From positions 1 through 33,295 of the forward strand of contig JAWBWS010000005.1 of the NCBI GenBank assembly GCA_038999725.1: a stretch of 33,295 nt of DNA. The letters run 5' to 3'. Source of the stretch: Candidatus Aenigmatarchaeota archaeon. GTDB lineage: Archaea; Aenigmatarchaeota; Aenigmatarchaeia; CG10238-14; SCSR01. The notes under the pieces were generated by a model. That model saw nothing but the letters and a program-made list of their open reading frames with translations, did no database searches and was not told where the DNA came from. Shown here piece after piece: positions 1-33,295 of this stretch; within the stretch, counting starts at the first letter, position 1, and each line of letters begins with the position of its first letter. Position numbers and translations under genes: made by a program.

Positions 1-550
1 TCTTCAAATATTCCTTCAGCTCCTCCAATTTTCCTATCTCACAAAAATGCTCCACAATCTTTTCAGCAACTTCCTCTTCCTTATCCTGATCAAACAAGCT
101 TTTGAACCAGTTTACAATCCCAACTTTACCCAAAACGTAACTTAAATCTTCCCACATATTTTTTGTTTCATTTTCCTTCCACAATTTTTCAACATAACTA
201 AAAAGAGAAGAGTGAAGAAGTTTGTCTGCAAGCTCGTCAGGCAATTCTTTTTCATTTTGAAGAAGGCAGCGTCTTAGATTATAAACATTACCGTTTTCAT
301 CAACAAGGTAAACCTCCCCTCCCATTTCTTCCAAAATTTTTACAACTTTTTCAATCCCCTTTTCCTCAAGGTCAGAAGGAGTTAATATTATCGAAGGGGT
401 TTGTTCTATTCCTTGCTTAAACTCCCTTTCAAAAAATCCCATCCTTTGGGTTAGGGGAGGTAAAATTGCACTCAAGTTTGTATATTTACTCTCAAGTGTG
501 TTAATTTCAAACATGGGTCGAGCCAACTGTTGGGAATCAAACTTCTCCAT
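1..550 (-). CDS. Hypothetical protein, partial (runs off the left edge)
   Basis: Not in the ORF track. Translated by hand from ATG at 550: MEKFDSQQLARPMFEINTLESKY...EIGKLEELKEYLK, open to the window edge. TATA-like TTTAAATC lies about 28 nt upstream on the minus strand. Confidence 0.75.
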   Translation of the reverse strand, partial: MEKFDSQQLARPMFEINTLESKYTNLSAILPPLTQRMGFFEREFKQGIEQTPSIILTPSDLEEKGIEKVVKILEEMGGEVYLVDENGNVYNLRRCLLQNEKELPDELADKLLHSSLFSYVEKLWKENETKNMWEDLSYVLGKVGIVNWFKSLFDQDKEEEVAEKIVEHFCEIGKLEELKEYLK

Positions 551-706
551 AATTAACAGTTGGTAGAAAAAGATTTAAATCATGCTTTCATCACATTTTT
601 CAACCGAAGGGAAAATAAACTTTGAATGAATTTAAATTTAAGTCTCTAGTTTTTAAAAAAAATGAAAAAGGTATAATAAAATAAAAAATAAATTGAATAT
701 AACAAA

Positions 707-818
707 GGGCCTATAGCTCAGCATGGTAGAGCAGCGGGCTTTTAGCTTAAAGCTAAAAGCTTTGATTTAAAAGATGAAAGAAACCCGTTGGTCCCGGGTT
801 CAAATCCCGGTAGGCCCA
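707..818 (+). tRNA. tRNA-Lys(UUU) with a 38-nt intron at canonical position 37/38 (745..782)
   Basis: GGGCCTA/TAGGCCC acceptor stem, D arm, GCGGG-CTTTTA|A-CCCGT anticodon arm after intron removal, TTCAAAT T loop. BHB-like motif: CTTT/AAAG helix with TAG and AAA bulges. Confidence 0.93.
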
Positions 819-854
819 TTCTTCTAAATTAAATAATGAAGGGAGAAATGTTAA

Positions 855-1295
855 TTAAGTCCCTTTTGATCTGTTTAATCCCTCCAAGAATTCTTTTATT
901 TTTTGGTAACATTCAACCTCATCCTCCAAACCAGCAACTAACTTTTCAAATGGGCAAACATCATCCTTTCTCTTATTCATGATTGTTGGTACCATCTTCT
1001 CAAATTCAAAATATATCTTACCCTTCTTCAAAGCTTCCACTCCCCTTTCACTAATAGTTGAAGCAAAAACTGCTGAAACTTTAGCATATCGGCAAAGCAT
1101 TGCCACCGCTTTACCAACAACCGAATCAGCAATAGAAGACCCTTTTAATTCTTCACCATATTTTTCAATAGCATATAGAAAATCACTGATTCCCTCACTT
1201 TTAGATTCAAAAATTATTTTTCCTGAGTTTGAAATAACCAAACTCAAATTTTTTTCTTTAAGTTCTCTTCTTGCAAGCTCCAAATCCGAAATCAT
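855..1295 (-). CDS. DUF1893 (TM1506-like) family protein
   Basis: 146 aa with ADSVVGKAVA and D-x-CPFE motifs typical of DUF1893. Confidence 0.8.
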   Translation of the reverse strand: MISDLELARRELKEKNLSLVISNSGKIIFESKSEGISDFLYAIEKYGEELKGSSIADSVVGKAVAMLCRYAKVSAVFASTISERGVEALKKGKIYFEFEKMVPTIMNKRKDDVCPFEKLVAGLEDEVECYQKIKEFLEGLNRSKGT

Positions 1296-1354
1296 ATTAG
1301 TTTATTGTTAACTTTTTCAGAAATCTTTTTGCTTCCCAGAGCAAGCTTCAAAAA

Positions 1355-2344
1355 TTATGTGACTATCCATCTTTCTACAAATCTTTTTTTGTTCTGTATC
1401 GCCACAACTCTTGATTCTTCTTGCTCATCCATGTATTCAAATTCATGTAAAAACTTAAGCAATTTTTCACTCCAAGCTTTCACCTCATCCTGTTCAAGCA
1501 TGTGTTGAGCTGAAAGCCTTGTTATGGAGCTCCCCACATGCATATAAGATTTGACTTCAATAAAGTTGGGGTTTGCCTTTTTGATGAGATTCACAAATTC
1601 CGGAATTTCTCCCTCCGAATCATTCAACCCTCTAATCAAAGTTATCCTTATCACAGTTCTAGCTTTAGTTTCACTCAATAATTTCAAACTCTGGTTAAAC
1701 CTTTCCCAAGCATCTTTCAGCAAAGGACAATTAACCTTCAGAAAAGTTTCTTTATTGCCTGCATTCATGCTCAAGTAAATTTGAGTTGGTAGGGCATCTT
1801 CCTTCTCAAGTCTCTCAAGCATCCTTGGCTCTTGACCATTCGTCACAAGAAAAATCGATTTTGTTTGAGGTAGAGATTTGAGATATTTTATCATCCTGGG
1901 CAACTTTGGATACATTGTTGGTTCACCACTCAAAGAAATTGCAAAATGTGTTGGTTCATAAGCTTCTTTCAGCCTCTCCTTTCTTACTTTTTTGTTGCTA
2001 CCAAAACCTGTCAAGAGCTTCCTCCTCTCCTTCATCAAGGCTTGAACTATCTGCTCGGGCTCGTCCACCTGTTCTTCTTTCATCTCAAGGAGCTTGTAAA
2101 ATTCTGTTGGACGCCAACAATAAATGCATCTATTCTGACAAAACATTCCAGCAGGAGAGAATTCCATGCAACGGTGTGTTTCTATGCCGTAGAATTTGTT
2201 TTTGTAACAATTACCTTCACCACGCAAGGACCTTTTGGTCCAGTTACAAATCTCCACTGTTGAATGACCAAAAATCCCATACTTTGCATTTCTCAATTTT
2301 TTCCTTGTAGCTTCATCCATTCTCAATTTCTCCATAGTTTTCAT
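1355..2344 (-). CDS. taw1: 4-demethylwyosine synthase (radical SAM, Taw1/Tyw1)
   Basis: CxWT...CYKxKFYGIxxHRC N-terminal cluster motif, CQNRCIYCWR radical-SAM motif, AISLSGEPT, and EVKSYMHVG. Confidence 0.95.
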   Translation of the reverse strand: MKTMEKLRMDEATRKKLRNAKYGIFGHSTVEICNWTKRSLRGEGNCYKNKFYGIETHRCMEFSPAGMFCQNRCIYCWRPTEFYKLLEMKEEQVDEPEQIVQALMKERRKLLTGFGSNKKVRKERLKEAYEPTHFAISLSGEPTMYPKLPRMIKYLKSLPQTKSIFLVTNGQEPRMLERLEKEDALPTQIYLSMNAGNKETFLKVNCPLLKDAWERFNQSLKLLSETKARTVIRITLIRGLNDSEGEIPEFVNLIKKANPNFIEVKSYMHVGSSITRLSAQHMLEQDEVKAWSEKLLKFLHEFEYMDEQEESRVVAIQNKKRFVERWIVT

Positions 2345-2455
2345 CTCAACTTTATTTTGTTAAGACTGAAACATAAATTATTTAAAAATTTTAAGTTAAG
2401 AAAGAAAAGTGAATAAGTTAAAATGTTAGGAAACAGAATATTAATCAATCAAACT

Positions 2456-2529
2456 GGGCCCGTAGCTCAGCATGGTAGAGCAGCTGGCTCTTAACCAGTT
2501 GGTCGAGGGTTCAAATCCCTCCGGGCCCA
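2456..2529 (+). tRNA. tRNA-Lys(CUU), no intron
   Basis: GGGCCCG/CGGGCCC acceptor stem, GCTGG-CTCTTAA-CCAGT anticodon arm, TTCAAAT T loop. Confidence 0.96.
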
Positions 2530-2679
2530 CTTGATTCTAAAAGCCATTTAATCTTGAGTGTAAAGCTTATGTTTAACATAAAATTGTTCAAGAAAGATAA
2601 AAACTAGAATCTCGAACAATTTCCTCTTATTTACAAGCTTATATAAAAACTTTTAAAGTTTAATCTTTAAAAAAGAAGT

Positions 2680-3903
2680 ATGAGCTTCATCAGCTTGAGG
2701 TTCTCAGATATAAATGGCACCCTCAAAGAAGTTATTGTTTCTGAGAGAAAATTCAAAGAATCAAAAGAAAGGGGAATATGGTTTGATGGTTCTTCCATTC
2801 TTGGTTTGGTAAGAAGATTTGAAAGTGATATGAGACTTAAGCCAGATGAAAATTCAAAGTTCAAGCTCAATGATTTAGAGGTTTATTTTTGTGATGTTTA
2901 TTCAGGAAATAAACCTTATGAAGGTGATCCCAGATTTATCCTCAAGAAAGTTTTGGCTGAAGCTGAAGCTTTAGGGTTTAAAGTTTTTGTTGCTGGTGAA
3001 TTGGAATTTTACCTATTGAAAGAGGGTGAAAAACTTGATAAAGGAAGCTATTTTGATGTCTCCCCAAAAGACAAAGCTCATGAAGTCAAACTCAAAATAA
3101 TAGAAATATTAACAAAAGCTGGGATAGAGTGGGACACAGGACATCATGAAGTTGGACCTGGACAAAATGAAATTGACATAAAGTATGATAATCCTGTTTC
3201 TTCAGCCGATAAAATTCTGTTTGCTAAAAATGTGATAAAGCTAGTGGCAGAGTCTGTTGGTTTGAAAGCTACTTTCATGCCAAAACCTTTCTTTGGCTTA
3301 CCTGGCAATGGTATGCATCTCCATATAAGCCTTTGGAATAAGGAGAAAAATCTGTTTTATGATGAGAAAGATGTTTATAAAATTTCTCATATGGCAAAAT
3401 CTTTCATCGCAGGCATTTTCAAACATGTCAAAGCTATAACATCCATAACAAACCCAACCGTGAACTCTTACAAAAGGCTTGGTGAGTTTGAAGCTCCAAA
3501 ATACATTTACTGGGGGAGCAAGAATAGAGACGCTTTGGTCAGAATCCCCGAAGTTATTAGCCAAAGTTCGTCAAGAATAGAGTTTAGGGCTTGTGACCCA
3601 AGTGCAAACCCATACTTAGCTTTTGCAGTTCTCATCAAGGCTGGATTGGATGGAATAAAGAACAATCTTGAGTTGGGAGAAGCTTTGGAAGAAGACATTT
3701 ATGAAAGTGGTAGATACAAAGATTTGGAAAGTTTGCCATCCACACTTGGAGAAGCTTTAGAAGAATTGAAAAAGGATGAGTTGATAAGGGGATTGTTAGG
3801 CCCTAGTTTAGGGAAATTTGTTGAGCTGAAGGAAGCTGAATTTGAAGAGTACAATAAGAGAAAAATTACTGACTGGGAAATAGAGAAATATTTTGACGTC
3901 TGA
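2680..3903 (+). CDS. glnA: Glutamine synthetase type I
   Basis: FDGSS, ESDM, ELEF, HHEVGPGQNEI, FMPKP, GNGMHLHISL, NSYKRL..FEAP and RIEFRxxDPSANPYL motifs. Confidence 0.92.
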   Translation: MSFISLRFSDINGTLKEVIVSERKFKESKERGIWFDGSSILGLVRRFESDMRLKPDENSKFKLNDLEVYFCDVYSGNKPYEGDPRFILKKVLAEAEALGFKVFVAGELEFYLLKEGEKLDKGSYFDVSPKDKAHEVKLKIIEILTKAGIEWDTGHHEVGPGQNEIDIKYDNPVSSADKILFAKNVIKLVAESVGLKATFMPKPFFGLPGNGMHLHISLWNKEKNLFYDEKDVYKISHMAKSFIAGIFKHVKAITSITNPTVNSYKRLGEFEAPKYIYWGSKNRDALVRIPEVISQSSSRIEFRACDPSANPYLAFAVLIKAGLDGIKNNLELGEALEEDIYESGRYKDLESLPSTLGEALEELKKDELIRGLLGPSLGKFVELKEAEFEEYNKRKITDWEIEKYFDV

Positions 3904-3935
3904 AGCTATATATAAAAAAAATATAATATTTATAT

Positions 3936-4109
3936 ATGGGAAATTCGAAGAACAAGACCAAAATAATCCCTATAAAATTTGATGGTGCCTTGCTAGAAAT
4001 TCTTGATAGTTTGGTTGAAAGTGGTCTTTATTCTTCAAAAGCAGAAGCTGTGAGAGCTGGCTTAAGGCTTTTGATAGAGAAGCATGAAATTGGGGTGAAG
4101 AAAAAATGA
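3936..4109 (+). CDS. Small ribbon-helix-helix DNA-binding protein (CopG/CdrS-like), 57 aa
   Basis: Below the ORF-track cutoff. MGNSKNKTKIIPIKFDGALLEILDSLVESGLYSSKAEAVRAGLRLLIEKHEIGVKKK*; alternating beta-strand followed by the LVESGLYSSKAEAVR RHH pattern. Its stop overlaps the smc start (ATGA). Confidence 0.85.
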   Translation: MGNSKNKTKIIPIKFDGALLEILDSLVESGLYSSKAEAVRAGLRLLIEKHEIGVKKK

Positions 4110-6592
4110 AAACTTATATAACCAGAATTGTTTTGCAGGGGTTTAAAAGCTTTAACAAGAAAGTTGCAATTCCTTTCTTACCAGGCTTCAATGTAATATG
4201 TGGCCCTAATGGTGTGGGAAAATCGAATATTTTGGATGCAATAGCTTTTGTCATAGGTAGCACTTCCATTAAATCTCTTAGAGCCCACAAGCTTCATGAG
4301 CTTATTTTTCATGGTGGTAATGGAAAGCCTCCTGCTGAAGTTGCTTCAGTCACTATGTATTTAGATAACACTAACAAGCTCTTTCCTTTTGAAGATGAAG
4401 AAATTTCCGTGACAAGGAAAGTAAACAGAAAAGGAGTTTCTGTCTACAAACTTAACGGCAAGAATACAACAAGAGAAAAAATACTTGAAGTGTTGGCAAC
4501 AGCCAGGATTTATCCAGACGGTCATAACATAGTGCTTCAGGGTGATGTGACAAATGTTATAGAGATGAACCCGATAGAAAGAAGATCTATAATTGATGAA
4601 ATTTCTGGAATAGCTGAATACAATGAGAAAAAAGAAAAGGCTATGAAAGATTTGGCCGAAGTTGATGCAAAACTAAAAGAAGCTGAAATAGTGATAAGTG
4701 AAAGGTATGATATTTTCAAAAGGTTGGAAGAAGAGAGGAATGCTGCCTTAAGGTATCAAGAGTTACAAGCACAACTACAACTTTTGAAAGCATCTCTTGC
4801 TCATAGAAAAATTCAAGAGTTTAGCAAAACGATAGAAGAGTTGAATAAAGAGATTGAAAAGAAGGAGAGAGAAAATGAATTGCTTAAAAAAGAGATTGAG
4901 GTTATAGAGGCTGAACTTGAGAGAAGGGAAAAGAGTATAAGAGAGATAGCAACAAAGCTTGTAGCCATATCGAAAAAGGTTGAAGTTGAGAGGGAAATTT
5001 CTTATTTGAGGACAAAAATTCTCATCAACAAGGATAAAATAGACTCAAATAAAAAGGAGATCGAAAGAATAGACTCTTTGATTCAAAGGTTAAAGGAAAT
5101 TGAAGCAAAGAGTGAAGTTATACCAAAGGCTGTTAAAGCGATAATTGATCAAAATATAAAGGGGGTTTTTGGTGTTGTTTCAAGTTTGATAAAGGTTCCG
5201 GAAAAATATCAAGTTGCTATTGAAGTTGCTGCCGGCCCACACTTGAATGACATAATTGTTGATTCTGATGAAACTGCAAAGAATTGCATAGAATTTTTGA
5301 AGAAGGAGAAGATAGGGAGGGCCACTTTCTTACCCTTGAACAAAATAAAGCCGGTAGAATTTGAAGCAAAAGAATTGTTGAAAGAGAAAGATGTTATTGG
5401 GGTGGCAAGCAAGCTTATAGAATTTGACAAGAAATTTTCCCCAGCTATTGAATTTGTTTTTGGAAACACGGTTGTAGTTGAAGATTTGGAGGCGATGAGG
5501 AGAATTGGAATTGGAAGAGCTAGAATGGTAAGCCTGGATGGTGATTTGGCCGAAAGAAGTGGAGTGATGATAGGTGGCTATTACTTCAGAGCATCAAAAA
5601 TTGTGCCGGTGAAGATTGAAATAGAGGAATATCAAAAGGTGAAGGAAAAACTGAAAGAAGAAATTAAGACTTTCGAAAAAGAAATTCAAGAGTGTGAGGC
5701 GAGGCTAAAAGAGCTTTCCAAATCTGAAGAAATGAAAGAGTTTATTGATTTGGAGAAATTAAAAATCGATACCGAGCAAGAGCTTGACTCTTTAAGACAA
5801 AAGAGAAAAATAGCTTATGAACAAAGGCTAGCAATTCAAACTGAACTCAATAAGCTTTACATTCAAAAGGCGAGGATAGAGGCTGAACTGGAAACAGTGA
5901 AAGTTGAAGCACAACAATATGGTGAGGTGAAGCCGATAGAGAAAAGTGTTAGAAGTTTGGAAATTATGATAAGACAAGTTCAAAATGAGCTCGCAAGCTT
6001 GGGTGCTGTTAACTTCAAAGCCATAGAGCAATTTGAAAAGTTTAAGAGTGAGTTTGATGAATATAAACAGAAATATGAGAAGATATTGGCTGAAAAGAAG
6101 GCTGTCCTTGAAATGATTGAAGAAATAGAGCAAAAAAGAAGAGAAGTTTTCTTCAAGACTTTGCGAGAGGTAAGTGATAAGTTCAATGAAATGTTTAACA
6201 AAATGACTGGAGGGACTGCAAGCCTAGAGCTAGAAGATCCGAACAATCTTGAGAGTGGACTGTTAATCCAAGCAAATCCTGGGGGGAAAATGCTTTTGAA
6301 TATAGATGCCATGTCTGGTGGAGAAAAAAGCTTGACTGCTTTAGCTTTCTTGTTTGCCGTTCAAGAATATAGGCCTGCTCCATTTTACATATTGGATGAA
6401 GTTGACGCTGCTTTGGATAAAGAAAACAGTAAGAAAGTCGCTGAATTGCTTAAAGCTCTTTCAAAGGAAGCTCAGTTTATTGTTATAACACATAACGACA
6501 CCACAATAACCTATGGGGATATGGTTTACGGTTGCACGATGGATCGTGGAGAAACAAAGATTTTGGGAGTCAAGTTGCCAAAAGAAGCTTAA
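4106..6592 (+). CDS. smc: Chromosome segregation protein SMC (short-arm variant, 828 aa)
   Basis: Walker A GPNGVGKSN, Q-loop VLQG, hinge motifs (GVFG, GRATFLPL, SLDGD, MIGG), signature MSGGEKS, Walker B ILDEVD, and ITH. Followed by scpA. Confidence 0.95.
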   Translation: MKTYITRIVLQGFKSFNKKVAIPFLPGFNVICGPNGVGKSNILDAIAFVIGSTSIKSLRAHKLHELIFHGGNGKPPAEVASVTMYLDNTNKLFPFEDEEISVTRKVNRKGVSVYKLNGKNTTREKILEVLATARIYPDGHNIVLQGDVTNVIEMNPIERRSIIDEISGIAEYNEKKEKAMKDLAEVDAKLKEAEIVISERYDIFKRLEEERNAALRYQELQAQLQLLKASLAHRKIQEFSKTIEELNKEIEKKERENELLKKEIEVIEAELERREKSIREIATKLVAISKKVEVEREISYLRTKILINKDKIDSNKKEIERIDSLIQRLKEIEAKSEVIPKAVKAIIDQNIKGVFGVVSSLIKVPEKYQVAIEVAAGPHLNDIIVDSDETAKNCIEFLKKEKIGRATFLPLNKIKPVEFEAKELLKEKDVIGVASKLIEFDKKFSPAIEFVFGNTVVVEDLEAMRRIGIGRARMVSLDGDLAERSGVMIGGYYFRASKIVPVKIEIEEYQKVKEKLKEEIKTFEKEIQECEARLKELSKSEEMKEFIDLEKLKIDTEQELDSLRQKRKIAYEQRLAIQTELNKLYIQKARIEAELETVKVEAQQYGEVKPIEKSVRSLEIMIRQVQNELASLGAVNFKAIEQFEKFKSEFDEYKQKYEKILAEKKAVLEMIEEIEQKRREVFFKTLREVSDKFNEMFNKMTGGTASLELEDPNNLESGLLIQANPGGKMLLNIDAMSGGEKSLTALAFLFAVQEYRPAPFYILDEVDAALDKENSKKVAELLKALSKEAQFIVITHNDTTITYGDMVYGCTMDRGETKILGVKLPKEA

Positions 6593-6616
6593 TTTCATGA
6601 AAGTCAAATAATAATT

Positions 6617-7303
6617 ATGGCAGAGGAAGAAAACATTCTTCAACTCATACTGGAAAAGGAAAATTGGGAAGAGATAATTTATCATATAGTTAGCATAGAA
6701 AAACTCGATCCTTGGAATATTGATTTGATTAAGCTTACAGACAGCTTCTTAAATTACTTGAAGAGAATTCAGGAACTTGATTTCAGAATCCCTGCCCGAG
6801 TTGTATTTGTAGCCGCTGTTTTGCTTAGGCTTAAAGCAGATTACCTTTCAATTTTTGAAGAAGAAGAAACAATAGAGCAAATTGTTCAACAACAACAAAT
6901 TGATTTGGGAATAGATCCAAACTTGGTTCAACTAGGTGTTCCTTTGAGAAGAATTCCAAAGAGGCAAATAACTTTAGATGAGTTGATTTTGGCTTTAAGG
7001 AAAGCTATAGCTGTGAGGGAGAGGAGGATAGAAAGAAAAAGAAAGTGGAGAGAGAGAATTGAACTGCAAATAAAAGAGGAGGATATAACAAAAAGAATAG
7101 AAGAGATGATGAAAGAAATAGATGAATTGATGAAAAAATTAAACAGTGATAAAGTTGGATTTAGTCAAATAGTGAAGAAGTGGGAGAGGAAGAGAATTGT
7201 GGATAAATTTGTGCCATTATTACATCTGGAGAATAATGGAAAAATTGAAACCGAACAAGAAGACTTCTTCAAGGAAATTTGGATTTCAAGAATAAAAACT
7301 TAA
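6617..7303 (+). CDS. scpA: Segregation and condensation protein A (kleisin)
   Basis: LDPWNIDLIKLTDSFL...AAVLLRLKA N-terminal kleisin motif and C-terminal FVPLLHL...EQEDFF winged helix. Directly follows smc. Confidence 0.92.
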   Translation: MAEEENILQLILEKENWEEIIYHIVSIEKLDPWNIDLIKLTDSFLNYLKRIQELDFRIPARVVFVAAVLLRLKADYLSIFEEEETIEQIVQQQQIDLGIDPNLVQLGVPLRRIPKRQITLDELILALRKAIAVRERRIERKRKWRERIELQIKEEDITKRIEEMMKEIDELMKKLNSDKVGFSQIVKKWERKRIVDKFVPLLHLENNGKIETEQEDFFKEIWISRIKT

Positions 7304-7379
7304 TAGTCGGACAAGCCGTTGTAAGGACAAAACATCAACTTCTAAAAACTTTATCAAATATCTCACTTTTACTGAATTT

Positions 7380-8012
7380 TCATAGACTTTCTTTTCTAAG
7401 ATAATCCAACACATCTTGGTTCTTAGTGAATAGGCTAATTGTTATTATGGGTTTGTTTCCAGGGTTAATTTCTTCTACAAGTTGTCTTTCGTTAAATACT
7501 CTACAATTAGGATATACCTCATAATATTCTTTGCGTCCAAGTGTAAGAAGTTTAATTATCAATGAAGTTGAAACTGGTACAATGCTTACAGAAAGTAAGT
7601 AATAATGACGTATTTTCTCAATTACATCTTCAGGAGGCATTTTTGTTATATCAGCCTCATGTGTATTATAAAAGGTATATATGAGTTCCCGTGGAAAGAT
7701 AAATTCTACATCCATTTTTTTCCGCACAAAATCATGGACCAAATAAATGAATTGATCTAAGTGACAAGCACCAAAATGCCCACCAGCTAAGATTACCCTA
7801 TTTATTTTTCTTTTTATTAACTCATCTCCCAATAGTTTAGGGTTTTTATGGGAAGTAGTATAGTCTACTGTAGGCTTTCTTCCCACATTTAATGGTGGAT
7901 AAGAAAGATTATACCATGGTATATCAAGTTCTTTTATCAAATACTCAAAACTCTCCTTAATAAGGGATGATGCGCATTTTGTAATAATTGCAACATTTGA
8001 AATTTTTAACAT
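7380..8012 (-). CDS. Hypothetical protein, possibly a divergent isochorismatase/cysteine-hydrolase fold
   Basis: 210-aa ORF; RVILAGGHFGAC resembles the strand-G-x-x-x-x-C segment of cysteine hydrolases (weak). Confidence 0.55.
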   Translation of the reverse strand: MLKISNVAIITKCASSLIKESFEYLIKELDIPWYNLSYPPLNVGRKPTVDYTTSHKNPKLLGDELIKRKINRVILAGGHFGACHLDQFIYLVHDFVRKKMDVEFIFPRELIYTFYNTHEADITKMPPEDVIEKIRHYYLLSVSIVPVSTSLIIKLLTLGRKEYYEVYPNCRVFNERQLVEEINPGNKPIITISLFTKNQDVLDYLRKESL

Positions 8013-8142
8013 AGTTATTAACTTGTAAAATAATTTTTAAAATTATGTTGGATTCCCAAGAATTAGTTTTGAAAGAAAAGAAAATTTGAAATTTTTGAAG
8101 TTATGGTTTAATGTACTTTCTTTGACCATTGTTAAACCATCT

Positions 8143-9372
8143 CTAAACTTTAAAGACATCATACGTCTCTTTCAACAAATCAAGCAATTCATTTAAACCT
8201 CCCTGCCAATTTCCACCGGCTTTTATAAATGCTTTACAAATGCTCTTTTCTGTTTTAAAAGTGGAGGGCTCAGTGCACATTTTCTCACGCCAACATCTGG
8301 GACCAATTTCTTTCCTCAATTCTACATGTTTTGCTAGCTCTTCTGTTATGGGAATTCCCACCTTATTTCTTATTTCCCATTGTGCGGTCCCTTCTGACCG
8401 TGTTCTTGATGCCTCAACTACACTCACACCTTTCCCATAAATTTTTCCTTTTGCCAATTGCCCAAGTAGAAGAAAATAAGCAAAGTTTGGGTCTTTTTTC
8501 TCTATCAATTCAATTTGTTTCTCTTTTGCCTTCTCTGCTATCTCTCTATACTCTTTCCTTACCGTCTCTGTAAATGTTGGGGGGACAACAAAAACTCCTC
8601 TTTCGGCAATTTCCTCCATTGGTGCAAGTAGACAAAGAAATCCCCGCTCCCTTACTAACTGTGCATACATAGCCAAGCTTCCTTCAACAAACATATCTAA
8701 GGAGATTGAATAAACATCTCCATTACAAGTGAAGAAAGTCCTCTCATCAATTTTCTCCTTGCCAAAAAATTTCCATTCTGAAGCAGGGTATTCTTCTGGT
8801 ATTTCCAATCCAAATTTTTCTTCTACCACTTTTTTAATTTTCTCAGAAATTTCATTAAGCTCTTGTAGGGGTGCTCTTTTTAAAGAATTTGCTATTTTTG
8901 CATAATATCTGGGTGGGGCGGAAAATATCATCCTTGTTAGCGTTCCCTCTGGTAGAAGATATCTTGCATCCTCTTCTGGAATACCTTGGGCGATTGCCTT
9001 CTCATATGTTTCGAAAGCCAGTTCCCCAAAGCCAGAAACTATTTCATGATATCTAGCTGGTTTAAGCACACGAAGTGAGGCTTCAATCCCAGCACCATAA
9101 ACCAAATTACCCGAACTGACATTCCGCCAAATGTAAATTGTTGCAAGTCGTGAAATTTCATCAAGAACTATAGCATGATCTGAAAAGTCGCCAAAAATAA
9201 GATGTCTATACTTTTTCATTATTCTGTTGACAAGTTTTTTTGATTTTTCAATATCTCTCTCACATTCTTCATAAAGCTCTTGAATGTTCTTCTCGAATGG
9301 GCTACGTGAAATCTTTGCAGCTAAGGCAGCAAGCATAACAGGCTCATTTTCCCAAAAATAGAATTTCATCAT
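8143..9372 (-). CDS. thyX: FAD-dependent thymidylate synthase ThyX-like protein with two fused Thy1 domains
   Basis: ISR, EASLR and GIPEEDARYLLP in the N-terminal half; AQLVRER, R...AQWEIR and GPRC in the C-terminal half; about twice the usual length. Confidence 0.8.
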   Translation of the reverse strand: MMKFYFWENEPVMLAALAAKISRSPFEKNIQELYEECERDIEKSKKLVNRIMKKYRHLIFGDFSDHAIVLDEISRLATIYIWRNVSSGNLVYGAGIEASLRVLKPARYHEIVSGFGELAFETYEKAIAQGIPEEDARYLLPEGTLTRMIFSAPPRYYAKIANSLKRAPLQELNEISEKIKKVVEEKFGLEIPEEYPASEWKFFGKEKIDERTFFTCNGDVYSISLDMFVEGSLAMYAQLVRERGFLCLLAPMEEIAERGVFVVPPTFTETVRKEYREIAEKAKEKQIELIEKKDPNFAYFLLLGQLAKGKIYGKGVSVVEASRTRSEGTAQWEIRNKVGIPITEELAKHVELRKEIGPRCWREKMCTEPSTFKTEKSICKAFIKAGGNWQGGLNELLDLLKETYDVFKV

Positions 9373-9488
9373 TTTTCTTTAAAAAATAAAAGTATTTAAA
9401 CTTTGGTAGTGTGGAAAAATTTTTTGTAAATCACCAGTTTTTAAGTGGAATCATCTTGAGCTAGTTTTATCACTTGTTAAAATGTTAG

Positions 9489-10241
9489 CTATAAAGCTAA
9501 GAATAAAGTTAGAACTCCAATCAACCAACAATAGTAGGCAAATTTATAAAAACCACCTTCTATAACAGATTTGGCTATTAGCTTGAGAGTAAAATAGCCA
9601 ACAAGAGCCGAAACTAAAACTCCGACTAAAACAATCTCAATTGGCTCTTGATGAAAATCAATCTCCCCAAACTTAAGAAAACTTGTCCCAAAAATTGCAA
9701 CAATAGAAAGCAAGAAAGAAAACTTGTAAGCCTCTTTTTTATCAACCTTTCTCATCAAAGCAAGAGAAATTGTTATCCCACTCCTTGAAATACCAGGAAT
9801 CAAAGAAAAAACTTGAGCCAAACCTATCATAATAGCATCAGAAAGCTTAACTCTTCTCTTTGGTTTAGAGAATTTTGTCAAATATAAAATTATTCCATTT
9901 ATAAGCAAAGCAAAACTAACAACAAACAAACTTGAAAAAAGTTGCTCAAAAAAGCTTTTGAAGAGAAGACCAAAAATAGCTATTGGCAAACTTCCCACTA
10001 TAATATAAGCAGCCAATTGCCTGCTTTTCTCATCAAATTTCAAAAGCTTGACTATATCCTTCCTTAAGAAGTAAATCACACTAAATAAAGTGCCAAAGTG
10101 AAGCATGACATCAAAGGCAATAGAAGCTCTTATACCAAAAAGTTGTTGGAGGATTACTAAATGGCCTGAGCTTGAGATTGGAAACCATTCCGTTAAACCT
10201 TGGATTATCGCTAAACTTAAGGCTTCGAACAGATTTAACAT
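9489..10241 (-). CDS. uppP: Undecaprenyl-diphosphate phosphatase (BacA/UppP family)
   Basis: IIQGLTEWFPISSSGHL and PGISRSGITI signature motifs; multiple transmembrane segments. Confidence 0.95.
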   Translation of the reverse strand: MLNLFEALSLAIIQGLTEWFPISSSGHLVILQQLFGIRASIAFDVMLHFGTLFSVIYFLRKDIVKLLKFDEKSRQLAAYIIVGSLPIAIFGLLFKSFFEQLFSSLFVVSFALLINGIILYLTKFSKPKRRVKLSDAIMIGLAQVFSLIPGISRSGITISLALMRKVDKKEAYKFSFLLSIVAIFGTSFLKFGEIDFHQEPIEIVLVGVLVSALVGYFTLKLIAKSVIEGGFYKFAYYCWLIGVLTLFLAL

Positions 10242-10256
10242 AATTATCTTGTGATA

Positions 10257-10667
10257 TTACAAGTTTTTAAGTGCTTGCAAATATTTCTCTATGTCCAAAA
10301 TTCCATGGAAGAAAATCTTAGACTTTTTATCAATCAAGAACTTACACTCGCCATAACCAGGTATGAGTTTTAAAATACCAAATTTTTCCATGAATTCTTC
10401 CAAAATTTCAACTGGTCTCATCTTTGCAATATTAAGACCGTCTAAAAGTCGTGGGAAAATTTTGTAAGCGGTTGAAAACCTTACAATCTTATCTTCCATC
10501 TCAAAGATTATGAGGATGTAAAATTTTCCAAAATTTTTTATTGAAATGCATTTGTTTATTACAAAATCTGTGGCATCTGGTTTGTTAAAAGTTTCTAGAA
10601 TAAGTTCTTTTGGTGTCCCGAGGAGTTCGTGAAATCTCTCTATAAGCTCACTGAAGATGAATTGCAT
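10257..10667 (-). CDS. Hypothetical protein
   Basis: 136-aa ORF, co-oriented and tightly packed between neighbours. Confidence 0.65.
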   Translation of the reverse strand: MQFIFSELIERFHELLGTPKELILETFNKPDATDFVINKCISIKNFGKFYILIIFEMEDKIVRFSTAYKIFPRLLDGLNIAKMRPVEILEEFMEKFGILKLIPGYGECKFLIDKKSKIFFHGILDIEKYLQALKNL

Positions 10668-10698
10668 TAAATTTTTTTAGTTATAGAAAAATAAAAAC

Positions 10699-11337
10699 TT
10701 ACAGTTTTACCAACTCTCCTTTCCTAAAAGGAATTATCTTCTCTATTTCTTTAAGCTCTATGGCCTCGGTTGCCTTAGAAATTTCAGGACAAACTTTTAG
10801 CAACAATTCTTTTTTTATTTCTTCAGCCAAAGCTTTAGCTTGAGTATCGCCTGGAACAAGAGTTACTAAATAAGGAGTATAAGCTTTAACTGCAGTTGGT
10901 GGCCCATATATAAGCTTAGCATTAAAAACTTTTTCCTGCTTTACCCCTATAGAAAGCCTTGGTTCAATTTTCTCCAAATATTTCCTTTCCCCAATAATCT
11001 CAAAAACTCCTTTGCATCCTTCCTTTGGTTTTTTTATTTGCTCAGGTTTAACATAGAAAACACTAACTTGCTCTTTATCCAGCTTTTTATCCCAAGCCTC
11101 TGAGTAGCAAGTAAGGAAAACAGCAGCTTCATAAATTGTTTCTGCGGGCAAAGGTTGAGCAGCATCATTCCTTATAACTGCAAATCGTGAAGCTAAATCC
11201 GAATGTAAAACTAAATCTTGCTCTCGGGTAAACCTTTTCAAAATCGTTTCATCATTCCTTGCATTTTTGCCCAATATTACCAGAATGTTGTTGCTTGAAA
11301 AAAACCAATAGTAACGCTCATACCATTTTTTACCCAT
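10699..11337 (-). CDS. Stand-alone NFACT RNA-binding (NFACT-R/DUF814) domain protein
   Basis: KKWYERYYWFFSS...GKNARND...DLVLH...EAA...YSEAW...VFYVKPEQI matches the C-terminal part of archaeal NFACT/RqcH proteins. Confidence 0.82.
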   Translation of the reverse strand: MGKKWYERYYWFFSSNNILVILGKNARNDETILKRFTREQDLVLHSDLASRFAVIRNDAAQPLPAETIYEAAVFLTCYSEAWDKKLDKEQVSVFYVKPEQIKKPKEGCKGVFEIIGERKYLEKIEPRLSIGVKQEKVFNAKLIYGPPTAVKAYTPYLVTLVPGDTQAKALAEEIKKELLLKVCPEISKATEAIELKEIEKIIPFRKGELVKL

Positions 11338-11368
11338 GATAATAAGATGACTTGAGTAAAATTAATTT

Positions 11369-11629
11369 TTAAATCAAATGATGGAGAATTCCAACCTCAT
11401 CTATTTGGCTGGCTCTAAAGCCTTTGAAACAACCATACCCTGCTATCGCCCTTTCTACAGAAGTTTTTATTCCATATCCTCTCAACCTGTTGCTCCTGTA
11501 GAATTGGTAATATATAGCTTGCTGCTTTTTCAAAACATCTGATGCCCCTTCTTTAGCGTACATGAATAAAAACAAAGTTGCTAAGGGGTGTGTTAATATC
11601 AAACAAAATCTTTTCAGCTCTTTTAACAT
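11369..11629 (-). CDS. Small hypothetical protein
   Basis: 86-aa ORF filling the gap between scpB and the NFACT-R gene on the same strand. Confidence 0.45.
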   Translation of the reverse strand: MLKELKRFCLILTHPLATLFLFMYAKEGASDVLKKQQAIYYQFYRSNRLRGYGIKTSVERAIAGYGCFKGFRASQIDEVGILHHLI

Positions 11630-11654
11630 GATTTTGTTTAAAAAGAAGAAAAAT

Positions 11655-12149
11655 TTAAGTTTTTCTCTCAGCTTCAGTCAAAATTTTCTTTATTTCTTCA
11701 CTACTCTTTCCAAAATATTTTTCAAACTCTAGAGTAGTTGAAAGAAGCTTTGTTCTTCCAAATTTTTCACTTTTTATCAATCCTTTCTCTTCCAAGCCAG
11801 CGATATAGCCGTAGGCTTTATTTCCTTGGATTTTCACTATCAACGATTGTTTTATGGGCTGCTTAGCTGCAACTATTGCAAGTGTACGCATCATCCCATC
11901 ACTCAAATCAGCAAAAGGTGCAAGTTTTGCAACCCTTTCCCTGTAATCTTGCTTCACTCTAAACTCAAACCCTTCTTTTGTCTCAACAAGCTCTATCCCA
12001 TGAGTCTCTTGCTGCAATTCAGTTTGAATTTTTAACAAAAGCTTCTTCACTTCTTCTTGATTTATTTCAAGAATTTTTGAGAGTTTTTCTACACTTAATG
12101 GTTTATCAGAGACGAAAAGAGCAGCTTCAAGCAAAGCTCTTGTGTTCAT
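11655..12149 (-). CDS. scpB: Segregation and condensation protein B (kite)
   Basis: LEAALFVSDKPL, TLAIVAAKQPI and TTLEFEKYFG motifs of ScpB. Confidence 0.94.
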   Translation of the reverse strand: MNTRALLEAALFVSDKPLSVEKLSKILEINQEEVKKLLLKIQTELQQETHGIELVETKEGFEFRVKQDYRERVAKLAPFADLSDGMMRTLAIVAAKQPIKQSLIVKIQGNKAYGYIAGLEEKGLIKSEKFGRTKLLSTTLEFEKYFGKSSEEIKKILTEAERKT

Positions 12150-12212
12150 AAAAATAAATTTACTTTTCGTATAAATGAAGTTTATTTAAAAATTTATTAA
12201 CATCTTATTTTT

Positions 12213-12488
12213 ATGAAGATAAAGATAGGTCGAAGTGTTATAAAAACTTTATACCATACTGATATAGGCCTTAAAAGAAGTGAAAAAATGAAGTTGATTA
12301 ATTTAATCAAACAAATTAAAAATAATGGATATGAAATTAAAATTTTGGAAGAGATAGAAAAAATTATTAATGGTTATGGTTATTCTATAAGAATTTATCA
12401 AATAGGAGACAAACTCACACTTGCATTCTTAAAAGAATCTAAAAAGGAAGAATACATAAGCATGTCTCCTCCAAAACGAATATATTAA
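12213..12488 (+). CDS. Small hypothetical protein
   Basis: 91-aa very AT-rich ORF with a TATA-like TTTAAAA about 27 nt upstream. Confidence 0.55.
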   Translation: MKIKIGRSVIKTLYHTDIGLKRSEKMKLINLIKQIKNNGYEIKILEEIEKIINGYGYSIRIYQIGDKLTLAFLKESKKEEYISMSPPKRIY

Positions 12489-12527
12489 AAATTTCTTTTA
12501 TTAAATAAAAATTCTTAAAAGAGTTAA

Positions 12528-13355
12528 ATGATCTTCGTAACAAAGTTTGACGGAAGAAGACAACCTTTCGATAAAAGCAAAATAATAACCACTTGCCTAA
12601 GGCTTAAAGCTAATTTAAAACAAGCTCAAAATATTGCCAACCAAATTGAAAAAGAAGCTTATGATGGTATACCAACTAGTAAAATTCTCGAGCTCATCTT
12701 CTCTTATTTGAAAGAGGTCAAACCTGAAATTAAGTATAGAATAGATTTGAGGGAAGCAATAAGCAGACTCAGACCAAAACCGGACTTTGAACTTTTTGTT
12801 GCCATGCTTTTAAAAGAATATGGTTATTCCGTTCAAGTCAACCAAATTGTCGAAGGTAAATGTGTGAGTCATGAAATAGATGCAATTGCTGTGAAAAATG
12901 GGGAAACGATTTTTGTTGAGGTTAAGCACCATTTACAACCCCACACTTACACAGGTGTTGATGTTATGCTTGAAACACAAGCAAGACTTGAAGATTTAAA
13001 AGAAGGTTTCAAGCTTCATAGACATGGTTTCGATTTTTCAAAGGCTTTGGTAATTTGTAACACAAAATTCTCAGACCATGCCTTGCAATATGCTGAATGC
13101 AAGGGAATAAGCTACATAGGATGGAAGGCTCCTCCCAATGCTGGGTTGGAAAAGCTTATAGAAGAGAAGAAGCTTTATCCCATAACTCTTCTCAAAAGCT
13201 TGGACTTTGAAACCGAACAAAAGCTTGGTGATGTTGGAATAGTGACATTAAATCAGTTGTTACAACATGACATTGAATTATTACATGAAAGAACAAAAAT
13301 CCCAAAGAATAAATTGAGGCTCTTGTTCACGGCAGCAAGAAAGATACTTGCTTAA
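12528..13355 (+). CDS. ATP-cone domain fused to a PD-(D/E)XK restriction-endonuclease-like (Mrr_cat) domain
   Basis: N-terminal VTKFDGRRQPFDKSKI ATP-cone; FE...HEIDAIA...FVEVK nuclease motif; C-terminal LYPITLL...GIVTL HhH-like tail. Confidence 0.85.
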   Translation: MIFVTKFDGRRQPFDKSKIITTCLRLKANLKQAQNIANQIEKEAYDGIPTSKILELIFSYLKEVKPEIKYRIDLREAISRLRPKPDFELFVAMLLKEYGYSVQVNQIVEGKCVSHEIDAIAVKNGETIFVEVKHHLQPHTYTGVDVMLETQARLEDLKEGFKLHRHGFDFSKALVICNTKFSDHALQYAECKGISYIGWKAPPNAGLEKLIEEKKLYPITLLKSLDFETEQKLGDVGIVTLNQLLQHDIELLHERTKIPKNKLRLLFTAARKILA

Positions 13356-14339
13356 TCATTTCAAAATCTGGTTGGCTTTCGGATGCTCCACAATTTCTTC
13401 AGGTTTCTTCCTCACTTTTCTCATCTTCACTTGCTTAACAATTTGCCAAACATTCCAGAAGATTATTATCAATAAGATTGTTGCTATTAGTGTTACCAGA
13501 GGATTTGCCTTAACAAAATCTTTCAAAGCCACAAAAGCGGTAGGCATCCCCACCTTTTCCATAATTTCTTCTTTAGCAGGAATTATGAAAGGTCCAGCTT
13601 TAGTTAAATTCAAGATTTCTTTTTTGTAAGAATATTCCATTAAAATTGAGATGTTACCACTTGTGTTTGTTGGTGTTAAAGTAAACACAACATTTTGAGA
13701 GCCACTTTCATTAATAACAAAACTTTGAACTTCAGGCTCAACTTTCCAATCTTCTGGAGCAATCACTTTCAAAGAGACTGGCCAATTGCCCAGGCCTTCG
13801 TTCTTAACTTCAAAGCTTATGTTGAAGGGTTTGAATTCAAAAACTTCTTCTGGAACTTCTATATCAGAAACTGAAATTTTTGGTGGTGTATGAACTCTCA
13901 AAACAAATAAAGTTGAATTTTCAACTTTCTTCCAGCTTCTCCATTCTTTCCCTGTCACATTGACAAGAAAAGCACCGATTTTTCCCTCTGGGGCTTTTAT
14001 TTCAATCCAGAACTTTTCTGGAACACGATAAACCCCTTGTTGGGGATTCCACTCCCTTCGAATTCTCAACTCTTCAAATCTCTCTGGAATAACTTTAACT
14101 TGAAAGTCTTCTGGCAATCCATCAACAGAAATGTTGAAATCACGAAGCCACCATAAACCGATGTTTAAAATTGTTCCATTTATTGTCACCTTTTCTCCTG
14201 GTGAGACATCAACTTCTCCTGGCAAAGTGATGATGAACCCTCTGAAAGGTCTAGGGGCCTGGACAAACTGAACAAAATTTGTGAAAATTATCAAGCCCAA
14301 AATAGCTACAATCAACCAAAGCTTTGGGTTCATTTTCAT
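13356..14339 (-). CDS. Secreted, membrane-anchored Ig-like (CARDB/NEW3-type) surface protein
   Basis: N-terminal signal peptide, two beta-rich repeats (VKNEG...PEDWKV), several NxS/T sequons, a C-terminal TM helix and a basic tail. Confidence 0.75.
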   Translation of the reverse strand: MKMNPKLWLIVAILGLIIFTNFVQFVQAPRPFRGFIITLPGEVDVSPGEKVTINGTILNIGLWWLRDFNISVDGLPEDFQVKVIPERFEELRIRREWNPQQGVYRVPEKFWIEIKAPEGKIGAFLVNVTGKEWRSWKKVENSTLFVLRVHTPPKISVSDIEVPEEVFEFKPFNISFEVKNEGLGNWPVSLKVIAPEDWKVEPEVQSFVINESGSQNVVFTLTPTNTSGNISILMEYSYKKEILNLTKAGPFIIPAKEEIMEKVGMPTAFVALKDFVKANPLVTLIATILLIIIFWNVWQIVKQVKMRKVRKKPEEIVEHPKANQILK

Positions 14340-14445
14340 ACCTATTAGTAATAAAACCTTTAAAGATTTAAGGGTATATGGACAAGATATAATAATTTTC
14401 TTCCTACTTTGTAGAAAAAAATGGGAAAAGATTTAAATATTTTAT

Positions 14446-14751
14446 CTAAAAAACCATCTCAAGTCTTGGAATTGTTGGTGGCACATTTTCGATTGAGCTC
14501 AAGCTTTCAACAAGCTTCTTTCCTTTAAGTGTCACAACATACATCTTACCGCGCTTTGCTATATAGCGATGTTTGAGCAAAACATCTAAATGTTTATATA
14601 TCTCGCTACTCCCAATCTTCACTTCATTCTTTTTAAAATTTTTCTCTATTTGAGTGTAGCTCATTGGTTGGTTGTTCAGGAAAAAGAGTAGCAAAGTTCT
14701 CTTTGGGGAAGCCAAAACCTCACTAATCTCGATTATGTTTACATTGTTCAT
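14446..14751 (-). CDS. ArsR/winged-helix transcriptional regulator
   Basis: LASPKR...MSYTQI...IYKHLDVL...YVVTLKGK wHTH pattern. Confidence 0.8.
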   Translation of the reverse strand: MNNVNIIEISEVLASPKRTLLLFFLNNQPMSYTQIEKNFKKNEVKIGSSEIYKHLDVLLKHRYIAKRGKMYVVTLKGKKLVESLSSIENVPPTIPRLEMVF

Positions 14752-14879
14752 AGTAATTACTTAACAGTAACTAAAGGATTTAAACTTTACTATTCTCCTC
14801 AACATCAAGAATTTTAATTAAAGTTTTGATGCTTTTGAGCTCAGATAAGTTTTCCCATCTTTAAAGCAGAATAGAAAAG

Positions 14880-15122
14880 TTAAATCTTTTTGTCATTGTT
14901 GTTGTTTTTCCTGATTTTTCTGTTTTCCCTTTCCATGAGAAGAAGAGCAACTTTTTCTTCAAGTTTGTCAAGGTCTTCTTCTATATCTTTAATTCTGTCA
15001 AGCAAGCGAGCAAACATTTCAGCTAGCAAGGCATAATTCTTTTCAAGTTCGATCAAGCTCATGCTTTTTGGTACAGCATTGCCAGTTATTATGTCCTTGA
15101 CAATTTTGTTTTCATCTTTCAT
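14880..15122 (-). CDS. Small coiled-coil hypothetical protein
   Basis: 80 aa with a heptad-rich C-terminal half; AGGT SD-like sequence upstream. Confidence 0.6.
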   Translation of the reverse strand: MKDENKIVKDIITGNAVPKSMSLIELEKNYALLAEMFARLLDRIKDIEEDLDKLEEKVALLLMERENRKIRKNNNNDKKI

Positions 15123-15210
15123 TTTACCTATGAAAATATTTTGGAAGAGGGTATTATAAATTAATTACTTTTCACTAGCGCCAAGTTATTACTCAAATGG
15201 TAAACCTAAT

Positions 15211-15594
15211 TTGACCCAAAACCAAAAGTTAATCATGAAAGATTGTGCATTGGAAGCGGTAAAAGAAATGATTGATAAAATGAGAAAAGAAATAGCAGAG
15301 ACTCAAAGAATTCCTTATCCCGAACAGATTGTTGTTGCAGAAATCTATAATGTTGTTTCAAGAGTTTTGTGTGAAGCTTGTAAAAGACAAGGAAGTAAGA
15401 AAGAAAACTGTAAACCAGAAGAAATGAAGAAGGGAGATAAATTAACTCTAGATGCTTACATTCTATTGAAACAACTGAAGGATGATAATCTTATCTCAGA
15501 AGAATATTATGAGAAATTGTTTGAAGGTTTGATAAAAATCAAACCAGAGCTTGAAGAACAGGTTAGAAAAGATAAAGCGAGGGGGTTAATTTAA
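15211..15594 (+). CDS. Hypothetical protein (true start may be the ATG at 15235)
   Basis: 127-aa ORF with purine-rich, K/E-rich coding composition like the other genes. Confidence 0.65.
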   Translation: MTQNQKLIMKDCALEAVKEMIDKMRKEIAETQRIPYPEQIVVAEIYNVVSRVLCEACKRQGSKKENCKPEEMKKGDKLTLDAYILLKQLKDDNLISEEYYEKLFEGLIKIKPELEEQVRKDKARGLI

Positions 15595-15640
15595 CTTAAT
15601 GTTAGTTCACTTTTCCAACCAATGAGAAATTTTTGGAAAG

Positions 15641-15893
15641 AGAAGAATTAGCTCACAATACCGGTGTCGATTTTTTCTTCAGTTTATTCCAATTTTGAGG
15701 GAGGGTTTCAATTAATAGTAAACCTCCTTTCTCATTGGCAAGAAATGCTGAAAATAAGAGCAATTTTTTGGTCATCCTTTGGAAGAAAAAGAAGGAATCA
15801 TCCCAAACTAACCCTTTGGTGTACAATTATTATTAATAAAAAGCCTTACTGGTGTATTGTACAACCACAAGGGTAGGGACTGCATACTCTTCT
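15641..15893 (-). ncRNA. Candidate structured non-coding RNA (~250 nt) with a kink-turn
   Basis: Terminal helix AGAAGAGU/AUUCUUCU, three internal hairpins, K-turn UUUGG-GAU-GA-U-UCCUU...AAGGA-U-GA-CCAAA, and a TATA (ATTTAAAC, 15915..15922) with A-rich BRE about 25 nt upstream. No credible ORF. Confidence 0.65.
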
Positions 15894-15959
15894 ATACCTT
15901 TATTGGCAAAACTTGTTTAAATATTTTTCTGTCAGCAAACTATAACAAACATAAAGCTA

Positions 15960-16376
15960 TTACTTACTTTCCTTGCTTTCAAAAACAGATGGCAAGTGAA
16001 TGAAGTAAACTTTCCCCTTTTCCAAAATTATCAAGGGCTTCTTCTGCATTAAAGCATCCAAATTAATTTCGTAAACTCCTTCTCTTGGTATTCTCACGGT
16101 CTCGATTCCAAATTCAATCTTCTTTTCTCTCTTCCTCCCCACCTTTTTCTTTTTCTCAACAACAAACTCTTCCCTCCTTTCCACTATCTTCTTAGAAATC
16201 TCTTTCTCCAATGTTGTGTTTTTGGCTTCAAGTTCTTTCTCTATTTCACTTGCTTGGACAAAATCTTGCTGATCTCTCAAATAAAGAAAGAAAATAGATC
16301 CACAGTTTGCACAACCCCTAAGTATAGAAGAATCGTCATCCTGATAAATCGCACCACATCTCACACATTTGTGCAT
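15960..16376 (-). CDS. oapC: OapC/DUF2072 Zn-ribbon protein
   Basis: HKCVRCG...ILRGCANCGSIFFLY and ETVRI..GVYEINL motifs; last gene of the GTPase-DUF2073-Zn-ribbon trio. Confidence 0.88.
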   Translation of the reverse strand: MHKCVRCGAIYQDDDSSILRGCANCGSIFFLYLRDQQDFVQASEIEKELEAKNTTLEKEISKKIVERREEFVVEKKKKVGRKREKKIEFGIETVRIPREGVYEINLDALMQKKPLIILEKGKVYFIHLPSVFESKESK

Positions 16377-16789
16377 TATTTAACCTCTGCTAAAACCGAG
16401 AAAGAATTTGGATTTTTCTTCACCTGTCTTATGTATTTTGCTGGTCCTATCAAGGTTAAGCCTGTTTTTAAGCTTCTGGAAGCTTTGTCCCCTCTCAAGC
16501 TGGCGAAGAAAATCTTTATTTTATCTTTCTGCTCGGAAAATTTTTCTATGACTTTCGCCATCCCACTCACAGGTTTTTTTAAACTTGCAACTTCTATACC
16601 TGGAAATCCATCATCAACCCTTCTCATCGTCTCTTTTACCAATTCCATCTCTTCTTCAGGGCTCATCACACCATCTGTGACTAAAATTGTTCCATCTTTA
16701 ACTTTGTTTAGAATGAAGTCTATTCTCTTCTTCATTGGCTTTCCCTCTAAAATTGCAGAGGAGACAAAATCAAACTTTAGCTTCATCAT
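16376..16789 (-). CDS. oapB: OapB/DUF2073 protein
   Basis: MSPEEEMELVKETM...FPGIE and GLTLIGPA motifs; overlaps both neighbours. Confidence 0.88.
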   Translation of the reverse strand: MMKLKFDFVSSAILEGKPMKKRIDFILNKVKDGTILVTDGVMSPEEEMELVKETMRRVDDGFPGIEVASLKKPVSGMAKVIEKFSEQKDKIKIFFASLRGDKASRSLKTGLTLIGPAKYIRQVKKNPNSFSVLAEVK

Positions 16790-17415
16790 CCTCCCCTCAC
16801 ATATTTTGCTATAGCTTCATAAAGAGAATCCATATTCTTTCCCTTAAGAGCCGAAATCTCAACAACAGGGTAAGTTGGAAAAGCTTCCCTTATCAATTTC
16901 GGGTTTGCTCCCTTCTTGTCAATCTTGTTTGCAACTATTATCACGGGTATGTTTCTTGCTTCCAAATTTCCAAGTAGGGTGATATTGACTTGAGTCAAGG
17001 GGTCGCGAGTAGCATCCATAACAGCTAGCACTGCATCTACATTGCTCAGCCACTTGATTGCCTCTATTACACCATCAGTTGCTTCCCTTGCTCTCTTTCT
17101 TGCTTCCTTCTTCGAGAGCCCATATTTCAAGAAGCTTCTGTAATCAACTTTTGTTGACAAGCCTGGCATATCTAAGATGCTTAGCAAAATTTTCTTCTTG
17201 TTAACCTTTATTTCAATTTTCTCTTTTTTCTGCACACTTCTAGTTTCATGGGGTATACCTGTAACCTTACCAATCTCTTCACCGGTCCAATCCAAAGAGA
17301 TCCTATTAGCTAAAGTTGTTTTCCCCACTCCAGTTTCACCATAAATCCCTATTTTAAGATTTCTCCTCAATCCCAAAATTCTATAAACCCAATCTAAAAA
17401 TCCTTTAAACACCAT
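16786..17415 (-). CDS. oapA: Era-like GTPase OapA
   Basis: GETGVGKT (G1), PHETR, DMPG (G3), NKID (G4), SAL (G5), and RAREAT.GV.EA family motif. Confidence 0.9.
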   Translation of the reverse strand: MVFKGFLDWVYRILGLRRNLKIGIYGETGVGKTTLANRISLDWTGEEIGKVTGIPHETRSVQKKEKIEIKVNKKKILLSILDMPGLSTKVDYRSFLKYGLSKKEARKRAREATDGVIEAIKWLSNVDAVLAVMDATRDPLTQVNITLLGNLEARNIPVIIVANKIDKKGANPKLIREAFPTYPVVEISALKGKNMDSLYEAIAKYVRGG

Positions 17416-17454
17416 CTTCTCTTTTTATAATTTTGTTTTCTGAAATTTAAATCC

Positions 17455-17652
17455 CTAAGAGGAGGTGAAATTTTTCATCACACTAACTATCCTTCCATTT
17501 AGAATTTCCACCCTTCCTATTACTTTCCACTCCCCACTATTTTTGTTAGTTGATTTAACAAACTCCCCTGTTTGAGAAATTTTAAAATCTCTTACAAGGG
17601 AGAAAAGCAAGAGAAAAAGAAGAAAAAGAAAAATCAAAAGCAAGGTCTTCAT
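17455..17652 (-). CDS. Small membrane/secreted protein (65 aa)
   Basis: Start re-assigned to MKTLLLIFLF (GGTG SD-like sequence upstream; avoids overlap with the upstream gene); hydrophobic N-terminus. Confidence 0.6.
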   Translation of the reverse strand: MKTLLLIFLFLLFLLLFSLVRDFKISQTGEFVKSTNKNSGEWKVIGRVEILNGRIVSVMKNFTSS

Positions 17653-17659
17653 AGCACCA

Positions 17660-18070
17660 CTAGTATTTTGCGATAATATCGTATGTACCATTGTAGGCCA
17701 AAATACAGAAAGTTCCATTTGGTAAGATTGTTGCCAAAGACTTGAAAGCAAAACCATAGGTTGAGTTGTAATAAACGCTTGTTTTACATGTGGTGTAGGT
17801 TATATTTTCTGGAATTTCAAGGTAAGTGCCACTTGATTTGAATTGACTTGGTTCCGTCCCAACCGGCACAAGCCAAATTTCATCAGCAGGCCATGTGTAG
17901 TCTCCAAGCTTGAAGATTATACTTCCTACTAGCATGCCAAAGTTTGTCAAGAATTGTTGGGGCTCAAGTTGTGAGACTGCCCCTTCTATCACACTCACGC
18001 TTAAGGCTCTACCTGAACAAGCCAAGAAAGTTACTGCAACGAATCCAACTAAAATTTTCTTCAGTTTCAT
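17660..18070 (-). CDS. Secreted hypothetical protein
   Basis: Basic-hydrophobic signal peptide with FLAC (possible lipobox); several NxT/S sequons. Confidence 0.65.
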   Translation of the reverse strand: MKLKKILVGFVAVTFLACSGRALSVSVIEGAVSQLEPQQFLTNFGMLVGSIIFKLGDYTWPADEIWLVPVGTEPSQFKSSGTYLEIPENITYTTCKTSVYYNSTYGFAFKSLATILPNGTFCILAYNGTYDIIAKY

Positions 18071-18258
18071 GAAAAGCTCTTGAAGAAAGGCTCTGTATAA
18101 AGATTTTTAACTCCTCAAGTTGTAACTAACATTTAAGGCCGAAGATGAAAAAGAGAAAAGATAATGAGATATCCAAAGTTATTGGTTTTCATGTTTGACT
18201 TACCTTAGTTTTAATTTCTCAATTTTTGCTTTGAGAAAACAGTTTTGAAGAAGTTGAA

Positions 18259-20919
18259 CTAAACCTCAATTTTCCTGAATTTAAAGTCACGGTTCATGAA
18301 AATTTCTGGTAAGACCAAAAGACCTAGAGAACTCATGACAAAAACCACGAACATTTCTTTCAAACCAATTGGAGCTGTTTCAAAAATCTGGTTGAAGGGT
18401 TGGAAATAAACTGTCATGAGTTGTAAGATGAATGAGATGATAACAGCAGCCAAAAGTTTTTTGTTGTCCAACAAGCCTTTCTTGAAAACCGATTCACTTT
18501 CTGAGCGACAATTGAAAACAAAAAAGAGTTCGAAGAAGACTGCAACACAAAATACCATAGTTCTAACTTCTTGTATGGTATAACCTGAATTCATTCCCCA
18601 GAAGAAAATTGTAATTGTGGAAAGAAAGTTGATTAAAGATGCAAAAAGTATGAAAGGAAGCATACCGTGTAAAATTCCTTGGTTTGGATTTCTTGGCTTC
18701 TTTTTCATCAAACCTCTTTCATAGGGATCTGCACTCAAGGCTAAAGCTGGTAAACCATCTGTAACTAAATTGAGCCAAAGAATTTGTAAAGGTAATAAAG
18801 GCAAAGGCAATCGAAAGATGATTGCAGTTGTTATCAAAGCTATCTCATCAAAATTCAAGCAAAGCAAAAATCTTACAAATTTTCTTATATTATCATAAAT
18901 TCCTCTACCCTCTTCCACAGCATTGACTATCGTTGCAAAATTGTCATCAAGCAAAATCATATCACTCGCTTCCTTAGCAACATCAGTTCCTTTAATTCCC
19001 ATTGCAACCCCAATGTCAGATTTCTTCAAGGCAGGGGCGTCGTTTATACCATCACCTGTCACAGCAACCACATGGCCTTTTTTCTTCAGGGCTTTAACTA
19101 TTCTTGATTTATGTTGGGGAGAAACCCTTGCATAAATCACAACTCTTTCAACTTTTTCTTCTAACTCTTCTTCACTCATTTTTTCAAGCTCTTCTCCAGT
19201 CAAAACTTCTTCCTCACCTTCAACCAAACCAATTTCTTTTGCTATTGCTATTGCCGTAAGTTTATGATCTCCTGTTATCATCACAACCCTTATCCCAGCT
19301 TGCCTACAAGTCTCTATTGCATTTTTAACCTCTGGTCTAGGTGGATCAATCATCCCAACAAATCCCAAGAAGATTAAATTCTTTTCAAGCTCTTCTTCTT
19401 CAATTTTTTTCTCTTTCTTGTAAGCTAGAGCCAAAACTCTAAACCCTTGTTTTGCCATTTCTTCCATCTCTAACCTTATTTTTTCCCTATCCTCTTCACT
19501 CAACTTTTTCACTCCACCTTTGGTTAGAAAGTGGGAAGAAAGTTGAAGAACTTTTTCTGGGGCACCTTTTGTGAAAGAAATGAGTTCCTCTCCTTGCTTG
19601 TAAACTTTTGTCATAAGCTTTCTTTCAGAAGAGAATGGGATCTCAAACTCAGACTCTTCTTGCCTTACTAAACCAGCTTTTGAAGCCAAAACAAGAAGAG
19701 CTGCTTCTGTTGGGTCACCGATAACATGCCATTTTCCTTCCTTCAATTCCATTGTTGAATTGTTGCAGAGCAAGCCGGCTTTTATCAAAAGCATAAGATT
19801 ATCGTCCTCCCTTGGTTCCATGTTTTTTCCTTCCGAGAAAAATTCTCCTTTTGGTTCAAAACCTGTACCGGAAACTTCAAACATTCTACCAGAACACCAA
19901 ATCTTTCTCACACACATCTCATTGACAGTCATAGTCCCAGTTTTATCTGCCGCTATCACTGTTGTGCAACCAAGCGTCTCCACAGCTGAGAGTTTTCTCA
20001 CCAAAGCATTCCTTTTTGCCATTCTGCTAACACCCAAAGCCAAAGCTACAGTAACAACAGCTGGTAAGCCCTCGGGAACTGCTGATACAGCTAAAGCCAC
20101 AGCAATGAAGAAATCATCAACTATATTCAAATCTTCCAAGTAGCCTAAAACAAAAACAAAAAAACAAATTATTAAAACTACTGCGCCAATCCATTTCCCA
20201 AATTCATCAAACTTCCTTTGTAAAGGTGTTTGCTCTTTTGCTTCTTCTATTTCTCTTGCTATTTTTCCCATTTCTGTGTTCATCCCAGTTTGAACCACAA
20301 TAGCTTTTCCTCTCCCTCGAGAAACATAAGTTCCCATGAAGACCATGTTGCTCCTTTCGGCTATTGGTAAATCTTGAATTGGTTTGACTTGCTTTTCAAC
20401 AGGTGTTGATTCTCCTGTCAAAGCTGACTCGTCTATGGCCAAATCGAAAGCTTCTATTAGCCTGGCATCGGCTGGAATTCCCTCACCTTCTTCCAAAATT
20501 ATTATATCACCAGGAACAAGCTCTTTTGAAGAAATTTCTGTTTGTTTTCCTTCTCTTATTACTTTAACTTTCTGAACAATAATCTTCTTGAGAGCTTCCA
20601 TCGTTTTCTCTGCCTTATACTCTTGGTAAAATCCAAGCAAAGCATTCATAATTAAAATTACAGAAATTGCCGAAGCGTCTAAAAATTCTTTGAGGAAAAA
20701 GGAAACTATTGCTGCTGTGAGGAGGATAGCTATCAAAAAACTTTTGAATTGTCTCAAGAAAATTTTCAAGGGGGAAATTTTCTTCTTTCTCTCAATTTCG
20801 TTCAATCCAAATTTCTCGAGCCTTCGCTTGGCTTCTTGCTCGCTCAAACCCTCTTTACCACTTTGAAGGATTTTGAAAACTTCTTCTATTTCAATCAAAT
20901 GCCACTTATCTTGTTCCAT
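18259..20919 (-). CDS. P-type ATPase, type IIA (Ca2+-transporting, PMR1/SERCA-like)
   Basis: TGES, VPEGLP, DKTGT, KGAPE, DPPR, TGDGINDAPAL and WLNLVTDGLPA motifs. Confidence 0.95.
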   Translation of the reverse strand: MEQDKWHLIEIEEVFKILQSGKEGLSEQEAKRRLEKFGLNEIERKKKISPLKIFLRQFKSFLIAILLTAAIVSFFLKEFLDASAISVILIMNALLGFYQEYKAEKTMEALKKIIVQKVKVIREGKQTEISSKELVPGDIIILEEGEGIPADARLIEAFDLAIDESALTGESTPVEKQVKPIQDLPIAERSNMVFMGTYVSRGRGKAIVVQTGMNTEMGKIAREIEEAKEQTPLQRKFDEFGKWIGAVVLIICFFVFVLGYLEDLNIVDDFFIAVALAVSAVPEGLPAVVTVALALGVSRMAKRNALVRKLSAVETLGCTTVIAADKTGTMTVNEMCVRKIWCSGRMFEVSGTGFEPKGEFFSEGKNMEPREDDNLMLLIKAGLLCNNSTMELKEGKWHVIGDPTEAALLVLASKAGLVRQEESEFEIPFSSERKLMTKVYKQGEELISFTKGAPEKVLQLSSHFLTKGGVKKLSEEDREKIRLEMEEMAKQGFRVLALAYKKEKKIEEEELEKNLIFLGFVGMIDPPRPEVKNAIETCRQAGIRVVMITGDHKLTAIAIAKEIGLVEGEEEVLTGEELEKMSEEELEEKVERVVIYARVSPQHKSRIVKALKKKGHVVAVTGDGINDAPALKKSDIGVAMGIKGTDVAKEASDMILLDDNFATIVNAVEEGRGIYDNIRKFVRFLLCLNFDEIALITTAIIFRLPLPLLPLQILWLNLVTDGLPALALSADPYERGLMKKKPRNPNQGILHGMLPFILFASLINFLSTITIFFWGMNSGYTIQEVRTMVFCVAVFFELFFVFNCRSESESVFKKGLLDNKKLLAAVIISFILQLMTVYFQPFNQIFETAPIGLKEMFVVFVMSSLGLLVLPEIFMNRDFKFRKIEV

Positions 20920-20923
20920 AAAC

Positions 20924-21433
20924 TTAATTTGATTTCTCCCCCAAATATTGTTTTGATAGGTTTAAAGACATCCTCTTCGCAACTTCTGAAAATCCGTACT
21001 TCTTGTAAGCAGAAATTGCAATCTCATTTCTAGAATCGACCAAAACTTCAACCAACCTTATTTTTCTTTTTTCAAACCATTTCATCAACTTTTCAAACAG
21101 CATTTTACCTATTCCCTTCCTTCTGAATTTTTCTTCAACAAAAGCCAAATGGAGCTCACCCATTCTTTTCTCACGCAAATAGTTGGGAGATTTATAAATT
21201 GTGCCAAAGAAACAGCCAATTGGTTTCCCATCCTTCACAGCAACTAAAAATTTCTTGTTCTTTCTATTTTTAGCAAAAAATTCTTTCAAAAATTTCTTAA
21301 GTTTTTCTTCTCTTTCTCTTCCTGACAAATATCTTTTGTTGTCAATTTTGTAATGATAGTCTGTGTTCTTTTTCCAAAGGTTAAGGATATACTTAAAATC
21401 TTCTTTTTTTGCCTCTCTTACCTCAACCTTCAT
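20924..21433 (-). CDS. GNAT family N-acetyltransferase
   Basis: FVEEKFRRKGIG acetyl-CoA motif and N..AISAYKKYGF. Confidence 0.9.
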   Translation of the reverse strand: MKVEVREAKKEDFKYILNLWKKNTDYHYKIDNKRYLSGREREEKLKKFLKEFFAKNRKNKKFLVAVKDGKPIGCFFGTIYKSPNYLREKRMGELHLAFVEEKFRRKGIGKMLFEKLMKWFEKRKIRLVEVLVDSRNEIAISAYKKYGFSEVAKRMSLNLSKQYLGEKSN

Positions 21434-22094
21434 AAAATTTATTTTTGTCTTTAAAATATTTCAAACCAAATTCACAGAAATTGGAAAAGGAGCAAACATG
21501 ACATTTGGGATTTCTCGTCAAGCAAATCTCTTGTCCAAATCTTACCAAACCCAAATTAACAAGATACCTTTCTCTTTCTGGGGTAAGCTTCTCTAAGCTT
21601 TTTCTGATCTCCATGTAGCTGGCTTTTTTATCAACCAAACCAAGTCTTTTACTACAAACTTCCACATGAACATCTACTGCTATAATGGGAAGACCAAAAC
21701 CATAAGACAAAACAATATCAGCAGTCTTGTTACCAACTCCAGGCAGCTTAAGTAAATCCTCCCTTGAGCTTGGGATTTCCCCATTGAACTCTTCAATCAA
21801 GATTTTGCAAAGCTTTTTAATGTTTTTTGCTTTCTGCTTGTACATTCCAGAAGATTTTATGAGTTTTTGAAGTTTTTTGTCTGAAAGTTTCAGAATTTCT
21901 TCTGGTGTGGAAGCTAGAGAAAACAAATTTTCTGTAGCTTTCCTTGTGTTTTCGTCTCTTGTTCTTTGGGAAAGAATTGTGGTGATTAAGAGCTTAAAAA
22001 TGTTTTTCTTGAACTTGAGGAATTCTTCTATCTCCCTCCCATATCTTTTTTTCAAGAATTTTATAATTTCTTGCATCTTTTCTTTCTTCTTCAC
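21423..22094 (-). CDS. nth: Endonuclease III (HhH-GPD glycosylase/AP lyase)
   Basis: LSQRTRD, LPGVGNKTA, AVDVHV and C-x6-C-x2-C-x5-C FeS motif. Confidence 0.95.
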   Translation of the reverse strand: MKKKEKMQEIIKFLKKRYGREIEEFLKFKKNIFKLLITTILSQRTRDENTRKATENLFSLASTPEEILKLSDKKLQKLIKSSGMYKQKAKNIKKLCKILIEEFNGEIPSSREDLLKLPGVGNKTADIVLSYGFGLPIIAVDVHVEVCSKRLGLVDKKASYMEIRKSLEKLTPERERYLVNLGLVRFGQEICLTRNPKCHVCSFSNFCEFGLKYFKDKNKFYEG

Positions 22095-22181
22095 AAAAAA
22101 TATTTAAGTAATAAGAGATAATAGAGTATAGCATTTCATTTATGTGGATAAGGTATTTAATATATATTCCACTTCTTCTTA

Positions 22182-24992
22182 GTGGTATCCATGGTCTTTG
22201 AACTTCTTAATCCAAAGCTTCAAAAGCTTGTGAAGAAAAGGTTTACAAGACCTACTTTGGTCCAAGAGCTAGCTTTTAAACCAATTCTTGAGGGAAAGAA
22301 TGTTTTAATAATTGCACCAACAGGTCTAGGTAAAACAGAAAGTTGCATGCTCCCTCTTTTTCATCTCACAATGGAAGAAAATCCTGAACCGATAGCAATT
22401 CTCTACATAACCCCCCTCCGTGCACTCAACAGAGACCTTTTGAACAGATTGTTGTGGTGGTGTGGTGAAATTGATGTAGAAGCCTCTGTTAGACATGGTG
22501 ATACATCAGCTTATGAGAGAAAACAACAAGCAGAATTCCCTCCTCACCTTCTAATAACCACACCAGAAAGTTTACAAGCAATTCTTCCAGGAAAAATAAT
22601 GAGGGAGCATTTGAAAAATGTGAAGCATGTTGTAATAGATGAAATTCATGAGCTTGTTGATAGTAAAAGGGGTGTTCAACTTTCTCTAGCCCTTGAAAGA
22701 TTAAGAGAAATTGCTCAACATGATTTTCAAATTATTGGTTTATCTGCAACTATAGGATCGCCTGAAAAAGTCGTGAAATTCCTTTGCCCGAAGGGAAACA
22801 TAGAAATCATCAAAGCAATCCAACCAAAAGCGATGGAAATAAAAGTCATCAGCCCAAAGCCTGTGTTAGAGGATGAAAAAATAGCTAAAAAGCTTTTTAT
22901 CTCAAAAGAAACTGCAGCGAGGCTTAGAACAATAATGCAACTGATTAAGCAACACAAAGCTACTTTAACTTTCACAAACACAAGAGAATTTGCAGAAATC
23001 TTAGCATCAAGAATTAAGGCCTTGGACAAAGATTTCCCTATAGCTGTCCACCACTCGAGCTTGAGCAAAGAAGTTAGAATAAAGGCGGAGAAAGAGTTTA
23101 AAGAAGAAAAAATTAAAAGCATAATTTCCACTTCTTCTCTTCAATTAGGAATCGATATTGGTAGCGTGGATTTTGTGTTACAATATATGTCTCCTCGTAC
23201 AGTCACACAAGCCATTCAAAGGATAGGGAGAAGTGGACATGGTGTTGAGAGAGTTAGCAAAGGGATAATTATAGCTACAGATGAAGATGATATTTTTGAA
23301 GCTGCTGTTATAGCAAGAAAAGCTTTGAAAGAAGAAATTGAACCGCTGAAGTTGCATGAAAATTCTTACGACATTCTTGCCCATCAACTTGTTGGTCTGA
23401 CTCTTGATAGCTGGAAGGTTGATCTTCGGAAGGCTTATGAGCTTGTGAGGAGAGCTTACCCTTACCAAAAGCTAAGCTTTACTGAATTTTTGGAAGTTTG
23501 TAAGCAGCTTCAGCAACTTGGACTGATTTTCTTGAATGGTAACATCAAGAAGAAAAGGAGAGGTTTTGAGTATTATTTTACCCAGCTCTCCACAATTCCT
23601 GATACAAAACAATTTAAAGTTTTAAACAGTCTAGACAATTCCTTTGTTGGTGTTTTAGATGAAGAGTTTGTAGCTCTTAATGCTGAACAAGGAGTCACCT
23701 TCATTCTAAAGGGAGAGCCCTATAAGATAATTTCAATAGAAGAAGATAAAATTTTTGTTGAACCTGTTGAAGATATTGAAGCAGCAATACCGGGGTGGGA
23801 AGGTGAACTTATTCCTGTTTCTTTTGAAGTTGCACAAGAAGTTGGAAAGTTGAGAAAAATTATATCAGAAGATTTGGAAGAAAAAAGTGAAAGTGAAATA
23901 ATAGATTGGTTTTTATCTTCTTATCCGATAGACGAAAATTGCGCAAAAGAAATGATTAAAACAATAAAAAGGCAGAAGAAATATGGAGTTGTACCGGATG
24001 ACAAAACAATATTGATAGAGGACTATGAAAATTGTGTGATAATTCATGCTTGCTTTGGATCTCTCGTGAATGAAACTTTAGGCAGATTTTTATCTTCCCT
24101 CCTTACGGCAAGAATCGGCTCTGTTGGTTTGAGGACAGATCCTTACAGAATAATCCTACATTTTCAAATTAAGGCTTTAGAGCTTTTGAAAGAAATTCTC
24201 TTCAAGACAAACCCAGAATATTTGAAGAATTATATTGAGATGTACTTGAGCAAAAGCAACTTGTTTGAGTGGAAGTTTGTACATGTTGCAAAAAGGTTTG
24301 GAGCTATATCAAAAGATGCCGATTACACCAAAGTAAAACTTGGAAAAATTATCGAAAGTTTTGTTGGTAGCCCAATCTTCAAAGAAACTTTGAAAGAATT
24401 GGAAACTGAAAAGCTGGACATAGAAAAGGCTGAAGAAATTTTGAAGAAAATTCAAAACAAGGAAATCGAAGTCGTATTTAAACCAGGTCTATCGCCACTT
24501 GGAAAAATTGGTTTGAGGCATGAGTTTGCGGAGCTTGTCGGACCTTCGAGACCAGAACTTGAAATTTTCGAACTCTTCAAGAAGAGACTTTTAAACACAA
24601 GTGTTAAGCTTGTTTGTGTAAATTGTGGAGCATGGCAGCAAAGCCTTATAGTAAAAGAAATCTCTGACAAGGTGAGGTGTAAGAAGTGTGAGGCAAAATT
24701 TTTGGCAGTCGTTCATCCAGGAAATATGGAAGCGATTAAACTTGTCAAGAAAAAATTGAGGGGAATCTTGAGTGAAAGTGAGAAGAAGAAATTTGAAAGG
24801 ATAGAGCGAGCTGCCGATCTCTTCCTTGTCTATGGTAAAAAAGCAGCCATGGCATTGGCGGCAAGGGGAATTGGCCCTGAAACTGCAAAGAGGATATTGG
24901 GTAGATTTCATAAGGATGAAGATGATTTCTTGAGAGATATCCTAGAAGAGGAAAGAAGGTTTGTGAGAACAAGGAAGTATTGGAGCACTTGA
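22182..24992 (+). CDS. lhr: Lhr-family SF2 helicase with C-terminal Cys-rich region
   Basis: APTGLGKT, PLRAL, RHGDT, DEIH, LSAT, HHSSLS and QRIGRSGH motifs; C-terminal CxxC...CxxC. Confidence 0.93.
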   Translation: MVSMVFELLNPKLQKLVKKRFTRPTLVQELAFKPILEGKNVLIIAPTGLGKTESCMLPLFHLTMEENPEPIAILYITPLRALNRDLLNRLLWWCGEIDVEASVRHGDTSAYERKQQAEFPPHLLITTPESLQAILPGKIMREHLKNVKHVVIDEIHELVDSKRGVQLSLALERLREIAQHDFQIIGLSATIGSPEKVVKFLCPKGNIEIIKAIQPKAMEIKVISPKPVLEDEKIAKKLFISKETAARLRTIMQLIKQHKATLTFTNTREFAEILASRIKALDKDFPIAVHHSSLSKEVRIKAEKEFKEEKIKSIISTSSLQLGIDIGSVDFVLQYMSPRTVTQAIQRIGRSGHGVERVSKGIIIATDEDDIFEAAVIARKALKEEIEPLKLHENSYDILAHQLVGLTLDSWKVDLRKAYELVRRAYPYQKLSFTEFLEVCKQLQQLGLIFLNGNIKKKRRGFEYYFTQLSTIPDTKQFKVLNSLDNSFVGVLDEEFVALNAEQGVTFILKGEPYKIISIEEDKIFVEPVEDIEAAIPGWEGELIPVSFEVAQEVGKLRKIISEDLEEKSESEIIDWFLSSYPIDENCAKEMIKTIKRQKKYGVVPDDKTILIEDYENCVIIHACFGSLVNETLGRFLSSLLTARIGSVGLRTDPYRIILHFQIKALELLKEILFKTNPEYLKNYIEMYLSKSNLFEWKFVHVAKRFGAISKDADYTKVKLGKIIESFVGSPIFKETLKELETEKLDIEKAEEILKKIQNKEIEVVFKPGLSPLGKIGLRHEFAELVGPSRPELEIFELFKKRLLNTSVKLVCVNCGAWQQSLIVKEISDKVRCKKCEAKFLAVVHPGNMEAIKLVKKKLRGILSESEKKKFERIERAADLFLVYGKKAAMALAARGIGPETAKRILGRFHKDEDDFLRDILEEERRFVRTRKYWST

Positions 24993-24994
24993 AA

Positions 24995-25255
24995 TTATCT
25001 TAAGCAATCCTCTCTTTCCATACAACTCTTACCTGAAAACTCCCCACAAAAAGAATTACAAATGTGCTCTTGAAGCTGAGAATTGAATTCACATTCGCAT
25101 TCTGATTTTCCTTCACCTAGTAAAAAGTTTATGAAGGTTGATAAGGATTCTCCTTTTTTGAAACCCTTTGGGTTTATCAAATCTGCCAAGAGCAAAACTG
25201 TTATGAAGCTTAAGATTATTATTGCAAATAATATTGCTCCTGTTCTTGCTATCAT
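24995..25255 (-). CDS. Small membrane-anchored Cys-rich protein
   Basis: N-terminal TM helix; six Cys in the last ~35 aa (CEC...CNSFC...C...C). Confidence 0.65.
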   Translation of the reverse strand: MIARTGAILFAIIILSFITVLLLADLINPKGFKKGESLSTFINFLLGEGKSECECEFNSQLQEHICNSFCGEFSGKSCMEREDCLR

Positions 25256-25286
25256 AAATTTTCATTTCTTTCCAGAATATAAAAAG

Positions 25287-26030
25287 CTAAGATTTTTGCT
25301 TTGGGAAGAGGAGCATACCCAAGAATCCTCCCAGAAGACCTCCTAGATGACCTATGTGGGAAGATGAAATAGGTAGACCTAAAATCAAGAAAATAATCCA
25401 AGAAAGTATGAAGAGAATTGTGGCAAAAGACAGAGGTAAATGACTTGGTAGGAGAAGAAGCCCAAAAATGAAAAAAGATAGGAAAAAAAGTAAAACTGAT
25501 GAACCCACTTGACTTTGGAAGAGCATCAGTGGAATCGTGAAGAGAAGTTGGACTAGTGGTAAAAAAGAAAGTAGAACCAAAAAAGTTGGTACTTTCTCAA
25601 GAGGTTTAGTTAGACTTGCTATGGCAACTAGACCAAAAATGGCACCGGAAGCTCCTACAAACGGGATGTGCATAGAAATTCCAAGCAAAGCTCTGTTGAT
25701 TATGTCAAAAATTGCTGCAGTACAACCAGAAGAAATATAAACCGCGAGAAAAGGAATTTTGCCTATATGTTTTTCTAATATAAGCCCCACTATTGTTAAC
25801 ATTACTAAATTTCCAAAGAGATGGAAAAAATTAACATGAATGAAAGTATAGGTTAGAAGTGAATAAATTTTTGGCCTTGCCGGCACGAAGCCAAGCAAAT
25901 TTTCATAATACTCTAGGGGGGTTTTGGCTTCAGGATTTAAGATTTTATCGGCTAAACCTGAAGTTATAAGAAAAGAGGAGAACAAAAGGAGGGAAAGGGT
26001 AATTGTTACTATGGGAAATTTTTCTTCCAT
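25287..26030 (-). CDS. Rhomboid intramembrane serine protease
   Basis: FIH...HLFGN, catalytic GASG, and HIGHLGG. Confidence 0.93.
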   Translation of the reverse strand: MEEKFPIVTITLSLLLFSSFLITSGLADKILNPEAKTPLEYYENLLGFVPARPKIYSLLTYTFIHVNFFHLFGNLVMLTIVGLILEKHIGKIPFLAVYISSGCTAAIFDIINRALLGISMHIPFVGASGAIFGLVAIASLTKPLEKVPTFLVLLSFLPLVQLLFTIPLMLFQSQVGSSVLLFFLSFFIFGLLLLPSHLPLSFATILFILSWIIFLILGLPISSSHIGHLGGLLGGFLGMLLFPKQKS

Positions 26031-26043
26031 AAATAATTATTAT

Positions 26044-27276
26044 TCAAATGAAAAATAGAATTGTTATTCCGATTAGAGTTAAAACTAAAAATACCCTACC
26101 CAAATCAAAAGCCATCTTTTTCGTGCCAAACCATAATGCTAAAAGCCATTTGGATAGAGTGTTGGAAATAGCAGCTATTATTATACCCTTTACCGAAACT
26201 GAAGGAGAAATTGATGTAAATGCTAAAGATGATAAGGAAATTGCAATCGCATCAACATCAACCAAACCTGTTAAGAAAGCTATTGGATAAACAATCCTTT
26301 CACTAAAATAATTTCTGGTTATGTTTATCAAAACCGTTGCTAGGGTGAAAAACAAACCAAACTTCAGAGCAGCTTTTAAATCAAGAGGTGATCTTAAAAT
26401 TAGGCTAGTTTTTTCCTTTCTTATATTTTCTATAAAACCGAAAGCAAGAAAATAGCCTAAAATACTCAATGCCACAAGTGGTAGAAGCATTGGCACTAGA
26501 GTGTAGTTGAATATAATTGAGAGGAAAAACATCCTCAAGAACATTGTTGAAGATGCCAAAATTATCGAAAATAGTGCAGAGTGATAAATCTTTTTGTTTT
26601 TCTTAGCATCAGTTGCCATTGAGATCGTTACCGCAACAGAAGAAACTATTCCGCCTAAAATTCCAGAAAGAATTATACCCTTCTTTGGACCAAAAATTTT
26701 CATCAGGATGTAAGCGAAAAAGCTTAAAGAAAGAACTATCACAACACTCAACCAAATCAAAAATGGATTTATTGAATTGAATGGATCTATTGGACGATTT
26801 GGAAGAATTGGCAACACAACAAAAGAAAGCAGTGCAAAGAAGATGGCATTCCAAACTTCCTCTTTTTTCAAGTGTCTTGAAAAAGTGTGAAGAATTTCTT
26901 TTGAAGCCAGGATGAAAGTCAGTAGGATTGCAAGAGAGATGGGAAGGTAGAATGGAAACTTGTCAAAGACAAGCAAAGCTCCAAGGAGAAAAGTTATGAG
27001 AAAAGCGAAGCTTGTGGTCTGGCCTACATCCTCTCTCTCCCTTCTGAAATAAGCCAATGTAGTTAAAATACCAGTAAAGATGAAGGCTATATAGAATGGG
27101 AGGAAAGATTGGAAAAAGAAGGAAAATTGCATGGAAAGAAAGCCTAGAAGGGAAGAGAGCATGAAAGTCCTTATCCCATGGGCAACTTCACCTTTAGCTC
27201 TTTGTTCCCTTTCTATTCCAATCAAAGCTCCTATTCCAAGAGAAAGAATTGTTTTCAAAAAAATCTCTTCAACCAT
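26044..27276 (-). CDS. MgtC/SapB plus DUF4010 membrane protein
   Basis: GALIGIERE..GIRTF, LPILPN, GGIVSS.A.T and GLVDVDAI motifs. Confidence 0.9.
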   Translation of the reverse strand: MVEEIFLKTILSLGIGALIGIEREQRAKGEVAHGIRTFMLSSLLGFLSMQFSFFFQSFLPFYIAFIFTGILTTLAYFRREREDVGQTTSFAFLITFLLGALLVFDKFPFYLPISLAILLTFILASKEILHTFSRHLKKEEVWNAIFFALLSFVVLPILPNRPIDPFNSINPFLIWLSVVIVLSLSFFAYILMKIFGPKKGIILSGILGGIVSSVAVTISMATDAKKNKKIYHSALFSIILASSTMFLRMFFLSIIFNYTLVPMLLPLVALSILGYFLAFGFIENIRKEKTSLILRSPLDLKAALKFGLFFTLATVLINITRNYFSERIVYPIAFLTGLVDVDAIAISLSSLAFTSISPSVSVKGIIIAAISNTLSKWLLALWFGTKKMAFDLGRVFLVLTLIGITILFFI

Positions 27277-27292
27277 AAAATTAATTTGAATT

Positions 27293-27907
27293 TCAGAATA
27301 AAATCTTTTTTACCTCATTTAGTATAGCTTCAAAAACTTCATCTTTTGTTTTACTGCCATCTACAACCACAATTTTCTCGTCTTTCAAGATTTTCCTCAA
27401 GTTTAAAAAATTTTTCCTCACTTTTTTCAAGAACTCAACTTTCTCAAACTTCTTTCTTTCTTTAGGCTTTCTCCCCTTATCTTTTTCTATTCTCTCTACA
27501 GCAAGTCTGGGATCAAGATCAATTATTATGGTTAAATCAGGCTTGATGAATTTTTTATTCAACTCAAGAAGAAATTCCAACTCAAGACCTTGAGCTTGTT
27601 GGTAAGCTAGAGTTGAGTGATAGTAACGATCTGAAATCACAATTTTACCTTGCTCCAAAGCTGGAATAACAACTTTCTTCAAGTGCTCTTCCCTATCAGC
27701 AGCGAAGAGAAAAGCATCAACCAAAGGTAAATCAACTTCTTTAAGGTATTTCTTCGTGAGCAAGCTGCCAATATCACCATCTGTTGGCTCGTGAGTTAGA
27801 ATTGAATCAATTTTGTTTTTCTGGAGAAAATCGAAGAGAAGCTTTGATTGCAAGCTTTTGCCTGAGCCATCTATGCCTTCGAGAACTATGAAAACTCCTT
27901 TTGGCAT
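27293..27907 (-). CDS. tmk: Thymidylate kinase
   Basis: FIVLEGIDGSGKS, EPT, ADR and SDRY..S..AYQ motifs. Start re-assigned to MPKG at 27907. Confidence 0.94.
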   Translation of the reverse strand: MPKGVFIVLEGIDGSGKSLQSKLLFDFLQKNKIDSILTHEPTDGDIGSLLTKKYLKEVDLPLVDAFLFAADREEHLKKVVIPALEQGKIVISDRYYHSTLAYQQAQGLELEFLLELNKKFIKPDLTIIIDLDPRLAVERIEKDKGRKPKERKKFEKVEFLKKVRKNFLNLRKILKDEKIVVVDGSKTKDEVFEAILNEVKKILF

Positions 27908-27957
27908 AAAGATTTTTTTGTTTGTTTTGTAATAAAAAGTTTCCGGCAAAAATCAAA

Positions 27958-28043
27958 AGCCCTGGACGGGATTTGAACCCGTGACCCCGTTTGTAAGTTT
28001 TCTGCTTACCATGCACGTGCTCTACCAACTGAGCTACCAGGGC
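27958..28043 (-). tRNA. tRNA-Thr(GGU) with a 13-nt non-canonical intron at 40/41 (27991..28003)
   Basis: GCCCTGG/CCAGGGC acceptor stem. Removing AGAAAACTTACAA restores CGTGC-ATGGTAA-GCACG. BHB: GTAA/TTAC helix with GCA and AAA bulges. Confidence 0.9.
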
Positions 28044-28082
28044 TTCTATCTTAATTTAAACACCAAGAAATAAATTCATGAG

Positions 28083-28153
28083 TGGGTCCGAGGAGAATTG
28101 AACTCCTTCCTTCACCGTGTCAGGGTGACGTCCTACCGTTAGACTACGGACCC
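28083..28153 (-). tRNA. tRNA-Val(GAC)
   Basis: GGGTCCG/CGGACCC acceptor stem, TCACC-CTGACAC-GGTGA anticodon arm, AGGAG-TTCAATT-CTCCT T arm. Confidence 0.93.
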
Positions 28154-28164
28154 TTTAATAAAAA

Positions 28165-28671
28165 TTAAATTTTATATAAATAAGAATAAAAGTGCCCTGT
28201 TTTTATTCTTTTCACTTCTTTCAAACCAGGGAAAATATGAGATGCAGAAACTATTCTTGTTCCCTTCTTCAGTTCTTTTTTCAACTTTGGAACAAGCTTT
28301 TCGTTTTGCTTTTTTGAAAGGTAAGCTGTTATCACAGTAGCCTTGCTTAAATTTACATCAAAATAATTTTTCTCCATAATCTTGATTTTATCTTGTAAGC
28401 CTGCTCTTTTTATTCTCCACCTGCAAATTGCAGCAAGCAAAGCACTTCTTTCTATGCCAACAGCTTTACAGCCAAATTCTTTCGCTGCTATTATCACAAC
28501 TCTTCCATCTCCTGCTCCTAAATCATAGAGCAAATCCTTTTTGCTGACTTTAGCAAGTTTTAGCATTTTCCTTATTGTTGATTTTGGTAAGGGAATGTAA
28601 ATTGCTTCATCCAGAATTAGTTTTATCCAAAAGTAAAGGAGAAATGGAAGAAGTAAAAGCAAGAAATTCAT
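28165..28671 (-). CDS. Class I SAM-dependent methyltransferase with N-terminal membrane anchor (FAM173/DOT1-like small family)
   Basis: YIP...MLKLA...YDLGAGDGRVVI...GIE...GTRIVS motifs. Start re-assigned to MNFLLL (GGGGT SD-like sequence upstream). Confidence 0.85.
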   Translation of the reverse strand: MNFLLLLLPFLLYFWIKLILDEAIYIPLPKSTIRKMLKLAKVSKKDLLYDLGAGDGRVVIIAAKEFGCKAVGIERSALLAAICRWRIKRAGLQDKIKIMEKNYFDVNLSKATVITAYLSKKQNEKLVPKLKKELKKGTRIVSASHIFPGLKEVKRIKTGHFYSYLYKI

Positions 28672-28834
28672 CTTACCCCACTTTAAACCAATTGACTTAA
28701 TATTCATTTTTATTTTGAAACTAAAAAATGTCTCCACTTGTAGTAGTGCTCTCGGTGAGAACATGTTTTTTTCTCAATTCCCACAGGCTAATATTGTTTT
28801 TCAGGAACTTAAAAAAGAGTTTAAAATGAAGATT

Positions 28835-29287
28835 TCAACTAGAACTATGTGTTAATTTCTCTATCAATTTTCTAGGTATTTTTAATAAATACACCATACT
28901 CGTTGCAAATCCTGATATCACACTTGCCCCAAAGAGAGAAAGCATTGAGAATGGATATATTTTCCTTATTATAGCATCAGAGAGTATTTCTTTAGTGTAG
29001 GGAGTTGTGGAGACCACAGTTTCATATCCCCTTGGTATGGGGATAGTATAATTACCAGGATGTGTTTTGATATACTCACCAACTGTTATATTTTCTCCAC
29101 CAGTAGGAATCATTACATTTGCTGGTTGGTTCATAATTACTGTCTGGACCGAAACATATGGTGCTGTAATATCGAATTTCACCAACTTTTTCAACTGATA
29201 GAGCTTCATTGCTAGAAGTTCTCTGAATAAAAGTCCTAAACCATATACCCCACCCGCTACTGCTGTATATAAAACAATTGATCCCAC
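28835..29287 (-). CDS. Hypothetical membrane protein
   Basis: 150 aa with hydrophobic segments at both ends; start uncertain. Confidence 0.5.
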   Translation of the reverse strand: MGSIVLYTAVAGGVYGLGLLFRELLAMKLYQLKKLVKFDITAPYVSVQTVIMNQPANVMIPTGGENITVGEYIKTHPGNYTIPIPRGYETVVSTTPYTKEILSDAIIRKIYPFSMLSLFGASVISGFATSMVYLLKIPRKLIEKLTHSSS

Positions 29288-29341
29288 AATGCTCTACGCC
29301 ATTGAGGAATAGTAAAACCACCTTCATCGAATAAAACTTCA

Positions 29342-29899
29342 ATTTTAATACATTTTGTTTTCTTTACAAAAGAAGATTATTTAAAAATTCCTAAGTTACA
29401 TGCATTTACATTTTCTAAGTTTAATGAATACCTTTATGGCCCATTTGCACCTCAGGAAATAAGAAACATTGAAAAAATAAATTTAAACGACATTTTAAAC
29501 GAAATGGAAGGTATCAATTCATCTCTTGATATGATAAAGAATCTAAGGCTACCATATTTAGAATATGAAGTTAGTGGTAAAGAGTGTGTATTGAGGCCCA
29601 AAATAGAGTCTATATCCAATAAAGAAATGCTTGAAATCATTTATCATTCTATCAAATGGAGTATTACTAACATTCTTTATGCCTTTGATTATAATGATTT
29701 AACTAATTTTAACATAAAGGACTCATATGAGTTACTAAAGCAGGAATTAAGAAAAAAAGGTATTTCAGAATTCGAGCTGAATAATTTTAATACTTTCCTC
29801 AAAGATTTGGAAAATATATATAAAGATTATAGAGAAAAAGGAATATCAATTGAAAGGGACGAAATCGAGAAAGAGAGAAAAATTCAATTGATTTTTTAA
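29342..29899 (+). pseudogene. Hypothetical, probably 5'-truncated gene; upstream open frame has a YLYGPF motif reminiscent of DUF4065/Panacea
   Basis: The frame of ORF 29504..29899 stays open back to 29306 without a start codon and reads ...FVSLQKE...FNEYLYGPFAPQEI... Confidence 0.35.
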
Positions 29900-29904
29900 C
29901 ATTA

Positions 29905-30315
29905 TTAAGAAAAATACTCTATAACCTCTCCAGGCAAGTTTTCAATTAAACTTTTTTCAAGAAATTTTAGCACTTCATTTTTTTCTCACCCATTTAGTTT
30001 CTTCTATTTCTTCGCTTTTTTTAATTTTACTATTTATGGGCGAACATAAAAACCAAAAGAAATTTAAAACAAGATTTTCATTAACACTCTTTCTTACAAT
30101 ACTTATTATTTTTTTATTTTTATTTCCAACCCCAATTCTTCTCTAATTTCTCTCATTAAAGCTTCCTCTTTTGTTTCATTATTTTTCATCTTCCCTCCAG
30201 GTATGTGCCAATTTCCTTCTATACCCATGGGGTGTTTTTTCTTTAGGGATTTTTTTGCCAGTAGAATTTTATTGTTTTGCTCTATTATACCACACACAAC
30301 ATTGATTTCTTTCAT
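29905..30315 (-). pseudogene. Nudix hydrolase (MutT-like) interrupted by two homopolymer frameshifts
   Basis: Nudix box GGKMKNNETKEEALMREIREELG. Adding one A at the A7 run 30109..30115 and removing one at the A7 run 29978..29984 gives a 136-aa protein (...FFWFLC...EETKWV...EYFS*). Confidence 0.8.
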
Positions 30316-30358
30316 ACAAATACCATAAGCAACTAAAAATATAAAGTTTCTATTAATT

Positions 30359-30616
30359 TCATGAAAGATTCTTTGTCCATTTGTCTTCATAACCGCAAAA
30401 CAAAGCCAAATTTCCAGTTTGCTTCAAAACTCTTTTGAACTCTTTAGCAAGGAATATCTTTTCTTTGTGGCTCAAGCCTTGCATGTATGCTGTGTTGTCA
30501 TAAGGAGAATCTGTTAGAATAAGGTCTATGCTTTCGCTAGGTATTAATTTTATCTGCTCGAATGCATCCCCACAAATCAACCATACGTTAGATTCTTCCA
30601 GACCCATGCTTCCCAA
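30359..30616 (-). pseudogene. N-terminal fragment of an N6/N4 DNA methyltransferase (beta class)
   Basis: GDAFE...SESIDLILTDSPY (DPPY-like) and KRVLK..G; truncated at about 85 aa with no FxGxG motif. Confidence 0.8.
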
Positions 30617-30733
30617 CTTCCTTCAGGAGGAAGCATGGGTCATTCCGCTTCATTCCTTGATTTTTCCGCTGGACATTCCGCTTAAGTTTCAAGAAATGGC
30701 AGAAAGCGAAAAGCATATAAAGATTAGCAAGGA

Positions 30734-30831
30734 CGCCTAGGGTGGGATTTGAACCCACACGGTCTTTCGACCACCAGCTTAGCAGATTCGCCTAAAATTC
30801 TGGCGCCTTAACCAGATTCGGCCACCTAGGC
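30734..30831 (-). tRNA. tRNA-Ser(GCU) with a 13-nt non-canonical intron at 30/31 (30787..30799)
   Basis: GCCTAGG/CCTAGGC acceptor stem, G discriminator, long variable arm GGTC-GAAA-GACC. Removing AATTTTAGGCGAA gives CCAGT-CTGCTAA-GCTGG. Relaxed BHB with CGCC/GGCG helix. Confidence 0.88.
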
Positions 30832-30900
30832 ACTAAAAATATTTTATAAACAAAAGCTTATTTAATATTTAAACATAATTTTATTAAGGAGGAATGAAAA

Positions 30901-31206
30901 ATGCCGATTAATGTAAAAAATGTGGCAGATTTGTTTGGTAAAGATGTTTTTACTGCAAAAGGCTTTTACTGCGGCAAAGTTTCTGATGTGGAGCTCGACT
31001 TGTCAAGATTCAAGATAAGAAGCTTAGTGGTAGAAGCTGCGAGGGAGGGTTTCTTGGGCAAAACTTTGGGAGGCAAAAAGGGAGTGATAGTTCCATATCC
31101 CATGGTTCAAGCTGTTGGAGACATAGTTATAATTAAACACATATCTCTACCAGAGATGCAGGAAGAAGCTAAAGAATTTACAGAAGAAATGATAGAGGAA
31201 GTTTAA
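30901..31206 (+). CDS. PRC-barrel domain protein (CdpB-like)
   Basis: GKDVFT.KG...GKVSDV...IVPY..V.AVGDIVII PRC-barrel pattern; AGGAGG SD. Confidence 0.88.
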   Translation: MPINVKNVADLFGKDVFTAKGFYCGKVSDVELDLSRFKIRSLVVEAAREGFLGKTLGGKKGVIVPYPMVQAVGDIVIIKHISLPEMQEEAKEFTEEMIEEV

Positions 31207-31334
31207 GGTCTTTTGCAGTTTGAGGTACGAGATTATTTTTCCCAACTATCTGTAGGTCTTGTAAATCTCAAACAGCTTACCATGTGTTAAATATTTAAAA
31301 TCTCAAGACGAAAAATATAAGGGTGAAAAATTGA

Positions 31335-31390
31335 GAGGCGGTCGTCAAAATAATAGTTGATGAAGCTTGTTCTGAGATTTGGCCGGCCTC
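31335..31390 (+). ncRNA. Candidate small structured RNA or leader element with a box C/D-like motif
   Basis: GC-rich stem GAGGC../..GCCTC enclosing TGATGAA...TTCTGA; TATA-like TTTAAAA at 31294. Confidence 0.35.
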
Positions 31391-31493
31391 CACTAGATTA
31401 AAAAAATTGAAAATAGTTCTTTTTAGCTTAAGGTATGGTTTGGATACATCATTCCTACAGCATTTTATCTTAAGAAAATAAATAGGTGATTGT

Positions 31494-32780
31494 ATGGATA
31501 TAGCTGAAATATTGAAAGGAAGGGGAGGAGAAGTTGAGATTAAAGGCTGGGTTCACAACAAGCGTAGCTCGGGTGGAATTCTCTTCCTTATAGTAAGGGA
31601 TGGTACAGGTTTCATCCAATGCACTTTAAGAAAAGACCAGATAAGTGAAAAAACCTTTGAAGAAATTGAAAAGTTGCCTCTAGAATCAGCGATAGAAATT
31701 TTTGGTAAAGCAAAAAAAGATGAAAGGGCACCTTATGGATATGAAATAGTAATAGAAAAAATAAATGTGATTAGTAAGCCTATAGAAAAATTCCCAATAG
31801 GAAAGAAATATCATGGCCCAGAATTTCTTTTAGATAATAGACATCTTTGGATAAGAAGTAAGAAGATGAATAGGATAATGAAAGTTAGAGCTAAAGTCTT
31901 GGAAGCTGCAAGAGAATGGTTTAAAGAACATGGCTACTTGGAAGTTCAAGTGCCAACAATAGTTGGTGCTGCTTGTGAAGGAGGCTCTACTTTATTTGAG
32001 ATAAAATACTTTGACACCAAGGCCTACTTAACTCAATCTTGGCAATTGTATGGAGAAGCTATGATATTTGGTTGTGGAAGATGCTATACAATAGCTCCAT
32101 CATTTAGGGCAGAAAAATCTAAAACAAGGAGACATTTAACAGAATTTTGGCATCTTGAAGCTGAGATGCCTTTTTGTGGTTTTGAAGAATTGATGAAAAT
32201 TGAAGAAGAATTAGTAACTTATATTCTTCAAAAAGTTGCTAGGGAGTGTGAAGTTGAATTGAAGGAGTTGGGAAGAAATCCTGAAGATTTGTTAAAGATG
32301 AAGCCTCCCTTCCCAAGGATAAGATATGAGGAAGCTATAAAGATTTTGAAGGAGAAAGGAGTAAAAATAGAGTATGGAGATGATTTAGGAGCTGATGAAG
32401 AAAGAATTTTAGCTCTCCAATTTCAAACCCCATTTTTTGTAACACATTTCCCAAAAGGAATAAAAGCTTTCTATCATAAACCAGACCCACAAAATCCAGA
32501 TGTAACTTTAAGTGTTGATATGCTCGCACCAGAAGGGTATGGTGAGATAATTGGGTCTGGAGAAAGAATTGAAAGTTTTGAGGAATTAATGAAAAGGATA
32601 GAAGAGGAAAAGCTTGATATCTCCGCCTACAAATGGTATCTAGATTTGAGGAAATATGGCTCTGTACAACATTCAGGTTTTGGTTTGGGAATTGAAAGAA
32701 TTGTGATGTGGATTTGTAAACTTAAGCACATAAGAGATGCCACCGCTTTCCCAAGATTGATAAATAGGATATATCCATAA
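31494..32780 (+). CDS. asnS: Asparagine--tRNA ligase
   Basis: OB-fold RDGTGFIQ, CEGGSTLF, YLTQSWQLY, FRAEKSKTRRHLTEFW, GEIIGSGER and GFGLGIER motifs. Confidence 0.93.
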   Translation: MDIAEILKGRGGEVEIKGWVHNKRSSGGILFLIVRDGTGFIQCTLRKDQISEKTFEEIEKLPLESAIEIFGKAKKDERAPYGYEIVIEKINVISKPIEKFPIGKKYHGPEFLLDNRHLWIRSKKMNRIMKVRAKVLEAAREWFKEHGYLEVQVPTIVGAACEGGSTLFEIKYFDTKAYLTQSWQLYGEAMIFGCGRCYTIAPSFRAEKSKTRRHLTEFWHLEAEMPFCGFEELMKIEEELVTYILQKVARECEVELKELGRNPEDLLKMKPPFPRIRYEEAIKILKEKGVKIEYGDDLGADEERILALQFQTPFFVTHFPKGIKAFYHKPDPQNPDVTLSVDMLAPEGYGEIIGSGERIESFEELMKRIEEEKLDISAYKWYLDLRKYGSVQHSGFGLGIERIVMWICKLKHIRDATAFPRLINRIYP

Positions 32781-32794
32781 AAATGTTAAACTAT

Positions 32795-32866
32795 GCCCTC
32801 GTAGCTCAGTGGTAGAGCACCCGGCTGTTAACCGGTAGGTCGTGGGTTCAAATCCCACCGAGGGCG
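32795..32866 (+). tRNA. tRNA-Asn(GUU)
   Basis: GCCCTCG/CGAGGGC acceptor stem, CCGG-CTGTTAA-CCGG anticodon arm, TTCAAAT T loop. Confidence 0.96.
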
Positions 32867-32924
32867 TGCTTATTTCTTCAATTCCCATTTGGCATTTATA
32901 AGCAAGCAGAATAAGGCTAAAAGC

Positions 32925-33295
32925 ATGGAAGATTTGTATAATCGTGAGAGAAAGATAAAATCGAACCTAGAAGCTATAAAGAAAATGGATTCAAAAACTT
33001 ATGAAAAAGTTTTAGAATTCATCACAAAGCTTGAAGCAAACAACTATTCAAAAGGCAGGATAGAAAAGTATGCATGTTTTTTGAGAACATTAAGAAAGTT
33101 TTTAGGCAAAGATTTTTCTGAAGCAAGCAAGGAAGATATTGAAAACCTTGTTGTGAAGATAAATAACTCTGATTATTCAGAAGCTTCAAAATCGGATTTC
33201 AAGAAAATTCTGAAATTTTACATGAGGTGGCTTAAGTTTGGAAAGCTTGATGGGAAATATCCTGAAGAAGTAGAATGGATTAAAACAACAATCAA
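32925..33295 (+). CDS. Probable tyrosine recombinase/integrase, N-terminal SAM-like region, partial (runs off the right edge)
   Basis: Translated by hand: MEDLYNRE...SKGRIEKY...GKDFSEASKEDIE...YSEASKSDFKKILKFYMRWL...PEEVEWIK. Resembles N-termini of archaeal tRNA-adjacent integrases; 58 nt after tRNA-Asn; TATA TTTATAAG at 32895. The catalytic domain is not visible. Confidence 0.72.
   Translation, partial: MEDLYNRERKIKSNLEAIKKMDSKTYEKVLEFITKLEANNYSKGRIEKYACFLRTLRKFLGKDFSEASKEDIENLVVKINNSDYSEASKSDFKKILKFYMRWLKFGKLDGKYPEEVEWIKTTI

Follow-up and report, generated by a model that had tools for sequence, protein, structure and literature searches.

A small open reading frame ending three nucleotides before a kink-turn: a conserved candidate riboregulator in Aenigmatarchaeota

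What kind of RNA is specified by the interval that follows oapC in an Aenigmatarchaeota genome, and is it non-coding, as its structure might suggest? The window, that is, the whole stretch of DNA analysed, comprises 33,295 nucleotides of contig JAWBWS010000005.1 (assembly GCA_038999725.1). The source genome, designated G000, has 729,769 bases in 9 contigs, and the public sequencing runs containing the stretch are only DNA runs labelled hot-springs metagenome. The element in question is located between the stop codon of oapC, whose product matches PF09845 (E 1.3e-27), and the 3' end of a convergent ORF of 127 codons. A sequence-only reading had proposed that an undescribed archaeal ribonucleoprotein (RNP) RNA, with its own promoter, several helices and a kink-turn (K-turn), is encoded here on the minus strand.

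The Rfam search that this reading had called for found six tRNAs in the whole window and nothing else (Rfam 15, gathering thresholds). Nothing above chance was found in the region of the candidate, where a permissive scan of positions 15400-16150 returned chance-level matches only (e.g., WLE3 and snoRNA fragments). The source genome carries its RNase P RNA (RF00373; G000:C2:4673-4921, 123.6 bits) and its SRP RNA (RF01857; G000:C1:81433-81716, 113.2 bits) outside the window, and its 5S rRNA (RF00001; G000:C1:234408-234523, 78.7 bits) outside the candidate region. Since all three are found elsewhere in the genome and none has a match in the window, a divergent RNase P RNA, SRP RNA or 5S rRNA was rejected, and the earlier statement that the sequence bears no RNase P, SRP or guide RNA signature was upheld. 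Folding energy alone was unremarkable, with z-scores of -1.90 for the minus strand and -2.84 for the plus strand. Two ORFs of the source-genome locus, of 57 aa (minus strand) and 70 aa (plus strand), were discarded; neither is conserved in genomes G007 or G005. A full-text search of the literature listed no report of this RNA or of Aenigmatarchaeota RNAs, and none of a K-turn coupled to a leader ORF.

Conservation of the element was assessed within the genus and beyond it. The region is kept in all seven same-genus genomes at 70-80% identity, and conservation extends from about 15932 to about 15619, 22 nt past the 3' limit of 15641 given earlier. Of the 117 genomes of the order, 37 contain the exact K-turn pattern and none contains a reversed control pattern. 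A covariance model of the K-turn hairpin, R1, was built from 31 sequences and matched 50 of the 117 order genomes (34/68 in family f1, 15/23 in f4 and 0/19 in f5), 34 of 151 genomes in a sample of the class and 46 of 151 in a sample of the phylum; these genomes are incomplete, and a miss does not prove absence. The hairpin is present once in the source genome and in family f1, in which the element is syntenic, and in one to four copies in some f4 genomes. A fixed link to oapC was rejected, as three members of the genus and most other genera have other neighbours, namely a convergent SRP54 gene, a tRNA or small ORFs. The earlier suggestion to collect homologues downstream of oapC and examine their covariation was borne out in part: homologues were found and one block of the RNA covaries, but the link to oapC is not general. 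An origin of replication, suggested by the oap names, was set aside; the conservation seen here depends on the strand and includes G.U pairs and a coding frame.

The upstream BRE/TATA element that had been pointed out on the minus strand was confirmed (Table 1). It is invariant in the genus, including three genomes whose upstream gene is not oapC, and transcription is predicted to start at about 15889-15895 on the minus strand. Upstream of the ATG of the small ORF described below, a TATA-like box scored 7 or more out of 8 at 38 of 63 loci, compared with 26 of 315 control anchors, and the first TATA base lies 33-36 nt 5' of the ATG in 27 of the 63. With the usual archaeal spacing between TATA box and start, a 5' UTR of only about 4-6 nt would be left here. 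Because the TATA box is about 35 nt before the ATG, the transcript, by its predicted start, is nearly leaderless. The view that the element is a conserved, structured and independent transcript with a promoter-like element of its own is supported, transcription being predicted from the sequence.

Table 1. Features of the element and their positions in the window
Feature	Position	Strand	Remarks
BRE/TATA-like promoter element AGAAAAATATTTAAAC	15915..15930	minus	AGAAAAA-ATTTAA invariant in 8/8 genus sequences
Small ORF, ATG-started, 25 codons MQSLPLWLYNTPVRLFINNNCTPKG, TAG stop at 15810-15808	15808..15885	minus	Conserved frame
Hairpin 1, ACCCUUGUGGU.../...ACCAAAGGGU, apex ACACCAGUA	15811..15874	minus	Wholly inside the small ORF
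K-turn hairpin: C-stem UUUGG/CCAAA, bulge GAU, tandem G.A/A.G, U.U, NC-stem UCC/GGA, pyrimidine-rich apex	15767..15807	minus	
Module C1: outer stem (A)UGAG/CUCA(A), AAA bulge, inner stem GGAGG/CCUCC	15695..15739	minus	Covariation, 30 sequences
Strand X, GCCAAUGAGAAA	15739-15728	minus	Part of C1
Strand Y1	15695-15699		Alternative partner of X
Module C2: UUGG/CCAA, AAU bulge, stem AAACUGAAGAA/UUCUUCUCUUU, loop with AUCGACACCGGUA (15671-15659)	15633..15692	minus	
Tail Y2, UUUCUCAUUGGU (UUUCUCAUUGG at 15629-15619)	15618..15629	minus	Complementary to strand X

The K-turn hairpin had been described correctly, and its core proved invariant: GGGAUGA..UCC and GGAUGACC are unchanged in 31 of 31 aligned sequences. 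A core without variation can give no covariation signal; next to it, the C-stem pair 22-65 is UA in 14 sequences, GC in 4 and GU in 3. The two strands, UUUGG-GAU-GA-U-UCC and GGA-U-GA-CCAAA, have what would be expected of a K-turn, namely a C-stem, a 3-nt bulge, tandem sheared G.A/A.G pairs and an NC-stem, and the pattern is found once in the window and in none of 100 shuffles. The apical segment contains 77% C+U compared with a background of 52%, and between genera it is conserved neither in length (5-30 nt among the pattern hits) nor in sequence.

The folding behavior of such motifs has been related to particular base pairs. According to Huang, Ashraf and Lilley (2019, PMC6298567), a K-turn that has a GAU bulge and G:C at -1b:-1n, but neither C at 3b nor G at 3n, stays unfolded in metal ions and folds with L7Ae; the l7ae 5'-UTR K-turns of that class appear there, and in Daume et al. 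(2017, PMC5539422), as L7Ae-operated translational switches. In the present hairpin, -1b:-1n is G:C and 3b:3n is U:U, with neither 3b = C nor 3n = G. Because these pairs and the GAU bulge match the published folding rules, the K-turn should fold only upon L7Ae binding. An L7Ae gene is encoded in the source genome (105.1 bits, G000:C1:201538-201816), and its product is predicted to bind the hairpin.

Several further roles for the hairpin were considered. A terminator or attenuator U-tract 3' of the K-turn was rejected, as T-tracts (at least 6 T in 8 nt) after the K-turn showed no enrichment, being present at 24% of the loci and 31% of the controls. Specific pairing of the K-turn loop with the downstream RNA was rejected as well; the loop of a locus paired with its own downstream RNA at -10.65 kcal/mol and non-own combinations at -10.95 kcal/mol, with only 6% of loci in the best tenth. 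In the source genome, no K-turn leader was found on the l7ae gene, which has only about 25 nt upstream, or on the TFS gene.

The long hairpin 5' of the K-turn (hairpin 1) was present as it had been drawn; what had been missed is that it lies inside a conserved ORF of 25 codons. In six genus sequences, 97% of the cells of hairpin 1 are paired, 8 of the 11 pairs are invariant and none is changed on both sides, and at its apex the species differ by 3-nt indels. The position of the ORF was then compared across 70 distinct loci, comprising all families and those loci with at least 150 nt available upstream. At 63 of the 70, the stop codon of a small ORF ends exactly 3 nt before the GGG of the K-turn, so that the conserved Y-U-R-A directly 5' of the K-turn is the stop codon itself. 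Each of the 63 stops closes a frame that begins with ATG and has 18 codons or more, in most cases 24-34, compared with a background of 429 of 5176 stops (8.3%) elsewhere in the same loci. The stop is TAA at 27 loci, TGA at 23 and TAG at 13, and TGG never occurs in its place. None of the 70 loci has an in-frame stop 6, 9, 12 or 15 nt upstream, whereas several off-frame positions carry one at 3-9 of 70. The seven loci with no stop at the fixed position include two (in G002 and G027) with CAA there. Nucleotide alignments of the frame, made within eight genus-level groups, contain 30 internal gap runs, and the length of 28 of them is divisible by 3, a result somewhat favoured by the preselection of total lengths that are multiples of 3.

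The encoded peptide behaves differently from its frame. Peptides resemble one another only at RNA motifs, that is, the hairpin A strand and the UCAUCCC segment. By hand count, differences between close relatives are mostly non-synonymous (7 of the 8 nt that differ between loci L027 and L029), and the ORF ranges from 19 to 64 codons across loci. The conserved property, as judged from these comparisons, is the open frame and the position of its stop, not the peptide. A short open frame with a poorly conserved peptide is what characterizes a leader peptide, and translation of this one is predicted. A segment of at least 7 nt complementary to the 5' strand of the K-turn was detected inside the ORF at 16 of 70 loci, versus 38 of 1094 control windows, and one of at least 6 nt at 27 of 70. 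As a universal feature this anti-K-turn segment was rejected, being absent or short in most loci, with a longest exact match of 4 nt in the source genome.

The RNA that follows the K-turn was examined for paired blocks. The third hairpin of the sequence-only reading (15678..15752) was retained in its core, UGAG-AAA-GG / CC-CUCA, which covaries in 30 sequences, and abandoned in its outermost pairs, UUCAG/CUGAA, which are unconserved in relatives. The block to which this core belongs, block C, has the form UUGAG-AAA-GGAUAG ... CUAUCC-CUCAA and was found in 29 of 31 examined f1 loci, in one f4 locus and in one locus of another order. In the 30 sequences, its stems are 95% and 89% paired, with double-sided changes at 8 of 11 pairs. 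For covariation it scored 0.355, compared with 0.181 +/- 0.016 for shuffles, 0 of 500 of which reached it, and with 0.08-0.13 for slid partners. A small inner hairpin that had been proposed for block C was weak (63% paired). The lengths of block C fall in no fixed class modulo 3, and a coding interpretation was therefore set aside in favor of RNA structure. The helix by which the two ends of the RNA had been said to pair (15886-15893 with 15641-15649) could not be sustained; it showed 0 of 7 compensatory pairs, was equal to shuffles and competes with a better supported local stem.

In the source genome, block C takes the form of module C1, the interior of which is about 45 nt shorter than in seven sister sequences; the deletion removed one of two copies of CGACACCGG. 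In the genus of the window, C1 is followed by a tandem look-alike, C2, the likeness of form having been found by script. Between 92 and 95% of the cells of C2 are paired, and two pairs change on both sides within the genus. The 9-mer ACACCRGUA, reported earlier to occur twice, does so at 15855..15847 and 15667..15659, compared with 0.07 occurrences expected, and no shuffle of 100 contained two or more. Strand X of C1 can also pair with tail Y2 to give a long-range helix of 16 pairs, 95.7% paired in six genus sequences, with 4 pairs changed on both sides and additional G.U pairs that fit the minus strand only. Because part of the X-Y2 helix excludes the base of C1, two folds are possible.

What stands after the module differs between lineages. 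By the automatic rule, block C is present at 30 of the 70 loci, one of the 30 being spurious. An ORF led by a Shine-Dalgarno (SD) sequence follows block C at 7 of these 30 and is lacking at 23, the source genome among them, where no ORF follows the element on the same strand and the next gene is convergent. An SD-led ORF of 20 codons or more was found at 24 of the 40 loci that lack a canonical block C, and its start is usually 44-88 nt past the K-turn; the count is a lower bound, as the rule missed a few ORFs visible by eye. In the leader-type relatives as a whole, the downstream start codon lies 44-110 nt 3' of the K-turn. The products comprise single Zn-ribbon proteins (Zn_ribbon_RPB9, 26.5-32.6 bits), a CCG...CxKCGD family of 47-51 residues, a TFS-like protein of 106 residues and unknown small proteins. 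Homologues of the small CCG...CxKCGD protein were not detected in the source genome by tblastn. Since SD-led ORFs follow it, the small ORF with its K-turn is, on this genomic arrangement, a putative leader in many lineages, and in the source genome RNA structure alone follows.

These contexts bear directly on the first alternative, a micropeptide gene, in which the 25-residue peptide would be the product, and the K-turn with C1 and C2 would be 3'-UTR elements controlling the stability or translation of the mRNA. The ORF signature and the promoter spacing would fit such a gene equally well, the transcripts of the source genome and of 22 other block-C loci have no other ORF, and some paralogous copies in family f4 encode hydrophobic peptides of 19-24 residues ending in IIG. 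However, the peptide is conserved only where it overlaps RNA motifs, varies widely in length and differs between close relatives mostly by non-synonymous changes, and at least 24 loci have a second, SD-led gene after the ORF, as is the case with leader peptides. We regard a micropeptide gene as unlikely.

The second alternative is the one from which the analysis departed, a stand-alone non-coding RNP RNA in which L7Ae, and perhaps other proteins, would sit on the K-turn and the hairpins, and the frame would be incidental. Part of that proposal has been retained: the RNA is conserved, structured and without an Rfam family, its stems covary, it has a promoter of its own and a variable neighbourhood, and streamlined genomes of about 0.7 Mb retain it with no ORF downstream. 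With an incidental frame, however, one would not see a single end position in 63 of 70 loci, reached by three different stops and never by TGG, nor a lack of in-frame stops or indels of 3 nt only. Moreover, at 0.35 the candidate has the same GC content as the window on average, whereas every stable RNA checked in the genome (RNase P RNA, SRP RNA, 5S rRNA and tRNAs) has 0.50-0.62. Considering the ORF with its fixed stop, which occupies the 5' third of the RNA, this background-level GC and the putative role of the module as an mRNA leader in other lineages, a purely non-coding RNP RNA is unsupported, and we judge it distinctly improbable.

A divergent guide RNA, either a box C/D half-mer or H/ACA-like, would modify RNA with the help of Nop5-fibrillarin or Cbf5-Nop10, brought in by the K-turn. 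The K-turn, with AUGAUUC and AUGA, is near to box C/D, and the source genome encodes Nop5 (208.7 bits), Cbf5 (66.5 bits) and Nop10 (71.5 bits). Nevertheless, inspection by eye revealed no second, C'/D' motif, no ACA box and no internal pseudouridylation pocket; an H/ACA sRNA has its ACA box about 14-16 nt 3' of a pocket that lies below a K-turn or K-loop, but here the letters 14-16 nt past the stem are UUU and vary between species. The would-be guide, which is the apical segment, is unconserved between genera, and the H/ACA Rfam matches in 15400-16150 (E 2.9-4.8, scores 15.9-17.4) are far below their cut-offs of 45-130, so a guide RNA is very hard to credit. A type I toxin-antitoxin-like locus, whose strongly folded mRNA would mask the start of a small peptide, possibly one that acts on membranes, is just as hard to credit: the small ORF, the start codon that pairs into a hairpin (AGACUAUGCA/UGCAUAGUCU) in many genera, the long-range pairing in the genus and the hydrophobic f4 peptides would agree with it, but the source-genome peptide is not hydrophobic, there was no sign of an antisense RNA gene, family f1 has one syntenic copy of the element, and K-turns are not known to play a role in type I systems.

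The best reading is a translation-coupled, L7Ae-responsive riboregulator, which we advance tentatively, as a serious candidate that falls just short of being probable. According to this proposal, a short independent transcript of the minus strand, nearly leaderless, would extend from about 15892 to at least 15618 and would begin with the leader-peptide-like ORF of 25 codons, the stop of which abuts the box C/D-type K-turn hairpin. A ribosome with that stop codon in its A site would have to have unwound the 5' strand of the K-turn, and a hairpin clamped by L7Ae should in turn hinder the ribosome. Because a terminating ribosome must unwind the hairpin, translation with its termination and the binding of L7Ae would be mutually exclusive, and the balance between them would set the fold of the downstream RNA. 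In the leader-type relatives, this fold would govern access to the ribosome-binding site of the small, often Zn-ribbon, gene. In the source genome, it would consist in the choice between X-Y1 and X-Y2, and a structured domain without an ORF would stand in place of the gene there and in about 20 other sampled genomes. The element of the source genome is most likely a stand-alone riboregulator or a regulated RNA. The binding of L7Ae, actual translation, the competition between both and the output are the steps that we infer.

The invariant and widespread K-turn core, its agreement with the rules for L7Ae-dependent folding, the L7Ae gene of the source genome, the ORF signature, the drifting peptide, the promoter spacing, the leader context, the background-level GC, the covarying block C and X-Y2 helix and the anti-K-turn segments of at least 7 nt at 16 of 70 loci speak for the riboregulator. 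Against it stand the lack of an obvious cis target in the source genome, the lack of an SD-led ORF at most block-C loci, the absence of T-tract enrichment and of co-variation between loop and target, the partial occurrence of the anti-K-turn segment, the two CAA loci and the absence of a K-turn leader on l7ae.

In its widest form, the proposal would amount to attenuation in an archaeal version, which would sense the free pool of L7Ae and thereby how ribosome and RNP assembly stand. A leaderless leader-peptide ORF would be set against an L7Ae-clamped K-turn, and the contest of ribosome and L7Ae would refold the downstream RNA, controlling small Zn-ribbon and transcription-factor-like proteins across Aenigmatarchaeota. 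In lineages like that of the source genome, the device would have become a riboregulator that stands alone, with C modules in tandem and a strand X that can switch between Y1 and Y2. We consider this wide form doubtful as a whole. A natural leader-peptide ORF coupled to a K-turn 3 nt past its stop would nonetheless be a new regulatory design: translation control by L7Ae and K-turns in archaea is known only for a few 5' UTRs, with the K-turn over the ribosome-binding site, and is widely used as a synthetic switch. The element is among few candidate cis-regulatory RNAs in these uncultivated DPANN archaea with genomes of about 0.7 Mb, and it offers a testable case of competition between the ribosome and an RNA-binding protein at a stop codon. 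It is also a caution for RNA gene finders, as a covarying, K-turn-bearing 'ncRNA' may conceal a translated frame.

The element shares features with several known systems and differs from each in others. With the bacterial OLE RNA, whose K-turn is reported to be bound by its OapC (PMC9723947), only the gene names OapA/B/C are shared. The archaeal proteins at this locus, namely those of the 'origin-associated' families PF09845 and PF09846 plus a GTPase, are unrelated, and the screens returned no OLE Rfam match. The bacterial leader-peptide (uORF) attenuators and devices of ribosome-binding-site occlusion resemble the element, with its short open frame and drifting peptide, its alternative pairings and, in many relatives, a downstream gene. 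Unlike them, the present element is archaeal and nearly leaderless, and its ribosome would meet a protein-binding K-turn, not a terminator or antiterminator; enrichment of U-tracts is lacking.

The consensus of box C/D is RUGAUGA and CUGA, and a U.U pair is typical. The U.U pair is common to the archaeal box C/D sRNA K-turn and the present hairpin, which has AUGAUUC and AUGA in place of the consensus, and the G-C pair that follows U.U in the former is U-A here. A box C/D sRNA forms its K-turn from the two ends of the RNA and has internal C'/D' boxes and guides of about 12 nt, whereas the element has a single C/D-like K-turn internal to a hairpin and no conserved guide. The SECIS element is a K-turn-like RNA that is bound by SBP2, a member of the L7Ae family, and alters the decoding of a stop codon. 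In both SECIS and the present element, a motif of the K-turn type is tied to a stop codon. Unlike SECIS, the present element is found with all three stops, its 3-nt spacing is fixed and further in-frame stops follow shortly, and recoding at the stop of the small ORF is therefore unlikely.

The nearest relatives in form are the K-turns in the 5' UTRs of l7ae and nop5-fibrillarin mRNAs (PMC5539422, PMC6298567), which have the same GAU bulge, tandem G.A/A.G pairs and G:C at -1b:-1n in an mRNA leader like the one proposed here. The l7ae and nop5 K-turns overlap or adjoin the Shine-Dalgarno sequence of the regulated gene. The K-turn of the present element is not positioned at or over the ribosome-binding site of a regulated gene; it follows the stop codon of a conserved small ORF at a distance of 3 nt, and the next gene, where there is one, begins 44-110 nt further on; in the source genome there is none.

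The loop of C2, a module that resembles C1 and follows it in tandem, was found in alignments to contain a motif, AUCGACACCGGU, that is invariant in G000 (the source genome) and its sister genomes. A second copy of this motif lies inside C1 in sister species and has been lost from the C1 of G000, and the apex of hairpin 1 of G000, which sits within the small ORF, carries ACACCAGUA. Since the ACCGGU within the C2-loop motif is self-complementary, loop-loop kissing is possible, and the C2 loop could form a kissing pair with a C1 loop bearing the duplicated motif. In addition, AUGUAA, a start codon with a stop immediately after it, occurs 3' of the C2 motif copy in five of the six genus sequences. 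In one sister genome, G001, the whole element is present twice, in near-identical copies on contigs C43 and C37; these probably represent strain heterogeneity within the bin rather than duplication.

At four loci of family f25 (L200, L201, L205 and L208), the domain following the K-turn is longer and GC-richer. It includes GGAGCGUAAUCC, which is similar to ACCCCnnGGAGGnAUCC in the interior of block C, the covarying domain 3' of the K-turn. Possibly the domain at these f25 loci is block C in an expanded form.

Small ORFs accompany the module in relatives. In genus g6, a very short ORF (19-23 codons) with an SD sequence lies approximately 30-45 nt 3' of block C; its basic, MGNKTWIRLVLxKYR...-like product is conserved, synonymous changes are seen between species, and it may be an unannotated micro-protein. 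In the paralogous copies of family f4 (at most four per genome), the peptides specified by the small ORF preceding the K-turn are hydrophobic and 19-24 residues long, most of them end in IIG, and a different small protein gene lies 3' of each copy.

The gene for the 127-residue protein, which is conserved, is kept in synteny with the RNA in three genera, at 46-80% identity. The sole Pfam match of this protein was to SRP54_N, below threshold (E 0.0032; 18.1 bits vs a cut-off of 22.4). As a separate observation, the neighbour of the RNA in four other genera is the SRP54 gene rather than this ORF, an arrangement that may be coincidental.

Features and loci noted in the window, elsewhere in G000 and in relatives
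Feature	Position or loci	Strand	Remark
127-residue protein gene	window 15211-15594	+	Cys-rich mid-part; convergent to the RNA
C2-loop motif	window 15659-15671		
SRP54 gene	L035, L037, L050, L108		tail-to-tail with the RNA; genomes G027, G032, G020, G016
g6 tiny ORF	L043-L047, L107, L109, L111		after block C
f4 hydrophobic-peptide ORF	L093, L094, L096, L097, L098, L100		paralogous copies
tRNA gene	window 707-818		39-nt intron after anticodon loop
tRNA gene	window 27958-28043		extra segment
tRNA gene	window 30734-30831		extra segment
L7Ae-family match	G000:C1:226942-227211	-	outside the window

Elsewhere in G000, insertions were found in three of the six tRNA genes of the window. A further L7Ae-family match (65.6 bits), reported with one in-frame TGA, is probably of the L30e type.
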